A stretch of 64,000 bases of DNA from Promethearchaeia archaeon. GTDB lineage: Archaea; Asgardarchaeota; Lokiarchaeia; Sigyniarchaeales; SOKP01. Position numbers and translations under genes: made by a program. A model generated the notes under the pieces. That model worked only from the letters and a program-made list of their open reading frames with translations. It was not told where the DNA came from and made no database searches. The stretch's first letter is position 1; every line of letters begins with the position of its first letter. The stretch lies in contig JAHQWH010000155.1 in NCBI GenBank assembly GCA_029856105.1, positions 71,699 through 135,698 on the forward strand, in the 5' to 3' direction. Positions 1 through 64,000 of this stretch are shown one piece after another.

Positions 1-1
1 C

Positions 2-61
2 GATCTACATAAAGTAGCACCTGCATTGATTGAAGAACTTAAAAAAACTAAGCTTGAGTAA
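2..61 (+). CDS. etfA: 3' end of probable electron transfer flavoprotein alpha subunit (partial)
   Basis: Hand translation DLHKVAPALIEELKKTKLE-stop resembles the EtfA C-terminus (GDL..vvPaL.e.l); only 19 codons visible. Confidence 0.55.
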   Translation, partial: DLHKVAPALIEELKKTKLE

Positions 62-108
62 AATTATAAAAAATTAAAAATAAAAATAAAAATAAAATAT
101 TTTCGTTT

Positions 109-900
109 TTAGACTTTATCTAGACGGCCACCGTTTATTCCTATGACTTCTCCATTCATAAACCAAGCGGCATCGCTGCACAAAAATAATATTACTTGAG
201 AAACATATTTTGATTCTCCTATCCCTAAAGGAATTCTTCCTGAGTAGTATTTTCTCCATTTTCCTTCTTGTTTACTTAATAATTCACCAAGAATTGGAGT
301 TTCGATAAGTGTAGGCATGATTGCATGAGATTTTATATTGTATCGAATTAATTCTAATCCTGCGGTTTTAACCATTCCAATCATCCCAGATTTAGCAGCA
401 GCATAATTCAATTGTCCAATATTTCCTTCAGCAGCTTGACTACTAATCGTAATTACTCGCCTATCAGGATATTCAGCGATCTTTTCTTTTGGATTTTCTT
501 TGCAATAACCAATCCATCGTTTAGCACACGCTTGTAAAGTTAGGTAAAACCCTTTAAGGTGCGTATTTATCACATCGTCCCAATATTCTTCTGATAATTT
601 GTGTATCATTCCATCCTTTAAAATACCGGCAGAATGAATTAGAAAATCAATCGTTTCATATTTTTCAAACGCCTGTTTAACTCCAGCTTCAACCAAGTCA
701 GATTTTCGTACATCTCCCTCAATAAATAGGACCTCTCCGCCTGCGTCTTTAATTTCTTTTTCGACACGCAATCCATTTTCTTTATCAAAATCAAAAATTA
801 CTACTTTTGCTCCTTCAGCTGCAAAATCCTTAGCGGCTCTTTCTGCCAAACCTGAAGCTCCACCCGTGAGAAAAGCTACCTTACCATCAAACTTTCCCAT
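109..900 (-). CDS. SDR-family oxidoreductase (FabG/3-oxoacyl reductase-like)
   Basis: TGGASGLA nucleotide-binding motif, SAGILKD, catalytic YAAAK, GNIGQLNY motif typical of FabG. Confidence 0.9.
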   Translation of the reverse strand: MGKFDGKVAFLTGGASGLAERAAKDFAAEGAKVVIFDFDKENGLRVEKEIKDAGGEVLFIEGDVRKSDLVEAGVKQAFEKYETIDFLIHSAGILKDGMIHKLSEEYWDDVINTHLKGFYLTLQACAKRWIGYCKENPKEKIAEYPDRRVITISSQAAEGNIGQLNYAAAKSGMIGMVKTAGLELIRYNIKSHAIMPTLIETPILGELLSKQEGKWRKYYSGRIPLGIGESKYVSQVILFLCSDAAWFMNGEVIGINGGRLDKV

Positions 901-1786
901 TTTATTCGACCTCGAGTTTTTGTTTTTTTTTTATATTTTTTGTTATTTAATTTAGTTCAATATAAGTTTGAAGAATAATAAGAATTTAAAATTTTTATTA
1001 TTTAAGATAGAACATTTAGATCTAGATTACTATCTATAATTCTATCGTTGACTTTTGTTTTGACTTTTACTATATTTTAGATCGATGAATATAATAATAT
1101 TTATGTTACCATTTTCTTTTCAATTACGATTAAAAAGGAATTACAACGCGTAAGAAAAAAAAACTAAGTAATGGAATGTGAATATATTTAGCGGGAAAAA
1201 CTCATTCGTGGAGGAATAAATTATGGGCTAAAATAGAAACATTCCACTACAAATAGAAAATCGAAATTTTCTATCATAATAAAGATCATTCAGATATAAA
1301 AATATTTCGAAAAATTCGCTAAATTTACAAACGCTCTATTTGAATATTCAATAAATTTACATGTTATAAGTTGGTTTGAAATAATATCTATGTTATTTTA
1401 ACTATATAATCTTAGAATTAAATATAATTGCTAAGATAACTCATAATTTTAATTAAAAAAAAATATTTTTCTCGAATTTCATGGAATAAAAATCAATTTA
1501 TTTCAAAAATATTATCCAAATTAGTGTAAAAAATTTTCGATCGTAAAGAATAAAATTGTAAAATGTACGATTTTATTAAGAACTTAATAAGGAAAAAGTC
1601 GCCATAAAATGTGAAATTAATACATCCTACTCATATTTGGGTTTTCTTTAATTTTCTATTTGTTTTCTGTTTGATTTGTAGCCTATCTTTTTGCATTCTA
1701 CTATAGCATAGATTATAAAGTTGAAAATTCAAATTATTCGTGCTTAAATTTGATTTATTAAAATCTTTTAACCTATGAATGGGATA

Positions 1787-1804
1787 ATAATGGGAACCCA
1801 TTAT
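1787..1804. promoter_or_regulatory. Inverted repeat ATAATGGG-AA-CCCATTAT, candidate operator of the ior operon
   Basis: Perfect 8-bp arms with 2-nt spacer, about 90 bp upstream of iorB; extra AATGGGA half-site at 1778-1784. Confidence 0.45.
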
Positions 1805-1893
1805 CGTAAATACCGAATATTTTAATTAAATTTAAGAGCCTAATTAAAATTATTAAAGATAGTAAATCTCTTAATTTTTAACGAAATTTAATC

Positions 1894-2514
1894 ATGGAAA
1901 TTAAAAGTTATAATTTATTGAATGTAGGGGTGGGTGGCCAAGGCGTTATTAGAGCAGCACAAATTCTTTCATATGCTGCTTTATTGGAAGATTATAAAGT
2001 TAGAACTGCAGAAACGCATGGTATGGCCCAGAGAGGTGGTTCAGTTGCGTCATATCTTCGATTTGGTACTGAAGTAGAAGGGCCACTTGTTCCACGGGGG
2101 AAAACCGATACTATTTTGGCTTTTGAAGCAAGTGAGGCTGTTAGGATTTTTAATTATGCTGGGCCAAAAACTGTCTTTTTAATAAATAAAAACATCATTA
2201 TTCCTCCTATGATTCATCAAATGGGTATGGACTATCCAAATATAGAACAAATAAGTGAATTTTTGAAGAATGTTTCTCAAAACATATATTTTATAAATGC
2301 TGATGAGATGGCAATGACTTTGGGAAACCTTCGAACCATGAATGTTGTAATGCTAGGCGTACTGTTAGGTTCAGAAGCTATACCCCTTAAAAAGGAGTCT
2401 CTTATACAGGCTATTTTGAGCTATCTCCCAACAAAACTACACGATGTAAATAAAAAAGCATTTGAAATGGGAATTGAAAAAGGAAAAAACATAAGGAGGG
2501 ATTTTAATGAGTAA
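1894..2514 (+). CDS. iorB: Indolepyruvate:ferredoxin oxidoreductase beta subunit
   Basis: GVGGQG and ETHGMAQRGGSV motifs; overlaps the iorA start. Confidence 0.93.
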   Translation: MEIKSYNLLNVGVGGQGVIRAAQILSYAALLEDYKVRTAETHGMAQRGGSVASYLRFGTEVEGPLVPRGKTDTILAFEASEAVRIFNYAGPKTVFLINKNIIIPPMIHQMGMDYPNIEQISEFLKNVSQNIYFINADEMAMTLGNLRTMNVVMLGVLLGSEAIPLKKESLIQAILSYLPTKLHDVNKKAFEMGIEKGKNIRRDFNE

Positions 2515-4414
2515 ACCTTACTATGCAGAAAACAATCCCGGAAAAAAAATCGTAATGTTAGGCAATGAAGCAATTGCTCGCGGAATTTTGGAAGCAGGTG
2601 TTGTCATTGGTGCGGGATATCCTGGCACTCCATCGTCCGAGATATTACCAACCTTAGCTGAAATGCAAAAATATTTTCCACATCTCAAATTAGAATGGAG
2701 TATTAACGAAAAAGTAGGTTTTGAAGTAGCATACGGCGGATCTATGTCAAATGTACGTTCAGTTGCGGTAATGAAGCATGTTGGGTTAAATGTCGCATCA
2801 GATGCGTTCATGACGGCGTGTTATGCTGGAGCTCGAGGTGGAATGGTGGTGATCTCAGCAGATGATCCTAATTGCTATTCTTCTCAAAATGAACAGGATA
2901 ATCGATATTTTGGGCTTCACGCTTTAGTACCGGTGTTTGAACCCGCGACGCCACAAGAAGCAAAAGATATGATAAAATACGCTTTTGATTTTTCGGAAGA
3001 ATATCACTCTTTAGTATTATTTCGGACTACAACTAGGTTGAACCACGGGAGAGGAGACGTTATTCTTGGAGAAGTTAAAGAAATTAATCGCGATTACGGT
3101 TTTGATTGGGATCGTTCCAGATGGGTTTGTTTGCCATCACACTCACGAGTTTTGCGTGTTAGATTGTTAGAAAGGTTAGATGAAATCTCTGAATTTGCTG
3201 ACCAATTTCCTTTTAACTCGTTAAAATTATCAAAAGATAAAATTAACGGCGTTAGATATGGATTTGTTGCTGCTGGCATACCATACTCTCAATTGCTAGA
3301 TGCCCTTAATTATTACGGCATTTCTGAAAAAGTTTCAATTTTAAAACTTGGATTAGTTTATCCACCACCTAAAGAATTGATTAAGAAATTATTTGCTCAC
3401 TCTGACGAAATCTTAGTAGTTGAGGAACTCGAACCTTTCCTTGAAAATATCATGAAGCAAATTGCTTTCGAAGAAGGCATCTCAAATGAACTAAAAATTC
3501 ATGGCAAAGACTTGTTTCCTCAAAATGGTGAATTCTCTGCAGAAATATATTTAGAAAATATTGCAAGTTTGGTTGGATTGCCCTACGAAAAAGTATCTGT
3601 GCCAGAAAATATGATGATTATACCTCCAAGGCTTCCTATTTTATGTCCTGGATGTGGTCATAGAGCAACTTTTTACGCAATTAAACAAGTAGAAAAGAAG
3701 ATGAAAACTAAGTTCGTTAATTCTTCGGATATTGGTTGTTACACGCTAGCAGTATACAAACCCCTTGAAGGAATAGACACTGAAGTTTGTATGGGGGGCT
3801 CTATTGGTTTAGCAAACGGAATTGCTAAAATTCAACCGGAGAAAAATCCCGTGTTAGCAATATTAGGCGATTCCACATTCTTCCATTCTGGTATACCGGC
3901 TTTAATAAACGCTGTTTATAACAAAAATAACATTTTAGTTGTTATTTTAGATAATAGATCGACTAGTATGACGGGATTTCAAGACAATCCAGGTACAGGT
4001 ATTACGCTTACAAAAGAACAGGGAATTCGCGTAATCATAGAAGATCTCGTAAAGGGCTGTGGCGTATCTTCGGATAAGATTTGGGTAGAAGATTCTAACA
4101 ATCTAATCAAAACTATAGAAAAGCTAGAATTAGCTGTTAAGGCTGAAGGTGTTCGAGTTTTTATCTCTCGACACTTATGTTCTTTAGTAGAAGCTAATCA
4201 ATTTCGGGTACAACATATAAAACCACCTATAGTAAAAGTAGATCAAGACAAATGCGTTGGATGTCTTATATGTGTTAATAAATTTGGATGTTCTGCGCTA
4301 AATTTTGAAGATAGTGAAAATAAAGTAATAATCGATCAAGCTACTTGTAGGGGGTGCAAAGTATGTATCGAAGTTTGCCCTCAAAATGCAATTTATGAGG
4401 AGATTGAATCTTAA
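2507..4414 (+). CDS. iorA: Indolepyruvate:ferredoxin oxidoreductase alpha subunit
   Basis: GNEAIARG, GYPGTPSSE, MKHVGLNVA, LCPGCGHR, DIGCYTL, GDSTFFHSG (TPP binding), C-terminal 2x[4Fe-4S] motifs. Confidence 0.95.
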   Translation: MSKPYYAENNPGKKIVMLGNEAIARGILEAGVVIGAGYPGTPSSEILPTLAEMQKYFPHLKLEWSINEKVGFEVAYGGSMSNVRSVAVMKHVGLNVASDAFMTACYAGARGGMVVISADDPNCYSSQNEQDNRYFGLHALVPVFEPATPQEAKDMIKYAFDFSEEYHSLVLFRTTTRLNHGRGDVILGEVKEINRDYGFDWDRSRWVCLPSHSRVLRVRLLERLDEISEFADQFPFNSLKLSKDKINGVRYGFVAAGIPYSQLLDALNYYGISEKVSILKLGLVYPPPKELIKKLFAHSDEILVVEELEPFLENIMKQIAFEEGISNELKIHGKDLFPQNGEFSAEIYLENIASLVGLPYEKVSVPENMMIIPPRLPILCPGCGHRATFYAIKQVEKKMKTKFVNSSDIGCYTLAVYKPLEGIDTEVCMGGSIGLANGIAKIQPEKNPVLAILGDSTFFHSGIPALINAVYNKNNILVVILDNRSTSMTGFQDNPGTGITLTKEQGIRVIIEDLVKGCGVSSDKIWVEDSNNLIKTIEKLELAVKAEGVRVFISRHLCSLVEANQFRVQHIKPPIVKVDQDKCVGCLICVNKFGCSALNFEDSENKVIIDQATCRGCKVCIEVCPQNAIYEEIES

Positions 4415-5779
4415 ATGCACAATTTTTTTTTTCCTAAAAGTATAGCCGTAATAGGAGCAACCGCAAATCCTAGAAAGTTCGGAAACGCAGTTACTATTAA
4501 CATTCTAAAAAATAAAAATTTAGAAAGCGAATTGTTTCTTGTAACTCAAAAAAGCAACGAAATTTTAGGATTAAATTGTTATAAAAGTATATTAGATGTC
4601 CCAAAAGATGTAGATCTCGTGATAATTTTAGTCCCAGCAAAAGCAGTTGATGGCGTAATAGATCAATGTATAGAAAAACAAGTAAAACGAATAATAATAG
4701 TTACTGCTGGTTTTGGGGAAATTAATCAAGAAGGTAAAAAAACCGAAAAACGAATCGCAGAAAAATGTGCAAAAGTGGGCATTCGAGTTATGGGACCTAA
4801 TTGTGTAGGAATACAAAACATAGACATAGGCCTTAACGCTTCGTTTATTCAAGCAGCGCCCCCAGGAACTATTAGCATGATTAGCCAATCTGGTTCGTTC
4901 GGATGTGCCAGTTTTTATGCGATGGAAAGAGAAAATCTAGGATGTTCAAAATTCGCTAATATTGGAAATAACATTGATATTTCTTTTGTCGATGTTCTTG
5001 AATTTTTTAGAGAAGATCCTAACAGTCGAATCATTTGTATTTACATGGAAACGATTGAAGATGGAAGAAAATTTTTAAAATCTTTAAAATCTATTGTTCC
5101 TATTAAACCAATTATTGTCTTAAAAGGAGGAAGAACTTCATCTGGAATGAAGGCGGCAAGTAGCCACACAGGTTCGATAGCAACAAATTATAAAATGTTG
5201 AAAACATCCATTAAACAAGCTGGAGCAACATTATGCGAAAATGCTTCCGATTTTATTACCGCTTGTAAAACATTCTCTTTCTTACCAATTCCTAAAGGTG
5301 AAAAGATAGGAGTGTTAACTAATAGTGGAGGGAGCTCTGTTTTATTCAGTGATAAAGCGGAAGAGTTTAATTTAAAACTAGTAGAATTTTCTGATACACT
5401 TAAAGAAAGAGTATCGCCTCACCTAATATCTTTAGTAAAGATAGAGAACCCACTTGATATGATAGGCGTTGCTGGTGAGGAACAGTATTACGAAATAACC
5501 AAAGCCATGTTAGAAGATTCAGAAATAGATATAGTTGTTCCGTGCTTGGTAATACCCCCTTTCTTAGAAATGAGCTCTGACGAGCATTATCGTGGAATGA
5601 TAAAAGCTTGGAACGAAACTGGCAGGTTAAAACCTATTATACCTTTAATTTTCTTTGGAGAAAATTTTAAAGATCTAAAGAAATTTGCCAAAAAAGAAAA
5701 AGCTCCAATTTTTTATACACCTCATGAAGCAGCATACGCTATAAAAATTTTAGTAGAACGATTGAAACTGAAAAATTGA
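4415..5779 (+). CDS. ADP-forming acyl-CoA synthetase, alpha-subunit family
   Basis: CoA-binding N-terminus, GPNCVG, SQSGS, SHTG phospho-His motif, TNSGG, NPLD; directly abuts iorA. Confidence 0.9.
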   Translation: MHNFFFPKSIAVIGATANPRKFGNAVTINILKNKNLESELFLVTQKSNEILGLNCYKSILDVPKDVDLVIILVPAKAVDGVIDQCIEKQVKRIIIVTAGFGEINQEGKKTEKRIAEKCAKVGIRVMGPNCVGIQNIDIGLNASFIQAAPPGTISMISQSGSFGCASFYAMERENLGCSKFANIGNNIDISFVDVLEFFREDPNSRIICIYMETIEDGRKFLKSLKSIVPIKPIIVLKGGRTSSGMKAASSHTGSIATNYKMLKTSIKQAGATLCENASDFITACKTFSFLPIPKGEKIGVLTNSGGSSVLFSDKAEEFNLKLVEFSDTLKERVSPHLISLVKIENPLDMIGVAGEEQYYEITKAMLEDSEIDIVVPCLVIPPFLEMSSDEHYRGMIKAWNETGRLKPIIPLIFFGENFKDLKKFAKKEKAPIFYTPHEAAYAIKILVERLKLKN

Positions 5780-5815
5780 AGTGGTATTCTTAAAAACAGT
5801 AATTTTTTTACTAGA

Positions 5816-6241
5816 CTATTGTTCAAAATCTTCTACTACATCAAAACCATTCTTTTTTAACACTTGAAATCCATTTTCGTTGTCGTCTAATCTTAATACT
5901 GTCGTAGTTCTAGTTTCTGACAATTTTTCAGCAAATGTATATAAATATTCAATGTTAACTTTGTTATCTCCAAGCGTTTTAGCAATGTTATACAATTGAG
6001 AAATGTTATCCTTAAGCCTTACTGCTATAACTTCTGTAACTGAATGCATATAATCGTTATCTTCTAATAACTCAACGCATTTCTCAAATGGTTTAACTAA
6101 AAGCAATAATAATCCATAATCTTCTGTTTCGGCAACTGTTATAGATTTGATATATATTTTATTTTCCTTAAGGAATTCGAAGAAATTGGCTAGTTGTCTT
6201 GGTTCGTTAGGGAGAAACACAGAAATTTGTTTGAGTTTCAT
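5816..6241 (-). CDS. Tandem ACT-domain (amino-acid-binding) protein
   Basis: KQISVFLPNEP, VAETEDYG and VNIEYLY motifs of the ACT family commonly found near ior/paaK genes. Confidence 0.85.
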   Translation of the reverse strand: MKLKQISVFLPNEPRQLANFFEFLKENKIYIKSITVAETEDYGLLLLLVKPFEKCVELLEDNDYMHSVTEVIAVRLKDNISQLYNIAKTLGDNKVNIEYLYTFAEKLSETRTTTVLRLDDNENGFQVLKKNGFDVVEDFEQ

Positions 6242-6449
6242 TGTTTAATCAAATTATATTAATTTTTATTCGAAATATTATCTTAAATGATAATTGTAAT
6301 TAATTAAATTACGTTTAAAAATGATACTGAAATAGCGAAAATTGAAAATTTTTAAAGATCTCACTTAATTTTTTAAATGTAATTTACTTCTGAATTCATA
6401 ATGCGAAATTTCATTTATTTTTAATATAATAGTTTAAATTTGGATAAAA

Positions 6450-7187
6450 GTGGTAATTATGATTAATTGGGAGAAAAAATTTAATGAGCAATTAACATGG
6501 ACTGCTGAATTAAGAGATCGTTTATACGAAAAAGCAGAATTCTCTCATAGAAAAAATTTATTAGAATTAGGTTGCAGAACTGGCGAATTACTGAAAGAAA
6601 TTGGAATAAAATATAATTTAAACTTATTCGGTATAGATACGGATAAAAATAAAATCGAATACGCAAGTGCCAACTTAGAGAAAAATCTTATCGATGCAAA
6701 GCTCATAACGATGGATATATTAAATAATAACTTTGAAGATAACTTTTTTGATGTTGTTATTACTTCTTGTTATTTCTTGTGGGAAATGGAATTTAATTAT
6801 ATTTTAACAGAAATTCATAGAATTTTGAAACATAATGGAGTTTTTTTGATTTTTGACGAGCCCGATTTTGGAGGAATTATTGAGTATCCTGACACGGGTT
6901 TAAAGAAAGAGTTATATAATAGCCTTAAAGATGCAGGAGCAGACCCCGAAATAGGAAGGAAGATACCTCAATATTTTTCAAACAAATTTAGACTCGTGGA
7001 ACATTTTTGTTCAAGTTTTCCATGGATCCCAAGCGTAAACAGGGCCAGTTTAATCAAAGATTTAGATCTCTACATAAAAAAATTAAATACTAAAAAATTT
7101 AATTCAGTTTTGATTATACAAAGTATAGAAAGTAATAAATATTTTTTATTTATCCCAATATTTGGTTATTATCTTAAGAAGATTTAA
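6450..7187 (+). CDS. Class I SAM-dependent methyltransferase
   Basis: LLELGCRTG (motif I, one G replaced by R), FDVV, EIHRILKHNG, EPDFGG. Confidence 0.8.
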   Translation: MVIMINWEKKFNEQLTWTAELRDRLYEKAEFSHRKNLLELGCRTGELLKEIGIKYNLNLFGIDTDKNKIEYASANLEKNLIDAKLITMDILNNNFEDNFFDVVITSCYFLWEMEFNYILTEIHRILKHNGVFLIFDEPDFGGIIEYPDTGLKKELYNSLKDAGADPEIGRKIPQYFSNKFRLVEHFCSSFPWIPSVNRASLIKDLDLYIKKLNTKKFNSVLIIQSIESNKYFLFIPIFGYYLKKI

Positions 7188-7204
7188 AGAATTGATAAAA
7201 GTTA

Positions 7205-7957
7205 ATGAGTTTAAAAGAGTTTTACGACCTCCATAAAAATTTTTCAGCTAGAAATCTTTCTGAATACGATCTTTCTCCCGGAATTAGATGTAAATTTGAT
7301 TTATTAATAAAAATAATTGGTAAAAGTAAAACCTTTAAAAACGCGATAGATTTAGGTTGTTCAGGAAACTCTCTTCTTTACGCCTTAGAAAATGTACAAA
7401 ATAAATCGTATTACGACATATCTGCTATACCTTTAAAGCAATATTCTAAACAGAACCCTTTATGTGGAGATGTTGTAAAATTACCGTATAAAAACAATAC
7501 ATTTGACTTGGTACTTGCTTTAGATGTGTTAGAACACGTAAAAAATGATGATTTAGCTATCTCTGAAATAAAAAGAATATTAACACAGGGCGGATTTGCT
7601 GTAATTACAGTTCCACATAGGATGAAATATTATTCAAAACAAGATAAGATAATTGGTCATTATCGTAGATATGAAATTGAGCACATTTTAGGATTATTCC
7701 AGCGCTATAATTTCAAGTATTTAAAACAATTTGGAGTCTATGGGATACTAATGAAAATTTCCTTACTACAATCGATTAATCCGAGAAAAACAGAAAAAAA
7801 TTTAATAAAGTTACGCAATAAATATCGCTCAAATTTAATTTTCAGAAAAATTTGGAACCTTTTTGTCAAATTTAGTTCGACACTAATGAAAATAGATGCG
7901 AAGTATTATTCTCCAAAACGAATGATGAATATGGCATTTATATTTCTAAAATTATAA
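7205..7957 (+). CDS. Class I SAM-dependent methyltransferase (Methyltransf_11-like)
   Basis: IDLGCSG, LPYKNNTFDLV, DVLEHV, ITVP, GHYRRY motifs. Confidence 0.85.
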   Translation: MSLKEFYDLHKNFSARNLSEYDLSPGIRCKFDLLIKIIGKSKTFKNAIDLGCSGNSLLYALENVQNKSYYDISAIPLKQYSKQNPLCGDVVKLPYKNNTFDLVLALDVLEHVKNDDLAISEIKRILTQGGFAVITVPHRMKYYSKQDKIIGHYRRYEIEHILGLFQRYNFKYLKQFGVYGILMKISLLQSINPRKTEKNLIKLRNKYRSNLIFRKIWNLFVKFSSTLMKIDAKYYSPKRMMNMAFIFLKL

Positions 7958-7959
7958 TC

Positions 7960-8355
7960 TTATTTGTTTTCAGCGTATTCTTTTTTCATTTTTTCAAATA
8001 ACTTTTTATATTGTTCTATGTATTTCTCGTCGTTAGTTTCCTCTATTTTCTTAAGAAGTTCCACTGAATTATTTAATACAGTTGAAGTTTTTTTGAGTTT
8101 ATCAAAATATAATTGCTTTATTTGTTGAGATTTAGCAACTCTTAGAGAACTTTTATAACCCTTAATCGAGTTTTCTAAATTTTTTTGTGATTCGATTACT
8201 GAATCAGCTAACTGCTTTTTTCTCTGTTCTAGCTTAATGCAGTTATCACATATTAATTCCCCCGATTTATTTTGCCCTTTTTTAATCATAAACGGATTCC
8301 CACATCTAGAGCATTCAACTAGCGCAACTATTAATTTATCGTTAGGTTCGGGCAT
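7960..8355 (-). CDS. Hypothetical protein, N-terminal zinc ribbon plus coiled coil
   Basis: CSRC-x17-CDNC followed by a K/E-rich helical region. Confidence 0.65.
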   Translation of the reverse strand: MPEPNDKLIVALVECSRCGNPFMIKKGQNKSGELICDNCIKLEQRKKQLADSVIESQKNLENSIKGYKSSLRVAKSQQIKQLYFDKLKKTSTVLNNSVELLKKIEETNDEKYIEQYKKLFEKMKKEYAENK

Positions 8356-8498
8356 AAAAGATAACTAATTAAATTTTTATTTTTTTTTAAATTTTAAATT
8401 ATTAAGTTAATAACTTTTTTCCAATTTAATTCTTAATTTTTTTAACAGAGTATCTCATTATCAAGAAAGTTTATGATAAATTTTACATAATTTTTTTT

Positions 8499-9293
8499 AT
8501 GGATTTAACAACAATATTTTTATTAATATTATTAGGTTTTTTAACAGGAACTCTTTCAGTTATTGCTGGAATTGGAGGCGGAGTTTTTTTTGTATCCATA
8601 ATGGTACTTTTGTTTTCGATGCCGATTAATAACGCCATAGACACATCTACATTCATAATTTTAACGTCTTCTTGTGCAGGATTTATTACTTATCTAAAAC
8701 AAGAAAGAACAAGTTTTAAATTAGCTTTGACATTTGGTGTATTTTCTATTTTAGGGAGCGTTTTAGCCACTATTCTATTTTCATTTATTCAAATCGATAA
8801 TTCAATGTTAAAGATTCTATTTGCATTGACATTACTCGTGGCAGGATTAAATATGATCCATAAAGCTATTAAAACAAAAGGAGGATTAACAAGTAAAAAT
8901 CCAGAAAAGGGAGAATTCTCATTGCACGATTACGATTATAAAACCAATTTAAAAAAAGCTATTCCATTATTTATATTAGCAGGTTTTGTTGCAAACCTAC
9001 TAGGCATTGGTGGAGGTATTATAAATACTCCTTCCCTCAACATAATATTGGGTTTTCCTATCCATAATTCTACAGCAATTTCAACTTCAATAATCTTTTT
9101 CACTGCAATATATAATACAATCATTAAGTGCCTTTTAGGCCAAATAGATTATTTAGTTGGTCTTCTAATAACCACGGGCGCTATATTTGGTTCGATATTT
9201 GGGGCAAAAATATCGAAAAAAATGTCGAAAACATATTTAAAATTTTTCGTGGCAATAATCTTACTAGTTTTAGCAATTAGAATGTTTTTTTAG
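8499..9293 (+). CDS. Sulfite exporter TauE/SafE family membrane protein
   Basis: Two GIGGG repeats, AI.TS motifs, about 8 hydrophobic helices. Confidence 0.9.
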   Translation: MDLTTIFLLILLGFLTGTLSVIAGIGGGVFFVSIMVLLFSMPINNAIDTSTFIILTSSCAGFITYLKQERTSFKLALTFGVFSILGSVLATILFSFIQIDNSMLKILFALTLLVAGLNMIHKAIKTKGGLTSKNPEKGEFSLHDYDYKTNLKKAIPLFILAGFVANLLGIGGGIINTPSLNIILGFPIHNSTAISTSIIFFTAIYNTIIKCLLGQIDYLVGLLITTGAIFGSIFGAKISKKMSKTYLKFFVAIILLVLAIRMFF

Positions 9294-9384
9294 AGTTAAT
9301 ATGAAAAAAATATAATGGAAAACTGATAGTATTATATGTAAACGAATTATGATGTAAGAAAAATAAAATAAAAGGAAATAAAAC

Positions 9385-10176
9385 ATGAACGAAAAAATTG
9401 AATTGGTAATTAAAGATAATATCGCGATTATAAGACTAACAGATCCTGAGAATTTTAACCCTTTAAATAAAAGTTCTGGGAAAAAGCTGTTAGAAATTAT
9501 AGAATCTATTCGAAATAATAGTACTGTAAGATGCCTAGTAATAACCGGCTCAGGAAAGGCATTTTCAGCGGGCGGAGATATAAAACAATTTAAGGCGAGT
9601 ATTGAAAATGGCACATCAGGTCAAGTTATGGACGATTTAACGAAAGACCTATATAAAATTGCCTTAACTTTGCGTCTTTATCCAAAACCTGTTATTGCGG
9701 CTGTGAATGGCTGGGCAGTAGGTGCTGGAATGAACCTCGCTCTCTCGTGTGATTTTATAATTGCTTCAGAAAAAGCGAGATTTAGGCAATCTTTTTCCAA
9801 ACTCGCTCTAATTCCGGGATTTGCAGGAACTATTTTTTTAAGCCGTCAGCTCACATGGCAACAAGCAACACAAATGGCGTTTTTTGGAGACACCTATTCA
9901 GCTGAGGAGATGAAAAAGCTTGGTTTTGTCAACGAAATCGTACCTCATGAAGATTTAGAAGAAGTTTCTCTACAATGGGCTGAGCGACTCGCCAAGGGAC
10001 CTATGTTAACATATGCAAGGACCAAAAAATTATTCTTTGAAGCCCTCAGTACTCCATTAGAAGAACACCTTGAAAATGAGCGTCAAATGCAGATAAAATC
10101 GGCTGAATCTGAAGAATATAAAATTGGTGTATTTGCTCTAAACGACAAAAAAGAACCTAATTTTATTGGAGATTAA
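9385..10176 (+). CDS. Enoyl-CoA hydratase/isomerase (crotonase) family, PaaG-like
   Basis: FSAGGD, KPVIAAVNG, GAGMNLAL.CD motifs. Confidence 0.9.
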   Translation: MNEKIELVIKDNIAIIRLTDPENFNPLNKSSGKKLLEIIESIRNNSTVRCLVITGSGKAFSAGGDIKQFKASIENGTSGQVMDDLTKDLYKIALTLRLYPKPVIAAVNGWAVGAGMNLALSCDFIIASEKARFRQSFSKLALIPGFAGTIFLSRQLTWQQATQMAFFGDTYSAEEMKKLGFVNEIVPHEDLEEVSLQWAERLAKGPMLTYARTKKLFFEALSTPLEEHLENERQMQIKSAESEEYKIGVFALNDKKEPNFIGD

Positions 10177-10277
10177 TAGCCAAAAATTCGTATAAAATAA
10201 TTTCTATAAAATCTTAAATCCTTTTTAGCATAGTATATATTAATTTAATATGTCAATAATTGATTGGATGAGTAAAG

Positions 10278-11093
10278 ATGAGTAAAGGTTTTAGACTTTT
10301 AAGGGTTGAATATCTTTTTTCTGTGCTCGTTCCTTGTTTATTGAGCATATATTTAAACAATTACGATGTTTTTGCTCACATTTGGATACTAGCTGGATTT
10401 GGGTTTTATGCCATTACGGGAAACACGCTCAATGATGTAATCGATATGGAAGATCCAAACGAAAAGGAGACGCTAGAAAGAGTACAGGGTTATCGACGAA
10501 AAGAAATATTCACAATTTCTTTGGCAAGTTTTTTATTAGGGACCGTATGTTTCATGAATAGTATCGTAGCAAACCCACTCTTAGGAGTTTATTTAGCTAT
10601 CATCGTTATTTCCGTAATTTTTTATTGCCTATTTAAATCGCTGGTTATTATTAACCATATTATTTTAGGAATATCGCATATTTTTTTACCTTATTTTATG
10701 ATAAAAATCAACGCTGGCGATATTTCTATGAATTACTTTCCTAATCTAACTTTATTTGAGTTATTAATATTACTCACTATAGCTTCTGTGGCATTTTCCG
10801 GTCAAATGCTTCACGAAATGATTGATGGAGATTCGTTATCAAAATTATCTCCAAAAGCTTCACGATTAATAATCTGGATATCATCTATAATATCGCTGAC
10901 AATCGCTATAGTTTCGTTAGTTGTTACTCAATACATTATATTTCTACCAGTAGTCTTCTTTCCTTTTGGAATAATGTATATTTTTAGGAAAATTCGAACG
11001 GATTTAGCCGGTAGAAGCTCGTTAAAAGATGTAGGAATCATATTAGGAAATCTTACTTTCTTTTATATTATAATTTTAATCATAGCACCTTAA
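10278..11093 (+). CDS. UbiA-family prenyltransferase (divergent)
   Basis: Polytopic membrane protein with NTLNDVID (NDxxD) first motif and a second acidic motif HEMIDGD. Confidence 0.7.
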   Translation: MSKGFRLLRVEYLFSVLVPCLLSIYLNNYDVFAHIWILAGFGFYAITGNTLNDVIDMEDPNEKETLERVQGYRRKEIFTISLASFLLGTVCFMNSIVANPLLGVYLAIIVISVIFYCLFKSLVIINHIILGISHIFLPYFMIKINAGDISMNYFPNLTLFELLILLTIASVAFSGQMLHEMIDGDSLSKLSPKASRLIIWISSIISLTIAIVSLVVTQYIIFLPVVFFPFGIMYIFRKIRTDLAGRSSLKDVGIILGNLTFFYIIILIIAP

Positions 11094-11203
11094 AAAACCA
11101 TCTGTAATAATGATTTTAAAAGATTATATACTTTTAAGCCAATAATAATTAAGTGAATTATTAAAATCAAGAAGAGATAAAGAATAAAATAATTGAGTTT
11201 GAA

Positions 11204-12472
11204 ATGACTAAAATTGAACCTGTTGATAGAGATTTTTTTTCTCCGTTTAATGAAGAAGCTTGCACTCTATGTGGAGAATGTTTTCATAATTGCCCCGTAA
11301 TGGGACTTTCTATTGAAGAATCTATTGAGGAAATGAAAAAATTAATCGCTGGGAATGAAACAAAACGAGTGCTAAAAGAATGTCAAAGTTGTCATTCATG
11401 TAATTTTTATTGCCCTGAAAATGCTCGTCCTGCAGAGTTGATTTTGCAGAGATGGAATGAAAAATATAAAGAAGAGGGGTTAAGAATCCGTGGGAAGTAT
11501 TACATGACGCTTTATCCGCACTACCCTAACTTCCGATCTTACGTTATGGACCACATGCCTAAAAAAACAAAAGAACTTGTTAAATCATGGGCAGATTTAT
11601 CTCCTTTAAAAGGCGACACGCTTACTTATCCAGGATGTAACATAATTACATATGCCGAGTTAACGCAAACAAGCTTTTTTAAGGATCTAGACATTAGGGG
11701 TAGGCTTGAATATTGTTGTGGAGAAACACTATTTCGAACGGGATACGAGGACGAGTTATTTCAAGTTACTAAGAGGTTAGATAAATGGTTTAATATATTA
11801 AAACCTAAGAATTTGCTAGTTTTGTGTACAGCAGGAACTAATGTTTTCAAAAATGTACTACCTCATTATGGATTAACCTATAAATTTGATTCTATTAAAT
11901 CTTATATCCAATATTTATGGGAAAAAATAGAAAATGGTACAATTCAAATTACTAATAAATTAGATATGATGGTTTCAATTCAAGATTCTTGTTATTCAAA
12001 AATGTTTGGAGATGACTACATGGATTTACCTCGAAAAATTTTAGAAGCAATTGGGGTAAAAGTAATCGAAATCGAAACATGTCGCGAAAATATGAGGTGC
12101 TGTGGAATTGGGGGTGGATTTTCTATGGATTCAGCGTATCACACAATGAAAATAAGATCAGCAACAATGAGAAACATAAAAGAATTTAAAAAAGTAAAAG
12201 TTGATGCGCTTTGTGTATATTGTGCAGGATGTCTCGCTACTTATAGTACAGCTAAAAAATTATATTTAGGGAAAATAAAAATCTATCATATTATCGAATT
12301 ATTACAAATGGCATGTGGAGAGAAGCCAATGTCTAATAAAGCAAAGAAAAAAAGAGCTAAGCACTTCTTCTGGGGGATCATGAAAAAGCAACTTCCGAAA
12401 TTGCCTTCGAAAAAAACATTTAAAATAGCAGATCTACCAGAAGATCCACCACCGTATAGCGAGGCGTATTAA
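11204..12472 (+). CDS. Fe-S oxidoreductase, HdrD/GlpC-like (2x[4Fe-4S] + two CCG domains)
   Basis: CTLCGECFHNCP, CQSCHSCNFYCP, YPGC, CCGE, QDSC, CCGIGGG, CAGC. Confidence 0.88.
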   Translation: MTKIEPVDRDFFSPFNEEACTLCGECFHNCPVMGLSIEESIEEMKKLIAGNETKRVLKECQSCHSCNFYCPENARPAELILQRWNEKYKEEGLRIRGKYYMTLYPHYPNFRSYVMDHMPKKTKELVKSWADLSPLKGDTLTYPGCNIITYAELTQTSFFKDLDIRGRLEYCCGETLFRTGYEDELFQVTKRLDKWFNILKPKNLLVLCTAGTNVFKNVLPHYGLTYKFDSIKSYIQYLWEKIENGTIQITNKLDMMVSIQDSCYSKMFGDDYMDLPRKILEAIGVKVIEIETCRENMRCCGIGGGFSMDSAYHTMKIRSATMRNIKEFKKVKVDALCVYCAGCLATYSTAKKLYLGKIKIYHIIELLQMACGEKPMSNKAKKKRAKHFFWGIMKKQLPKLPSKKTFKIADLPEDPPPYSEAY

Positions 12473-12474
12473 AA

Positions 12475-13833
12475 ATGGTGGAAATTAAAAGAACTCCGGC
12501 TTTCAGAGAAGACTTATGTGATTTGTGTGGGCTTTGTTTTCATCTATGTCCAGTTCTACAATTACCTTTGGATGAAGCAAAAGAAGAGATTCAAAATTTA
12601 ATCGAAGGTCGAAAGTCAAATTATGTACTTGAAAAATGCAATACTTGTTTATCTTGCAATCTATACTGCCCTCAAAACGCTAATCCATATCAATTGATAC
12701 TCGAGAGATGGAATGATTTGTATAAAGAGAGAGGTGCGCCTCCCCTTTACTATTTTGTTTGTCCCACTGAAGATCGTAACATTTGGCAACTTCTAAATTT
12801 GTTTTTATCTAATCGAGAAAGAAGATGGATATACAGGTGGATGCATTACATCCCTAAGAACGAGGATACTGTTTTGTTAATTGGAAACTATACACATATA
12901 TTCCCATTTATCATTGGGGGTAGTAGATTGCTTGATTGCTTCAAACCTATTGATCGGATCGACCAATGGGAAGGAGGTGCTTACTTATACCAAGGAGGAT
13001 ATTTAGATATTGTAAAAAAGATAGCTGAGAGGACAAAAAGAGATTTTGATAGTTGGGGCGTTAAAAATGTTGTTGCCACATTAGATGCTGTTGAGTATTT
13101 CTTCAAGGAAGTCCACCCGAAGGAAATGGGGGTGAAACACGATCAGAATTTTATAAATTTTCATCGCTGGTTATTGGATAATATTAGCTCTGGAGAAATC
13201 AATCTTCAAAACCAACTTAATCTAACGGTTACCGTTCACGATAACTGCTTTTCTAAAGCACTAGGAGGATATTGGGAGGAACCAAGAACAATATTGGAGA
13301 AATGCGGTTGTAAAATACTTGAGATGAAACATATTAAAAAAGATTCCTTATGTTGCGGGTTTGGAGCCGGGGCATCGTGGGTTAAGAATATTTCTCTACC
13401 TTTTGATATGATCTCTGAAGGAGTAAAAAAATTTAAGGAAGCAGAAGAGACCGGCGCAAAAGCACTAATAACTTACTGTGGAGGATGTCTTTATTTAATG
13501 TGGGCTACTAAGGAGTTGTTGAGAAGTAAAATAGATTTATATCATATCATTGAAATTGTCAGAATGGCAATGGGCGAAGAATTAGATTACCCTAAAGATC
13601 ACATTAAACGAGCCTGGGATGTCGTTGCGATTATTACTTACTCTTTGCTACTATCGTCTTTTAAGAAAAACTTTTATATAAGAAGCATAACATACGACAA
13701 AGATTTTAGCACATATAAACCGAAGAAATATTTACTATTAAGGTTGATAAGGTATCTGTTTGATTTCAAGTTAATTAGAATCGTTTACGCTAAAATATTT
13801 AGGTTAATGATGCCGATTATGAAGACTCGATAA
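12475..13833 (+). CDS. Fe-S oxidoreductase, HdrD/GlpC-like paralog (first CCG domain degenerate)
   Basis: CDLCGLCFHLCP, CNTCLSCNLYCP, HDNC, CCGFGAG, CGGC; first CCG position reads WEGG. Confidence 0.85.
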   Translation: MVEIKRTPAFREDLCDLCGLCFHLCPVLQLPLDEAKEEIQNLIEGRKSNYVLEKCNTCLSCNLYCPQNANPYQLILERWNDLYKERGAPPLYYFVCPTEDRNIWQLLNLFLSNRERRWIYRWMHYIPKNEDTVLLIGNYTHIFPFIIGGSRLLDCFKPIDRIDQWEGGAYLYQGGYLDIVKKIAERTKRDFDSWGVKNVVATLDAVEYFFKEVHPKEMGVKHDQNFINFHRWLLDNISSGEINLQNQLNLTVTVHDNCFSKALGGYWEEPRTILEKCGCKILEMKHIKKDSLCCGFGAGASWVKNISLPFDMISEGVKKFKEAEETGAKALITYCGGCLYLMWATKELLRSKIDLYHIIEIVRMAMGEELDYPKDHIKRAWDVVAIITYSLLLSSFKKNFYIRSITYDKDFSTYKPKKYLLLRLIRYLFDFKLIRIVYAKIFRLMMPIMKTR

Positions 13834-14004
13834 AATATAATTTTATATTTTCTATATTGTTTAATTATTAATGTTATAAATATCGGCGAAACTATAGAAT
13901 TTATTGATTATCATTTACAATTTCACAAAAATGATTAAGAAATATGAATGGAAATTATAATCTCCTGATAAATATCATTTAAATATTGTATAAATTGTGT
14001 TCAG

Positions 14005-15054
14005 ATGGATTTAATTAATCAAAAATTTCTAAGAGAAGCAAGATTTTATGAAAAAATCAATGAAAAATTCTCCCAATGCCTAAGTTGTGAAAGAAAATGC
14101 AAAATAGCAAAAGGAAAAGTTGGTTTTTGTCAAACTCGAATTAATATAGCCGGAGTTATCTATACAATTGTTTATGGATTAATTCCTGCTTTATCTTTCA
14201 ATCCTATAGAAAAAAAACCATTATTTCATTATCATCCTGGAAGTACAGCTATAACCGTTGGTACTTATGGATGCAACTTCAATTGTTTTTGGTGTCAAAA
14301 TCACCATATTTCACATCCTAAAGAAAATATTGTTGATTTGGCCAGAAAGGCAAAAGATTATCTTTCCCCAGAAAAAGTAATCGAGCTAGCTATAAAAAAT
14401 AATTGCCAGGGAACATCAATCTCGTTTAATGAGCCTACACTACTATTTGAATATTCCTTAGATGTTTTTAAATTAGCAAAAAAGGAAGGGCTATACAATA
14501 CATATGTTACTAATGGATATATGACTGAGGAAGTATTAAAAGAATTGGTGAAAAGCGGATTAGATGCCATGAATATAGATATTAAAGGTGATAGTTTTAT
14601 GGTCAAAAGATATTGTGATAGCGACATAGAAAATGTATGGAGAAATGCAAAATTAGCGAAAAATCATGGCGTACACATAGAAATAACAACACTTCTTATC
14701 GAAGATTTTAACACCGATGAAAAAATAATTAAATCAATTTCAGAAAGGATAATTACTGATCTGGGAAAAGAAACTCCATTTCATATTACTCGTTTTTTTC
14801 CACATTACAAATCTCATGAACATGGTCTTATTAATCCAACTCCAATAAAAACTTTATATAAAGCATATGATATCGCAAAAAAAATCGGTTTAGAATTTGT
14901 TTATTTAGGAAATTTGCCTAATTCGAAATACGAAAACACTTATTGTCCTAAATGTTCAAATTTAGTTATTGAACGATCTGGATTTGAAATTAATAGAGTT
15001 TTTTTGAATTCTCATGGAAATTGTAAATTTTGTGGAAGAAATATTTCCAAATGA
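14005..15054 (+). CDS. AmmeMemoRadiSam-system radical SAM enzyme
   Basis: PIEKKPLFHYHPG, GCNFNCFWCQN (CxxxCxxC), NEPT, NID.KG, C-terminal YLGN...TYCPKC. Confidence 0.9.
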   Translation: MDLINQKFLREARFYEKINEKFSQCLSCERKCKIAKGKVGFCQTRINIAGVIYTIVYGLIPALSFNPIEKKPLFHYHPGSTAITVGTYGCNFNCFWCQNHHISHPKENIVDLARKAKDYLSPEKVIELAIKNNCQGTSISFNEPTLLFEYSLDVFKLAKKEGLYNTYVTNGYMTEEVLKELVKSGLDAMNIDIKGDSFMVKRYCDSDIENVWRNAKLAKNHGVHIEITTLLIEDFNTDEKIIKSISERIITDLGKETPFHITRFFPHYKSHEHGLINPTPIKTLYKAYDIAKKIGLEFVYLGNLPNSKYENTYCPKCSNLVIERSGFEINRVFLNSHGNCKFCGRNISK

Positions 15055-15281
15055 AACTAAGGGTTTTTAAAAAAAATTCCTTTATAAATGTTTTTTATTG
15101 AAATTCTGTGTAGAGATACCATTTATATATGGACTAAAAATATAATTTAATTACAAAAGGCCGAAAATCGGTAAATTTTAGTTATTCACAGCTAAAATTA
15201 TGCTTTATAATGCAATTCTAAAGAAATCTAATAATTAATTAAAAAATTACATCTAATAGCGTAAAAAGGAGGGGGAAAATT

Positions 15282-16514
15282 ATATCTGATACTATTTCTA
15301 AAAAAAAAATTGAATATATCCAACAAAAAGACGAATTTGACTATTTAAAAAGCTTAATAGATTCTCTTGATAAGGGTAATTGTATAGGAATTTTACTACA
15401 AGGTCCACCAGGCACAGGGAAGACCTTGTTAGCAATTTCACTTGCTAAGGAATATAAAGCTTCTTACTATATTATTGACGGGTCACCTGACCTTGATAGA
15501 AGAGATATTGAAGGTAATTGGGAACTTTTAAAGGGCGAAACTAAATTTAATTATGGCCCTCTTACTTTAGCCATTAAGGATGCAAATAATGAAGGAATAG
15601 CTTTTATTATTATTAATGAAATTAACGCTATTCGCGAAAATGAACAAATATCGTTAAATTCTCTTCTATCCGAAAATCATATCAACTTAATTTCAAAGGG
15701 TTTTGAAAAACACGAATTAAATTCTGAAAGTAAATTAATCATTATAGGAACTATGAATAAAGGGGTTATTGGTATTAATAAATTACAAGAAGCCTTTGAA
15801 GATCGCTTTATTATAACCCCTGAAATATCTTATCCGTTAAAAAACAAAGAAATTGATATTGCGAGCCAAATCTCGGGATGTAAGAAAAAGATTGCAGAGA
15901 TTGTTGTAGATGCTGCCCGCCAAATTAGGAAACAGGCGATTCAGGATTATTCTATAACAAAAATATTTTCAACTCGCTTAGTAGTAAATTTCTGCATGTT
16001 AATTTCTCTGATGCCCCCTAAATACTTAAAACACAACATCGAAAATGTAATCATCAATAAACTCGGAACTACTACTGAAGAAAAGAAAAGTATCGCCATG
16101 ATACTTGATGGAAAGATGTTCGAGACCAAGTTAAAGGAAGAATTAATAAGTAAAAAGACAACTATAAAGAGCTGGGATTGTAAGTTAGATAAAGATTCAC
16201 TCGACCAACTACTTACTAATACTAAAGCATGTTTTACTAATTATATTAGTAAATATGGTCGATCAAATGCGTTTAGACATAACGGAAATATAATGTGGAA
16301 ATTGATTCAATGGATGTGGTTAAATAAAAGGGAAACTTTACAAAATTATTTTCAATTGACAGAGGTTCTAAGCCTACATACACAATACAAGCAAGAAACA
16401 GGAAAAGACTACATTTACAACGGAAATATTACCTTAAATTATATAAAGTGGATATATCAGCATAATCCCGAAGATTTAAAGAAGTTTATGAAAGAATTAT
16501 ATCCTGTTTTATAA
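15282..16514 (+). CDS. MoxR/CbbQ/NorQ-type AAA+ ATPase (start extended upstream of ORF-track call)
   Basis: In-frame upstream codons encode the Walker A LLQGPPGTGKT immediately before the track's TTG at 15426; also GPL..A, GTMN, LQEAFEDRF, STR motifs. Start is uncertain (ATT 15279 or ATA 15282). Confidence 0.85.
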   Translation: MSDTISKKKIEYIQQKDEFDYLKSLIDSLDKGNCIGILLQGPPGTGKTLLAISLAKEYKASYYIIDGSPDLDRRDIEGNWELLKGETKFNYGPLTLAIKDANNEGIAFIIINEINAIRENEQISLNSLLSENHINLISKGFEKHELNSESKLIIIGTMNKGVIGINKLQEAFEDRFIITPEISYPLKNKEIDIASQISGCKKKIAEIVVDAARQIRKQAIQDYSITKIFSTRLVVNFCMLISLMPPKYLKHNIENVIINKLGTTTEEKKSIAMILDGKMFETKLKEELISKKTTIKSWDCKLDKDSLDQLLTNTKACFTNYISKYGRSNAFRHNGNIMWKLIQWMWLNKRETLQNYFQLTEVLSLHTQYKQETGKDYIYNGNITLNYIKWIYQHNPEDLKKFMKELYPVL

Positions 16515-16564
16515 CTTAAAATATATATAAATTACATAAAATCAAATTAAAAAGCTGCGTAATC

Positions 16565-18634
16565 TTGTTAACTGAATTAATAGACCTTTTTGAAAGGGAT
16601 TTTACATCCGATGTATTTGCTTTAACTAATATTGGAAAACGGATTAGTGGAAACAAGGATATAATGATACAGTATATAGGCAATATCCCTGCAGTTTATA
16701 CTGATTGCAAATTTATATATTTACCTGACAAATTTAAAGAGGATATAAAAGCGGCTCAAGGGCTTGTTGCTCACGAAAGCGGTCACATAGGATACGGTTC
16801 ATTCGAACTAGGATTGATAAAATTGATTGATGGCCTTACTAAAAAATACAAATTACCACCGCTCTTTATTAAAAATTTAATTAATGTCGTTGAAGATGTA
16901 AGAATTAATGGTATTAATGATAAAAAATTCCCTGGTTTTTATAGAAATTTGAGGGAGTTAACACTTAAGATGTTACCACAAATTAAATCATCAATTAAAT
17001 CGAACAATGACATATTATTATATATCAATTTGTATATGGAAGATTTCGACGAGTTCCAAAAAAAACCAAGTATAGGAATGTTCAATCTAAGTGAAAAAGA
17101 TTGGAAAGGGGTTTTGAAGGTTAAAAAATTTCTTTTAAAGTCATTAAGCCCTAGTGCATCTATTATTTCGTGTGATGTGTTATGCAACATTCTCAAAAAG
17201 TATTTCCCTGAAGAAGATTCGGGTTCGGCACAAAAGAAAGGTAATCCCAATCCCAATCCTAATATGAAACCTAATCCTAAAATGAACCCCCATCCTCAAA
17301 TGAAAACTATCAACCATATGGAAATAAATGCTCGAAATAAAAAAAAAAAAGAAAAAACGGATTTAGATAAAATAAGTGAAAAGCTCATAGAAAAACTAAA
17401 AGATACTAAGTTAAGTCCCGAGGATTTAGACGATTTAAAGGACCCTGCTGAAAATTTAAATCCTAAAGGGAATAAAAGCCGTAAAGAAAAAGATAGGGCC
17501 CAAAAAAGAAGTAAAAACAAAAAGAACAAGAAAGGAGACGGAGAAATAGATAAAGAATGTGATAAAAATAATCAAAGTAAAGATGCAAAGGAATCTGATA
17601 AAAAATTTAAAAATAGTTCTCAAGATGATGAACTTGATGATCTCATCAAAAAAAAATTTAATTTGGACGATTTAAAAAAAGATTTAAAACCAAGGAAAGA
17701 AGGTCATACCTCCATTAACAATGAAAGAAAAAAAGATAACTTTATAACAGAAATTAGAAAACTTGTTAAGAACGCGGATGACGCTATGAAAGAACGACTA
17801 TTGATTTTAGGGGGAGGTAAATATTTTATCAGTTCAAGTAAGTGTGAACGTGAAAGAAAAGTAATCAATGTTAAAATTGAAAGTCAGAAAATGTGTCCTG
17901 ACACTATGACTTATGTCCAAATTAAGGCTAAATATCATGGGATAATCAAAAAAATGAAGTTAATTTTTGCTGACTTGAAAAATAAAGCTGCGGTTGATAC
18001 ATTTCAAAAGAAAGGGAGGCTAAATAACAAATATATAAAGGCAGTTACCAGTGATTATCAATTTAAGCAATGCTTTACAAGAAAAATAATAAAAAAAGAA
18101 TTGAGGTTGCTACTAATAGTAGATATTAGTGGAAGCATGAAGGGTGTTAAGATTCGAGCAGCAAAAATAGCAATGGTCATGTTGTATGAAGCGCTTGAAG
18201 ATTTGGCGAAAATTAGAATAGTTCTGTTTACAGGCAGATATGACGCTTTGAATATTTTGGTGAAGGATTTTAACGAGCCTCTTAAACTTAATTATTTTGA
18301 TAAGTTTGGTTGTCACCAAACTTCTCGTCAAAATTTAGATGGAATTTCAATAAAACACGAGTCTGAAAGACTGGAAAAGAACGATCTCATAATAGTCGTT
18401 TCAGATGGGCAACCCTCGGCAGACGGGGGATATAGCTTGTTTGATGCGATACCCGATATTCATGATGTTAGAAAACGTTTCAAAATATTTGCGTTTTCTA
18501 TAGATTCTCAAGGTGATTATTTGAACAAAATGTATGGTAAAGATTGGATACTAACAAGTTCTCGAAAAGAATTAGAGTTAGGCAATAAAATGCTGAAATT
18601 TTGCCAAATAATCGTAAAAGAATTTTACAGATAA
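16565..18634 (+). CDS. vWA-domain partner protein (CobT/NorD/CbbO-like) with N-terminal HExxH domain
   Basis: AHESGH and NVVEDVRI in the N-terminal domain, charged low-complexity linker, MIDAS DISGSM ... SDGQP. Confidence 0.85.
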   Translation: MLTELIDLFERDFTSDVFALTNIGKRISGNKDIMIQYIGNIPAVYTDCKFIYLPDKFKEDIKAAQGLVAHESGHIGYGSFELGLIKLIDGLTKKYKLPPLFIKNLINVVEDVRINGINDKKFPGFYRNLRELTLKMLPQIKSSIKSNNDILLYINLYMEDFDEFQKKPSIGMFNLSEKDWKGVLKVKKFLLKSLSPSASIISCDVLCNILKKYFPEEDSGSAQKKGNPNPNPNMKPNPKMNPHPQMKTINHMEINARNKKKKEKTDLDKISEKLIEKLKDTKLSPEDLDDLKDPAENLNPKGNKSRKEKDRAQKRSKNKKNKKGDGEIDKECDKNNQSKDAKESDKKFKNSSQDDELDDLIKKKFNLDDLKKDLKPRKEGHTSINNERKKDNFITEIRKLVKNADDAMKERLLILGGGKYFISSSKCERERKVINVKIESQKMCPDTMTYVQIKAKYHGIIKKMKLIFADLKNKAAVDTFQKKGRLNNKYIKAVTSDYQFKQCFTRKIIKKELRLLLIVDISGSMKGVKIRAAKIAMVMLYEALEDLAKIRIVLFTGRYDALNILVKDFNEPLKLNYFDKFGCHQTSRQNLDGISIKHESERLEKNDLIIVVSDGQPSADGGYSLFDAIPDIHDVRKRFKIFAFSIDSQGDYLNKMYGKDWILTSSRKELELGNKMLKFCQIIVKEFYR

Positions 18635-18730
18635 AGGTTATAAATATATTAAAATGGTAGAAATATCAAACACAGATTTTATAATTTTATTAAAATAATT
18701 GAAAGAAAGATTAATAATTTATTTCATAAC

Positions 18731-19501
18731 TCATAGATACTTTTTCAACCACATTACCGTATTAGTGATAAATTCTTTCAGAAATTTTGCTTCAAAATCA
18801 TGGGTTGCGTTTTGTATTTCTATAAGCTTATTATTCTCATCTTTGGGTAACAATTGGAATGCTTTTCTTGTAAATTCTAGGGGAACTGACTCGTCCGAGG
18901 TGCCTTGCACTATAAGAGTAGGAGAATCTAGTTTCTTTAAAGAAGGTTTTACCCTAAATTTTGCAAAATCTGTCATAAAACTAAGATCAATTACGATAGG
19001 CTCACCATCTCCAGATGAGGGAATTTTTACAGGTCCTTTGTTTAAATCCTTAAACCAATCAGTTTGGTCTTCTGATGAATGAACAAAGAAGTACGGTGCC
19101 CAAAATATATACGTTATAATACCTGGTAAATTTGCTTTTAATGCTGTAATACCACCATATGAAAGGCCCAATACAGCAATTCTTGAATATCCTTGATTCT
19201 GTACCCAATTATAAACATTTTCGAGATCGTTAGCTTGTTTAGATAATGTAATCGGCTCTCTTTTATTTTCGCCAGAGCCCGAGAAATCAAAGATAAGTAC
19301 ATCATAACCTTCTTTATTTAAAGCTTTAGCTGTTTCAGGAAAGCGCCCCCACTCGTATTTATCCCCTGTAAAACCGTGACACATTATAAGAATGGGAGGT
19401 TTGTCTAAATTACTTTCATGCTTTTCTTCTGAAGTTATATAATGTACTCCATGGAGATCATTCCTATTTATATTAGGGATTAAGACTCTTTTTTCTATCA
19501 T
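18731..19501 (-). CDS. Alpha/beta hydrolase
   Basis: CHGFTG, FDFSGSGE, GLSYGG nucleophile elbow, QGTSDESVP, ATHDF. Confidence 0.9.
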   Translation of the reverse strand: MIEKRVLIPNINRNDLHGVHYITSEEKHESNLDKPPILIMCHGFTGDKYEWGRFPETAKALNKEGYDVLIFDFSGSGENKREPITLSKQANDLENVYNWVQNQGYSRIAVLGLSYGGITALKANLPGIITYIFWAPYFFVHSSEDQTDWFKDLNKGPVKIPSSGDGEPIVIDLSFMTDFAKFRVKPSLKKLDSPTLIVQGTSDESVPLEFTRKAFQLLPKDENNKLIEIQNATHDFEAKFLKEFITNTVMWLKKYL

Positions 19502-19608
19502 AAGACATTCTTCATAATATTCATATTAAAAGTATTAAATTAAAAGTAAAATGATTTTAAAAATTTATTTTTGATTAAACTTATTTTTATTTTATTTTTT
19601 AAGATCTT

Positions 19609-20445
19609 ATGGTAGAAAAATTTGCTGATGCTAACGGTATTAAAATTTGTTATGAAATCCATGGAAAAGGATATCCCGTTGTACTAATACATGGATTTGG
19701 TTCGAAAAAAGAAAGTTTTATGGCTCAAATTCCTATTTTATCCCATAAATTTAAGATTATTTCATTTGATAATAGAGGTGCTGGAAAATCCGACCGTCCA
19801 GACATTCCCTACACTATGGAGATGTTTGCTGACGACATAAGAGGGTTAATGGATTTTTTGAACATTGAAAAAGCTCATTGTATAGGTTTTTCATTAGGAG
19901 GAACGATTTTACAAAATTTTGTATTAAAGTATCCTGAAAGAGTGAATAATTTAGTATTAATCAATTCAATTTCGAAGGTCCCAGAGGGATACGGGCCAGA
20001 GATGTTTATTAATTCTCAACTTAAAGGTTTAGAATTGTTAAAACAAGATCCTGTAAGCGCATTCTGGCATGGTGCTAAAATAGGATTTTATATCAAATTT
20101 AGAAAAGAAATGGAAGCAAACCCTAAGAAGAAATTCTATGGTTTGTGGTCAGTTGAAGGCCTTATAAAATATTATAAAACTACCCCACCAACACCACAAG
20201 ACATTAAAAATTTGGCTTATAGCCTAACGACTCAAAACACTTTTAAAAGATTAAAAGAAGTTGAACTTAAAACGCTAATTCTTACTGCTTCTCATGATAA
20301 ACTTGTCCCAAAATCTCTCATGTTAGAACTTCATAGGGAGATTCCTAACAGTATTTTTAAGGTAATTGACAAGGCAGGACATGAATCTATAAAAGAAAAA
20401 GCTCCTGAAGTAAATAAAATTATATTAAAATTCTTAGAAAATTAA
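19609..20445 (+). CDS. Alpha/beta hydrolase (tandem paralog 1)
   Basis: IHGFG, FDNRGAGKSD, GFSLGG, HD, AGH. Confidence 0.9.
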   Translation: MVEKFADANGIKICYEIHGKGYPVVLIHGFGSKKESFMAQIPILSHKFKIISFDNRGAGKSDRPDIPYTMEMFADDIRGLMDFLNIEKAHCIGFSLGGTILQNFVLKYPERVNNLVLINSISKVPEGYGPEMFINSQLKGLELLKQDPVSAFWHGAKIGFYIKFRKEMEANPKKKFYGLWSVEGLIKYYKTTPPTPQDIKNLAYSLTTQNTFKRLKEVELKTLILTASHDKLVPKSLMLELHREIPNSIFKVIDKAGHESIKEKAPEVNKIILKFLEN

Positions 20446-20542
20446 TGAATAGATTAAAACAATATCTTGATTTAATATATTTAAAATTAATTTTTATGTT
20501 AAGAATAATTTACAACAAATTTTGTAATATAGGGGATTAAAA

Positions 20543-21379
20543 CTGTCAGAATTATACGCAGATGTTAATGGAATAAAATTATGCTATCAAATGCAAGGGC
20601 AAGAGTATCCCGTAATACTAGTACATGGTTTTGGAGGCAATAAAGAAGGCTGGATTGCCCAATATGGACCGTTGAGCGAAGAGTTTCAAGTTGTAAGATT
20701 TGATAACCGCAATGGAGGAGGATCCGATCGTCCAAATGAACCTCTTACTGTTGAGATATTAGCCGATGATGTTAGAGGATTAATGGACTACCTTAAAATC
20801 GAGAAAGCACACATTATTGGTTGGTCATTAGGGGGTATCATCGTTCAAAAATTTGCGTTAAAATATCCGAGTCGATTGGATAAATTAATATTAATTAATA
20901 CAGTCATGGGAGCTCCAAACGAACAGGGCGTTGAGTTGCTAAAAAAAAATATGATCGAAGAGTTAGAATTAAGAAAACAGGATCCCGAAGAAGATTTTTG
21001 GAGAGGTGCTAGGTTAGGTTTTTATTTAAAATTTAGGAAAGAAATGAAAGCAAATCCTAAAAAGAAATTCTATGGTTTATGGTCTGTAGAAGATCTAATT
21101 AAAAATTCAATAAAGGATCTACCCACGACTCAAGATATCATAAATCAATCAAACGCTCTCTTTAAAACGATTACATTAAATGATTTGAGTAAAATCAAAA
21201 ACCCTACATTATTATTAGCAGCTTCGCATGATAGATTAACTTCTAGTAATACTATGGCTGAAATGCATAAAGTTATACCAAATAGTACTTTAGAAATCAT
21301 TGATAAAGCTGGACATAGTTCACCCCATTCAAAAGCTCCGGAGATAAATAAAATTATAATCAATTTTTTAAAGAATTAA
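20543..21379 (+). CDS. Alpha/beta hydrolase (tandem paralog 2); probable CTG start
   Basis: GWSLGG, HD, AGH; upstream in-frame codons SELYADVNGIKLCYQ match the paralogs' N-termini, starting at CTG 20543 after AGGGGA. Confidence 0.88.
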   Translation: MSELYADVNGIKLCYQMQGQEYPVILVHGFGGNKEGWIAQYGPLSEEFQVVRFDNRNGGGSDRPNEPLTVEILADDVRGLMDYLKIEKAHIIGWSLGGIIVQKFALKYPSRLDKLILINTVMGAPNEQGVELLKKNMIEELELRKQDPEEDFWRGARLGFYLKFRKEMKANPKKKFYGLWSVEDLIKNSIKDLPTTQDIINQSNALFKTITLNDLSKIKNPTLLLAASHDRLTSSNTMAEMHKVIPNSTLEIIDKAGHSSPHSKAPEINKIIINFLKN

Positions 21380-21433
21380 ATATAGATTTAATAACAGAGA
21401 CTAATTAAAGAATTATTTCAACTAATTTAAAAG

Positions 21434-22282
21434 GTGTTTAATATAACTGAAAGTTTTGCGAATGTGAATAATATAAAGATTTGTTATGAAATTCGGGGCG
21501 ATGGTGATCCTGTTATTTTGATCCATGGATTTGGAGCAAAAAAGGAGGAATGGATTGGACAATTTTTACCATTGTCAGAACATTTTAAAGTAATAAGATT
21601 TGATAATCGGGGATCAGGTAAATCAGATAGACCAAACCAACCTTACACAATGGAATTATTTGCTAAGGATACCATTGAATTAATGGATTTTTTAAAAATT
21701 GAAAAAACACATATTATTGGATGGTCTGTTGGAGGAATGATTGCTCAGAATCTTGTATTAATGTTTCCAAACAGAGTAAATAAATTAGTCTTAATTAATA
21801 CACTTCCCTATTGGCCAGGGGAAAATACTGCCTTAGAGATGTATAAAGATAGCAAAATTTTAGCATACGAAGCAAGAATGAAAGATCCTGTAAAAGCTTT
21901 TTTTGATGGCATAACACCAAGTTTTACACGTAAATTTAAAAAAATCCTACTAGAAGATCCAAAAAAGAAAATTCATGGATTATTTTCCGCTGAAGATTTA
22001 ATTGAAATGGATAATACTGATCCTACAACACCGCAGGATATTATAAATTATACTCATGCACTAGGACATCATAATGTTCTTAATCGCTTACCAAACATTA
22101 AGAAGGAAACATTAATAATATGTGCTTCCCATGATCGTTCTACTCCAATGTCTATGAATGTTATGATTCATGAAAGAATTTCTAAGAGTGAAATAGTAAT
22201 AATTGAGAAAGCAGGTCATGGGTCACCTAAAGAGAGAGCACCAGAAATCAATCAACATATCATCAATTTTTTAAAGAAATAA
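21434..22282 (+). CDS. Alpha/beta hydrolase (tandem paralog 3)
   Basis: IHGFG, FDNRGSGKSD, GWSVGG, HD, AGH. Confidence 0.9.
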   Translation: MFNITESFANVNNIKICYEIRGDGDPVILIHGFGAKKEEWIGQFLPLSEHFKVIRFDNRGSGKSDRPNQPYTMELFAKDTIELMDFLKIEKTHIIGWSVGGMIAQNLVLMFPNRVNKLVLINTLPYWPGENTALEMYKDSKILAYEARMKDPVKAFFDGITPSFTRKFKKILLEDPKKKIHGLFSAEDLIEMDNTDPTTPQDIINYTHALGHHNVLNRLPNIKKETLIICASHDRSTPMSMNVMIHERISKSEIVIIEKAGHGSPKERAPEINQHIINFLKK

Positions 22283-22338
22283 GTTTTATCTTTTCATTTT
22301 TCTTTTTCTATATTATATTTAAAATTGAAAATTAGCAG

Positions 22339-23184
22339 ATGATTAAAATGAGTGATTTGTTCACAGAAGTTAATAATATTAAGATTTGTTATGAAGTTAA
22401 TGGTCAGGGTTATCCTATTATTTTAGTACATGGTTTTGCGATGTATAAAGAATTTTGGATAGCTCAAAAACCATTATCAGAACAATTTAAAGTAATTAAT
22501 CTAGATAATCGCGGCTGTGGAAAATCAGACCACCCAACTGAAACTTTTGATATGGAAACATTAGCTAAAGATATTAAGGATCTAATGGATTTCTTAAAAA
22601 TTGAAAAAGCACACATTATTGGACACTCATTAGGAGGAATGATTGCTCAACATTTTGCATTAGAATATCCAAATCGTATAAATAAATTAATTTTAATAGC
22701 AACTTTTCCTAATTTACCTTTAGACAAATCAGGATTAGAGATGTATAAGAAGAGCCAACTAGAGACTTATGAAGCGAAATTAAAAGATCCTATTAAAGCT
22801 TTTAATAATAAGATGAAACAAAGATTTACTCGAAATTTTTATAAATTAATGGTTCAAGAACCAAGTAGTAAATTTCACGGCTTATTTTCAACAGAAGACC
22901 TCATGGAAAATGAAAAGAATAAAGGTACTTCTAAAACTCAAGATATTATTAATCAAATAAATGCAATTTCAAAACATAATACCTTAGAACAACTTCATAA
23001 TATTAAACACAATACCTTAATCCTTGCAGGAGAGAAGGATCGAATTATTTCGAAGATTTCAAGTAATGAAATGCATAGTAAAATTCCAAATAACACCTTA
23101 AAAGTATTCAGTGGTAGTCATTATTTCCCTTTAGAAGAAGCTCCCGAAGTTAATAATATTATACTAAATTTCTTAAATGAGTAA
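22339..23184 (+). CDS. Alpha/beta hydrolase (tandem paralog 4)
   Basis: VHGF, LDNRGCGKSD, GHSLGG, GEKD, GSH. Confidence 0.9.
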   Translation: MIKMSDLFTEVNNIKICYEVNGQGYPIILVHGFAMYKEFWIAQKPLSEQFKVINLDNRGCGKSDHPTETFDMETLAKDIKDLMDFLKIEKAHIIGHSLGGMIAQHFALEYPNRINKLILIATFPNLPLDKSGLEMYKKSQLETYEAKLKDPIKAFNNKMKQRFTRNFYKLMVQEPSSKFHGLFSTEDLMENEKNKGTSKTQDIINQINAISKHNTLEQLHNIKHNTLILAGEKDRIISKISSNEMHSKIPNNTLKVFSGSHYFPLEEAPEVNNIILNFLNE

Positions 23185-23205
23185 TAAGTATAATTTTTCA
23201 TTTAT

Positions 23206-24396
23206 CTAGTTTTTATGTGCGAAAATTTTCTGGAAAGCCATGACAAATGGCGGGAAGGCAATAATTGCAACAGTAATTCCTAACCAGTAAGGAGGAAGCG
23301 TGTCAAGTATAAAAGGTCCAATAAGAGGCCCTAATATCTGAGCCATGCTATCTAATGCGGAAGAAAGTCCATTAATTTTGCCTTGTTCCTGAGGAGATGC
23401 TGTTTGGGTAATTTTACTAAGCATGGGACCTCGGGTTAAGGAGGCTGCAAAACTAATAAACATCATAAGAATAAAAAGAGCAAAAATATTTGTTGAAAAA
23501 CCCAATAAGAAAAAGCAGACTAGAAATGTAGCCAAACCCAAACGTATAGCATTATCTTCCCCAAGTTTCCTAATAGTTGGTTTAAAAAGAGTAAATCTTA
23601 TTCCTGTCCGAAATATTCCAGATGTCATAAATAAGATTGAAATGTCGATTGGCGTAAGATCTAGAACGCTAACACTGAAAAAGGAAAGGGAAGACATTAC
23701 AATGGTAAAGGATATTGTATGAAAGCCCCAGAGAGCTAAAATAGAGAGAGCACTTTTATTATCTCTTATTTTAGGCAAAACTTCAAACTTGCTTTCATGA
23801 GGTTGAATTCTTTTTTCCTTCGGCCATGTCTCTTCCAACATAGCTAGCGTAACAATAATTGTAATTACTGTTAGACCAGCTGCAAATAATCCAGGCCCTA
23901 AAAGACCAAACCACGTAAAAAGAACACCGCCGATTGCTGGTCCTATTAGAGATGCTAACACATGGGCGATCCCAACGTTAGCCATTTGAATACCTCTATC
24001 TTTTGGTGGAACTTTATCGCTTATGATAGCTTTAGCAATTGGAAAATTTCCTCCAAATATTCCATCAATCATGCGTGCTAAAAATAACATCCATAATGTG
24101 TTTGAAAAAGCGGTTAATATAAACGCTAAACATGTACCGAATTGAGAAATCAAAAGTAATGGTCTTCTCCCATATTTATCACTGAGTTTTGCTAAGATTG
24201 GCCCAAAAACAAAGCCGAACATCGCATTAATAGAGAATATTAATCCGATCATCGTCATAGAGGTATCAAAGAGATCACTGAAAAAACCCACCATAGGAAA
24301 GAAAAGCGTGAACCCAAGTACATCAATGAAAATAGCAATCCATAAGGGCGTTAATATTCGATATTTGAATAATTTTCTATTGTTATTTTCGGTCAT
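23206..24396 (-). CDS. MFS transporter, TetA/DHA1-like
   Basis: LSDKYGRRP motif A, ARMIDGIFGG, GPAIGG motif C, 12 hydrophobic segments. Confidence 0.9.
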   Translation of the reverse strand: MTENNNRKLFKYRILTPLWIAIFIDVLGFTLFFPMVGFFSDLFDTSMTMIGLIFSINAMFGFVFGPILAKLSDKYGRRPLLLISQFGTCLAFILTAFSNTLWMLFLARMIDGIFGGNFPIAKAIISDKVPPKDRGIQMANVGIAHVLASLIGPAIGGVLFTWFGLLGPGLFAAGLTVITIIVTLAMLEETWPKEKRIQPHESKFEVLPKIRDNKSALSILALWGFHTISFTIVMSSLSFFSVSVLDLTPIDISILFMTSGIFRTGIRFTLFKPTIRKLGEDNAIRLGLATFLVCFFLLGFSTNIFALFILMMFISFAASLTRGPMLSKITQTASPQEQGKINGLSSALDSMAQILGPLIGPFILDTLPPYWLGITVAIIAFPPFVMAFQKIFAHKN

Positions 24397-24710
24397 ATTT
24401 TAAATATCCTAAATTATTTTTAAGAAGAATAAGACAAGAATGCTCATAATATTCCCTAAACTTATCAAGTAAAATTGATGATGACTATTAAATTATGTTA
24501 AAAAATATTTTGTATTTCTTATATAGATAAGATTTTAGCTTAAGTAATTTTACTTATAAGACTCTCTGTTTCAATAATTTTATATGTGAATACTAGATGA
24601 TTAATCTAGCAAAAAATAGTTAAAAGTTATTTATCATCCTTCAAAAAGAGGTTAATTTTAAAATTCATTAGAGTTATTTTGTTTTTAAGAAAAAAAAAGT
24701 ATCGTAATTA

Positions 24711-25847
24711 ATGATGTCTGAAACTTATGAAAACTTTATGATTTATGGATTAGAAAGTACCGGAGAAAAAGTAAGGTTAGATATAACAGAAGAAGATTTT
24801 CGCGCTAATAATGGAACGAACGTATTAAATCCTTTCCAAGTACTAGTTATCGTAAAAGAAGGGTTGAGGAGAATCTACATTTGGAAGGGTATTGAGTCCC
24901 CCGTTAGAAAAAAGTTTATTGCGTCGCAAGTCGCAGCACAATTACAAAACGATTTAGTCGTTAATGGCCATTTTCATAGGTGTAAGATAATTTCGGTCGA
25001 CCAAGGAGACGAACCACGCGATTTTTTGAGAGCGTTTGATTTTGAATCAACAGAAATTCCAGAAATCTCAGAAGCTGACAAAAGCGAGTTTAGACAGATT
25101 AACTCTATTTCTACGGGTACAACATCTAAAACTATAGAAAAGAAGGTTTATCAATGGGGGGGACCTCCTCCTGCTTTAAAAGCTAATAGTACAATCATCA
25201 AACAAACAAGAGAATCCGATAAAGCAATTACGCCAAAAATTAAAGACATTAATAAACCTCCCGAATTAGATACTAAGAAAATTATCGAAAAGATTGTAGC
25301 AAACGAGGTCCCAGCCAATTTTAAGCGTCAAAATTTGATTTTAGGTAACTTCGAAATTTACGGAGCAGTTATCAAGAAAGCTAAAATTTTCGGAAAAGAA
25401 GTAGAAGAGATCGATTGGGAACCAGTTAACTCCTTACCTCACGAAGTAGTCGAGCTAGATAATCGCACTTTAAGAATTTATTTCGATGGAGAAAATGGGA
25501 CAATCAAAGGACTAGAAATACTTCAAAAAATGGGTGCTCCTCAAATTGAAAAAAAAGATAGCAAAATAGATTATAATAAATGGACAGTAAAAGATTTGAA
25601 GCAATATTGCCAAGAACGCAACATAAAAATACCATCGTGGTATAAAAAAGCAGATATTATAAAGCTTATTCAATACGGGCCCACTCAAGATGCTACTGAA
25701 CAAAAAATTGACTATAACAAGTGGACGGTAAAACTACTAAAGGAATTCTGTCAAAAAAATAATATTAAGGTTCCATCTTCCTATAGAAAAGCGGATATCA
25801 TACAACTTGTGAATGATTTTAATAATAGTATACCAAATAAAGATTAA
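24711..25847 (+). CDS. Gelsolin-like domain protein with two C-terminal HeH/SAP/Rho-N-like repeats
   Basis: IYIWKGIESPVRKKFIASQVAAQL...ISVDQGDEPRDFL matches the gelsolin repeat signature (W.G..s......a...a..l...v.qG.Ep..F); two WTVKxLKxxC...KADII repeats at the end. Confidence 0.75.
   Translation: MMSETYENFMIYGLESTGEKVRLDITEEDFRANNGTNVLNPFQVLVIVKEGLRRIYIWKGIESPVRKKFIASQVAAQLQNDLVVNGHFHRCKIISVDQGDEPRDFLRAFDFESTEIPEISEADKSEFRQINSISTGTTSKTIEKKVYQWGGPPPALKANSTIIKQTRESDKAITPKIKDINKPPELDTKKIIEKIVANEVPANFKRQNLILGNFEIYGAVIKKAKIFGKEVEEIDWEPVNSLPHEVVELDNRTLRIYFDGENGTIKGLEILQKMGAPQIEKKDSKIDYNKWTVKDLKQYCQERNIKIPSWYKKADIIKLIQYGPTQDATEQKIDYNKWTVKLLKEFCQKNNIKVPSSYRKADIIQLVNDFNNSIPNKD
25563..25811 (+). repeat. 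Intragenic duplication, two 36-aa units 141 nt apart
   Basis: KIDYNKWTVKDLKQYCQERNIKIPSWYKKADIIKLI versus KIDYNKWTVKLLKEFCQKNNIKVPSSYRKADIIQLV. Confidence 0.9.
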
Positions 25848-26131
25848 ATCAATTACTTTTTTAATAAATTTCTCCATATTTGCCCCCTCCATTCTCTTAA
25901 ATAAATGCTTAAACAATATATTAAACGATGGAAAATCGTTTAATTCTTTATTTAGTAAATTTCTATTAAACTATATTTAGGGACTTTAGATAAAATAATC
26001 TCTCGTAATTTCATAATAAGAAATAATAGAAAATTACATTAAACTACAAAAATTTCAGAATACAAATAAAAAGCATTTAAATAAAAAATGAAGTAAAATT
26101 TACTGAAATCACTTAAAAAGTAAGTAATCTT

Positions 26132-27172
26132 ATGAAAACAAAATCGCAGATTAATATTTTGACCTATATAGGCCGCAGAATATTAATTTCAATTCCTGTT
26201 TTATTTGGGATCATAACAATAGCCTTTTTAATTAGTAGGGCGGTTCCAGGTGATCCTGCTCTTAATAGGCTTCCTGTTCAAGCCCTTGGTAGATTATATG
26301 AAGCGGAACGAGAGAAATTAGGATTAAATCAACCAATTATTGTACAATATTTAATATTTATAAGATTAATATTAACCGGGGATTGGGGATATTCATTAGT
26401 AATATCACCAGATACCGAAATCTGGTTTCTGATATGGGAGCGTTTGCCAAGAACATTAGAACTTATCTTCATAAGCATGTTCATTGCAACATATATAGGA
26501 CTTAAAATAGGGAAAAAAACAGCTTTTAAAAGAAATAAATTTCAAGATAGTATGAGTAGAGTTATACTTTATTTGATTATGGCTATTCCGGGATATTTAA
26601 TAGCATTGTCTACTTTATATTATTTCTCAGCTACGGATATTAAATTATTTCCTTTTTGGGGCTATAAAACGCCAGGCATAGGAGACCCACCTACGATTAC
26701 TTACTCTCGAATAATAGATTCACTATTAGTTTTTAGGTTTGATATTACAATTGATTATTTATATCATTTATTTGTTCCAATTATTACACTGGTTATTATT
26801 CAACTTGTAATAATAACTAGGCATACCAGATCAAGTATGATAACTATTTTACAGCAAGATTATATTCGAACTGCCATAGCAAAGGGAGTAGATGATAAAA
26901 CAGTGCTTAAAAAACATGCACTAAAAAATGCTATTCCGCCTGTAATTACTCAAATTACAATGGGTTTTCCTACTCTACTTGGAACTATGATACCAATTGA
27001 AGTAGCGTTAGAGATTAAGGGGATTGGTCAATGGTTTAATAATGCAGTATACCTCAAAGATTATAATATAATTGTTGCATTAGTATTTGTATACGGAATA
27101 ATAGCAATATCTTTCAATCTAATTGCAGATATTGCATATTCAATAGCAGATCCAAGAATAAGATATAAATAA
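26132..27172 (+). CDS. Di/oligopeptide ABC transporter permease (DppB/OppB family), orphan
   Basis: PGDPA, GDWGYS, RLPRTLEL, QDYIRTAIAKG (EAA loop), HALKNA, DPRIRY. Confidence 0.92.
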   Translation: MKTKSQINILTYIGRRILISIPVLFGIITIAFLISRAVPGDPALNRLPVQALGRLYEAEREKLGLNQPIIVQYLIFIRLILTGDWGYSLVISPDTEIWFLIWERLPRTLELIFISMFIATYIGLKIGKKTAFKRNKFQDSMSRVILYLIMAIPGYLIALSTLYYFSATDIKLFPFWGYKTPGIGDPPTITYSRIIDSLLVFRFDITIDYLYHLFVPIITLVIIQLVIITRHTRSSMITILQQDYIRTAIAKGVDDKTVLKKHALKNAIPPVITQITMGFPTLLGTMIPIEVALEIKGIGQWFNNAVYLKDYNIIVALVFVYGIIAISFNLIADIAYSIADPRIRYK

Positions 27173-27248
27173 CCCCTAAAGAATTAACAGTGGTTATTAA
27201 AAAATTATCAAAATAATGAAAATAAAAAAATTACTAAATTAAATTTAC

Positions 27249-30215
27249 TTAATCCTGAGAAGCGTAGAAATCGTCGAAATTCTCTTGTAATTGATCTATG
27301 TATAGCTTTCTCTTTCCAGGTATAACTTTTTCTGTAAGCATTTTTGCTTTCGCGTAGCAGGTGGCTGCTTCTACGCGCATTCCTAAGTGTTTATAAGACT
27401 TGGCTAATTTTAGAAAAGTGTGAAATGCGAACCAACCTCTTGGGTTAGCTTCTAAAGCCTGGGTAAATTTCTCGATAGCACCTTTATAATTTTCTGAGTT
27501 CATCAATACTTCTCCATAGGTATCATACAGGTTTGCATCGAGAGGATGGAGTTCGATAGCTTTTTCAATTGTCTCAATCGCTTCATCGTATCTTCCGATA
27601 TTACTCAATGAAATGGCTCTATTGTTTAATAACCCTGAAGAATCCGGATAAAGGTCTAAGGCTTCGTCAAGAGTCTTGATCACTTCTAAATATTTACCCA
27701 TCGTGTAATACGTAAAACTTTTCAGTTGATACAGCGACTTACGCTCCTGTGGAAATCTTTTCATCATCTCATCGATTAGTGCCATTAATTCACCTTTCAT
27801 ATTATCGTTCGGGAGATATAAGTAAATTTTTGTAGCATGGAAATCGTAGTGGTCAGGGCTTAGTTCAATTGCTTTTTCAATTTCAACTAAAGCCTCTACT
27901 ATCCCATTTGTCTCATTTAAAATATAACTATAAAGTTGATAATACCTAGACAACTGTTTTTCACTCGGCTCCATTGATATCGCCTTCTCAAATTCTTCAA
28001 CATAGAGCTTTTTGTCTGCTTTATTCGCGTCAAAATTGTATACAATGTTAAATCCGTGAACTAATCCAGTAATAATATGAGAAAGTGGGTGGTTTGCGTA
28101 ATGAAATTTTACCTTGTTGACGATGTCTAAGGCTTTCTCGAATTTTCCTCGTGCTAAATACGAAAAGGATAGTATCAAATACGCTGCCGTATCAACACGG
28201 GGGTTACGCTTGAGTAAATTGAATTCAACTACCTGTTTAATCCAATCTTTTCCCTCTTTGTACTTATTTGTAACCGTGTATAATAGAGCTTTCATTACTG
28301 AGAGTTCCAAGTCCTTAGGATTTGCTTCAATTAATAAATTAATAAGTTCCAAAGGTTCGTCAATCGATTTTACACAGCACTCTTTGTCTGTTAGGAGGCA
28401 CAGGAATTTAGTTCGTTGGAGCAAAAAATTATCAGGATGTTCAGCTAATGCTTCTTCAACAACGTCTAAAGCTTTATTGTGATCCAGATTTATTAATATT
28501 TGTGCTTTTTGAGCAATAAGCGACACATCGTAAGTCCTGCTTAACCCTGATTCGATTGTTTCTAAAGCTCTACTGTGATTACCCATAAAGAAATAGGTTA
28601 TTGATTGAAATAAATAACCAATATATTCGTCAGGGTGTTTTATGATGATTTCTTCAGTTAGCTCGAGCGAATCCTCTAACTCTCCGTTGTATGTGTAAAA
28701 TAAATCTTTCAGAAGCAATAACTCGATATCAGTTAAATTCTTTAGATTCTCTGTAAGTAAGTCGTTTACTTTAGATTGTTTCCCTCTCGTTAATTTATGT
28801 TCAATTTTTGTCAAAAATTCCGAATTCTTAGGAAAGTATGTCTTTTTGAACTGAGATGTTCTAATAAAGTTAATTTTAGTCAAATAGAATATGTCCAAAG
28901 TATCAAAAATTCTGTTGTGTAAGAAATAATACGCTTCGCTATCGGCTGGTTTGTTCATCGTACTCGCCGTATCAGATGTATCAAAACTTTGAATTACCTC
29001 GAAAACGTTTTGAAAGGCGATCCCTTTTATTTTATCTGTGTGGTTGATCAAATTCTTCTCGCTCTCAAATTTATAGGCCAAATGCTCGATATACTCGGGA
29101 ATGAATTTTTTTAAAGCCGGTTTCAACTCGTCGTGGAATAAATTACTACACATTTCGCCGGTTATATCTTCAAGTAACTCGTTGATATCGGGTATGTGAT
29201 ATTGAACTCCATTTGCTTTCTGGAATTTACTCAAATACGTAAACTTCCTAATATAATCCTCGATAATTACATTGAGCATTTTTTCTAACCGCTCTTCTGC
29301 CTGAATGTAGTATGTGTATTTATTGCTCACATTTAATTTAAAGAAGCGTATCGGGTAGATGTTATCTTCAACGATCTTCTCAATGAAGAAGTTCAGTGTT
29401 GTTAGCTTTATATCGTATTCTAAAGCAAAATCTTTAGATGTGATGTAGTTAGGGTATTGATCCGGGTGATTAATAGCGAGATAAAGCAAAATTTTATCAA
29501 AATCCACCTCGTCGGATAAAGTGCTTTCAACCTTAGTATAATCCAACCTAAGTACCATATTCAAAAATCTGTATTTTATCCCGTCATCATAGATATCGTA
29601 ATCGTTAAAAAACTCTGTTACCTTGTCTGTTATTACCTCAACTCTCTTAATCTCTTCGTTTAATATTGATTGGCGATCCAAATCGTATTTTTTTAACATA
29701 TTAAAGTATTCTAGTTCACCTGAATTAGTAATCTGATACTCGCGGTTACTTTTTTCGATATAACCATTATCTAGTAAAATATTTATATTCTTTGACAATG
29801 AAGATTGATTAATTCTGAGTGGTTCCTCAAGGAAATCTGACCATTTACAATGGTGGTTATTATATAACATCCATAGAATCCAATCGTCGTAATTTCTCTT
29901 ATTTGTTATAATCTCAGGTGGATAATTCAACGTTTTTTCTAGCGCATCTTTAACTTGAAGATCGGCATACTGTTGACGACCCTCAGCTGTAATCTTATAC
30001 TTACCCTTTGTCTCCTTCTCAATAAAACCATTATTAATTAATATTGCAAGATATTTCGACAAAGTTGCTTGACTTATATTTACAGGATCCGATTTAAAAT
30101 CAGACCATGAACAATGGTCGTTATTATAGAGCATCCAGAGTATAATATGCTCAAAATCTTTGTTGATTTTCATAGGAGTAATTATACCTTCAGGTGGAAA
30201 TTTTGGTACACTCAT
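27249..30215 (-). CDS. Large putative regulator: tandem N-terminal winged helix-turn-helix domains plus C-terminal TPR repeats
   Basis: Two repeats ILWMLYNN..C.WSDF...I.Q..LSK.....L..G.IEK....Y.IT..G (MarR/ArsR-like wHTH); C-terminal TPRs such as NNRAISLSNIGRYDEAIETIEKAIELHP and DTYGEVLMNSENYKGAIEKFTQALEANP. Confidence 0.85.
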   Translation of the reverse strand: MSVPKFPPEGIITPMKINKDFEHIILWMLYNNDHCSWSDFKSDPVNISQATLSKYLAILINNGFIEKETKGKYKITAEGRQQYADLQVKDALEKTLNYPPEIITNKRNYDDWILWMLYNNHHCKWSDFLEEPLRINQSSLSKNINILLDNGYIEKSNREYQITNSGELEYFNMLKKYDLDRQSILNEEIKRVEVITDKVTEFFNDYDIYDDGIKYRFLNMVLRLDYTKVESTLSDEVDFDKILLYLAINHPDQYPNYITSKDFALEYDIKLTTLNFFIEKIVEDNIYPIRFFKLNVSNKYTYYIQAEERLEKMLNVIIEDYIRKFTYLSKFQKANGVQYHIPDINELLEDITGEMCSNLFHDELKPALKKFIPEYIEHLAYKFESEKNLINHTDKIKGIAFQNVFEVIQSFDTSDTASTMNKPADSEAYYFLHNRIFDTLDIFYLTKINFIRTSQFKKTYFPKNSEFLTKIEHKLTRGKQSKVNDLLTENLKNLTDIELLLLKDLFYTYNGELEDSLELTEEIIIKHPDEYIGYLFQSITYFFMGNHSRALETIESGLSRTYDVSLIAQKAQILINLDHNKALDVVEEALAEHPDNFLLQRTKFLCLLTDKECCVKSIDEPLELINLLIEANPKDLELSVMKALLYTVTNKYKEGKDWIKQVVEFNLLKRNPRVDTAAYLILSFSYLARGKFEKALDIVNKVKFHYANHPLSHIITGLVHGFNIVYNFDANKADKKLYVEEFEKAISMEPSEKQLSRYYQLYSYILNETNGIVEALVEIEKAIELSPDHYDFHATKIYLYLPNDNMKGELMALIDEMMKRFPQERKSLYQLKSFTYYTMGKYLEVIKTLDEALDLYPDSSGLLNNRAISLSNIGRYDEAIETIEKAIELHPLDANLYDTYGEVLMNSENYKGAIEKFTQALEANPRGWFAFHTFLKLAKSYKHLGMRVEAATCYAKAKMLTEKVIPGKRKLYIDQLQENFDDFYASQD
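29706..30200 (-). repeat. Internal duplication of wHTH domain (aa ~6-83 and ~98-170)
   Basis: FPPEGIIT...FEHIILWMLYNNDHCSWSDF versus YPPEIIT...YDDWILWMLYNNHHCKWSDF. Confidence 0.9.
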
Positions 30216-30236
30216 GATTAAATAATGGTTTTGTAT

Positions 30237-30244
30237 CTATATAA
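30237..30244 (-). promoter_or_regulatory. Probable TATA box of the wHTH-TPR gene (leaderless transcript)
   Basis: Minus strand AAAAAACC-TTATATAG ending about 22 nt before the ATG at 30215. Confidence 0.6.
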
Positions 30245-30260
30245 GGTTTTTTATTCGCAT

Positions 30261-30286
30261 CGAACTTCGAAGTTCGTTCGAACTTC
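30261..30286. promoter_or_regulatory. Candidate operator: three alternating copies of CGAACTTC
   Basis: CGAACTTC (30261-68), GAAGTTCG (30269-76), TT, CGAACTTC (30279-86); forms a perfect 16-bp palindrome and an overlapping 8-2-8 inverted repeat. Confidence 0.7.
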
Positions 30287-30298
30287 CTAAAGTTAAAC

Positions 30299-30306
30299 TA
30301 TATAAG
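30299..30306 (+). promoter_or_regulatory. Probable TATA box for the small-ORF array
   Basis: TATATAAG just downstream of the operator, 72 nt before ATG 30378. Confidence 0.55.
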
Positions 30307-30377
30307 AACTGCGAATCTAATAAAATTATCAACAAAAAAAGAACTTAAAAAAAAAAAAAGTAAAAAAGTGAAAAAAA

Positions 30378-30665
30378 ATGGCACAAGCAATAGTAAAAAA
30401 AACCATTTCCAAAAACCATATGGAGTGCGACCTCCCAACTTTAGCCCAGAACTTAGCACTTGAGGTGCTGGAGCCTCAGGTGCTGGTTCAAATCAACGAA
30501 GAAGCGAAGGTTGAATCAAGTTTACTAAAGAACAAGTTTTTGAGAGTGTTCAATAATATTAAATATAACGCGAGGATTTCGGAAGAGAAAGTCTGTATAA
30601 ATAATTATAAGGGGCAAGTAGACGCAAAGCTTCTTGGAGCTCGCAATTCCATGTTAAATTTCTAA
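30378..30665 (+). CDS. Hypothetical 95-aa protein ending GARNSMLNF (array member 1)
   Basis: ATG after A-rich leader AAAGTGAAAAAAA; coding-like composition between homopolymer-rich spacers. Confidence 0.7.
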   Translation: MAQAIVKKTISKNHMECDLPTLAQNLALEVLEPQVLVQINEEAKVESSLLKNKFLRVFNNIKYNARISEEKVCINNYKGQVDAKLLGARNSMLNF

Positions 30666-30734
30666 TTAAAAATATTTTTTTTTTAACCAGGAAAAAAACA
30701 AAAAAACCAGAAAAAAAAAACGAGGTAAAATAAA

Positions 30735-30809
30735 ATGGAAAAGTATGAGGAAAGAAGAAGAATAATAATTAAGAACGCAGGGTACGTTCCTAAGCGTTTA
30801 GATTTTTAA
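30735..30809 (+). CDS. Small peptide MEKYEERRRIIIKNAGYVPKRLDF (24 aa, array member 2)
   Basis: Hand-translated; SD-like GAGGT at 30722-30726; same G-x5-L-x-F terminus as its neighbours; followed by a T-tract. Confidence 0.65.
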   Translation: MEKYEERRRIIIKNAGYVPKRLDF

Positions 30810-30883
30810 ATTAAATTTTTTTTAATTCAAGATTTAACCAAAACAAATAAAAAAAAACAAAAAATAAAAACGAGTGAAAAAAA

Positions 30884-30961
30884 ATGAAAAGAAAAGAGAG
30901 AATATATAACAAAGCGATCCTAAACCCTACGGGATATAATACTGCAACATTAAGATTTTAA
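30884..30961 (+). CDS. Small peptide MKRKERIYNKAILNPTGYNTATLRF (25 aa, array member 3)
   Basis: Hand-translated; leader AAAAACGAGTGAAAAAAA resembles those of members 1 and 2; G-x5-L-x-F terminus; followed by a T-tract. Confidence 0.65.
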   Translation: MKRKERIYNKAILNPTGYNTATLRF

Positions 30962-31179
30962 ATTAATTTTTTTTTAATTTTTATTTTTAAACATTTTAGA
31001 TAGTTCTTTAAACTGTTTTCGCCCATTTTTAGAAATTAAGTAGCGACCTTCTTCTATTTTGAAAATAAATCCCTATCAGAGAGCAGACATAAATATTTTG
31101 ATATATTTGGTTGAGAGAAACTGAGAGGTTTGTGATTTACGATATTGAAAATTAAAAAAAATTAAATTTAATTAAAATT

Positions 31180-32091
31180 TTAACTAAATACACTGGTTCC
31201 TTCCTGCTCTAAGAGATTTCGAATCTTTGTGAGATAACTTCTTTTATAAAGTTGAAGCTTTGATTCAGAAAAAGGTAATAAACTCCAATAATAGACCAGA
31301 ATCTCTTCAGGATGTAATCTGTGCTGGTTGTTGTAAGGGTCGATTTCTTCGCACAAGTCAAACAATTTTTGGGGAGCGTTAATGAATTTTGGTCGATTGT
31401 TTTCATATAAAGGCAAGCATTTATTATCTTTCATTTCAGACTCAAGAAAAGTAAAACGGAAATATTCAAAGAAGTACCCACCATTATAAGGGGTTTTTGA
31501 ATAGAGAAAAGGAACTGCTTTTATTTGAGCCCCGTTGATCTGAAATTCTACATAGGAATTCTTCCCAATAGTATCAGGATTTGACACATATAGGTGTTTA
31601 TATTCTTTAGGGATATCTAATTCAGGACAAGCTGTAAATCCTAGTTTAAGATATAACTCATTCCTAAATTTTGGGTTAGTAGTGCTAATTACATGAAAAA
31701 GTTCGTGTGCGATTAGTTCTTTTAATTCGTCGTATGGCCATTGAACCATAGAAATTGGGACGTAGATACACGTATTCCTCGTATAAGCAGCATCACATTC
31801 CTCTCGACCTGTAGTTTTTATAAGCTTAACGCTGTCCAATAAGTATTCTTTGTACGGCGCGTAGCAAATGTCCAATTCACTGAAAATTCTATTAACGATA
31901 GTTTCCTCAGAATTTGTCCATTCAACCGTTTGTCGGGAAAGAAATTCCAATAAGTCTTCTTTCGATACCTTTTCCGTGGTTCCTAAGCGAGACTGTAAAT
32001 CAAACTCGCTAAAATTAGAAATATAATCGTCTTTTTCGGCGATTATGGAGGATGCTATTTTTGCATCAATAAGTTCAGCCTTCAAATACAT
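31180..32091 (-). CDS. Putative zinc metallopeptidase (zincin HExxH)
   Basis: AAYTR...ELIAHELFHVIS, SNPD, downstream HPEEI as possible third ligand. Confidence 0.7.
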   Translation of the reverse strand: MYLKAELIDAKIASSIIAEKDDYISNFSEFDLQSRLGTTEKVSKEDLLEFLSRQTVEWTNSEETIVNRIFSELDICYAPYKEYLLDSVKLIKTTGREECDAAYTRNTCIYVPISMVQWPYDELKELIAHELFHVISTTNPKFRNELYLKLGFTACPELDIPKEYKHLYVSNPDTIGKNSYVEFQINGAQIKAVPFLYSKTPYNGGYFFEYFRFTFLESEMKDNKCLPLYENNRPKFINAPQKLFDLCEEIDPYNNQHRLHPEEILVYYWSLLPFSESKLQLYKRSYLTKIRNLLEQEGTSVFS

Positions 32092-32428
32092 TTCACCCTA
32101 GTAAAAAATGCAAATGGATTTAATGATGAAAATTATGAGATTGTATTTAAAAAAACAGAGGGTAAAAAATTAGTATTCAGTCGAAATTGATATTAAAACC
32201 TCTCCTTATTTCCGTGATTTATGATATTATTTTTTTAATATTTAATATTTATATGGTATGTATGGGTAACTGTTATTTAGCAAACAAAATATGGTTAGAG
32301 AGTATTACTAATTGTCTAAAATCTAAATCTACAAATTAGCTAAAGGTGGGAAAGAAATAGTAAATAATAGATTAATAAAAAAAATAACTACAAGAATACT
32401 AACAGATAGTTCTGAAATTTTAACATAT

Positions 32429-33382
32429 TTGCAATTTGGAACTAATATTCCAATTCTACCCGATCTTTCAAAATACATTTTACATGATCTGGAGTACTTT
32501 AAAGCAAAATCCATTTTGCTATTAGAAGGTGGAAATCCTGCTGGACAAGTATTAGTATATGATGATGGGCGAGATACGTTATTTTTTGGATATTTTGGCA
32601 TATTGAACCATAATAGTGCTAAAATAAATTTTCTAATTGATGAACTTATTAAATATGCGAAAGAAAAAGATTTAAAATTTATAAGAGGACCAATCAATAT
32701 ACCGGTGATTATTTATGGATGGGGTTTTATGACAGAAGGAAGTTTAGAAAATTTGTTTATAGGAAAACCCGTGAATCCTCCAATATATCCAAATTCATTC
32801 TTAAAGAAGAAATTTTATGTAAAATCTGAACAGGTGACTTGGTTAGGTCCCCGTTTACCTCGATTTGATCCATGGAAACTCAAGAAATATGATTATAGTG
32901 ATTACGAATATTTTTACCCTAATGATATCGCTGATTTTAAAAAGTATAAATCCGAATTTTTAAGAATTCACGCAGAAAACTTGCCCCTCTCCGCTCAAAT
33001 TACTCCGAATATAAGTGGGGTTTATGATAGTTATGTAGATTTTGTTTTTAGATATGGATTTAACTTTATGGTTTTTTTTGTAAAATTTAAACCTACAGAA
33101 AAAATTGTTGCGTGTGGAGCTTATTTACCAAATCCTTTTAGAAAGGATTCAAAAGGAAACTACGATTCTTGTGTGATTTATACATGGGCAGTTGAATCTA
33201 AACATAGGCGTAAGGGGTTAGGGATGCTAATGTATGGGGCTACTTCTCAATTACTTTGGAAACATAAAATTAAATTTGGTATCGGACCTATGCCTAAAAG
33301 TAATACTGCCAATATGGGTTTTGCGGTGAAACTTGGTGGTGTTATTAGTAGAACTCATCTTATTTTTGAATACAAGGTATAA
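32429..33382 (+). CDS. GNAT-fold acyltransferase-like protein (YghO-like)
   Basis: LFFGYF, IRGPIN, G.P.NPP.Y motifs and C-terminal AVESKHRRKGLG acyl-CoA-binding motif. Frame is open back to about 32327, so the start may be earlier. Confidence 0.7.
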   Translation: MQFGTNIPILPDLSKYILHDLEYFKAKSILLLEGGNPAGQVLVYDDGRDTLFFGYFGILNHNSAKINFLIDELIKYAKEKDLKFIRGPINIPVIIYGWGFMTEGSLENLFIGKPVNPPIYPNSFLKKKFYVKSEQVTWLGPRLPRFDPWKLKKYDYSDYEYFYPNDIADFKKYKSEFLRIHAENLPLSAQITPNISGVYDSYVDFVFRYGFNFMVFFVKFKPTEKIVACGAYLPNPFRKDSKGNYDSCVIYTWAVESKHRRKGLGMLMYGATSQLLWKHKIKFGIGPMPKSNTANMGFAVKLGGVISRTHLIFEYKV

Positions 33383-33507
33383 TAAAAATAATAGGTTATG
33401 CTCATAATGTAGATAGGAGATATTAAATAATGACAAAATCGGCAGGATTAGACTCATAAATCTAAAGAAAATGAAGGAAATTAAATATTATATTGATATA
33501 AATTAAA

Positions 33508-33846
33508 TCATAAAGGGAAATTAGAGCGAAATGAAGTTCCTTTTTTTCCTTTAATCAAATCTTTAATGTCCTGTTCTATTAATCTAAAATTATTATCTCC
33601 TTCAACTTTAATTTCATATATTGGTTTAAAATTCTTTTTGTTTTGAGTATCAAGATTATTTTCGAATAAACGGATTAAATAAGAACAAGGAGCATCAATA
33701 ATTGATATTATTATCCGCTTCCTATTTTCTTCTTCATTAGCATTAAATTTTACATTTTGTAAAGTGATTTCACACATATTTACGAATCTTTTAATTTTTA
33801 ATTGATAATTATTATCCAGTTTTTCTAATGCCGCTAAAAGATTCAA
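33508..33846 (-). CDS. Hypothetical protein
   Basis: 112-aa ORF filling an intergenic gap; no motif recognised; start uncertain. Confidence 0.5.
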   Translation of the reverse strand: MNLLAALEKLDNNYQLKIKRFVNMCEITLQNVKFNANEEENRKRIIISIIDAPCSYLIRLFENNLDTQNKKNFKPIYEIKVEGDNNFRLIEQDIKDLIKGKKGTSFRSNFPL

Positions 33847-34038
33847 AACATTATCGGGAATATCATCTATCGCTTTAATATAATCATCCTAAATTAATAA
33901 TTTAAAAAATTTCTATACAAACCTATTATGAAAGAATTTCTTTATAAATTCAATTTTTCAAGGATTAAAATAAATAAGTCGGGAAAAAAGAATTGCTATT
34001 TGATTTTAGAGTTATTTTAATTAAAAAAAAATATTTTT

Positions 34039-34755
34039 TTATAACTCACGCCCGATTCCATAATAAATAAAAATTGCTGAGGAGATCATTAAAAAAAAAG
34101 TAATTACAACCCACACCGACCTAAAAAGAGGGTCTTGCCACGTGATATAAAGAACTGCCCCATAAAGTATTAAATACATCCCAAAAACACCAATAATAAA
34201 AGTTACGAGTTTCTTCTTTAGTATTTTATCTTGAAATGTTTTTATTAAGCGTCTTGAATATATCATTGTTGGTATAACAATACATACTGTAAAAAAAATA
34301 TAAATACACATAAAAAAAGTCCAACTATAAATCGGTCGCCACTGTTCGGTAAATGTAATTCCATTGGGAATAAAAAAAATTAAACAATTAACAAAACCGT
34401 AAATTATTGTAATAATCAATTGTTTTTTTATTGTGAATATAAATTCAAGCTTAAGTATGCTAACTATAAATGTAAGGATAAAAATAGGTGAAAACAGCAT
34501 TGGAAAAAATGTGAATAAGTAAAGTATTTGTAACAACAACACATTGTCAGGTATAAATGCTGCTATTACAATAAAAATTGCATTAAATATCAGTCCGAAA
34601 GCTGTAAAAAAATAAACCATGCTTAAAGTAATAATGGGACGCGGTCGGTTACGTATTAGTAATTTTACCGCGATAAACAAAAATATACTTGCTACAATCA
34701 ACTGTGGGATAAAAATGGTTAATATTCTTGACGGATCGATTGATTGTAATATCAT
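34039..34755 (-). CDS. Stand-alone seven-transmembrane protein (HisKA_7TM-like sensor fold)
   Basis: Seven hydrophobic segments, basic loop RRLIKTFQDKILKKKL before TM6, no cytoplasmic output domain. Confidence 0.65.
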   Translation of the reverse strand: MILQSIDPSRILTIFIPQLIVASIFLFIAVKLLIRNRPRPIITLSMVYFFTAFGLIFNAIFIVIAAFIPDNVLLLQILYLFTFFPMLFSPIFILTFIVSILKLEFIFTIKKQLIITIIYGFVNCLIFFIPNGITFTEQWRPIYSWTFFMCIYIFFTVCIVIPTMIYSRRLIKTFQDKILKKKLVTFIIGVFGMYLILYGAVLYITWQDPLFRSVWVVITFFLMISSAIFIYYGIGREL

Positions 34756-34879
34756 TGTTATAACACTAAGATTTATTAACCAGTTAGTTAATTTAATATA
34801 TTATTTCTATATTATTTATTGTTCAATCTTTTATTTAAGTGTAATAATGTGGGAATATAAATTAAATGTTTATTTGTAT

Positions 34880-35731
34880 TTAGAATTTGAAATTTATTGA
34901 TTTTGATTGAAAATAATCATATCCAATTATTTGGGGGGCAAGAATCATCCTTTTTATTTTTAGAACTCCCGAAAAAATCACCTCAAAAGTAAGATACGAA
35001 GCAGCTATTCTTACTATAGGTGCCATTGATATAAAAGGAAGATTTCCTGAAAATATTCCGTCAATAGCACCTTTTTCACGATCATAGTGAGAGATTAGTT
35101 CGGGGAACTGTGTCAATTTATCTAGAACCTGCCTTTTAATTTCAAATAAAACCGATTTTGATTGATAAATTTCGGGAATTGTCATTTTTTTTGTTGTAAA
35201 GCCGTAGCAAGTCTCGTAATCCTGGCTTTCAGGAGTAAACCACCACGCCCAGAGGTAAGGCACCGCCCATGCCTCTAGCATTAAAATCTTTAATTCTCTA
35301 CATTTACGCGAAATCAGTATAGAAGCAATAGGATCATCTAAAGTTAAAGCCACAACGGAAGAACCCTCTATAATATTTAATACATTTCGCTCGTTAACTT
35401 CGTAATACTTACATACATTAATATTGGGGTTAATATTCTTTATTAATTTTTCAACTACATCGACTTTATATTTACCTATATCTGCTCTTACGCATACTTG
35501 TCTGTTTAAATTAGATTCTTCAAACTTGTCGTTATCGCAAATAACAAGATTTTCACATCCAGAACGAGCAAGTTGTTCCGTCAGAGGTCCACCAAGACCT
35601 CCTTGACCAAGGATTGTAATTCGAGCTTTACGAAGTTGTTCTTGTTCAAGAAATGTTACGAGCCCGATATTTCTATTAATTTGATTCCAATACGACTGAG
35701 ACCAATTTTTTGGTCGTTTATCTTCAAACAT
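34880..35731 (-). CDS. ThiF/MoeB/E1-like adenylyltransferase
   Basis: RNIGLVT..EQ..L, GQGGLGG, DNDKFEESNLNRQ, GKYK; no CxxC zinc pairs. Confidence 0.9.
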   Translation of the reverse strand: MFEDKRPKNWSQSYWNQINRNIGLVTFLEQEQLRKARITILGQGGLGGPLTEQLARSGCENLVICDNDKFEESNLNRQVCVRADIGKYKVDVVEKLIKNINPNINVCKYYEVNERNVLNIIEGSSVVALTLDDPIASILISRKCRELKILMLEAWAVPYLWAWWFTPESQDYETCYGFTTKKMTIPEIYQSKSVLFEIKRQVLDKLTQFPELISHYDREKGAIDGIFSGNLPFISMAPIVRIAASYLTFEVIFSGVLKIKRMILAPQIIGYDYFQSKSINFKF

Positions 35732-35882
35732 AATAATCTGATTTTAATGATTAAATAACACATTTCAAGTTATTATACACTCTATTGCAGTTTTGGTTTA
35801 ACTAATTCCCTTACTCTATAATCCTTGAACTGATTTTCATCGGAGATATGCTAAAACATATTTTCCATTTAATAAAAAGAAT

Positions 35883-37130
35883 TTACGTTTTTTTTATTTC
35901 TTTAAAGTATTTTATAATTTTAAGAAACTCTGCCGTTTCTGGAATTAATTTGATATCTTTATTTGATACTTTTTCGTGATACACAAACAATACTTGGTCT
36001 TCATAGGAATTTGTCGCTTTATTGTACTTGAAAGCGGGAATGTAGCCTGTTGGTTTAAATCCAGCATTAAAGAAAATCGTTTGATGTGCGGGATCATAAG
36101 CGGATAAATATGCTTCAAAATAGCGTAGTTTCAATTCCTGAGTTATTGATTTTATCTCTTCTATAAACACATATAACTCCTCTAAATTTGAAACTTTATA
36201 AACCACTTTTTCTGCGATACAGATATTATCGTAGTGTAAAAATTCAAAGAAAGAATTAGTTCCTTTTATCGAAATTGTAATTAGTTCGTTACCAAACTTG
36301 TCTCTTTCAACCTTTCTCTTTAGAAGCGAGTTTATGTTTACTATTTTATCCTTATCCAATTTCGACTCTAAAGTATCGTAACTCTTTATCGTAGGCAGTT
36401 CTAAACTATATTTTTGAAAAGCGTAAAAATAACAGAATATCGCCTGAGATATTATTTTAGGTTTTTCAGAGCTTCTGTAATTAAATAGCGATTTCCGATT
36501 GTAAATAGTAAATAAGATTTCTGATTCAGAATGGTTAAAAAATATGTCCTTATTAGGAAAAAACGCTGTTGGGTTAAATCCTGTTAACTTTGCTATATAT
36601 TGTATACTAGAAAAACTTGAACGAATTTCAGCAAACCAAATTAATATTTGATCTTTAAATTTGTACATAGGAGCTATCACACAAGCGATACTCGCAGTGG
36701 ATATGTCTGCTTCATGTTGATAATTCTTTCTAAAGGCGAAACCAAAAAAATTTCCGATTTTATTTTTAAAATCAAGGTGAAAGCCAATACATCCTATTGC
36801 TTTATCGGGTTTAAATCTAAAAATTATCCAATAATAATTAGGACTTCTTATCATGCTCCGAACCTCAGAGATATCCTCCATTCTTTTATAAGGATAAGTA
36901 TTTTCGTAAACTTCCTTGAAGATATTTGTGATTTCCTCTGCGTCCTCTTCTGTGGCAAACTTTAATGAGGGTATTTTCTTTCCGTTCCTTCTGGAGTTTT
37001 CAAATTCATACCCTTTTTCTAAATCCATTTCCCTTGAGTAAGGATAATTATTGAGCATATCCTCAATAGTAATGATATCCTCTTTAGATTTAGAAATATT
37101 TTTAGAAAACATAATTAAATGGTTATCCAT
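35883..37130 (-). CDS. Tandem GNAT-fold protein (AblB-like N-acyltransferase)
   Basis: ATEEDAEEI..IFKEVYENTYPY start of GNAT fold; repeated GF.PT(A/G)(F/Y).P motifs in both halves. Confidence 0.65.
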   Translation of the reverse strand: MDNHLIMFSKNISKSKEDIITIEDMLNNYPYSREMDLEKGYEFENSRRNGKKIPSLKFATEEDAEEITNIFKEVYENTYPYKRMEDISEVRSMIRSPNYYWIIFRFKPDKAIGCIGFHLDFKNKIGNFFGFAFRKNYQHEADISTASIACVIAPMYKFKDQILIWFAEIRSSFSSIQYIAKLTGFNPTAFFPNKDIFFNHSESEILFTIYNRKSLFNYRSSEKPKIISQAIFCYFYAFQKYSLELPTIKSYDTLESKLDKDKIVNINSLLKRKVERDKFGNELITISIKGTNSFFEFLHYDNICIAEKVVYKVSNLEELYVFIEEIKSITQELKLRYFEAYLSAYDPAHQTIFFNAGFKPTGYIPAFKYNKATNSYEDQVLFVYHEKVSNKDIKLIPETAEFLKIIKYFKEIKKT

Positions 37131-37578
37131 GAGCTACTTAACATTATTATTATTTTATTATTAAATTTATGGAATATATAGAGGATAACTTATAATGACA
37201 ACTTATAAAGGAAAAATTTTCGTCAACAAAAAATGATTAAGTTGTTTAAATCTAATTAGTTACCAGTTACTAGATGTATAACTCGTTTTTAAAATTGTCA
37301 AAAGAGAGCTTAAAATTAAATTTTAAAATTAAGATTATTACTATTGATTTTAATTACTACTTCGGAATAATCTTCAAAAGGTTCATTTTTTACACGAATC
37401 AAACTTGGAAAGAAATTTCTACAAGATTGTTGAAAAAAATCTTCACCAATTTTTTTAATCGTTCGAAGTTTGAGTAAAGTTCACGATTCGAAAATATTAA
37501 TAGCATCATACTTATCAGATACTAAAAGAAATGGAATTTTAGTATTTAAAATCAAATTATTAGGAGTTTTGAAAAAGA

Positions 37579-38874
37579 ATGGAAGAATTAACTACGAAAA
37601 AAACGTTTAGGCATTACCTTTATTTTATGTTTGGGCAACAGTTTTCGCTGTAAGGCTCAGGGATTGTAGGTTTTGTAATAGCTTGGTGGATTACGATTGA
37701 AACACAGAGTGCTATATTTCTTTCAATCGCAGTATTTTTAATATTTTTACCTCAAGTTATTGTTACGCCATTTGCAGGCGTTTTAGCTGATAGGATGAAC
37801 CGCAAAACGATTATCTTTATGGTAGATTCTCTTCAAGCGGTTTTAACTTTTGGTCTGTTTCTATTTTTCTTTATAGGATATATCAATATTTGGTTGATAT
37901 TTGTAATACATACTTTGCGCAGCGTTCTTTTTGCGTTTCAGGTGCCCGCATTTCAAGCGATTATTCCATCTATGGTCCCAAAAGAAAGATTAACTCGAAT
38001 TAATGAACTTAATTTTCTTATTTCGGGAGTGGTTTTTATAATAGGACCCTTATTATCTGCTATACTTTTAGAGTTGTTTCCAATAACATTCATCTTTTTA
38101 ATCGATGTTCTAACCTTCGTTATAGCGCTTATTCCGTTGCTATTAATAACAATTCCCAATGAAGCGAAATCCTCGAAGGAGTCAGAATCAGAAAAGAAAT
38201 CGTTCACGAGAGAATTTAAGGAAGACTTCCTTGTCGTAAAAGCAATCCCAGGTCTTTTAAGCATGATAATATTTGCTATGATTTTTAACTTCATAAATAG
38301 ACCTTTTAACGTATTATGGCCTTACTTTATAAACATAACCCATGATGGAACAGCGTTGCATTTGGCGTTTCTTTTTGGTTCTATGCAGATAGGAAGACTA
38401 CTTGGCTCTTTAATTACGTCACTCAAAAAGGAGTGGAAACATAAGATCAAAATTAATCTAATTGGAGCGACGATATTTTTTGCCGCGTATTTACTAATAA
38501 GTATTGCACCCTATCGAAATTTTAATTTAATGATGATTGGTGGATTCCTCGGTGCGATAATATTTCCCATAACAGTAGCTACTTACTTAACGATATTACA
38601 AACAGTAATTCCTTCGGACAAAATTGGAAGAGTTATGTCAATAGACCATACGATTTCTATGGCAATAGCTCCTATTGGTGCTCTAATGGCTGGGTCTATG
38701 GCGGATTTAATTGGTATAAATACGCTATTTACGATTTGCTCTTTAATGGGTATTTTTTATCCCGTTCTCTTATGGTTTTTCACAAAGATTAGATATCTTG
38801 AACATACTCGAGAAGAGGATATAAAAGTTGTGCCTCAAGAAGAAATTATAGAATTAAAAGCTCAAGAAGCTTAA
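37579..38874 (+). pseudogene. MFS transporter (MefA/DHA3-like) interrupted by in-frame TAA at 37651-37653
   Basis: ATG 37579 reads MEELTTKKTFRHYLYFMFGQQFSL*GSGIVGFVIAWWIT...PFAGVLADRMNRK, in frame with the track ORF at 37795. Confidence 0.8.
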
Positions 38875-38951
38875 TTTTAATTTTTTTTATTTTTTTTTAT
38901 CTAAAAATCAGGTTAAATAATTTTTTATAAGACTATAGTAATAATTATACT

Positions 38952-39755
38952 ATGGAGAACAAAGTAGAAGGAAAAGTAAATTCCGAATTCGAGCAGAAGA
39001 AAGGGCAAGTTGTGGAACTACCCATTTTAGACTTCCTTAAAATTAATTTTATTAGCTTCTTGGTTCCTCTTTATGCATGTTTAGGGCTTTTTTTACTATT
39101 TGAATATGGTTTTATTACCAATTTTTCAATTCCACAAATAATTCATTTCTTAATACTCCCTGGTTTCCTACTATTTCTTTATTTTATTTATCTTATTTTG
39201 TTAATTGAGTTCACAGCATTATGGGCTCGACGATGGAGTAAAAAATCACCTCCCAAAGAAGGAGTTTTCAAACGGATTTTAGATGATGTTAATAGCGAAG
39301 AAGGAAAGATGATGAAGTACTACCACAAAAGAGGATTTATAATAAAATATCCAATGTGGTTGACTTCCAAATCGCCTTTTCCTTGGCTCGTGAATCGCAC
39401 GCTAAGAAGGATTAGTCACAATAAAATAGGAAAGAACGTAATTTATTGCGATTCCTACGTAGGTTTAGAATTCACAGATTTAGGAGATAACACCTTTTTC
39501 TACCCTACGGCTGCATTATCGAGTCACGCCGTCAATACAATCTTTGGAAAGATAAGTATGATGGAAATAAAACTTGGAAAAAACACGACATTCTATCCTG
39601 GAATAATTGCCGGTCCCAACGCTTTAACAAAGGATAATAACGTTATTTTTCCAAATACGGTATTACATAAAAATTGGAGAGGGAAGCCAGATAAATACTA
39701 TTACCAAGGAAGCCCCGGAAGACCTATAGAAATCAAACATTTGGAAAAAAAGTAA
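38952..39755 (+). CDS. Membrane protein with C-terminal left-handed beta-helix (hexapeptide)-like domain
   Basis: Two N-terminal TM helices; KIGKNVIY, DLGDNTFF, KLGKNTTF hexapeptide-like repeats; terminal YQGSPGRPI. Confidence 0.65.
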   Translation: MENKVEGKVNSEFEQKKGQVVELPILDFLKINFISFLVPLYACLGLFLLFEYGFITNFSIPQIIHFLILPGFLLFLYFIYLILLIEFTALWARRWSKKSPPKEGVFKRILDDVNSEEGKMMKYYHKRGFIIKYPMWLTSKSPFPWLVNRTLRRISHNKIGKNVIYCDSYVGLEFTDLGDNTFFYPTAALSSHAVNTIFGKISMMEIKLGKNTTFYPGIIAGPNALTKDNNVIFPNTVLHKNWRGKPDKYYYQGSPGRPIEIKHLEKK

Positions 39756-39786
39756 GAGCTTTCTTACAATTTTATTTTATTTTAAA

Positions 39787-41301
39787 TTAAGAAGTTTGTA
39801 TAGTTTCAATTTTTGGGAACTTTCCATGCTTTTGCAAGAATTCTCGATAATAATTCACTTTATCTAAAACAGAACCCGCAAGTTCTAACGATTCGAAAAC
39901 AGGAACGTTGCGATTTAACAATTTTAGTTTAAATTTGTATCTACTTTTATAAGCTTCGAATCCTTCGTTTATTTTTAACATAACGCAATACATTGGTTTT
40001 GTACACGCGCTTTTTGCTTTAGAAATAAATCTTATAAATTCTTTGTTTAAATCGAGCCCTTTATACCCCAATTCGTCCAAAATTTCTTCAAACCCTCCAA
40101 ATCTTTCGGGATCTTTAACGAAGATAATAGAAGAAATGTTAGGGTCTTTATCTAGAGCTAAAATTGTACGATAATAGATGTTTGGTTGGATTCCCATTCC
40201 GCCTAAATCTATTGGATTTGTTAAGTTAGTATTTACATCTGGGATGAATCTTTTCATTTTATTCATTGTCTTCTCTGTTAATTGGGGTATTTTTAAATTA
40301 AATTTTTCTAATATGTCTATTGCCTCAATCGTGGAACCACCACCAATTCCAATCACCCCTACATTGCGCGTGTCTGGTAAGCGAGTTAGATTAAAGGCAG
40401 AGGCTAGCGCGGCAAGCTCGTTTGAATTACTTGCTATACAACTACCTGTTTGCGTCCCTACTGCCTTCCAAATTTCATTGTTCCCGGCTAAACCTCCAGT
40501 GTGAGATAAAATTGCTTTCTTTGTTGCTTCACCATATCCAGCCCTCCAAAGAATTACGGGTTTCCTATTTAAATTGCATTTTTTAACAATTCCCATAAAT
40601 TTCCGTCCCTGTTCGATTGATCTCAAGTTCTCAATGTACAAACCAATAATTTTGGTGTGTTCATCAGTTAAGAAATATTCTAAAAATTCTACTGGAGATA
40701 AATCTAACGAATTACCAATTGAAATCGATTTTGAGGTGTATAATCCATATGAAACGATAAGCTGAGAGATATTTTGAGCAATTCCACCAGATTGAAATAT
40801 TCCACCAAAGTTGCCTGCTTTTCTGGATTGCGCAAAGGCAAAATAGAGACCTCCTTTTGGATTGTATACGCCGATACAGTTAGGCCCTATAATTCGAATG
40901 TTATATTTTCGAGCTACTTGTATAGTTTGGTTTTCCAGCGTCGCGTTTCCTACCTCGCGGAAACCGGAAGAAAAAATTGTGCAAAACGGGACATTTCTCT
41001 GACCGACTTCCTCCAATAATTTAGGAACCAGACGTGAAGGGACAGCTAATATGACGTAATCAATGGGTTCTGAAATATCTAAAATAGAGTTATAGACTTT
41101 ATAACCTAAGAGCTCTTTTCCAGCTAATCGAGGATTAAATAAATACATCGGTCCTCGAAACTTATCTTTCATTGCCCGGACGAAAAAGCCCCCACCTGCT
41201 GGATCCCAGCTCGCTCCAATAATTCCAATAGATCTTGGAAAGAATAATCTATTAAAATCAATTTTTGATTCTTGTAATGTAGACATGAAGAAAATAACCA
41301 A
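39787..41301 (-). CDS. ADP-forming acyl-CoA synthetase alpha-subunit family (CoA-binding) protein
   Basis: FFPRSIGIIGAS, GPNCIG, QSGG, SHTGGLAG, NPIDL; true start may be ATG at 41286. Confidence 0.88.
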   Translation of the reverse strand: MVIFFMSTLQESKIDFNRLFFPRSIGIIGASWDPAGGGFFVRAMKDKFRGPMYLFNPRLAGKELLGYKVYNSILDISEPIDYVILAVPSRLVPKLLEEVGQRNVPFCTIFSSGFREVGNATLENQTIQVARKYNIRIIGPNCIGVYNPKGGLYFAFAQSRKAGNFGGIFQSGGIAQNISQLIVSYGLYTSKSISIGNSLDLSPVEFLEYFLTDEHTKIIGLYIENLRSIEQGRKFMGIVKKCNLNRKPVILWRAGYGEATKKAILSHTGGLAGNNEIWKAVGTQTGSCIASNSNELAALASAFNLTRLPDTRNVGVIGIGGGSTIEAIDILEKFNLKIPQLTEKTMNKMKRFIPDVNTNLTNPIDLGGMGIQPNIYYRTILALDKDPNISSIIFVKDPERFGGFEEILDELGYKGLDLNKEFIRFISKAKSACTKPMYCVMLKINEGFEAYKSRYKFKLKLLNRNVPVFESLELAGSVLDKVNYYREFLQKHGKFPKIETIQTS

Positions 41302-41387
41302 AATGGGTTTAAAAGATTAATGAATAAAATAGAACTTGACTAAAATATTTTATTATACTTTAAAGGGGAAGCTATCTTAGAAAATTA

Positions 41388-42113
41388 TTAGGTGACTCTT
41401 CCTAATAATTCATTAGCCATTGAAATATCATCAGTAATAATTCCATCGACCCCAAGTTCTATTAAACGCTCCATAACATCCTTATCGTTTACGGTCCAAA
41501 CATTAACTTTAAGATTGTTTTTATGAGCAAAATCAACGATTTCTTTGTCAGCTATATTATAATTTGGATGAATTGAGTAAAACTTTTTATCTGCTGCTTT
41601 TAAAATCTTTCTTTTAATTTGGGGAACTCGTACAAGATCTGTGGATAACAAAACGCCGAGCTTTATTTTAGGCTCTAATTTTTTCAACTTCACTAACTCG
41701 CCAAATGCAAAACTGCTAACAATTGAAGTATTTACAAGATTTTCCTCTTTCATAATTTTAATCAATTTCTCAAGTAGACCACTAGTTTTAATTTCTATTT
41801 GCAAACACACTTTCTCTTTTGCAATTTTAATTAATTCTAATAAAGTAGGTATTTTTTCGCCTTCGCCAGCATCTAATTTTTTAATTTCTTCCAAAGTCAT
41901 ATCTTTAATCAATCCATGGACGCCTGTAATACTTAAGGTATCTGAATCGTGAATTATGACAATTTCGCCATCTTTAGTTTTATATATGTCAAATTCTACC
42001 ATATCAGCTTTTAATTCGATTGCTTTCTTAAAAGCCATTAAAGTGTTTTCAGGGGCGATCGCGTTTGCGCCTTTATGTCCAATTACTAAAATATCTTTTT
42101 TTTCTAATGTCAT
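41388..42113 (-). CDS. Glycerophosphodiester phosphodiesterase family protein
   Basis: GHKGA, PENT, EFD, HD, IPTL, IEIK, SSF, WTVN, DGIITD. Confidence 0.92.
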   Translation of the reverse strand: MTLEKKDILVIGHKGANAIAPENTLMAFKKAIELKADMVEFDIYKTKDGEIVIIHDSDTLSITGVHGLIKDMTLEEIKKLDAGEGEKIPTLLELIKIAKEKVCLQIEIKTSGLLEKLIKIMKEENLVNTSIVSSFAFGELVKLKKLEPKIKLGVLLSTDLVRVPQIKRKILKAADKKFYSIHPNYNIADKEIVDFAHKNNLKVNVWTVNDKDVMERLIELGVDGIITDDISMANELLGRVT

Positions 42114-42147
42114 AAATAAAATCCCTTCAAATATTTAAGATTCGAAT

Positions 42148-42882
42148 TTAAGAAAATGATTTTAAGATTTCTTTCGTATGGGAAATATCATCAGTGATTA
42201 TACCATCAACACCTAACCTTATAAGTTTCTTAATAACCACCTTAGAATCAACCGTATACGGAAAAACTTTTATGTTATTAGCGTGAGCAAAATCTACAAA
42301 CTGCTGATCTACCATCATAACAAAGGGATTAATCGCGTAAAGGTTATTATCTATGCAATACTGAATCATTTCTTTTTTTGTATCCCAATCATTCTTTATA
42401 GTGCTTGTAGTTGGTTCTAGTGAAGCTAATTTTAGGGAGGGCTCTAACTTTTGAATTTTTAATAGCTCATCATGTATAAAGGAACTTACCAATGTTGTGT
42501 CTAAAATATCATAATCTCTAAAAATACGAATAACTTTTTCTACAATTCCTTCTACTATGATTTCGCAATTTAAACCAATCTTATTTTTTGTCAGTTCAAC
42601 TAATTCTTGCAAAGTGGGAATTTTTTCGCCATCTCCAAAGTCTAATTTTCTCAATTCGTTTAAAGTCATATCTTTTATTAATCCATCTTTACCAGTTATT
42701 CTTTTAATGTCTTCGTCATGTGTAACTACTAGATATCCATCTCGAGTTTCTTGGACATCAAACTCCACATAATCGCCTTTTAATTCAATAGCTTTTTGAA
42801 ACGCTTTTAGTGTATTTTCGGGTGAAACAGAGCTTGCACCACGATGTCCTACTATTAGAATTTTTTTTTCGCTTTCAATCAT
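42148..42882 (-). CDS. Glycerophosphodiester phosphodiesterase family protein (tandem paralog)
   Basis: GHRGA, PENT, EFD, HD, IPTL, SSF, YTVD, DGIITD. Confidence 0.92.
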   Translation of the reverse strand: MIESEKKILIVGHRGASSVSPENTLKAFQKAIELKGDYVEFDVQETRDGYLVVTHDEDIKRITGKDGLIKDMTLNELRKLDFGDGEKIPTLQELVELTKNKIGLNCEIIVEGIVEKVIRIFRDYDILDTTLVSSFIHDELLKIQKLEPSLKLASLEPTTSTIKNDWDTKKEMIQYCIDNNLYAINPFVMMVDQQFVDFAHANNIKVFPYTVDSKVVIKKLIRLGVDGIITDDISHTKEILKSFS

Positions 42883-43224
42883 CTTATAAATCTTACTTAA
42901 AACTTAAACTTGCTAAGGAAATTTAATATTACTTTTTAATTAAATTTTATTTTAGCAAATTAAAAACTATTAACTCCGAAAAACTCGACTTCTGATTATT
43001 TATACTTTCACAAACAAATTTCTCATAACCAAATTATTAGTTATACAATAAGATTGTAAAAGAAAAATTTAAATACTCAAATACGGCAACAAGTATTGGT
43101 CGCCATTAAATTTATAAATATAGAATATTTTAATAATTAATTGATAGAAGATTATTGTATAATACTAACAAGTAAATATAGAGAGATAATTTTTAAAGAA
43201 AAAAATTTGGTGGTCAACGAAACT

Positions 43225-43476
43225 ATGAGATTTTGCCCAGATTGCGATAACATCTTGATACCTAGAAACAAAAAGCTATTCTGCAAAGCGTGTGAGAAAG
43301 AATTCGAGATAGATCCAAATAATAACGATTATAATATAGTTAAAACGATAAAACACGATGATAAAGAAGCAGCTCCTATAGTGGTAAAGAAAGTCCCTAC
43401 ACAATCGAAAATTTCATCTCAAGATAGGAAAGCTTTTGAAGAGTTCTTCGATGCGGGCGATGTAAGCGATTACTAG
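43225..43476 (+). CDS. TFS/RpoM-like protein with only the N-terminal zinc ribbon
   Basis: MRFCPDCDNILIP...LFCKAC matches the RNA_POL_M_15KD N-terminal ribbon; ATG 43225 preferred over TTG 43141. Confidence 0.75.
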   Translation: MRFCPDCDNILIPRNKKLFCKACEKEFEIDPNNNDYNIVKTIKHDDKEAAPIVVKKVPTQSKISSQDRKAFEEFFDAGDVSDY

Positions 43477-43629
43477 TTTTGCGGAGAGAAACTATTATAC
43501 TCTATTCGTTCCATCTTCCTCGTTTTTAATTTTAGATTTTGTTAAAAAAAGATATTTTTAACTTTCATATTAGATTTAATTTAAGTGGGATTTTTTTTTT
43601 AACGATTTTGATAATAGTAATGTTGAAAG

Positions 43630-44037
43630 TTGATTAAAATGGCTGAAGAAAAAAAGAAACGGTTAAAAGGTTTTGCTAAAGTCGTAGCTAAAGAGGTCGA
43701 AGTTTTAAATACTATTGAGCAGTTCAAGGAAGATTTTAAAGATTCTGAATTAAAAATTCTCTTAAACGCCAAAGATGGAAAATACGCTGCTTTGTTAGTA
43801 ATCGAAAAAGGCAAAGTTTTTGTGGAGAGTATTGAAAACAACCCAAAGGAAAACATCAAGAAGAAGAATGCTGGATGGGATGGTTTATTACAAACAAAGA
43901 CCGAAGTGTTTGTTGACCTCTTGGGAGGAGGTGATATTTCAATGGGATCAATTATTTGGAAAATTCTCACCTTTCGAATCAAAATTAAGGGAATTAAAAA
44001 CGTTCTAACTCTATTGAAATTATTTGAATATGAATAG
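43630..44037 (+). CDS. SCP2 sterol/lipid-carrier-like protein
   Basis: AALLVIEKGKV, FVDLLGG and terminal RIKIKG..L..L pattern of the SCP2 fold. Confidence 0.6.
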   Translation: MIKMAEEKKKRLKGFAKVVAKEVEVLNTIEQFKEDFKDSELKILLNAKDGKYAALLVIEKGKVFVESIENNPKENIKKKNAGWDGLLQTKTEVFVDLLGGGDISMGSIIWKILTFRIKIKGIKNVLTLLKLFEYE

Positions 44038-44110
44038 ACTTTTGTTAGAAGTTCATAAAATCTAAATTAAAGATAAGAATTTGATTTTTTCTTTCTTCTA
44101 TTTTCTAATT

Positions 44111-44542
44111 TTAAATTTCTAATTTGAATACATTAATTAATGATAACATTTTTTCTTTTAATCCTTCAGAGGGCTCATCTTTGATAGATTGAATAAGTAC
44201 ATTTTTATCTTGTTCAGAGATATCGTGAAATCTATCAAGAAATAGTCTCAAGTAGAGAATTTTTTTTGATGGATTTTTCTGGATATTGGAAACGAGATTA
44301 TCAATTATGTAACTGATTGAAATAAGTTCTGAGCTTGTCGATTCAGAAACACAAATATTTTCTTTAGAAAAGCCATGTTCTTTAATAATATTATTTTTTT
44401 TAATAATATCGCTGGTTATCTCTTTGAGAAGATCATTTCGTGAGGTGATTGTTAAGTTTGAAAGAAATTCTTCCATTTCTCTGGTTTTTTTCTCAATATC
44501 CTTAATCATCAACAGCGTTTTGTTTACTTTTTCCTGATTCAT
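44111..44542 (-). CDS. Hypothetical helical protein
   Basis: 143-aa ORF with normal composition; no motif recognised. Confidence 0.6.
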   Translation of the reverse strand: MNQEKVNKTLLMIKDIEKKTREMEEFLSNLTITSRNDLLKEITSDIIKKNNIIKEHGFSKENICVSESTSSELISISYIIDNLVSNIQKNPSKKILYLRLFLDRFHDISEQDKNVLIQSIKDEPSEGLKEKMLSLINVFKLEI

Positions 44543-44772
44543 ATATAGACTAGACTTGTCTAAATTTTTAAATTTTTCCTTACTTATTTTAGTTGTATGG
44601 ATAAACTTATAGTAGGAGACATCTAAACGTTCGAATAAATTAGAACCTTAAGGTTTAAAGCCTTTTTATACTTTCTTTTCTTACAACATTAAAATTTGTT
44701 TAATCACATATTAGATTATTTTTAATTATTATTATCAAATCTAAATTTTTTAATTTTAACGGGTTAACATTT

Positions 44773-45951
44773 ATGTCTGAATCAAGAATCATAAAAAAGA
44801 CTCCTGAAATGGAAGATTACGAAGAAGAAACGGGAAAATTAGCAATATGGAAAGGTAAGGTAAATAAAGATTTTAAGAAGTGGCAAATAAAGAAGCAAAA
44901 AGATTCGATTAAAAAAGCAAAAACAGAAACGCTCTCATTATCTCGTCAAGAAAGAAAACAAGTAAAAACAGATTTGAAGCAACAAAAAGAAGTAGGGAAA
45001 GATTACGAACATCTAATTGTTGTTGAAAATTTACACAAAACATATTTGCTAGGGACGACAGCAGTGGCAGCTCTCCGTGGCGTCGATTTAACAATTGATA
45101 AAGGCAATTTCATTGATATTATGGGTCCTTCTGGAAGTGGTAAGACAACTCTCTTGAATCTAATTGGTGGTCTTGACACTCCTACGAGAGGAAAAATCTT
45201 TTTAGAAGGTCGTAATATTTCTATGCTAAATGATAATGCTTTAGCAGAAATAAGAAGAGAACGAATAGGATTTGTCTTTCAATTTTATAATTTATTACCT
45301 CAGATGACATCTTTAGAAAATGTAATGGTTCCTTTACATTTTTCAGGTAAATTAAGTAAACGAGGAAAGAAAAAGAAAGCTTTGGATTTATTAGATCTTG
45401 TTGGTTTAGAAGAACGTTCACATCATACTCCTTCAGAATTAAGCGGCGGAGAACAACAAAGAGTAGCAATTGCGAGAGCTTTTGCTAACGACCCAGCCTT
45501 AGTAATTCTCGACGAACCGACCGGCGACTTAGATTCCAAGACCGGAATTATGATTTTGAACCTTATTAGAGATCTGAATAAAAAAGGAGCAACATTTATA
45601 TCGGTATCTCACGATGCAGCAGTTTCTGAATTCGCTTCTAAAGTTTTTCACATGAGAGATGGAAAGTTAACCCATGAAGGTAAAATTGGAGGCTTGAAAG
45701 AAACAGAAACCATGCAAATAAGAAGAAAACAAGAAGCCGAAATAAATAAAGAAAAATGTAAAAATTTGATTTTTAGATTTTTGTTCGCAAATCAGGGGAA
45801 AAATAAGATTAATGTAAGCGATATTAAAGATTCTATTCCAAATCCAATTGTTATGAACTTACCAGAACATTTTAACGATATTTTGGCAGAATTATTACAA
45901 GAAAATAATATTAACGGAAATATTACAGGAGATATATTGTTCTTAAATTAA
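44773..45951 (+). CDS. ABC ATP-binding protein, LolD/MacB/FtsE family, with N- and C-terminal extensions
   Basis: GPSGSGKTT, IGFVFQFYNL, LSGGEQQRVAIARA, ILDEPTGDLD, SHD. Confidence 0.95.
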   Translation: MSESRIIKKTPEMEDYEEETGKLAIWKGKVNKDFKKWQIKKQKDSIKKAKTETLSLSRQERKQVKTDLKQQKEVGKDYEHLIVVENLHKTYLLGTTAVAALRGVDLTIDKGNFIDIMGPSGSGKTTLLNLIGGLDTPTRGKIFLEGRNISMLNDNALAEIRRERIGFVFQFYNLLPQMTSLENVMVPLHFSGKLSKRGKKKKALDLLDLVGLEERSHHTPSELSGGEQQRVAIARAFANDPALVILDEPTGDLDSKTGIMILNLIRDLNKKGATFISVSHDAAVSEFASKVFHMRDGKLTHEGKIGGLKETETMQIRRKQEAEINKEKCKNLIFRFLFANQGKNKINVSDIKDSIPNPIVMNLPEHFNDILAELLQENNINGNITGDILFLN

Positions 45952-46004
45952 AGTAATTCATCTATATGAATATTTAATACAAATATAGAAATTTTTTAGT
46001 TCAA

Positions 46005-48995
46005 ATGCCCAATATTAGATTAGTATTTAAATACGCATTTAAAGACCTTTTACGTCATAAAGTTAGAACTTCATTAGGTATAATCGGGGTAATGATTTCT
46101 GTAGGACTTTTAGCATTAGTTCTATTTTTATCTGATTCTATTTCTGTAACATTTGTTGATTACCTTAGTATAGACGCGGGTCAGCAGGACTTTAATATCC
46201 GCGTAAGACATTACAATGGTGAGCCCAGTAATCGTTCTAATTATTTTGATTATCAACCATTAGTAGAAACAATACAAAACGATTTGGATGAAATCGGAGG
46301 CTTCATACCAAGAATGAGCTTATGGGGTAATGTAAACGTTTCTAAAGGGTTCGAAACTCAAGAATTGTTTAATGAAAGAGTAGGAGTATCTATCTCAGGA
46401 ATAAATTTTACTTTGGAAAATAAACTGAGATTTGGTAGTTTTGTTAAACCCGGTTTAAACGAATTGTTAGATTTATCGAATCTACCCTTATATCACTGCG
46501 CTATTTATTCTGGTTTCAACGATGATATCAAATACGCGGAAAACGATACAATTGAAATAAGGATGGGTTTGTGGCATGGTGATGAATATTTATACAGAGT
46601 TCAAAATTTTACAATTGATAGGATTTTTGATTTTCAATTAAAATGGCCAATAGGTTACGAAAATAGACCATTAATAGTTGTTGATATTAACACGCTTTAT
46701 GACCTTTTTGGTAATGAAAAGTTTAATGGAAAATGTAATGAATTAATTCTTACATTAAAAAAAGGTCTAAACTTGTATGACGCAAGAGATATTGAGGGTT
46801 CTGAAAACATAGTGAAAGACTTAGCTGGTGAAATCCAACTTTTAATCGGAATTAATGAATATAACATCGATCTACCCAAATTAAATATATTAGGTTTTTC
46901 AGAATATTTGAGCGTTGGAATCACGATAATCTTTGTTTTTGTATCAATGATCTCGATGTTGATATCAGGAGTGTTAATCAACGGAATACTTAAAACATCT
47001 GTAGAAGAACGAATAAGAGAGTTCGGAATCTTTAGGACCTTAGGTGCTACTAAGAAATATAATCTGATAATAGTATTAGTTCAAGGAATGATCCTATGTA
47101 ATTTTGGAACGATATTAGGTATTATTTTTGCCCAACTGGCAACTCAATACGTAGTGCTCCCTATCGCGGGGGCTGTAGTGGCAGAATCCATACCTGGTTT
47201 AGCAGGCAATTTATCGTTTTCTATTACATTTTTGTCTATATTATTTTCATATATTATAGGAGTAAGTGTTGGGCTTATAGTAAGCATCTCTCCAGCGTTA
47301 AAAGTAATGAAACTTCAATTAATTGAGTCAATTCATCCATATCGTAAGGAAGATGTGTTATATAGGCTTCGAAAAAAGGCTCCTGTAAATTATAAATTAT
47401 TAGTAGTTGGTATTATCTTAGCTGCTAACGGTGCTTTTGTTCTTTTTGTTATTCCAAGAATAATGACAACTGGAGATTTTGCGCTAATGTCAGGTGTATT
47501 AATAGCTCTCCTTATACTGTTTTTAATCGGAATGACACTAGCTGGACTAGGATTATTACCTTTAATTTTAAGATTTTTTATTGAGTTTTTTCACATGTTT
47601 AATAAAAAACTAGCACCAGTGTATAAAATATTCATATTTAGATATGCGAGGAGAAATTCGAGCACAATTGTTACTTTTGCTTTTACTTTTTCTTTCGTGA
47701 TATTTACGGCAGGGGCATTTAGTTTTTTGTCGAGTCAAACAGTGCTAGGTGCAAATCTTAGCTATGGTGCCGATTTAGTGATAGAAACGCAAGGTTGGTC
47801 CGAGGCGGAAGAAGTAGAAGAGTTTGGTTTTGGAGGTATGGGTGGTGACTTAACAAGTATTTCAATTAACGAGCTTAAAAGTAGTCAAGATAATGGATAT
47901 TCTGTAGATCCAAACAGAATCTTAACAAGCGACTTTAAATTTGAATTGCTAAAAATAGAGGGCATAGAAAGAGTATCTACGGTAATCGCAAGCCCTTTCC
48001 ATTTGACGCAAATTTACTCAGAAGAAGGTAAAGAATTCACAGCAGAGATTGGAGATTACGCAGGTTTATCCGGTCATGAAATTAGTTTAATAGGAATTGA
48101 TGAAGTATATCCTTCTACAATTAAAACTGAATTTATAGAATTTACTCAAGGTGATCTTTTATCGTCTTTTGAACAACTTTTTGAGGAACAAGAGGCATAT
48201 ACATGCATCATTTCCGAAGGTATTTCTGTAAGTTTAGATATGCATTTAGGCGACATTGTACGAATGGTAATTCAACTCGGCGACGAATCTGAGATATATC
48301 CGTTTAAAGTAGTTGGTATAGCAGCCGTTATGCCAGGTTTTTTTGCGGAATTTGGCAGATCAAGCGCATCGGCACATATGGGAGGAGTTATGATTTCACA
48401 AGATGTTTATATGAATATTATGGATATCCCTCCTATCCCGTATTTAGATAAAGTATTTATTAAACTCAACTTAGATACTCGAAGTTTTTCAATTAAAAGC
48501 CAATTAGAAATAGAGAACGAACAAAATTATGATTTTGATGTTATTAGCTTACAACAAGAGGTTACACAACAACAATTATTTTTCACGATTATAGATGTAT
48601 TTTTTACGATAACTTTAGACGCAACGATAGTAATATGCCTTTTTGGATTGCTCTCATCTTCTTATTCTACAATAATAGAAAGAAAAAAGGAAATTGGAAT
48701 CATCAGAACCTTAGGGTTGAAAGGAAAGGAAATAACTAAACTGTTTACTATCGAATCATTAATTATAATGTTGAGTAGTGGAACGGTAGGCGTCATTGTG
48801 GGATGGACAACCGGATTATTATTAACTACATCAATGAATTTGATGAGCGATTTGCCAAATATCCCCATTTTTCCGTTATCAGATATGATAGCAATTTTTA
48901 CGATTTCAATTATATTTACTTTAGTTGGATTAAAAATATTATTAAGAAAATCCCGGAAAAAGAAAATTGTTGATATTTACAGAGAAACTATGTAA
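46005..48995 (+). CDS. FtsX/MacB-family ABC permease (duplicated architecture)
   Basis: EERIREFGIFRTLGA and IERKKEIGIIRTLGL coupling motifs; two large extracellular loops. Confidence 0.92.
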   Translation: MPNIRLVFKYAFKDLLRHKVRTSLGIIGVMISVGLLALVLFLSDSISVTFVDYLSIDAGQQDFNIRVRHYNGEPSNRSNYFDYQPLVETIQNDLDEIGGFIPRMSLWGNVNVSKGFETQELFNERVGVSISGINFTLENKLRFGSFVKPGLNELLDLSNLPLYHCAIYSGFNDDIKYAENDTIEIRMGLWHGDEYLYRVQNFTIDRIFDFQLKWPIGYENRPLIVVDINTLYDLFGNEKFNGKCNELILTLKKGLNLYDARDIEGSENIVKDLAGEIQLLIGINEYNIDLPKLNILGFSEYLSVGITIIFVFVSMISMLISGVLINGILKTSVEERIREFGIFRTLGATKKYNLIIVLVQGMILCNFGTILGIIFAQLATQYVVLPIAGAVVAESIPGLAGNLSFSITFLSILFSYIIGVSVGLIVSISPALKVMKLQLIESIHPYRKEDVLYRLRKKAPVNYKLLVVGIILAANGAFVLFVIPRIMTTGDFALMSGVLIALLILFLIGMTLAGLGLLPLILRFFIEFFHMFNKKLAPVYKIFIFRYARRNSSTIVTFAFTFSFVIFTAGAFSFLSSQTVLGANLSYGADLVIETQGWSEAEEVEEFGFGGMGGDLTSISINELKSSQDNGYSVDPNRILTSDFKFELLKIEGIERVSTVIASPFHLTQIYSEEGKEFTAEIGDYAGLSGHEISLIGIDEVYPSTIKTEFIEFTQGDLLSSFEQLFEEQEAYTCIISEGISVSLDMHLGDIVRMVIQLGDESEIYPFKVVGIAAVMPGFFAEFGRSSASAHMGGVMISQDVYMNIMDIPPIPYLDKVFIKLNLDTRSFSIKSQLEIENEQNYDFDVISLQQEVTQQQLFFTIIDVFFTITLDATIVICLFGLLSSSYSTIIERKKEIGIIRTLGLKGKEITKLFTIESLIIMLSSGTVGVIVGWTTGLLLTTSMNLMSDLPNIPIFPLSDMIAIFTISIIFTLVGLKILLRKSRKKKIVDIYRETM

Positions 48996-49012
48996 GGAGG
49001 ATTAGAAAAAAC

Positions 49013-52000
49013 TTGAGAAGATTTAAAAAAATAATAGTTTTTGTAATAATTCTGAGTTTTCTTTCTACTCCGCTTTATAGAAATTTTAAGAAAGAAGTCA
49101 TTGCTCCTAAAATAGAAAATGACGATGGGTTTAAATGGGATTTAATAAATCCGTCTGACATCGCAGGAACAGATCTTTATGCTGAGCAGATTAATGCGTT
49201 TGTCGCGGGTAACAAGTCTATCATAAAGCAGTCCCTTTTTACTAATGATACTAGTATTTTGCCCCGTTTTGATACTAGAGACCCCGCATTTTATAAATGC
49301 AATGTTCTCTTTAGTGCATCGAATGGAATTACGCCTGAAATTTTTCCACGCGTTCTTAACGAAGATGGTTTTAATAGGCAATACGAAATGACTTTCAACA
49401 GTTTTTCTGGATTCCTTTATTACGACGAAGAAATAAACGAAGATGACGTTAAACTAAGGGCAGATAGAGCTCTCGAAATCATAAAAAGAAAGTTTGAAAT
49501 TGATCTCATAATGGTTAACGTATCTAATCCATACCTTTTTCCTTTTGTTGGTTATTATCCCGATTGGGACAATTATTTTCACGAAATCACTACAAATCTC
49601 CCTATGGACGGGTATTGGAAAGCGTTAGATGTTGAACGCTTAACATCTGAAGAATATATAAATAGTCAGCATTTATCCTCGACATTTTTTTTAGTAAATT
49701 CTTTGGATTTATTAGATAAAGATATAACCGAATCAATAGATCAAGTTAATTTTAACATCGATTCTCTCGATTTAACATACTTAGAAAATCTTGAAGATTC
49801 TGGAGGTTTTGCTGATATGTTTAGCGGTTTAACTTTATCAAACGAATCCCATTACACAAGTTTAATGGTACAATACGAAGGTTTAAGTGAGGGTATTAAA
49901 AATATTGGCGAAAATGAGTATAAATTTAATCTATGGGACGCTTTGGGTTATCAAGGAGAACCGCTTCAACCAAGTGAAAAAATATTTATAGCATTAACGG
50001 GAGCCTTTATGAGCGAAATAGATATTAATATTTTTTGCACCGAAATAGTAGATGAAACACCTAAATATTTCACCTTTTACGATTTTTTGTTAGAACAAAT
50101 AGCTTTATTGTCGTTCTATGCGGATGTTGATTTCGACGTTCAAACCTTAAAGGATTATTCATTTGAATTAATTTGGGTCGATGAAAAAGGATTTAAACAT
50201 AATTATGTCAATCCTGTAAATTTAAATGACCCTACTGATTATATAAATTTTTTACATCAACTTGGATGGCAAGGTTTGCCAGGGATTCCTACGGGAATAT
50301 TGAATCCTATCGAAGATTTTGTAATTACATATAAAGTTTCGAATTCAGAACCAAATTTACTTATTACTAAAGATTTAATTGGGGAAAACGCATCATTTGG
50401 AGTTTATAATACTTTTTCTTTTAATATAACGGCAAAAAATGTAGGAAACGAAACCGCGTGGGGCGTTCCTACTCCAATCCCAATAGAATTAGATGACGCA
50501 TTTTCAATAATTGTAGGACCAATCGGTGTAATTTTAGGGCTTGACGAAGACCTTAAAGATGCTATTTGGGAGGTGGCAAGAATTGAATATTCCGGTCAAT
50601 ATGATTCATTAGAAGATTTTTTTAATTTTGACGAGGACCCTCGGATGTTTTATTTTGATACCACTGGAGCCGGTTTAATTGATACATATTATCCAAACAT
50701 TAGTAATATCTCTGAACTTCTACCATATAACGAAAACATGAACCATGTGATTGATCTAATAGTAATTGGTAATCCACAATTGATATCTTCTTTAGAAACA
50801 ATAGGACTGCCTTCAGATTCTCTAAAAGAAACTTTCACTAATAATGAAAGTATTTGGAACGATGATAATTGGAAATTAGAACCAAATGAGATAATTTCCT
50901 ATACTTTTGACAATTTTTCCATTGAAGGATTTGACACTTTTTCTCAATTTTACAAGTACAATTTCACGATGAAAGAAACATTTCCAGAATTACCCTCATT
51001 AATTTCAGGTGTTTCGATCGAAGAAACTTCGCCTCAAATGGCATTGGCTAATGACGAAGAAGACTGGATTATCGAATCAGAAGAAAAATATGTAGACCAA
51101 CATGAAATTGAGATTCAATTTCTTTTTGAGAATACAACAAATATAGATTTAATTAACAATTCTCTAGATAGAGTTTCAATAATAATCAACTTCACAGATC
51201 CTAACAATGTTTTGGAATTTGAAGTTTTTAATTTTTCTACAGAAGAATTTCAACAGATATCCGAGTTTTTGACATCAACAGATAATAATAAATCAACGTT
51301 TTCATTTGTTAAAAATCAAGGAACATTAGATTGGTTGTTTGATCCTACAGCGAGAGATAATCATACAATCTTATTAAAAATAAAAGGAATTAGTACAAGC
51401 CTTTTTAATATTTCAATTAATGACTTAGATGTAGAGCTTTATTATAGGGATGTTAATGAATATAAGGTTTTAGGATCGAGAGTCATCTATACTTCGCTAA
51501 GTGGAATAGTTGAGTACATAAGGACCTCGAATTCAATATCTCTAAGCACTTATGATATGGCTTCGATTGTTTCCTATTCTTATTTAACCAATTATAGCAC
51601 AAAAGTGGGAGATATTAATAACCTTACATTAGTTTTTAGAAACATAGGTTCTGATTTTGCTGAAAACATTAACATTTCAATATTAATTCCGGGCATAATT
51701 TACGATCCAATCAACTTTACTATTGCGGAAAATTACCTAAAATATAATATAGATGAACTTGCTCCTTACACCGAAAAGCAAGTAAGTTTTTCTTTTTACG
51801 TTCCAAATTCTGCAATAATTGGCAGTACAAATATTAGTTATAGTACCCCAGAACATATCCAAAATTTAAATTCAACTATTTTAGAAACGCATCCAAATCA
51901 CGTCTATTTTTCCGCCCCCATTGATTATTTAACTCGTTTTCCCTATATTAAAACAATAGATATTTATTTTAATGCTTCGAATCTTGTTCCCTCTATAGGG

Positions 52001-52879
52001 GAAGAAATAAATTTGTCCGTTCACATTAAAAACAACGGTCTTGAAGGATTCAACATTCAAAACTTAACTATTTCAATGAACGATCAGTTTGGGGATTTAG
52101 CACGAATTGATAATGAAACTGTAAACATAGCGGAGATAGGATATAATGAAATTAAATCCTTTAATATAACCCTAATCAAAAGCGATTGGAAAGGGTATTT
52201 TTATCCTTCCATTAATTATGTGGAGGTTTCGGAAAATAATTTGATTCAAATTGCTTCTTCAGAACCATTAATATTAGGGAAAATTAATATTTCTATTATT
52301 AAATCAGTTGATAAGAACCAAGTTGAAATTGGGGATATTATAACTGTCGAACTTAATGTTAAAAATGTTGGAACAATTTGTGCTAAAAATGTTAGCATTA
52401 ACGACATTATTAGCTTCATAGAAATTGACTTCAACTTAATAAGTGGTAGTCTTATTAACACAATCTCTTGTTTGCAACCAGGAGATAATATGACATTTTC
52501 ATATAAAATTCAAGCTATAACTCAAACCTTATTAAAGTTAAAACCTGCCAGTGTTGAGTATTATTACCTATTGAAGATCAAGGATGCATCTAATTTAGTT
52601 GAAATTAAAGTAATAATTCCAGAAACAATTCAAGTCTTTTTTATTTTAGGTCCAATGTTAATTTCTTTATCAGTTTTAACCATTTTCCTTTGGAAAACTA
52701 AAAAATATAAAGTCAAAAAATATGAGCTTCAACGGAACGAACTATTGCTTTTCAAAGTTTCTGGCAGTATTACCGTTCTAAAAATTGAGAATACTTTAAG
52801 AGATAGATTTAATTCAATTTCTAAGGCTCAAAGTGAAAAAATTATAGAAAAAGAAAATGGAGGTGAATCCATTAGCTGA
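49013..52879 (+). CDS. Large acidic surface protein with Ig-like (CARDB/DUF11/BatD-like) domains and C-terminal membrane anchor
   Basis: Signal-peptide-like N-terminus, repeated (K/R)N(V/I)G...A.N.(S/T)I strands, IGDIITVELNVKNVG, many N-x-S/T sequons, TM helix then basic tail. Confidence 0.75.
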   Translation: MRRFKKIIVFVIILSFLSTPLYRNFKKEVIAPKIENDDGFKWDLINPSDIAGTDLYAEQINAFVAGNKSIIKQSLFTNDTSILPRFDTRDPAFYKCNVLFSASNGITPEIFPRVLNEDGFNRQYEMTFNSFSGFLYYDEEINEDDVKLRADRALEIIKRKFEIDLIMVNVSNPYLFPFVGYYPDWDNYFHEITTNLPMDGYWKALDVERLTSEEYINSQHLSSTFFLVNSLDLLDKDITESIDQVNFNIDSLDLTYLENLEDSGGFADMFSGLTLSNESHYTSLMVQYEGLSEGIKNIGENEYKFNLWDALGYQGEPLQPSEKIFIALTGAFMSEIDINIFCTEIVDETPKYFTFYDFLLEQIALLSFYADVDFDVQTLKDYSFELIWVDEKGFKHNYVNPVNLNDPTDYINFLHQLGWQGLPGIPTGILNPIEDFVITYKVSNSEPNLLITKDLIGENASFGVYNTFSFNITAKNVGNETAWGVPTPIPIELDDAFSIIVGPIGVILGLDEDLKDAIWEVARIEYSGQYDSLEDFFNFDEDPRMFYFDTTGAGLIDTYYPNISNISELLPYNENMNHVIDLIVIGNPQLISSLETIGLPSDSLKETFTNNESIWNDDNWKLEPNEIISYTFDNFSIEGFDTFSQFYKYNFTMKETFPELPSLISGVSIEETSPQMALANDEEDWIIESEEKYVDQHEIEIQFLFENTTNIDLINNSLDRVSIIINFTDPNNVLEFEVFNFSTEEFQQISEFLTSTDNNKSTFSFVKNQGTLDWLFDPTARDNHTILLKIKGISTSLFNISINDLDVELYYRDVNEYKVLGSRVIYTSLSGIVEYIRTSNSISLSTYDMASIVSYSYLTNYSTKVGDINNLTLVFRNIGSDFAENINISILIPGIIYDPINFTIAENYLKYNIDELAPYTEKQVSFSFYVPNSAIIGSTNISYSTPEHIQNLNSTILETHPNHVYFSAPIDYLTRFPYIKTIDIYFNASNLVPSIGEEINLSVHIKNNGLEGFNIQNLTISMNDQFGDLARIDNETVNIAEIGYNEIKSFNITLIKSDWKGYFYPSINYVEVSENNLIQIASSEPLILGKINISIIKSVDKNQVEIGDIITVELNVKNVGTICAKNVSINDIISFIEIDFNLISGSLINTISCLQPGDNMTFSYKIQAITQTLLKLKPASVEYYYLLKIKDASNLVEIKVIIPETIQVFFILGPMLISLSVLTIFLWKTKKYKVKKYELQRNELLLFKVSGSITVLKIENTLRDRFNSISKAQSEKIIEKENGGESIS

Positions 52880-55800
52880 AGAAACTAATTAAATTCACAC
52901 TTATTTTATTTCTTATCATAGGTTCGACTATGGGAACGAGTTTCATTTATAATTTAATAGTTCCATATCAATTAAATTTTGCAAAACAAGAGAGTGTCGA
53001 TTATCTACGTAGTTCAAATAATGGTAAAAAATCTGTTATCGTATTTTTTAATAACTCATATTATGATGATGAGGCTAAAACCAAGTTTGAATTTTATGGA
53101 GGAATTTTTAAAGAAAACGAAGATTGGAACTATAAATTTCACAATTTTTCAGGTTTTGCTGGGGTTTTTCCTTTAGAAAATATTTCCATCTATAAGCAAG
53201 AATTTCCAGAAATAAATATCGAAACTGATGAAATTATTGAAGTTCAAATGAATTATGCTAACATTCAAACCCAATCAGTTAATTCAACATGGTATATAAA
53301 TGGTTATAAAGGAAATACGGATTCTTCTATTGCTGTTTTGGACAGTGGTGTAAATCTTAACCATGACTTTTTACAAGGTAGAATTATAGATTCGCAGAAT
53401 TTTATTAGTCAAGATCCGATGACGGATGATATTGGTCATGGCACATTCATATCTTCAGTTATTGCGGGCACTGGTACTTCAACTTATAATTCTAATAGCC
53501 CTTCAATAGTGAATTTATACGGCAATTATTCTCATTTAGATCTTTTTGACGAATATTTACCTTCTAAAAACTATTCAATAAAAATCTTTTCTACTAATAT
53601 ATCAAAATCAGATTCGATTATCGCAATAAATTCCACAAGTAATTTTCAGTTAAGTGAGATAGATGAATTTTGGTTTGAGTTATATCTTAATTCTAATTTA
53701 GTCAACTCGTCTCACATTCAAAATCCTAATCAATACTATTCATTTTTTCATAAAGTTCCTCAAACTGAACAGGGAATTTACGATTTGTACATAAAGTATC
53801 ACAAAAAAATTAGTTCTATTCCTTTGTTTTCATTCAATTCGTCTGTTTCGTTCTTTCCAGAATCGTATACTGAGCATTTCAATCATTTTACAGGAATAGC
53901 TAACGCAACTAATATACTGGCATATAAGATCGTAAACCAAACTGGAAAGGGCTATGTGTCTGATATAATATCAGCAATGGCAAGTGTGATTCAAAATCGA
54001 ACGCAACATCATATCGTTAGTGTTTGTTTAAGTATTGGAACTTTAGGAGAGGATGTTTCCGCTATTAACGCTGTAATTGATGAAGTAATTGAAAACCATA
54101 TTTTAGTGGTAATTGCCGCGGGAAATAAAGGGATTGAAAGTTCAAAACCTTTTAATAAGTTAGGTATGAATAAAAACGCGATTGTTGTAGGTGCAATCAA
54201 TGATAAAGATCAAATAACATCTTATAGTAGCATGGGGCTGGATGTAGGGAATAACATTTTCAAACCAGATATAGTTGCTCCTGGAGGTAGTAAATTACCA
54301 GGCCACCGCTCTCTAATAAGCGCAGACACAAAATCGGATGAATCTACCGCATTATATGGCACATCAATTTCTACTGCGATTGTTTCAGCAGCAATTAATT
54401 TATTAATAGACGCAAAATGGGGTAGTTGGATAGAATGGAATAATCAGGATTTATCGAAGTGGGTAAAAATACTTAAAGCGGTTTTACTAATGACTGCTTC
54501 AGAAACTATTCTTGAAAGAGAAGATGATCCCGAAACAGAGATTGATGAAAGTAATTATTCCCCATCAGAATATACTGGATTGTTAAATAGTTTAAAAGAT
54601 AAACATGAAGGATACGGAAGGATAAACATACAAGCCGCCATTGATGCGTTAACTAAGAAAATTATTGTAAATCAAACTGTAATTAATAATTTAATTAATT
54701 CAGAACAAGATCCTCTTGGTAATCATGTTTTTGCTAGAAAAATTACACTACAAGAAGATATCCAATATCTATTTAATTTAACGGGTGTAGACGACAATGC
54801 TGATTTGGATTTATTCTTGTTCTCGAACGAATCTAATCAATATGGTGAACCCATATTATTACAATCAACACAAAAATGGTATGGAGATTTCGATTCGTTT
54901 TATTTCACACCGAAGTATAATCAAACAGAGTGTGTTGTTATTGTGAAAGCTATCGAAGGTAGTAGTAGTTTCAATTTAAAAATCTCAAATTTTATAAACT
55001 ATTTCGTTCCTGAGTTAAAAGTCCCTGAAATTACTTATTTTGGTGGAACGAAAAATGCTACTATCATAAGCGTCCAAGAGTTTTATGGAAATGATCCCGC
55101 AAAAAATTATACTATTGATAATTATAGGTTTTACATAGAATATTTTGATAACGATAGTTTAAATGTACCCCCACAAGAAGTACTTGTACATATTGTTGAA
55201 ACTTCAGAAAGTTATAGTTTATTTCAATTAAACGGATTAGACAACAATTATATTAATGGAGCTATTTTTGTAAGTAATTTGGTGAAGTTTTCTACATCTA
55301 ATACATACCACTATTATTTTACTGCTAGCGATGGGCTACATCTAGCGAGATATCCCCAATCTGGTGAATTGAATATTACAATTGAATCTCCAACGGATAG
55401 CGAAACATTTCCTTACACTCACGATTTTAACGAGGGTTATGGAGGTTGGACATTTAATGGAACTGGTTGGGGTTTATTAACGCAGTCCAATCAAAATGAT
55501 AATCGTTCACATCTATATTCTGAGGAGTGGTCAGCAATGTATTTTGGCAGAGATTATAATTATCCTTCAAATTACACTTATCAACCATATCTTATTACTG
55601 ATCCTTTTCCAAATGGTTCTTTGAGAAGTCCTTTATTTAACATAACACAGGTTAATGAGAGTTTTACTCAAGTTTACGCTAAGTTTGGTTTAAGAACAAG
55701 TATAAATTCTGGAGATTTTATGTATTTGCAAATTAACCCAAATTGGACCGGTTGGATTACTTTAAAAACCTATATAAATGAAGAAAGAGATTGGTTCCTC

Positions 55801-57672
55801 GAAGAAATAAATATCACGCAATATATTGGTAATTACGTGCAATTTAGATTCCTCGCATCGCTAGACGATGAGTTTGATCCTATTAATTACAAAGGAATAA
55901 TATTGGACTATTTTTCTTTAGAAAACCATACTAACCTTTATTCTCCCGAAATTGATTTTGTTCTCGAGGAAAATTTATTTGTGAATCAAGGTTTTAAATA
56001 CGACAGCTTTACATTCTCTTGTAGATATTACGATTCTGATGGAAATTATCCCGAATTTGTATACCTTGAGATTGACAATTATAACTACTCTATGATAAAC
56101 TTATTTGGAGACTGGAACATAAGTTCCAATTCTACCGGAAATCGCGGGATTTTATTTGTTAAATCGTTAGTTATTGGTGATCTTTCTGATCTTTCTTTCA
56201 ATTTTCATGTATTTGATGGAAGATTTCAAAATTCTACTATTTATTATAATCAAGATAATTCAATATTTAGTTTTCAAAACCCTAATTCATTTGAATTTAA
56301 TGTAAATCGAAACGATAAAATGATTGGATACGAGTTTTCAAGTGAATGTCTATCAGAGTATTATGTTTTGGGGAGTCCTATACAGAAAGAATTAACTCCA
56401 TGGTTAAAGGGAGATAATTCATGGCACATAACTTCCCGTTATATGCAATCATATATATATGGGGGTTTAGGTCAAAGTTTTGGTAGCCTTAATCAAGGTT
56501 ACGAGACAAATTGGGACATTAAACTAATCACACACCCATTGCATGTTAAATGTGAATATAAAGTTTACTTAAAGTATTCTTTTGATATTTCTTTGCAAAA
56601 TGAATTCTTTTTAGAACTTGACGAACTCGATAAATGTACAGTTTCGATATCAAAAAATTTTGGTGAAAGTTGGGTAATCCTTAAAGAATATTTCTTTGAT
56701 AGCGAGATTCTTTCTGGAAATGAATCGTTGGATATTTCACAATTTTCTGATGAAGATGTAATGATTATGTTTACTTTGTCTACCAATGATATTTCTATTG
56801 GCCTTGGGCATGGATGGTTGTTATCAGACATATATATAGGTTATAACAAGTCAACAGATTTTGTTACTCCTAATATTGAGATTCTTAGACCTTCAAATGA
56901 CGAATTGGTTAGTGGGATTTTTACATTTGAAGCAAATGTCAGCGATGATGTGGAATTAGACAACTCAAGGATATACATATATATTAACAACCAAATGGTT
57001 GATAGAACTTTGCTTAATTACGATCAAGCAACAGGTATTTTAATATACCAATGGGATACAACGCTATACAAAGACGGACGATACGATATAAAAGTTGTAA
57101 CATTTGATAAAGAAGGGAATAGAGGAGAATCTTCTATATCCGTCGTAGTAGAAAATGGATTTATAGATCTGCGTACGTGGGGGGTATGGTTAATAATAAT
57201 CGTAAGTGTTCTAGCTGTTTGCATAATATCATATTTTATTGCTGAGAAAAGAGGTAAGGTTTGGATTAGAAATAGTAAAAATTCAAATGTTGAGAAAATA
57301 AGGTTAAAGCATATTGATAAAGATCAAATAATCAAGAGGATAGAGTTAATAGAAACTAAAGACGAACAACAAAGACCATTAATTCTTCACTGTAAGTATT
57401 GTAGATCATGGTTTGAATCTAATAAATTCAACTATATATGTCCAATATGCGAACACGATCAAATTTATGTAGCATACAGTTGTATGAATTGCGGAAAGTG
57501 GTACTTTAAAGACGAACCGAGCGAGGACTATTATTGTAAAAACAGAAATTGCCAAGGCGTTCGGTTAATAAAACGTGAAAAAGAAGAGATTAAAGATATT
57601 TTAAATCAAGAAGGTATACTTCTAAGAAAATATGAATTTAAAAGTAAAAAATTTAGCATATTAGGCCCTTAA
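52876..57672 (+). CDS. Membrane-anchored S8 (subtilisin-like) serine protease with accessory beta-domains and cytoplasmic zinc ribbons; probable CTG start
   Basis: IAVLDSG (Asp), GHGT (His), AAGN (oxyanion Asn), KPDIVAPG, GTSIS (Ser), GYGRIN; Big-like domain WDTT...DGRY; TM helix; CxxC clusters. Confidence 0.88.
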   Translation: MKKLIKFTLILFLIIGSTMGTSFIYNLIVPYQLNFAKQESVDYLRSSNNGKKSVIVFFNNSYYDDEAKTKFEFYGGIFKENEDWNYKFHNFSGFAGVFPLENISIYKQEFPEINIETDEIIEVQMNYANIQTQSVNSTWYINGYKGNTDSSIAVLDSGVNLNHDFLQGRIIDSQNFISQDPMTDDIGHGTFISSVIAGTGTSTYNSNSPSIVNLYGNYSHLDLFDEYLPSKNYSIKIFSTNISKSDSIIAINSTSNFQLSEIDEFWFELYLNSNLVNSSHIQNPNQYYSFFHKVPQTEQGIYDLYIKYHKKISSIPLFSFNSSVSFFPESYTEHFNHFTGIANATNILAYKIVNQTGKGYVSDIISAMASVIQNRTQHHIVSVCLSIGTLGEDVSAINAVIDEVIENHILVVIAAGNKGIESSKPFNKLGMNKNAIVVGAINDKDQITSYSSMGLDVGNNIFKPDIVAPGGSKLPGHRSLISADTKSDESTALYGTSISTAIVSAAINLLIDAKWGSWIEWNNQDLSKWVKILKAVLLMTASETILEREDDPETEIDESNYSPSEYTGLLNSLKDKHEGYGRINIQAAIDALTKKIIVNQTVINNLINSEQDPLGNHVFARKITLQEDIQYLFNLTGVDDNADLDLFLFSNESNQYGEPILLQSTQKWYGDFDSFYFTPKYNQTECVVIVKAIEGSSSFNLKISNFINYFVPELKVPEITYFGGTKNATIISVQEFYGNDPAKNYTIDNYRFYIEYFDNDSLNVPPQEVLVHIVETSESYSLFQLNGLDNNYINGAIFVSNLVKFSTSNTYHYYFTASDGLHLARYPQSGELNITIESPTDSETFPYTHDFNEGYGGWTFNGTGWGLLTQSNQNDNRSHLYSEEWSAMYFGRDYNYPSNYTYQPYLITDPFPNGSLRSPLFNITQVNESFTQVYAKFGLRTSINSGDFMYLQINPNWTGWITLKTYINEERDWFLEEINITQYIGNYVQFRFLASLDDEFDPINYKGIILDYFSLENHTNLYSPEIDFVLEENLFVNQGFKYDSFTFSCRYYDSDGNYPEFVYLEIDNYNYSMINLFGDWNISSNSTGNRGILFVKSLVIGDLSDLSFNFHVFDGRFQNSTIYYNQDNSIFSFQNPNSFEFNVNRNDKMIGYEFSSECLSEYYVLGSPIQKELTPWLKGDNSWHITSRYMQSYIYGGLGQSFGSLNQGYETNWDIKLITHPLHVKCEYKVYLKYSFDISLQNEFFLELDELDKCTVSISKNFGESWVILKEYFFDSEILSGNESLDISQFSDEDVMIMFTLSTNDISIGLGHGWLLSDIYIGYNKSTDFVTPNIEILRPSNDELVSGIFTFEANVSDDVELDNSRIYIYINNQMVDRTLLNYDQATGILIYQWDTTLYKDGRYDIKVVTFDKEGNRGESSISVVVENGFIDLRTWGVWLIIIVSVLAVCIISYFIAEKRGKVWIRNSKNSNVEKIRLKHIDKDQIIKRIELIETKDEQQRPLILHCKYCRSWFESNKFNYICPICEHDQIYVAYSCMNCGKWYFKDEPSEDYYCKNRNCQGVRLIKREKEEIKDILNQEGILLRKYEFKSKKFSILGP

Positions 57673-57702
57673 GTTAAATTAAACTAATAAAAGCTGGAAA
57701 AA

Positions 57703-60669
57703 TTGAGTTTGCAAAATTATTTATATAGGATTAGATTAAAAATAAGGTTACAATTTTTAAGACAAGTTTGGCTTAATATTAAAAGAGATCGCGCAAAAGC
57801 ATTATTCGGCATAGGAGGCATCACAGTTTCAATAATCCTTTTAACTGCAATAGGAATGGTAAACAATACGATGTCTTATAATTATATGGGATTAATTACA
57901 AGCACAACAGGAAGCTCGGACGTAATAATTTCACGAACAATGAAAACCGACTTAACTTTTGACCCTTTCTTTGATGAAACCATCATAGATGACGAATTGC
58001 AAGATATTGATGGTGTAGAAGAACTTTTTCCAAGAATAATGATGCTCGTAAAAGTCTCTTCTGATAACACAGATTCAAATGGTACCTTACAAATCTACGG
58101 TATTAACTTTAATCAAGAAGCAAATAATGGCCATATGGGAAATCTAAATTTAGTTAATCAAAATGGCACAGAAACCGGAGGGATTTATACCGGTGAGCCT
58201 GGAATGGGGGAATGTGTTATCTTATGGAGTGTAGCAGAATTACTAAATGTTAGTTTAGGGGATTTGATACATTTAGATTACCAACAATATAGTTTAGATG
58301 TCGAAGTTGTCGCAGTCTGCAAGCAAGATTTAAAATTTACAGATTTTGAAAATGCTTTAATAATAATTAATTTACAACAAGCCCAATTGTTTTTACAAAG
58401 AGAGGGAGAAATTAATTTGATTATGGGAACGCTTGAAAACCCACAGTCAATATACGATGTTAGCGATATAGATCTTACAAAAAGAAAAATAAGAGTGATA
58501 GGAACTCGAATTCAACAGAGATTGGACCCAAATATCTATTCTGTGTCAATGCCAAAATTACAAGAATTAAGTACCCAGCAATTTATGCTAATTGGGATGA
58601 CTATTATCTTCTGGTTTATTACGGGTATATCTATGCTCATTACGGCGATTTTAATAAATTCAATTCTTTCCACTTCTACTGAAGAAAGGGTAAGAGAATA
58701 TGGCATTTTAAGAGTTGTGGGAGGAAAAAAGACATTCCCCGTTAAAATGGTTGTCTTTGAAGGCGTATCAATAGGAGTTGTAGGGGCTATCTTAGGAATT
58801 ATTATAGGTGTAATATTTACGCCCCCAATTGTAGATTATTTATTCATTGCAATGAATTTTCCAATTCAAAATATGGAGTATGTAATCCAACCTTCGACAA
58901 TTATTTTAGCTTTTTCAATAGGATCCATTGTTTCTTTAGTTGTCTCGTTGTTACCAGCTTTTAAAACTGCTAAAATTGATATTATAAAATCGATTACACC
59001 TTTTCACAAAAAAGAACAAGGATGGGAAGTAAAAAAGGAAGGAAGTATGAACGTTAGGAGTTTTCTAATTGGAAGCTCTCTTGCTACAATCGGTATGCTT
59101 GTTTTTATTTTACTACCAAGCGTCTTTATAACAGGAGATTTTATGCTAATAGCTGGCTTGTTTATTGGACTTATTGCAGCCATATTACTTGGAATGGTGT
59201 TCACATCGGTGGGAATTATACCATTTATTCAGAGTGTACTTATTGGAGCAATTTCTCCATTAATTAGAAGGTATGCAAATATTATTAAAATCTCTCTAAA
59301 AAGAAATAGAAGGCGTAATACAAGCACAATTGTAATGTTTGCTATCAGTTTTTCTTTTATTTTTTTTATTACAAGTGTTACAGAAATGGAATCAAAAAAT
59401 ATGTCGTTAAATTTAAAATTTCAGTACGGTTCCGATTTGGTTTTAATTAACCAAGGTTTAGAATCTGATGTTGACGCAGTTACCTTAGATATGATCCAAG
59501 ATCTCAAGTCTATTCAAGGAATAGACCAAACAGCGTTAATATTGTACAATATGTTTGATATTACAGCTGTTATGTCAGTAATATTTGACTTCGGCGATAG
59601 TGGTCCAAGTTTTGATGAAGAATCTATTAATGAAGCGTTCTTAAACATTTTTGAGTTTTATTCTGCACAAGCAGAAACAAAAATTCAAGTAAAAGCTGCC
59701 GACATTGCTAACTTCGATGAAAGAGAAGTTGGGTTTATTGGTATTGAAGAAGATTATTATCGTTTGATGGATAAAGATCTTATGATTTGGAGTAGCCCGG
59801 AAAGTGGTTTTAATAATTCATTTAGTCAAATTTTTGATTATAATAATACCTGCATTATTGCTAATTCTCTCGCTAGCGTTCTTGGAATAAGCGAAGTTGG
59901 CGAATATATACGTTTAACATTCATCAACCCTCAAATTCCTAACGATCCAGGAAATATTACGCTTTTCCGTGTCGCAGGCATCTCAGGAGGGATGCCCGGA
60001 TTTACCAACTTTAAAAGTTCTGAAGCTACAGCAGCTGGTGGAGGTATAATGGTGTCCTTAGATAATTACATGCGTTTAATGAATGTTGAAGATCCTGGCG
60101 GTCCAAATATGATTGTGGATAAAGTCTTCATCAAATTATTAGACGATTCCGAAGAAAATATCGAAACTACAAAAGAAGAAATACAAAACTTATCCTCTGA
60201 TAAAGATTATTTTCTTGATGATGCTATATCTAAAATTAATTTTATGGAAGATATGTTTGAAAGACAAAGTAGTTTAATGGAAATAATTCTATGGTTTGCT
60301 ATAGTAATTGCTATATTTGGGCTAATCTCCACGATGTATGCAATTATTTCTGAGCGGAAGTTTGAAATCGGTATTCTGAGATCGCTTGGCATGAAAGCTA
60401 AAGACGTAAGGAACTTGTTCTTGATTGAAAGTTTCATCATAATGTTAAGTAGCGGAACTATGGGGACATTGATAGGTACTTATTGCGCTTATTTAATGGA
60501 AACGAATTTGGGATTGATGACTGAGATGCCAATTGTATTTTCAATTCCTGTGGATGTTGTAATAAGGGTTTTTACCCTTTCAATTACATTTGGGGTACTA
60601 GGGATGTACCTAGTCTTAATAAAATTAAGTAGGCAAAGTGTTATGGATATCTTCCGCCAGACATTTTGA
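57703..60669 (+). CDS. FtsX/MacB-family ABC permease (second paralog)
   Basis: EERVREYGILRVVGG and SERKFEIGILRSLGM motifs; same layout as 46005-48995. Confidence 0.92.
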   Translation: MSLQNYLYRIRLKIRLQFLRQVWLNIKRDRAKALFGIGGITVSIILLTAIGMVNNTMSYNYMGLITSTTGSSDVIISRTMKTDLTFDPFFDETIIDDELQDIDGVEELFPRIMMLVKVSSDNTDSNGTLQIYGINFNQEANNGHMGNLNLVNQNGTETGGIYTGEPGMGECVILWSVAELLNVSLGDLIHLDYQQYSLDVEVVAVCKQDLKFTDFENALIIINLQQAQLFLQREGEINLIMGTLENPQSIYDVSDIDLTKRKIRVIGTRIQQRLDPNIYSVSMPKLQELSTQQFMLIGMTIIFWFITGISMLITAILINSILSTSTEERVREYGILRVVGGKKTFPVKMVVFEGVSIGVVGAILGIIIGVIFTPPIVDYLFIAMNFPIQNMEYVIQPSTIILAFSIGSIVSLVVSLLPAFKTAKIDIIKSITPFHKKEQGWEVKKEGSMNVRSFLIGSSLATIGMLVFILLPSVFITGDFMLIAGLFIGLIAAILLGMVFTSVGIIPFIQSVLIGAISPLIRRYANIIKISLKRNRRRNTSTIVMFAISFSFIFFITSVTEMESKNMSLNLKFQYGSDLVLINQGLESDVDAVTLDMIQDLKSIQGIDQTALILYNMFDITAVMSVIFDFGDSGPSFDEESINEAFLNIFEFYSAQAETKIQVKAADIANFDEREVGFIGIEEDYYRLMDKDLMIWSSPESGFNNSFSQIFDYNNTCIIANSLASVLGISEVGEYIRLTFINPQIPNDPGNITLFRVAGISGGMPGFTNFKSSEATAAGGGIMVSLDNYMRLMNVEDPGGPNMIVDKVFIKLLDDSEENIETTKEEIQNLSSDKDYFLDDAISKINFMEDMFERQSSLMEIILWFAIVIAIFGLISTMYAIISERKFEIGILRSLGMKAKDVRNLFLIESFIIMLSSGTMGTLIGTYCAYLMETNLGLMTEMPIVFSIPVDVVIRVFTLSITFGVLGMYLVLIKLSRQSVMDIFRQTF

Positions 60670-60673
60670 CTTG

Positions 60674-61261
60674 TTATTGATTTTCTTTTAAAAATTCAAT
60701 CAATTTTTTCCAAGCCTTTCCGCGGTGCGAAATAGTATTCTTTTCTTCAGTGGTTAATTCTGCAAACGTATTTGTTGGGATTTCATTGGAAATAAAGATA
60801 GGATCAAAACCAAATCCGTTTGTACCTCTAATTCTTTCTGAGACTTTTCCTTCAACAATCCCTTCAAATAAAAATGTTTTATTCATTGGTTGAAAGTAAA
60901 GAGCGATGACTGTTTCAAAATGAGCTTTAGTATTTTTGAAACTGTCGATAAGTTTTAGAATTCCTCTGTTTCCAATTGTATTTAATACGAATTTAGAATA
61001 AACGCCAGGAAAACCGTTAAGAGGGACATCAATAAAAAAGCCAGCATCTTCAATGAAATAGGAATTGTTAAGCTTTCCTTTTACGCTGTTTAACTTAAAA
61101 AGAGCTACTTCCTTAATACTCGTCGCTTGAATTTCTGTTGTATCAATCGTATTTTGCCTTAACATATAAGATATCTTCTCTTTTTGAAACATTCTTTCAA
61201 TTTCATTAAATTTGTAACTATTACTTGTAATAAAATAAATCGTATCTTTTGCATCATCCAT
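60674..61261 (-). CDS. rdgB: Non-canonical purine NTP pyrophosphatase (RdgB/HAM1)
   Basis: TSN..K, EIQ, EDAG, GFPGVYSK, GFGFDPIF, EKN.ISHR. Confidence 0.95.
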   Translation of the reverse strand: MDDAKDTIYFITSNSYKFNEIERMFQKEKISYMLRQNTIDTTEIQATSIKEVALFKLNSVKGKLNNSYFIEDAGFFIDVPLNGFPGVYSKFVLNTIGNRGILKLIDSFKNTKAHFETVIALYFQPMNKTFLFEGIVEGKVSERIRGTNGFGFDPIFISNEIPTNTFAELTTEEKNTISHRGKAWKKLIEFLKENQ

Positions 61262-61337
61262 AATTACTATAATTTCTTAAGATTTATTTAGATATAACAA
61301 ATTAAAATAATGTTAGATTTATTACAAAAGGATTATT

Positions 61338-62642
61338 ATGATTGAAAAATATGATTATATCGTAATTGGAGCAGGGATAGCTGGTTTGCACATAGGAGCA
61401 TTATTGTCTCAGCACGGTAAAGTATTACTGTTGGAAAAAACCAAAGAAATAGGAGGTAGAGCAAGAGTTGTTGATATTAATGGTTTCAAGCTAGATTTTG
61501 GCCCCCATCCAGTAAGATTTGGTCCAAAGAGCGCTCTGGGAACTTCTTTAAATGAAATTAACAAACCAATTGATTTCGTAAAACCAGGAACAGCATGGGC
61601 GTTTTTAGACGATGGAACAAAAACGATCTTTCCTTCTGGTGGAATTATGGCAGTAATAAAAAGTAAATTAGTTCCAACGATTAAAACTTTAAAATTTATG
61701 ATTAAAATAAAAAAAATGAGTGTTGAAGATTTCGAGAAACTATACGATCTATCGTTGGTACAATGGTTTGATCAAGAAAACATTATTCCATCTCTTCAAA
61801 AATTTTTAATAATGGCAAGTTCTGCAATTCAAGTAAATCCCTTTCCAGATAGATCATCAGCGGGAGAATTATTGCATAATTTTAGTAGAGTCTTGGAATT
61901 GGGAAGTGTTTCTTACCCGAAGGGAGGTTGGACATCAATTTTTAATGCCTTTCTAAATAAAATTAAGGATAATGGTGGAGAAATTAGATTAAATGAGGAG
62001 GTGAATAAAATTATTGTTGAGAATTCAACAGCAATTGGTGTTTCCACTATGGATAAACTAATACATGGGAAAACAATAATTTCAACTATTCCTATTCAAC
62101 AATTATTTACGGTATTAGATGAGACTTTATGCGAAAAAAAAGTCGTTGAAAAATGTAAATCTCTAAGACCTACTGCTGGTGTTTCAATAGACTTTTGCTT
62201 ATCAAAACCAATTAGTGATATAAATGGTATAATCTTCTTTGATAACCCTTTAGCATTTGGTTTTATTCCATCTAATTTATCTCCAGAAGTCGCACCAAAA
62301 GGGAAATCATTAATGACATTCTTTACTGCGGCTAATTTAGAGGACATTAAGAATAAAAATACGATGAAAGAGATTCACCAAAGTTTAAGGGATGCTATTT
62401 TAAGATTCTTTCCTGATCTCGAACAATATTTATTACATGAAAGACCATTATTTTTCGAAATGGTTGATGGTGTTGAGGTAAACATAGAACAACATAAATT
62501 CAAAAGACCGGGAAATGTTATAAAAGGTATTAAAAAATTGTATATTACGGGCGATAGTGTTGGGGGTTCAGGGGCAGGAGGAGATATCGGGCATGAATCT
62601 GTCCGAAACACATATAAATCGATTAGAAATCAGAATTATTAG
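61338..62642 (+). CDS. FAD-dependent oxidoreductase, phytoene desaturase/amine oxidase family
   Basis: GAGIAG, IGGRA, DFGPH, YPKGG, LYITGD motifs. Confidence 0.85.
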   Translation: MIEKYDYIVIGAGIAGLHIGALLSQHGKVLLLEKTKEIGGRARVVDINGFKLDFGPHPVRFGPKSALGTSLNEINKPIDFVKPGTAWAFLDDGTKTIFPSGGIMAVIKSKLVPTIKTLKFMIKIKKMSVEDFEKLYDLSLVQWFDQENIIPSLQKFLIMASSAIQVNPFPDRSSAGELLHNFSRVLELGSVSYPKGGWTSIFNAFLNKIKDNGGEIRLNEEVNKIIVENSTAIGVSTMDKLIHGKTIISTIPIQQLFTVLDETLCEKKVVEKCKSLRPTAGVSIDFCLSKPISDINGIIFFDNPLAFGFIPSNLSPEVAPKGKSLMTFFTAANLEDIKNKNTMKEIHQSLRDAILRFFPDLEQYLLHERPLFFEMVDGVEVNIEQHKFKRPGNVIKGIKKLYITGDSVGGSGAGGDIGHESVRNTYKSIRNQNY

Positions 62643-62784
62643 CTAAATACAAGAAAAAAATAAATTTCTTTAGCTTCTGTGGTTTGAATTTGCTAAATTC
62701 AAAAATTTTAATTTAAATGATTCTTTTTTTATTTTATCAACAATACTATATGTATTAATTATTTTATAAACTGAGACGCAAAAA

Positions 62785-63243
62785 ATGGCTCGAATGCACT
62801 CAAGAAAGAAGGGTAAGTCCGGTAGTACTCGACCAGCAAGATTGGAGAAGCCCGTATGGGTAGAACTCTCTTCTGAAGAAGTTGAAAACGAAGTTGTTAA
62901 ACTAGCTAAGAAAGGGTTTTCTCAATCGTTAATAGGCGTGAAATTAAGGGATAGTCATGGTGTTCCATTAGTAAAAGTAGTTACTGGTAAATCCATTAAT
63001 CAAATTTTTAAAGAACATGATATTGAAGCGCCACTTCCAGAGGATCTAACTAATTTAGTTAAAAAAGCGCTCAATCTTCGAAAACACTTAGAAACAAACC
63101 ATAAGGATATTGATTCACGCAAAGGGCTCCAAAGGACAGAAAGTAAGATATATCGCTTGATTAAGTATTATAAATCGAAAAAAGTATTGGAAGCAGATTT
63201 CAAATACGACCCAGAGAAAATCAGAACAATCGTTATGAGGTAA
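62785..63243 (+). CDS. rps15: 30S ribosomal protein uS15 (archaeal S15P/S13e type)
   Basis: MARMHSRKKGKSGSTRP, LRDSHGVP, LPEDL, ESKIYRLIKYYK. Confidence 0.98.
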   Translation: MARMHSRKKGKSGSTRPARLEKPVWVELSSEEVENEVVKLAKKGFSQSLIGVKLRDSHGVPLVKVVTGKSINQIFKEHDIEAPLPEDLTNLVKKALNLRKHLETNHKDIDSRKGLQRTESKIYRLIKYYKSKKVLEADFKYDPEKIRTIVMR

Positions 63244-63252
63244 ATGTAAGTT

Positions 63253-64000
63253 ATGAGTCAAAAAGTTAGGAAAAAGAAAGCTAAACTAAGGAAAGTATTA
63301 TTTAAAGATAAATCTTGGTTTCAAATTATAGCTCCAAAGAGTTTCGACTTTAAACCCATAGGAGAAATTATTGGGATGGAGAACAATTTGATCGGAAGAA
63401 CGATCGAAACTTTATTATACGATTTCACAAATAGTTATAACGATATTAGTTTAAAATTAAAATTTAAAGTAGTTAATGTTAATCTTGAATCAGGTCAAGC
63501 GCAATCTATATTTTTGGGTCATTGTTACACTAATGACTATGTAAGATCATTAATTGGAAGAGGGAGTTCTAAAATCCAAACAATAATGAATTTAACAACT
63601 AAGGACAACTATGTCTTCCGATTGACCATAATATGTACGACAATACAAAGGGCTCGCAGTTCACAACAGATTGTAATTCGGAAAATAATAAGGGAAATTT
63701 TAAAAGAATTTGCTCAATCGCTTAATCACGAGAAGTTTATAACAGGTATGATTTATTCTGAATTCTCTAATCAGATTAAACGAATAGCTAAAACAATATA
63801 TCCCCTTTCAAGTTCTAAAGTAATCAAGAGTAAGCTAGTTAGTGTTCCTGAGGGAGGAGAAGACAAAATTTACATCGCAAAAGACGAAGAATTTGAAGTT
63901 GTTGAAGTCGAAGTAAAGAGATCTCGAAAAAGCGACATAAAAAGAACTGAAAGAATTAATGTTAAGAAGTTTACTCGTTCGAAAAACACCAGACAAAAGA
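63253..64000 (+). CDS. rps3ae: 30S ribosomal protein eS1 (S3Ae), runs off window end
   Basis: Hand translation: KDKSWFQIIAPKSF, LIGRTIETLLYDFT, DYVRSLI, TTKD, Q...IRKI, AKTIYPL; no stop before 64000. Confidence 0.93.
   Translation, partial: MSQKVRKKKAKLRKVLFKDKSWFQIIAPKSFDFKPIGEIIGMENNLIGRTIETLLYDFTNSYNDISLKLKFKVVNVNLESGQAQSIFLGHCYTNDYVRSLIGRGSSKIQTIMNLTTKDNYVFRLTIICTTIQRARSSQQIVIRKIIREILKEFAQSLNHEKFITGMIYSEFSNQIKRIAKTIYPLSSSKVIKSKLVSVPEGGEDKIYIAKDEEFEVVEVEVKRSRKSDIKRTERINVKKFTRSKNTRQK

Follow-up and report, generated by a model that had tools for sequence, protein, structure and literature searches.

Gelsolins of Asgard archaea have been divided into the ProGel, 1DGelX and 2DGel classes (Akil et al., 2020, PNAS; PMC7444086). 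As described there, the Thor 1DGelX protein (KXH72031.1) bound rabbit actin with a Kd of 7.7 µM, compared with 337 µM for ProGel, nucleated at low ratio and severed without calcium. Its crystallisation failed, an I-TASSER model of its 'domain X' gave a coiled coil at low confidence, and the authors proposed an actin side-binding element in the C-terminal extension of 1DGelX (PMC7444086). In human U2OS cells, a GFP-1DGelX fusion stayed in the cytoplasm and out of the nucleus, with its highest concentration close to the ER and the nuclear membrane (PMC7444086). According to a 2019 preprint, domain X alone could not be produced. Two 1DGelX genes have been described in MK-D1 and three in GC14_75 (Akil et al., 2022; PMC9433394). 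In Ca. Lokiarchaeum ossiferum, B35_GelX (UYP44381.1) was enriched in a Lokiactin co-immunoprecipitation, with a mean log2 actin/IgG ratio of 2.28 as read from the table, and the function of the X domain was stated to be unclear (Radler et al., 2026, Nature; PMC13716822).

Databases flag the tail of such proteins, whereas the papers describe the gelsolin head, and we found no source joining both. Some relatives of the protein described here are named 'HeH/LEM domain-containing protein' or 'Rho termination factor N-terminal domain-containing protein' by the NCBI pipeline. The terms 'SAP', 'HeH' and 'LEM' are absent from the supplement of Akil et al. (2020; PMC7444086) and from the supplement files of Radler et al. 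(2026; PMC13716822) that were searched, and the text of the literature searched makes no mention of HeH or SAP domains on Asgard gelsolins (domain drawings in the figures could show more).

We analyzed a gene on a 64,000-nucleotide stretch of DNA from a Promethearchaeia archaeon (the window), which corresponds to contig C161:71699-135698 of a 3.66 Mb assembly in 238 contigs (92% complete, 6% contaminated). The gene very probably encodes a homologue of the GelX-class actin regulators. Judged by sequence comparison, its architecture appears to fit the Asgard 1DGelX/GelX class (Akil et al., 2020; Radler et al., 2026). This reading of its domains was previously unreported in the text of the literature searched.

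Gene context and domain layout

The open reading frame starts with ATG and encodes a protein of 43.6 kDa with a pI of 8.6. An AlphaFold2 model of the full protein was built from 72 homologues and reached a mean pLDDT of 84.7. The features are as follows, in window positions:

24711..25847 (+): whole gene, stop codon included, encoding a probable GelX-class protein of 378 aa (ORF list of the window; homologue search)
24732..25049 (+): predicted gelsolin-fold domain, aa 8-113 (Pfam, phmmer, Foldseek and family HMM; invariant W58, G60 (WxG) and F69)
25065..25268 (+): disordered, basic P/T/K-rich linker, aa 119-186 (pLDDT, pI and alignments; W-x-G-P-P-P motif)
25269..25538 (+): 'X' core domain, aa 187-276, acidic (pI 5.4), modelled as a helix plus five antiparallel strands
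25560..25676 (+): HeH/SAP-type repeat 1, aa 284-322, pI 9.6 (Pfam SAP/Ish1/Rho_N/HeH; family HMM i-E 4e-21; helix-loop-helix model)
25701..25820 (+): HeH/SAP-type repeat 2, aa 331-370, pI 9.5 (Pfam HeH at aa 340-369; family HMM i-E 4e-21 to 7e-22)

Upstream, the opposite strand carries an MFS transporter gene. A convergent TPR regulator lies downstream in 11 closely related loci; the window has an extra permease-like ORF in between. Because of the opposite-strand MFS neighbour and the convergent TPR regulator, the gene looks monocistronic. The MFS and TPR neighbours are kept across these 11 loci (L012-L022), and MFS and TPR-like genes also flank L023, while comparison of the neighbours of L027, L033, L062 and L080 found them absent there. 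Synteny yielded no functional partner. The G+C content is ~31% across the whole window. RNA-library contigs that are 90-95% alike, from three libraries of two studies, overlap the gene at 24400-25813 (X3), 24892-25332 (X4) and 24731-25451 (X5). They provide a weak hint of expression, since they come from relatives and DNA carry-over is possible.

Like Thor 1DGelX, the window protein combines one gelsolin domain with a non-gelsolin C-terminal region, an arrangement specific to Asgard archaea (PMC7444086). The two differ in that Thor 1DGelX comes from Thorarchaeota, whereas the window protein falls in a Loki-type clade and carries two HeH units; its linker, beta-rich domain and HeH units are also unlike the coiled coil modelled for the Thor 'domain X' (PMC7444086). 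A Thor-labelled genome encodes a 362-aa gelsolin+X+HeH relative (L062) that is 38% identical to the window protein. As described, Thor 1DGelX ran near actin on gels (PMC7444086), which fits the size of L062. The architecture of Thor 1DGelX, compared here by description, may match that of the window protein. B35_GelX is described in similar terms and comprises a single GH domain, an 'X' domain close in fold to that of Thor_GelX and additional C-terminal sequence (PMC13716822). Its listed mass is ~40 kDa, compared with 43.6 kDa here, and it may be the orthologue of the window gene or another paralogue.

The gelsolin fold itself is common to eukaryotic gelsolin and villin, which contain three to six repeats of it, whereas the window protein contains one. 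Villin adds a small C-terminal helical module, the headpiece, to its gelsolin repeats; the tail here is of the HeH/SAP type instead, and X is not a gelsolin repeat. MRTF/myocardin (RPEL and SAP) and emerin (a LEM-domain protein that binds actin) each unite an actin-binding element with a bihelical module of the SAP/LEM type. These proteins differ from ours in their actin-binding elements and nuclear context, and homology is limited to the HeH module. The original prediction had stated that the architecture was not recognised from eukaryotic gelsolins. This holds in that the protein has a single gelsolin domain and X is not a gelsolin repeat, but the architecture does fit the published Asgard 1DGelX/GelX proteins, which form a paralogous family.

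Evidence for the individual domains

The layout listed above had been proposed in the original prediction, with domain limits that were right within a few residues. The N-terminal domain is, on the structural model, a gelsolin fold nearest to the Asgard gelsolins solved with actin, and this part was borne out by phmmer and Foldseek searches. PF00626 scored 19.5 bits at aa 43-106 when the protein alone was searched with hmmscan, short of the cut-off of 21 and a point against the assignment, and 21.8 bits at the same place, over the cut-off, in the whole-genome search; 35 of the 72 family members match it at E <= 0.01, the best at 4e-6. Searching the PDB with phmmer returned six chains at E <= 10, four of which are Asgard gelsolins and rank first (7c2h, E 3.5e-4; 7c2f, 6e-4; 7c2g, 9.5e-4; 7whg, 0.038). 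The model has pLDDT > 95 over aa 11-110, and its best Foldseek match is Thor ProGel bound to actin (7c2f_B; E 3.4e-6, TM 0.85 on the target, rmsd 2.2 Å). Next come 2DGels from Heimdall and Thor, and after them villin, adseverin and gelsolin. Foldseek found 78 chains at E <= 1e-3, and among the matches listed all rows contain a gelsolin-family chain.

All 72 aligned sequences share W58, G60 and F69, and WxG is named as the gelsolin signature motif in the methods of Akil et al. (2022; PMC9433394). Pfam and the family HMM recognize one gelsolin domain only in this protein, and aa 1-118 are acidic (pI 5.1). In the phmmer alignment to PDB sequences, R66-K67 is paired with the D-E in 'TVDEKF' of calcium-regulated 2DGel3, and R66 is conserved in at least 90% of the family. 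We take these acidic residues of 2DGel3 to be calcium ligands, and their replacement by R66-K67 would fit the calcium independence reported for Thor 1DGelX.

The linker (aa ~119-186) is disordered by its pLDDT (48-60) and basic (pI 9.57), with P154 of the W-x-G-P-P-P motif kept in at least 90% of the 72 sequences. It leads into the X domain, in which the model shows a helix at residues 188-197 and then five strands ending at residue 273. Modelled alone from an 83-row alignment, X reached a pLDDT of 90.9 and a pTM of 0.79. The original prediction had left this middle domain unrecognised, and it matched nothing clearly in Pfam, PDB sequences or known folds. A Pfam scan of 35 X-domain members gave nothing at E < 0.01. 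The X profile matched just 5kca_A among PDB sequences (E 0.0046, no single stretch passing by itself). In Foldseek searches of the PDB, nothing was found at E <= 1e-3, the best match being an alpha-crystallin at E 0.26 and TM not exceeding 0.33 among the matches listed. VIA-align of 48,161 chains gave 0 at Z >= 5 (best Z 3.4), and the top ESM Atlas scores (0.79) belonged to unnamed Promethearchaeota clusters and fell below lead level. The modelled fold thus has no clear match among solved structures, which is not proof that it is new. As a side observation, weak VIA-align rows for X include hot-dog, PAS/GAF and roadblock folds. We ruled out that X is a cryptic second gelsolin repeat, as the hhalign probability of the X profile against the gelsolin profile was 0.2%.

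X is an Asgard-specific, widespread, beta-rich domain. Its profile alone was found in 269 of 400 genomes of the phylum, among them 71 of the 90 that are of high quality. It was present in 58 of 85 genera, and the window's own family has it in 130 of 134 genomes, mostly in 1-4 copies. Several families gave no X match at E <= 1e-5 (for example f13, 0/31), through absence or divergence. X co-occurs with a gelsolin domain in all five matches of this genome (5/5), and both domains are present in 79 of 79 full-length loci.

For the C-terminal pair, the expectation of two HeH/SAP-like repeats was confirmed by scores exceeding the Pfam cut-offs and by modelled helix-loop-helix units. We consider them to be HeH/SAP-type repeats, with nucleic-acid binding predicted from sequence. 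HeH (PF12949) scored 38.1 bits (cut-off 28.9), SAP (PF02037) 33.6 (23.9), Ish1 (PF10281) 30.4 (26.6) and Rho_N (PF07498) 27.7 (24.9), and all four models match the same two stretches. The units are identical at 26 of 37 residues and 75 of 111 bases, and their helices were modelled at 293-302 and 313-322 and at 340-349 and 360-373 (pLDDT 88-97). In repeat 2, W338, T339, V340, L343, C347 and K360 are invariant in 20 homologues (alignment A3), and R359, at the R/K-K-A-D/E-I/L start of helix 2, is kept in at least 90% of them. SAP/HeH consensus sequences have basic residues at that position. Across the family, the median pI is 9.3 for HeH (70 units), 6.5 for gelsolin (80 domains) and 5.7 for X (82 domains).

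Family distribution and exchange of tails

A word-indexed search recovered 427 proteins at E <= 1e-3. The best 120 of these are 54-91% identical, all but four span 90-100% of the query, and each one with a source name is labelled 'hypothetical' and comes from Lokiarchaeota, Promethearchaeota or Hermodarchaeota. An exhaustive search of representatives recovered 264 proteins at E <= 1e-3. Family HMMs were used to assign 269 proteins to architecture classes:

gelsolin+X+2 HeH: 117 of 269 proteins
gelsolin+X: 49 of 269 proteins
gelsolin only: 44 of 269 proteins
X-containing without a gelsolin domain: 24 of 269 proteins
gelsolin+X+1 HeH: 17 of 269 proteins
HeH-only arrays of 2-6 units: 11 of 269 proteins
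two or more gelsolin domains: 4 of 269 proteins
gelsolin+2 X: 3 of 269 proteins

When the HeH-array proteins were scanned, 11/11 matched SAP, HeH or Rho_N models, each over a cut-off.

We also searched for loci in one genome per species, using a query from the 20-sequence alignment. This gave 193 relatives, with archaeal titles throughout. The best 80 of the 193 are mostly from Asgard taxa (Promethearchaeota/-ia, Hod-, Hermod-, Thor- and Odinarchaeota), the rest being labelled 'uncultured archaeon'. One HeH occurs in 46 of these 80 loci and two occur in 12; another 18 lack HeH, 3 carry X in duplicate and a contig end truncates the remaining one. HeH is therefore present in 58 and absent in 21 of the 80, with duplicated-X loci counted as absent.

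A maximum-likelihood tree was built from the gelsolin-to-X part only (83 rows, HeH columns excluded). The two-HeH proteins form one clade of 13 that includes the window gene (SH-aLRT 98), with a one-HeH protein as sister. HeH presence requires 5 changes on this tree, compared with means of 21-27.5 after shuffling, and 0 of 500 shuffles were as low. Because few changes are needed and the two-HeH form is one clade, the gelsolin-HeH fusion looks old and stable, and the second repeat seems to have arisen by tandem duplication within a single Loki-type lineage. This genome encodes five gelsolin+X paralogues, namely the window gene on C161 and those on C129, C61, C54 and, weakly, C238. It also has a 2DGel on C67 and, on C27, a gene of ProGel size. 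Among these genes, HeH is confined to the window gene.

The HeH subtype is a mobile module. In this genome, the family HMM located it near the end of Topo VI-B (i-E ~1e-7, missed by Pfam), N-terminally in an ORF that is positive for Rho_N and, with a weak match, on a further ORF. Another ORF, whose N-terminal domain is IFT52-GIFT/ABC_transp_aux-like, carries HeH C-terminally (29.6 bits, cut-off 28.9). The original prediction had raised the possibility that the repeats are only promiscuous tails on unrelated proteins. Their attachment to gelsolin+X turned out to be stable, with HeH on 58/80 orthologues or paralogues, but they do also occur on Topo VI-B, the GIFT-like ORF and another ORF.

The place of HeH can be taken by other tails. 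The HeH-less proteins L031, L037 and P0137, which nest inside a one-HeH clade, have an HHH_5 (helix-hairpin-helix) tail that scored 30.6, 23.4 and 27.0 bits, respectively (cut-off 27). Another three (L066, L067 and L083) end in a K/R/P/T-rich tail of 41-48 residues with a pI of 11.6-12.0. A C-terminal peptide, RRxLPKIPSKDD, is present in 18/80 loci (7 HeH-less and 11 one-HeH proteins), and five HeH-less proteins have a mixed polar tail. The 7 HeH-less proteins with the peptide and the 5 with a mixed polar tail are without a DNA-binding-type module.

Possible functions of X and the tail

The folds, domain order, conservation, distribution and tail swapping reported above were observed in this study. 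By analogy with characterized proteins, we infer actin binding, a role for X and DNA binding by the HeH pair. The N-terminal gelsolin domain would bind actin as in the ProGel and 2DGel crystal complexes. X may provide a second contact, by which a single domain that binds weakly would become a severing or capping protein independent of calcium; we suggest this because X strictly accompanies the gelsolin domain and because ProGel and 1DGelX differ in their published affinities. The long disordered linker could provide reach, and the two basic HeH/SAP units at the C-terminus would fix the protein to a polyanion. Sequence-independent binding to chromosomal DNA is the likeliest case, and it would link actin filaments, or the remodelling of them, to the nucleoid. 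Taken as a whole, this reading of a GelX actin regulator in which gelsolin binds actin, X adds a second contact and the HeH pair anchors chromosomal DNA is one that we put forward tentatively, at somewhat below an even chance.

The original prediction had suggested a tether from actin to the chromosome or RNA, and among the readings of the tail, anchoring to DNA is the best supported. The observation that most favours an actin-to-DNA tether is the exchange among DNA-binding-type tails, which lends it indirect support; the basic pI of the HeH units and the presence of this subtype on Topo VI-B are further indirect pointers. HhH motifs and K/R-rich basic tails of the kind seen here are non-specific DNA-backbone binders. 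Because three chemically different modules of this sort share one position, the job of the tail would be polyanion binding, most simply of DNA. Several observations count against a DNA tether. Acidic actin, RNA or anionic lipids could just as well be the ligands of basic helical tails, the GIFT-domain ORF carries HeH without an evident DNA role, 21/80 relatives are without HeH, and GFP-1DGelX was kept out of the nucleus in human cells (PMC7444086). DNA anchoring cannot serve every family member, because some end in the RRxLPKIPSKDD peptide or in a mixed polar tail.

These reservations lead to other readings of the HeH pair. It could be a second actin-binding element comparable to the villin headpiece, responsible for F-actin side binding, bundling or severing power. 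The basic HeH units and acidic actin, together with the villin parallel, would suit this, as would the ~40-fold tighter binding of 1DGelX than of ProGel to actin (PMC7444086). However, gelsolin+X without HeH is common (21/80 loci and 4/5 paralogues in this genome), so that X is the constant partner, and both the replacement of HeH by HhH, a DNA-backbone-binding module, in one sub-lineage and the same HeH subtype on Topo VI-B argue against actin binding by HeH; we consider this reading quite unlikely. Alternatively, the tail may be a general electrostatic or protein-protein adaptor for anionic lipids or another protein, and the GelX paralogue would act away from any chromosome role. The LEM subtype of HeH binds the protein BAF in eukaryotes, the RRxLPKIPSKDD peptide that ends many relatives looks like a docking motif, and GFP-1DGelX was located at ER- and nuclear-membrane-like regions of U2OS cells (PMC7444086). 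Yet the tail has no amphipathic or lipid-binding signature, and the R/K-K-A-D/E-I/L start of helix 2 is kept in the HeH units (R359 in at least 90% and K360 invariant among 20 homologues), which makes an adaptor very unlikely in our judgement.

A further reading is that the HeH pair binds RNA or ribonucleoprotein, and that the protein links actin to transcripts or ribosomes. An association with RNA is known for Rho N-terminal domains and for some SAP domains, Rho_N is above its cut-off here (27.7 bits against 24.9), and several relatives carry the NCBI name 'Rho termination factor N-terminal domain-containing protein'. That name carries no specific information, however, since HeH, SAP, Ish1 and Rho_N all match the same 35 residues, and the HhH and K/R-rich alternative tails as well as the association with Topo VI-B point to DNA rather than RNA. 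We hold RNA tethering to be the least probable of these readings. The actin-to-DNA tether can also be extended to a broader claim, in which GelX-HeH couples Lokiactin filaments to chromosomal DNA for nucleoid positioning, anchoring or segregation, as a prokaryotic forerunner of eukaryotic links between actin and chromatin such as LEM/emerin-actin and RPEL-SAP, and X is a new actin-binding fold. In this extended form we regard it as unlikely.

The GelX class has been characterized by Thor biochemistry and L. ossiferum co-immunoprecipitation data, and its C-terminal half was still 'X' in 2026; as far as their text goes, both GelX papers leave 'X' unexplained (PMC7444086; PMC13716822). Here 'X' was resolved into a beta-rich domain and a variable tail, the latter being an exchangeable module of DNA-binding type that can be HeH, HhH or a K/R-rich stretch. 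Splitting X in this way frames two questions, namely whether X binds actin and whether the tail binds DNA. If both are true, actin-chromosome coupling before eukaryogenesis becomes a directly testable question.

Surroundings of the GelX gene and its RNA-library contig

In the window, one lone open reading frame separates the GelX gene from that of the TPR regulator.

Window 26132-27172, (+): ABC-permease-like ORF, 346 aa

The corresponding gap is only about 40-60 bases in ten of 11 related loci (L012-L022); at L022, approximately 2.3 kb without any match separates the two genes. In one 2,235-base contig from RNA-library run X3 (window 24400-25813), the 3' part of the GelX gene precedes the 5' part and the two are set apart by 792 other letters; this rearranged order is probably an assembly artefact or the product of a circular unitig.

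HeH-bearing genes and actins elsewhere in the genome

HeH or HeH-like units are also encoded by the following two genes of the same genome; the first lies on the window's own contig, upstream of the window and some 52 kb from where it begins.

C161:18547-19851, (+): GIFT-like + HeH open frame, 435 codons
C98:9900-13337, (+): Topo VI subunit B homologue (Topo-VIb_trans, 93 bits)

The first frame, scanned for domains as 427 aa from the first Met, has an IFT52-GIFT/ABC_transp_aux-like N-terminus (PF23355, 31.0 bits versus a cut-off of 27.2), which is followed by an acidic coiled linker and a single C-terminal HeH of the same subtype as in GelX. In the Topo VI subunit B homologue, the HeH-like unit (aa 977-1009 of the open frame; i-E about 1e-7) was detected by the family HMM only, and precedes a long C-terminal extension.

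Five actin-family genes include a very similar Lokiactin-type pair, which, given the assembly's 6% contamination, may come from two strains.

C74:18383-19528: Lokiactin-type gene (Pfam Actin, 441.7 bits)
C160:7906-9024: Lokiactin-type gene (Pfam Actin, 426.7 bits)
C61:30418-31521: actin-family gene, 5.5 kb from the C61 gelsolin+X paralogue

Linker and C-terminal ends of the family

The GelX linker contains a short motif that is kept across the two-HeH clade in the alignment; its P154 is found in at least 90% of 72 aligned sequences.

Window 25146-25172 (aa 146-154): W-x-G-P-P-P linker motif

We take this short proline run, beside a putative actin-binding domain, to resemble profilin-recruiting tracts.

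Some relatives that lack HeH carry other C-terminal elements in its position.

L031:4995-6032, L037:4995-6047 and related protein P0137: helix-hairpin-helix domain (HHH_5)
L066, L067 and L083: K/R/P/T-rich tail of pI 12

Of the 80 proteins of the family, 18 terminate in a conserved peptide, R-R-x-L-P-K-I-P-S-K-D/E; both HeH-bearing and HeH-less members are among them.

L062, L080, L043, L068 and others: peptide at the C-terminus
C129:3068-3997, (-): peptide in the same genome

The window GelX protein retains only 'SIPNKD' (window 25827-25844). The full peptide matches the RxxPxxP class I SH3-ligand pattern, and could act as a partner-docking motif.

Follow-up and report, generated by a model that had tools for sequence, protein, structure and literature searches.

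Within the 64,000-nucleotide stretch of DNA analysed here (the window), a reverse-strand gene for a 988-aa regulator is divergent from three small forward-strand ORFs of 95, 24 and 25 codons and is separated from the first of them by a 162-bp intergenic gap (30216-30377). All of the coordinates given for this arrangement in a previous examination of the letters (the sequence-only reading) proved to be correct. Neither of the two micro-ORFs had ever been annotated before. The features of the locus are as follows:

27249..30215, reverse strand: regulator gene (P0001), 988 aa (ORF, Pfam wHTH and TPR, AF2 model)
27261..28925, reverse strand: TPR superhelix, aa 431-985, approximately 14 repeats (Pfam TPR; AF2 pLDDT ~85-95; Foldseek)
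28926..29675, reverse strand: family-specific middle region, aa 181-430 (invariant columns concentrated; low pLDDT)
29682..29903, reverse strand: wHTH 2, aa 105-178 (second Pfam HTH_45 stretch, HVO_A0261_N, HTH_27; AF2 pLDDT 79-92)
29946..30158, reverse strand: wHTH 1, aa 20-90 (Pfam HTH_45/HTH_34/MarR; AF2 pLDDT 82-89)
30237..30244, reverse strand: putative TATA box, regulator promoter (retained when the orthologues are aligned)
30261..30286, no strand assigned: predicted operator, three alternating octamers CGAACTTC / GAAGTTCG / (2 nt) / CGAACTTC (alignment)
30299..30306, forward strand: putative TATA box, small-protein promoter (retained when the orthologues are aligned)
30378..30665, forward strand: 95-aa protein gene (P0002) (homologues; AF2)
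30675..30692, forward strand: T10 run followed by AACCAGGA, a cassette boundary (a T-run plus CCAGGA precedes the next cassette in relatives)
30722..30726, forward strand: GAGGT ribosome-binding site, 8 nt ahead of the ATG of the 24-aa gene (conserved in 8/8 type-B genes)
30735..30809, forward strand: type-B micro-protein gene, 24 aa (eight orthologues in frame)
30816..30823, forward strand: T8 run 3' of the 24-aa gene (T-runs follow most orthologous cassettes)
30872..30876, forward strand: GAGTG ribosome-binding site of the 25-aa gene (GAGTG or GAGGT in four type-C genes)
30884..30961, forward strand: type-C micro-protein gene, 25 aa (four orthologues in frame)
30967..30975, forward strand: T9 run, then two T5 runs, at the end of the array (sequence)

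The two wHTH repeats that had been proposed for the regulator are well supported, with Pfam stretches at approximately aa 25-85 and 111-168 and an H-H-H-strand-strand topology that appears twice in the N-terminal part of the AF2 model (aa 20-90 and 105-178). The Pfam and NCBIfam matches comprise PF14947 in two stretches together with PF13601, PF01047, NF053610 and NF033788 below or near the cut-offs, and the wHTH types matched are HTH_45, MarR, ArsR and Sso10a. The third repeat, which had been considered likely near aa 258-310, fared less well; AF2 places helix-helix-strand-strand at aa 260-305, but at a pLDDT of 34-52 and with no Pfam match, and a third wHTH may be present there, within a middle region (aa 181-430) that belongs to no known family according to the Pfam search. 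The long TPR region of the same proposal was borne out by matches to many Pfam TPR families, the strongest being TPR_2 (2.4e-25), and by a confident AF2 superhelix of approximately 550 aa (aa 430-985). Its nearest folds by Foldseek are long eukaryote-type TPR superhelices, with TTC7B, OGT and APC/C TPR subunits as the best and Ski3, Tom70 and similar proteins also among the top 50. Conserved K/N/D/E/Y residues occur in the TPR helices. Orthologues of the regulator within the same genus share 62-93% identity, and its relatives range from 615 to 1011 aa.

Judged by how their sequences have changed among relatives, the micro-ORFs of 24 and 25 codons and the 95-codon gene are real, conserved genes. 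Small ORFs were found, conserved and in frame, next to orthologues and deeper paralogues of the regulator, which is the comparison that the sequence-only reading had proposed. Type-B genes differ at 150, 106 and 252 first, second and third codon positions, respectively (a third-position bias), with 102 synonymous codon differences, and the 3-codon indel among type-C orthologues is in frame. In relatives, the micro-ORF cassettes carry GAGGT 7-10 nt before the ATG in an A-rich leader and, in most cases, a T-run after the stop, and a full array comprises the 95-aa gene together with micro-ORFs of three types (A, B and C), of which type A is missing in this genome; a whole-genome cassette search recovered these two micro-ORFs and one orphan only. 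P0002 has 63 homologues, all unnamed and from Lokiarchaeial metagenomes, and 45 clusters among 1.8 billion representatives, and neither micro-ORF product is present in a collection of 15 billion proteins. No matches to the small proteins were found in Pfam, NCBIfam, PADLOC or PDB folds. The AF2 model of P0002 has a disordered N-terminal half and a helical hairpin at aa 40-94 that ends in L-x-F. It is scarcely credible that the micro-ORFs are non-functional as proteins, serving as regulatory leader peptides or attenuators or having arisen by chance in an A/T-rich spacer. The T-run after each of them, the Ile run of type B, which resembles bacterial attenuator leaders, and the very low complexity of the region would fit such an origin, but the amino-acid sequence has been preserved, with synonymous changes and with indels that keep the frame, the ribosome-binding sites have been retained as well, the conservation of C-terminal residues goes beyond mere ORF length and no Rfam match was obtained. 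Moreover, given that the gene after the array is convergent, there is no downstream structural gene to attenuate.

All three ORFs of this genome have Gly at -9, Leu at -3 and a terminal Phe, as had been noticed from the letters. The pattern G.{5}L.F-stop occurs approximately 126 times in the six frames of the 3.66-Mb genome, these three form its only cluster, and the sharing of the motif exceeds chance. Its predicted conservation next to orthologues held for the aromatic C-terminus, whereas the exact G-x5-L-x-F is not universal. In relatives the Gly at -9 is kept in types B and C and in the 95-aa protein but not in type A, and the lineage form can be written G-Y/A-x4-[LIF]-x-[FY]. What the small proteins have in common more generally is a C-terminus of the form hydrophobic-x-aromatic, or just an aromatic one; F or Y is the last residue in 21 of 29 members of the ~90-aa family and in 20 of 28 micro-ORFs (~71%) against a background of 0.11-0.15, an approximately five-fold enrichment. 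The description of the peptides as basic and without a hydrophobic signal also stands (net charge +3 to +5; maximum 9-residue Kyte-Doolittle value <=1.16). The two micro-proteins, in which the longest hydrophobic runs span 3-5 residues, have GRAVY values of -0.84 to -0.99, and the 95-aa protein has a value of -0.20. Being basic and hydrophilic, the small proteins are probably cytosolic.

The predicted operator sits between back-to-back TATA boxes, 12-16 bp upstream of each. In archaeal promoters, a site 12-16 bp upstream of the TATA box is an activator-type position, and this geometry, taken by itself, makes activation by the regulator probable. The palindromic 20-bp core of the operator (30266-30285) is invariant in 8/8 aligned loci, i.e., the locus of the window and seven orthologues, and the flanks vary. 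The three-octamer cluster occurs a single time in the 3.66-Mb genome (expected 0.01 per window), and no second operator site was found elsewhere in this genome. As the TATA box of the regulator promoter lies ~25 nt from the ATG, the regulator mRNA is probably leaderless. No operator copy of their own was found for micro-protein cassettes B and C, which follow T8-T10 runs. That these cassettes depend on the regulator is thus an assumption, which would involve either read-through or unseen promoters.

The regulator and the small genes are paired well beyond this genome. Of the 30 loci that carry a ~90-aa family gene, 22 have the regulator in divergent orientation 155-254 nt upstream, and the ~90-aa gene, the micro-ORFs or both accompany regulators of the ~990-, ~1010- and ~850-aa classes; an 81-aa subfamily is located apart from any regulator. 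Distances among regulators and among small proteins co-vary (Mantel r = 0.84, 0/2000 permutations). The module occupies a syntenic position on the chromosome, and in 8/8 orthologous loci one of its flanks carries gelsolin-HeH, MFS and hydrolase genes. Paralogous regulators face different divergent neighbours, including Rab-like GTPases, a kinase-like protein, an H-box protein and membrane proteins. Similar GAACTTC-type half-sites are present in their divergent regions, which fits a family of local regulators with one target each, and the unlike nature of the genes they face favours a local regulator plus its target over a receptor plus its own ligand.

From the conserved genes, the operator and the pairing with the regulator, all documented above, we favour a genus-specific module in which a local wHTH/TPR transcription factor is coupled to a small-protein output, the module being restricted to one Lokiarchaeial (Asgard) genus, chromosomal and vertically inherited; we would put the probability of this explanation at roughly 55%. 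The tandem-wHTH/TPR protein would bind the palindromic operator and would control, and probably activate, its own gene and the divergent small-protein genes, and the products of the three small genes (the 95-aa helical hairpin and the two micro-proteins) would be the translated and regulated output. Archaeal local wHTH regulators (MarR/ArsR/Lrs14/Sso10a-like) offer a close parallel in the wHTH families matched, in the palindromic predicted operator within a divergent promoter and in the likely autoregulation. Unlike these, the present regulator carries two tandem wHTH per chain, a 250-aa family-specific middle region and a 550-aa TPR domain, and its target genes encode micro-proteins.

The shared aromatic C-terminus would most simply be explained as a tail that docks at a single site common to all of these proteins. 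That this site is the regulator's own TPR groove, closing a feedback loop, is a possibility that we raise tentatively. TPR domains bind free C-terminal tails, as in Hop-EEVD, PEX5-SKL and the APC3-IR tail. The mechanism, in which the free aromatic C-termini of the 95-aa and micro-proteins dock in the concave TPR groove and alter DNA binding or TBP/TFB recruitment, is doubtful in its full form, but several observations are in accordance with it. The array comprises four small proteins that are dissimilar apart from a common C-terminal motif, with the enrichment of F/Y ends given above, the gene adjacent to them encodes a very long TPR domain, and the pairing has outlasted deep paralogue divergence. 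Across the family aa 1-445 are conserved, the middle region highly so, and the TPR part is variable, as expected for a specificity domain, and the regulator is acidic (net charge -33) where the small proteins are basic. APC/C TPR subunits, from the tail-binding class, are among the best fold matches, as is OGT. The resemblance to tail-binding receptors such as Hop/CHIP (EEVD), PEX5 (SKL) and APC3/Cdc27 (IR tail), and to BamD, the TPR receptor of the OMP beta-signal ending in Phe, lies in a long TPR combined with small partners conserved at the extreme C-terminus. None of these receptors, however, has a DNA-binding domain, and none is encoded beside its ligands, whereas here the candidate ligands adjoin.

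Against such docking, AF2 gives the C-terminal end of the 95-aa protein (its last 20 residues) as a confident helix and not as an extended tail. TPR-bearing paralogues face GTPase, kinase-like or membrane-protein genes, so the TPR need not sense the product of the neighbour, and linkage alone would give the co-variation of regulator and small proteins. A search for a fused (Rosetta-stone) form was negative, although this is a weak argument. It can be speculated further that the locus represents a wholly intracellular Asgard peptide-receptor circuit, in which micro-proteins of 22-29 aa and the ~90-aa protein dock, by the free aromatic C-terminus that they share, in the TPR superhelix of their own tandem-wHTH activator, paralogous pairs act as private feedback switches and sister regulators drive Rab-like GTPase genes. 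We regard this extended version as unlikely; if true, archaea would gain their first described family of peptide-sensing transcription factors. A regulator plus its regulated output is the safer reading of the locus.

The sequence-only reading had also likened the locus to the RRNPP family (Rap, Rgg, NprR, PlcR, PrgX, AimR). The RRNPP signature comprises a receptor of 250-500 aa with TPRs and a propeptide of 10-100 aa encoded by direct neighbours, the propeptide having a Sec signal or being a hydrophobic peptide of the SHP/PrgQ type exported by PptAB (PMC10075063). Three of these five features are present here (small propeptide, receptor TPRs, direct neighbours); the receptor, at 988 aa, is outside the size range, and the propeptides have no hydrophobic core by Kyte-Doolittle. 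The layout recalls bacterial peptide-sensing circuits, but membership of the family fails on size, on the wHTH in place of an XRE-HTH, on the hydrophilic peptides and on the exporter, and no RRNPP model is among the Pfam or NCBIfam matches of the regulator. As in the Rgg/SHP and ComR/ComS systems of Bacillota, a cytoplasmic protein joins a DNA-binding domain to TPRs, very short unannotated ORFs (~20-30 codons), often divergent, adjoin the receptor gene and have a basic N-terminus, no Sec signal and key residues at the C-terminus, and several receptor-peptide paralogue pairs exist per genome. Those systems differ in having XRE-type HTH receptors and hydrophobic peptides, whereas two (perhaps three) winged helices precede ~14 TPRs in an open eukaryote-like superhelix here, and the promoters of the archaeal host are of the TATA/BRE kind. 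We take the likeness to RRNPP as no more than an analogy.

True RRNPP-like quorum sensing, with micro-proteins that leave the cell, are processed, return by import and are then sensed by the TPR receptor, is very improbable. The strong ribosome-binding sites of the 10-100-aa ORFs beside a TPR and DNA-binding receptor, the SHP/PrgQ-like basic N-terminus of the micro-proteins and the OppB-like permease gene that abuts the regulator would be compatible with it. That permease gene, however, is an insertion unique to this genome, missing from 8/8 syntenic orthologous loci; genes beyond the array vary between genomes, and comparison of the orthologous loci revealed no conserved exporter, processing protease or importer (PptAB/Eep/Opp-type) beside the module. 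The hydrophilicity of the micro-proteins and the single operator site also argue against it.

It is likewise highly unlikely that the small ORFs are precursors of RiPPs or bacteriocins, or toxins, merely controlled by the regulator. Tandem short ORFs with a common charged N-terminal part and variable C-terminal parts could be taken in this sense, but the peptide cores are not Cys-, Ser- or Thr-rich, the peptides are too hydrophilic for membrane toxins, the PADLOC search was negative and no modifying enzyme is conserved next to the array. The presence in the vicinity of GNAT genes, a ThiF gene and a gene for an unclassified HExxH protein (31180-32091) would also fit such a role. In other genomes, however, the HExxH gene is at a variable distance or missing from the stretch examined (it is present in 4/8 orthologous loci), and it is unlinked to the paralogous arrays.

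The sequence-only reading set a 988-aa ORF against three small ORFs across a 162-bp gap, and its coordinates proved exact:

27249-30215, minus strand: 988-aa regulator ORF
30216-30377: 162-bp gap between the regulator and the small ORFs
30378-30665, plus strand: 95-aa ORF
30735-30809, plus strand: 24-aa micro-ORF, type B
30884-30961, plus strand: 25-aa micro-ORF, type C

Pfam recognized many TPR families and two winged-helix stretches in the 988-aa protein, and the AF2 model, computed with 13 relatives, places wHTH1 at aa 20-90 and wHTH2 at aa 105-178, followed by a region of low confidence (aa 180-430) and a confident TPR superhelix (430-985). Both methods therefore see the two wHTH repeats and the TPR region that had been proposed. 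The further proposal of a third wHTH at aa 258-310 was not confirmed, given that AF2 offers there only a low-confidence helix-helix-strand-strand element and that Pfam finds no family in the middle region. The best fold matches of the regulator are superhelices of the TTC7B, OGT and APC/C type. Invariant columns of the regulator alignment are crowded in aa 1-445, with the variation in the TPR part.

Genes of 22-29 codons are missed by gene callers, and the 24-aa and 25-aa products are absent from a collection of 15 billion proteins. A search with the first 560 residues of the regulator revealed orthologues of 62-93% identity in the same genus, together with many paralogues. Divergent from the orthologues there is an ORF of ~90 aa together with one to three micro-ORFs (22-29 aa). 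Taken over all genomes, a complete array consists of the ~95-aa gene followed by micro-protein types A, B and C. Types B and C are present in the window and A is missing, and all three are found in the closest relative (93% identity). At one orthologous locus (L006, G005:C150; regulator 89% identical) the array opens with micro-ORFs A, B and C and the 95-aa gene has been lost, so that the 95-aa protein is dispensable for keeping the micro-ORFs.

In the A-rich leader of each micro-ORF, GAGGT or GAGTG precedes the ATG by 7-10 nt, and the stop codon is followed by a T-run. Indels between orthologues are in frame, and the differences among type B genes fall 150/106/252 by codon position, with 102 synonymous codon differences. 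Judged by these sequence features, the micro-ORFs are real genes that were never annotated, and the check proposed with the sequence-only reading, that small ORFs be sought beside regulator orthologues, found them kept, in frame and equipped with ribosome-binding sites. A search for this cassette architecture through the whole genome (3.66 Mb, 32% G+C, 238 contigs) gave no hits other than these two ORFs and a single orphan that lies on a different contig. The orphan (G000:C230:8189-8275, minus strand, outside the window) has an A-rich leader, GGAGG and a T-run, and encodes 28 aa ending in Tyr, with a second half similar to the module at the C-terminus of the ~90-aa family; neither the regulator nor the operator was found near it. 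Rfam detected no structured RNA in 29500-32000. After the T-run 3' of the 95-aa gene, at 30685-30692 in the window and at the matching positions of related loci (L025-L034), the sequence (A)ACCAGGA is conserved. Roughly 30-45 nt separate it from the micro-ORF that follows, and it might mark a start site or a processing site, or belong to a cassette promoter.

The 95-aa protein has 63 close homologues, none of them named as proteins; the organism labels on homologues read Promethearchaeota or Loki, which places the host among the Lokiarchaeial Asgard archaea. A profile search of 1.8 billion representatives gave only 45 clusters, all of 56-99 aa; the family is small and restricted to its lineage. 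Within the protein, the last 40 residues are the conserved ones. In the AF2 model the N-terminal half is disordered and residues 40-94 form a helical hairpin, the last helix of which reaches pLDDT 86-94. No neighbour of this model was found in the PDB with Foldseek and no family in Pfam, NCBIfam or PADLOC, and an Atlas feature search returned unnamed clusters only. No fusion of the ~90-aa family into longer proteins was found, which is weak evidence.

All three small ORFs of the window have Gly at -9, Leu at -3 and a terminal Phe. The pattern G-x5-L-x-F followed by a stop occurs ~126 times in six frames of the whole 3.66-Mb genome, and the three hits in the window are the only ones that cluster; given that the pattern was picked after the fact, conservation is the real test. 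Gly at -9 followed by Tyr/Ala is kept within this orthologue group in types B and C and the 95-aa protein, and was not found in type A or in the deeper paralogues. In the ~90-aa family the last residue is F or Y in 21 of 29 proteins, and among the micro-ORFs in 20 of 28; the background fraction in this genome is 0.11 in long ORFs and 0.15 when every ORF of 18-35 aa is counted. The set comes from related genomes and is not independent, and it covers groups of paralogues with no more than 40-50% identity between their regulators. The general C-terminal feature is an aromatic last residue. Of the shared motif as first described, the three window ORFs and an aromatic end in their relatives stand, and the exact pattern fails in type A and the deeper paralogues. 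Many micro-proteins also contain three to five consecutive I/V/L residues and then N-[PAG]-x-[YG], a pattern that would resemble strand-turn-strand. The turn motif N-P-x-[YF] recurs in many micro-proteins of these arrays; at L063 (G015:C8), the array opposite a 1008-aa paralogue consists of just three micro-ORFs, of 22, 24 and 27 aa, and each product has Y-N-P-x-[YF] close to its aromatic C-terminus.

In an alignment of eight loci (the window and seven orthologues), a 20-bp core at 30266-30285 is invariant between variable flanks and is placed between two conserved TATA-like boxes. The core belongs to three alternating octamers at 30261-30286, the sole such cluster in the 3.66 Mb, and a 20-mer with up to 3 mismatches has an expectation of 0.01 per window. 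Deeper paralogues have related GAAGT/ACTTC half-sites in the same position, and the other paired half-sites of this genome all lie within coding sequence. The putative operator lies upstream of each TATA box, and its end is 12-16 bp away from it. In archaeal promoters a site upstream of TATA is the position of an activator, not of a repressor, and we infer an activator-type arrangement here. The regulator ATG lies ~25 nt from its TATA box, which makes a leaderless mRNA probable; on the small-protein side the transcript would start with an A-rich leader of some 48 nt. No copy of the operator was found before cassettes B and C, which are either transcribed through single T8-T10 runs or served by unrecognized promoters.

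Across 42 genomes of the genus, a regulator lies divergent at 155-254 nt in 22 of the 30 loci of the ~90-aa family, and an 81-aa subfamily is found away from any regulator. Pairwise distances of regulators and small proteins co-vary (Mantel r = 0.84, reached by none of 2000 permutations), a result that linkage alone would also give and that is not evidence of contact. The pairing is old and stable, and this is no proof of contact. Regulators of ~990, 1010 and 850 aa mostly face a ~90-aa gene or micro-ORFs. Opposite the ~825-aa class (L068, L069, L070, L072, L073, L022) is a conserved protein of ~245 aa that carries the H-box-like motif HDISNLFQII and may be a histidine-kinase-like partner. Many ~650-aa regulators are divergent from Rab/Arf-like small GTPase genes (L080, L081, L083, L085, L089, L095; also L021, L022, L046, L049), and three members of this class carry a distant 65-67-aa relative. 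That a long TPR is always accompanied by an array was rejected as a rule on account of the ~825-aa class and these three ~650-aa members. Other paralogues face small membrane proteins.

On the regulator side, the gelsolin-HeH, MFS and hydrolase genes are syntenic in all eight orthologous loci fetched, which indicates that the locus is stable and chromosomal, not an island. The gelsolin-HeH gene (24711-25847, plus strand) encodes a gelsolin-like domain fused to SAP/HeH repeats and stands beside the regulator in 8/8 loci (52-87% identity). Between it and the regulator lies an orphan OppB/DppB-like ABC permease gene (26132-27172, plus strand; BPD_transp_1 and its N-terminal domain). This gene was considered as a peptide importer and rejected, as it is missing from 8/8 syntenic loci and has no OppA, C, D or F beside it; it looks like a recent insertion or remnant. 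Genes beyond the array vary between genomes. Among them, 31180-32091 (minus strand) encodes a 303-aa protein with an HExxH motif, 83-90% identical to the copies in relatives and with no family in Pfam, NCBIfam or PADLOC; it may be an unclassified metallopeptidase. It was rejected as a conserved processing partner: four of the eight syntenic loci fetched have it, its distance from the array varies, and no paralogous array has it nearby. With the neighbours variable or missing, only the regulator, the operator and the small-protein genes make up the conserved module.

The explanation best supported as a whole, to which we assign a probability of roughly 0.55, is a local transcription factor and the output under its control: the tandem wHTH would read the unique putative operator, the regulator would probably activate both promoters, and the output would be a set of basic, hydrophilic small proteins, probably cytosolic, whose common aromatic C-terminus suggests one common docking site. 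The small proteins of the window are indeed basic and hydrophilic, and the two micro-proteins have a GRAVY of -0.84 to -0.99 and no hydrophobic core; that they are secreted pheromones is very improbable. A feedback circuit in which their tails dock in the TPR groove of the regulator itself is conceivable, and we regard it as rather unlikely. The tail common to the small proteins, the long TPR encoded next to them and forming the variable part of the regulator, the acidity of the regulator against the basic peptides, and the known ability of TPR domains to hold free C-termini are consistent with such docking; however, paralogous regulators have diverse neighbours and the tail of the 95-aa protein is modelled as a helix.

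The nearest analogy to this transcription factor and its output is found in Rgg/SHP and ComR/ComS, within the RRNPP family. Of the five points of the RRNPP signature (PMC10075063), the module shares the small ORF, the TPRs and their adjacency (three of five), and differs in secretion signal and receptor size. The RRNPP DNA-binding domain is an XRE-HTH, whereas this regulator has wHTH, and the regulator matched no RRNPP model. Taken together with the TTC7B/OGT/APC/C folds, these differences show that the module is not an RRNPP member; by analogy, it may work like one in an intracellular sense only. The observation itself is confirmed and its interpretation partly upheld: the conserved micro-genes paired with the regulator remain, and the RRNPP membership falls on signal, size and homology. 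In the papers searched, no archaeal peptide-sensing transcription factor or TPR regulator and no Asgard micro-protein arrays were found. We see here an undescribed module of regulator and micro-proteins that belongs to one Lokiarchaeial genus.

The micro-genes represent a conserved class of tiny genes, with apparent ribosome-binding sites and T-runs of their own, hidden in what seems A/T-rich spacer of Asgard archaea and associated with TPR-bearing transcription factors that form a large, lineage-specific family. If the tails did dock in the TPR, this would be the first archaeal peptide-sensing transcription factor, and one with a eukaryote-like long TPR superhelix. Even as mere outputs, they would offer a defined putative operator, promoter pair and regulator for studies of Asgard transcription control, and a micro-protein set with a testable docking motif. 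The module is a good experimental target, and any signalling role is suggested by analogy. Asgard archaea are the closest prokaryotic relatives of eukaryotes, and the paralogous regulators link the module to Rab-like GTPase genes, which is of interest for Asgard cell biology. Some of these GTPase genes are preceded by a 65-82-aa protein with the conserved motif W-[KN]-[KR]-S-x-G-Y-[FY]-Y..N-P-x-[KR]-F-x-F.
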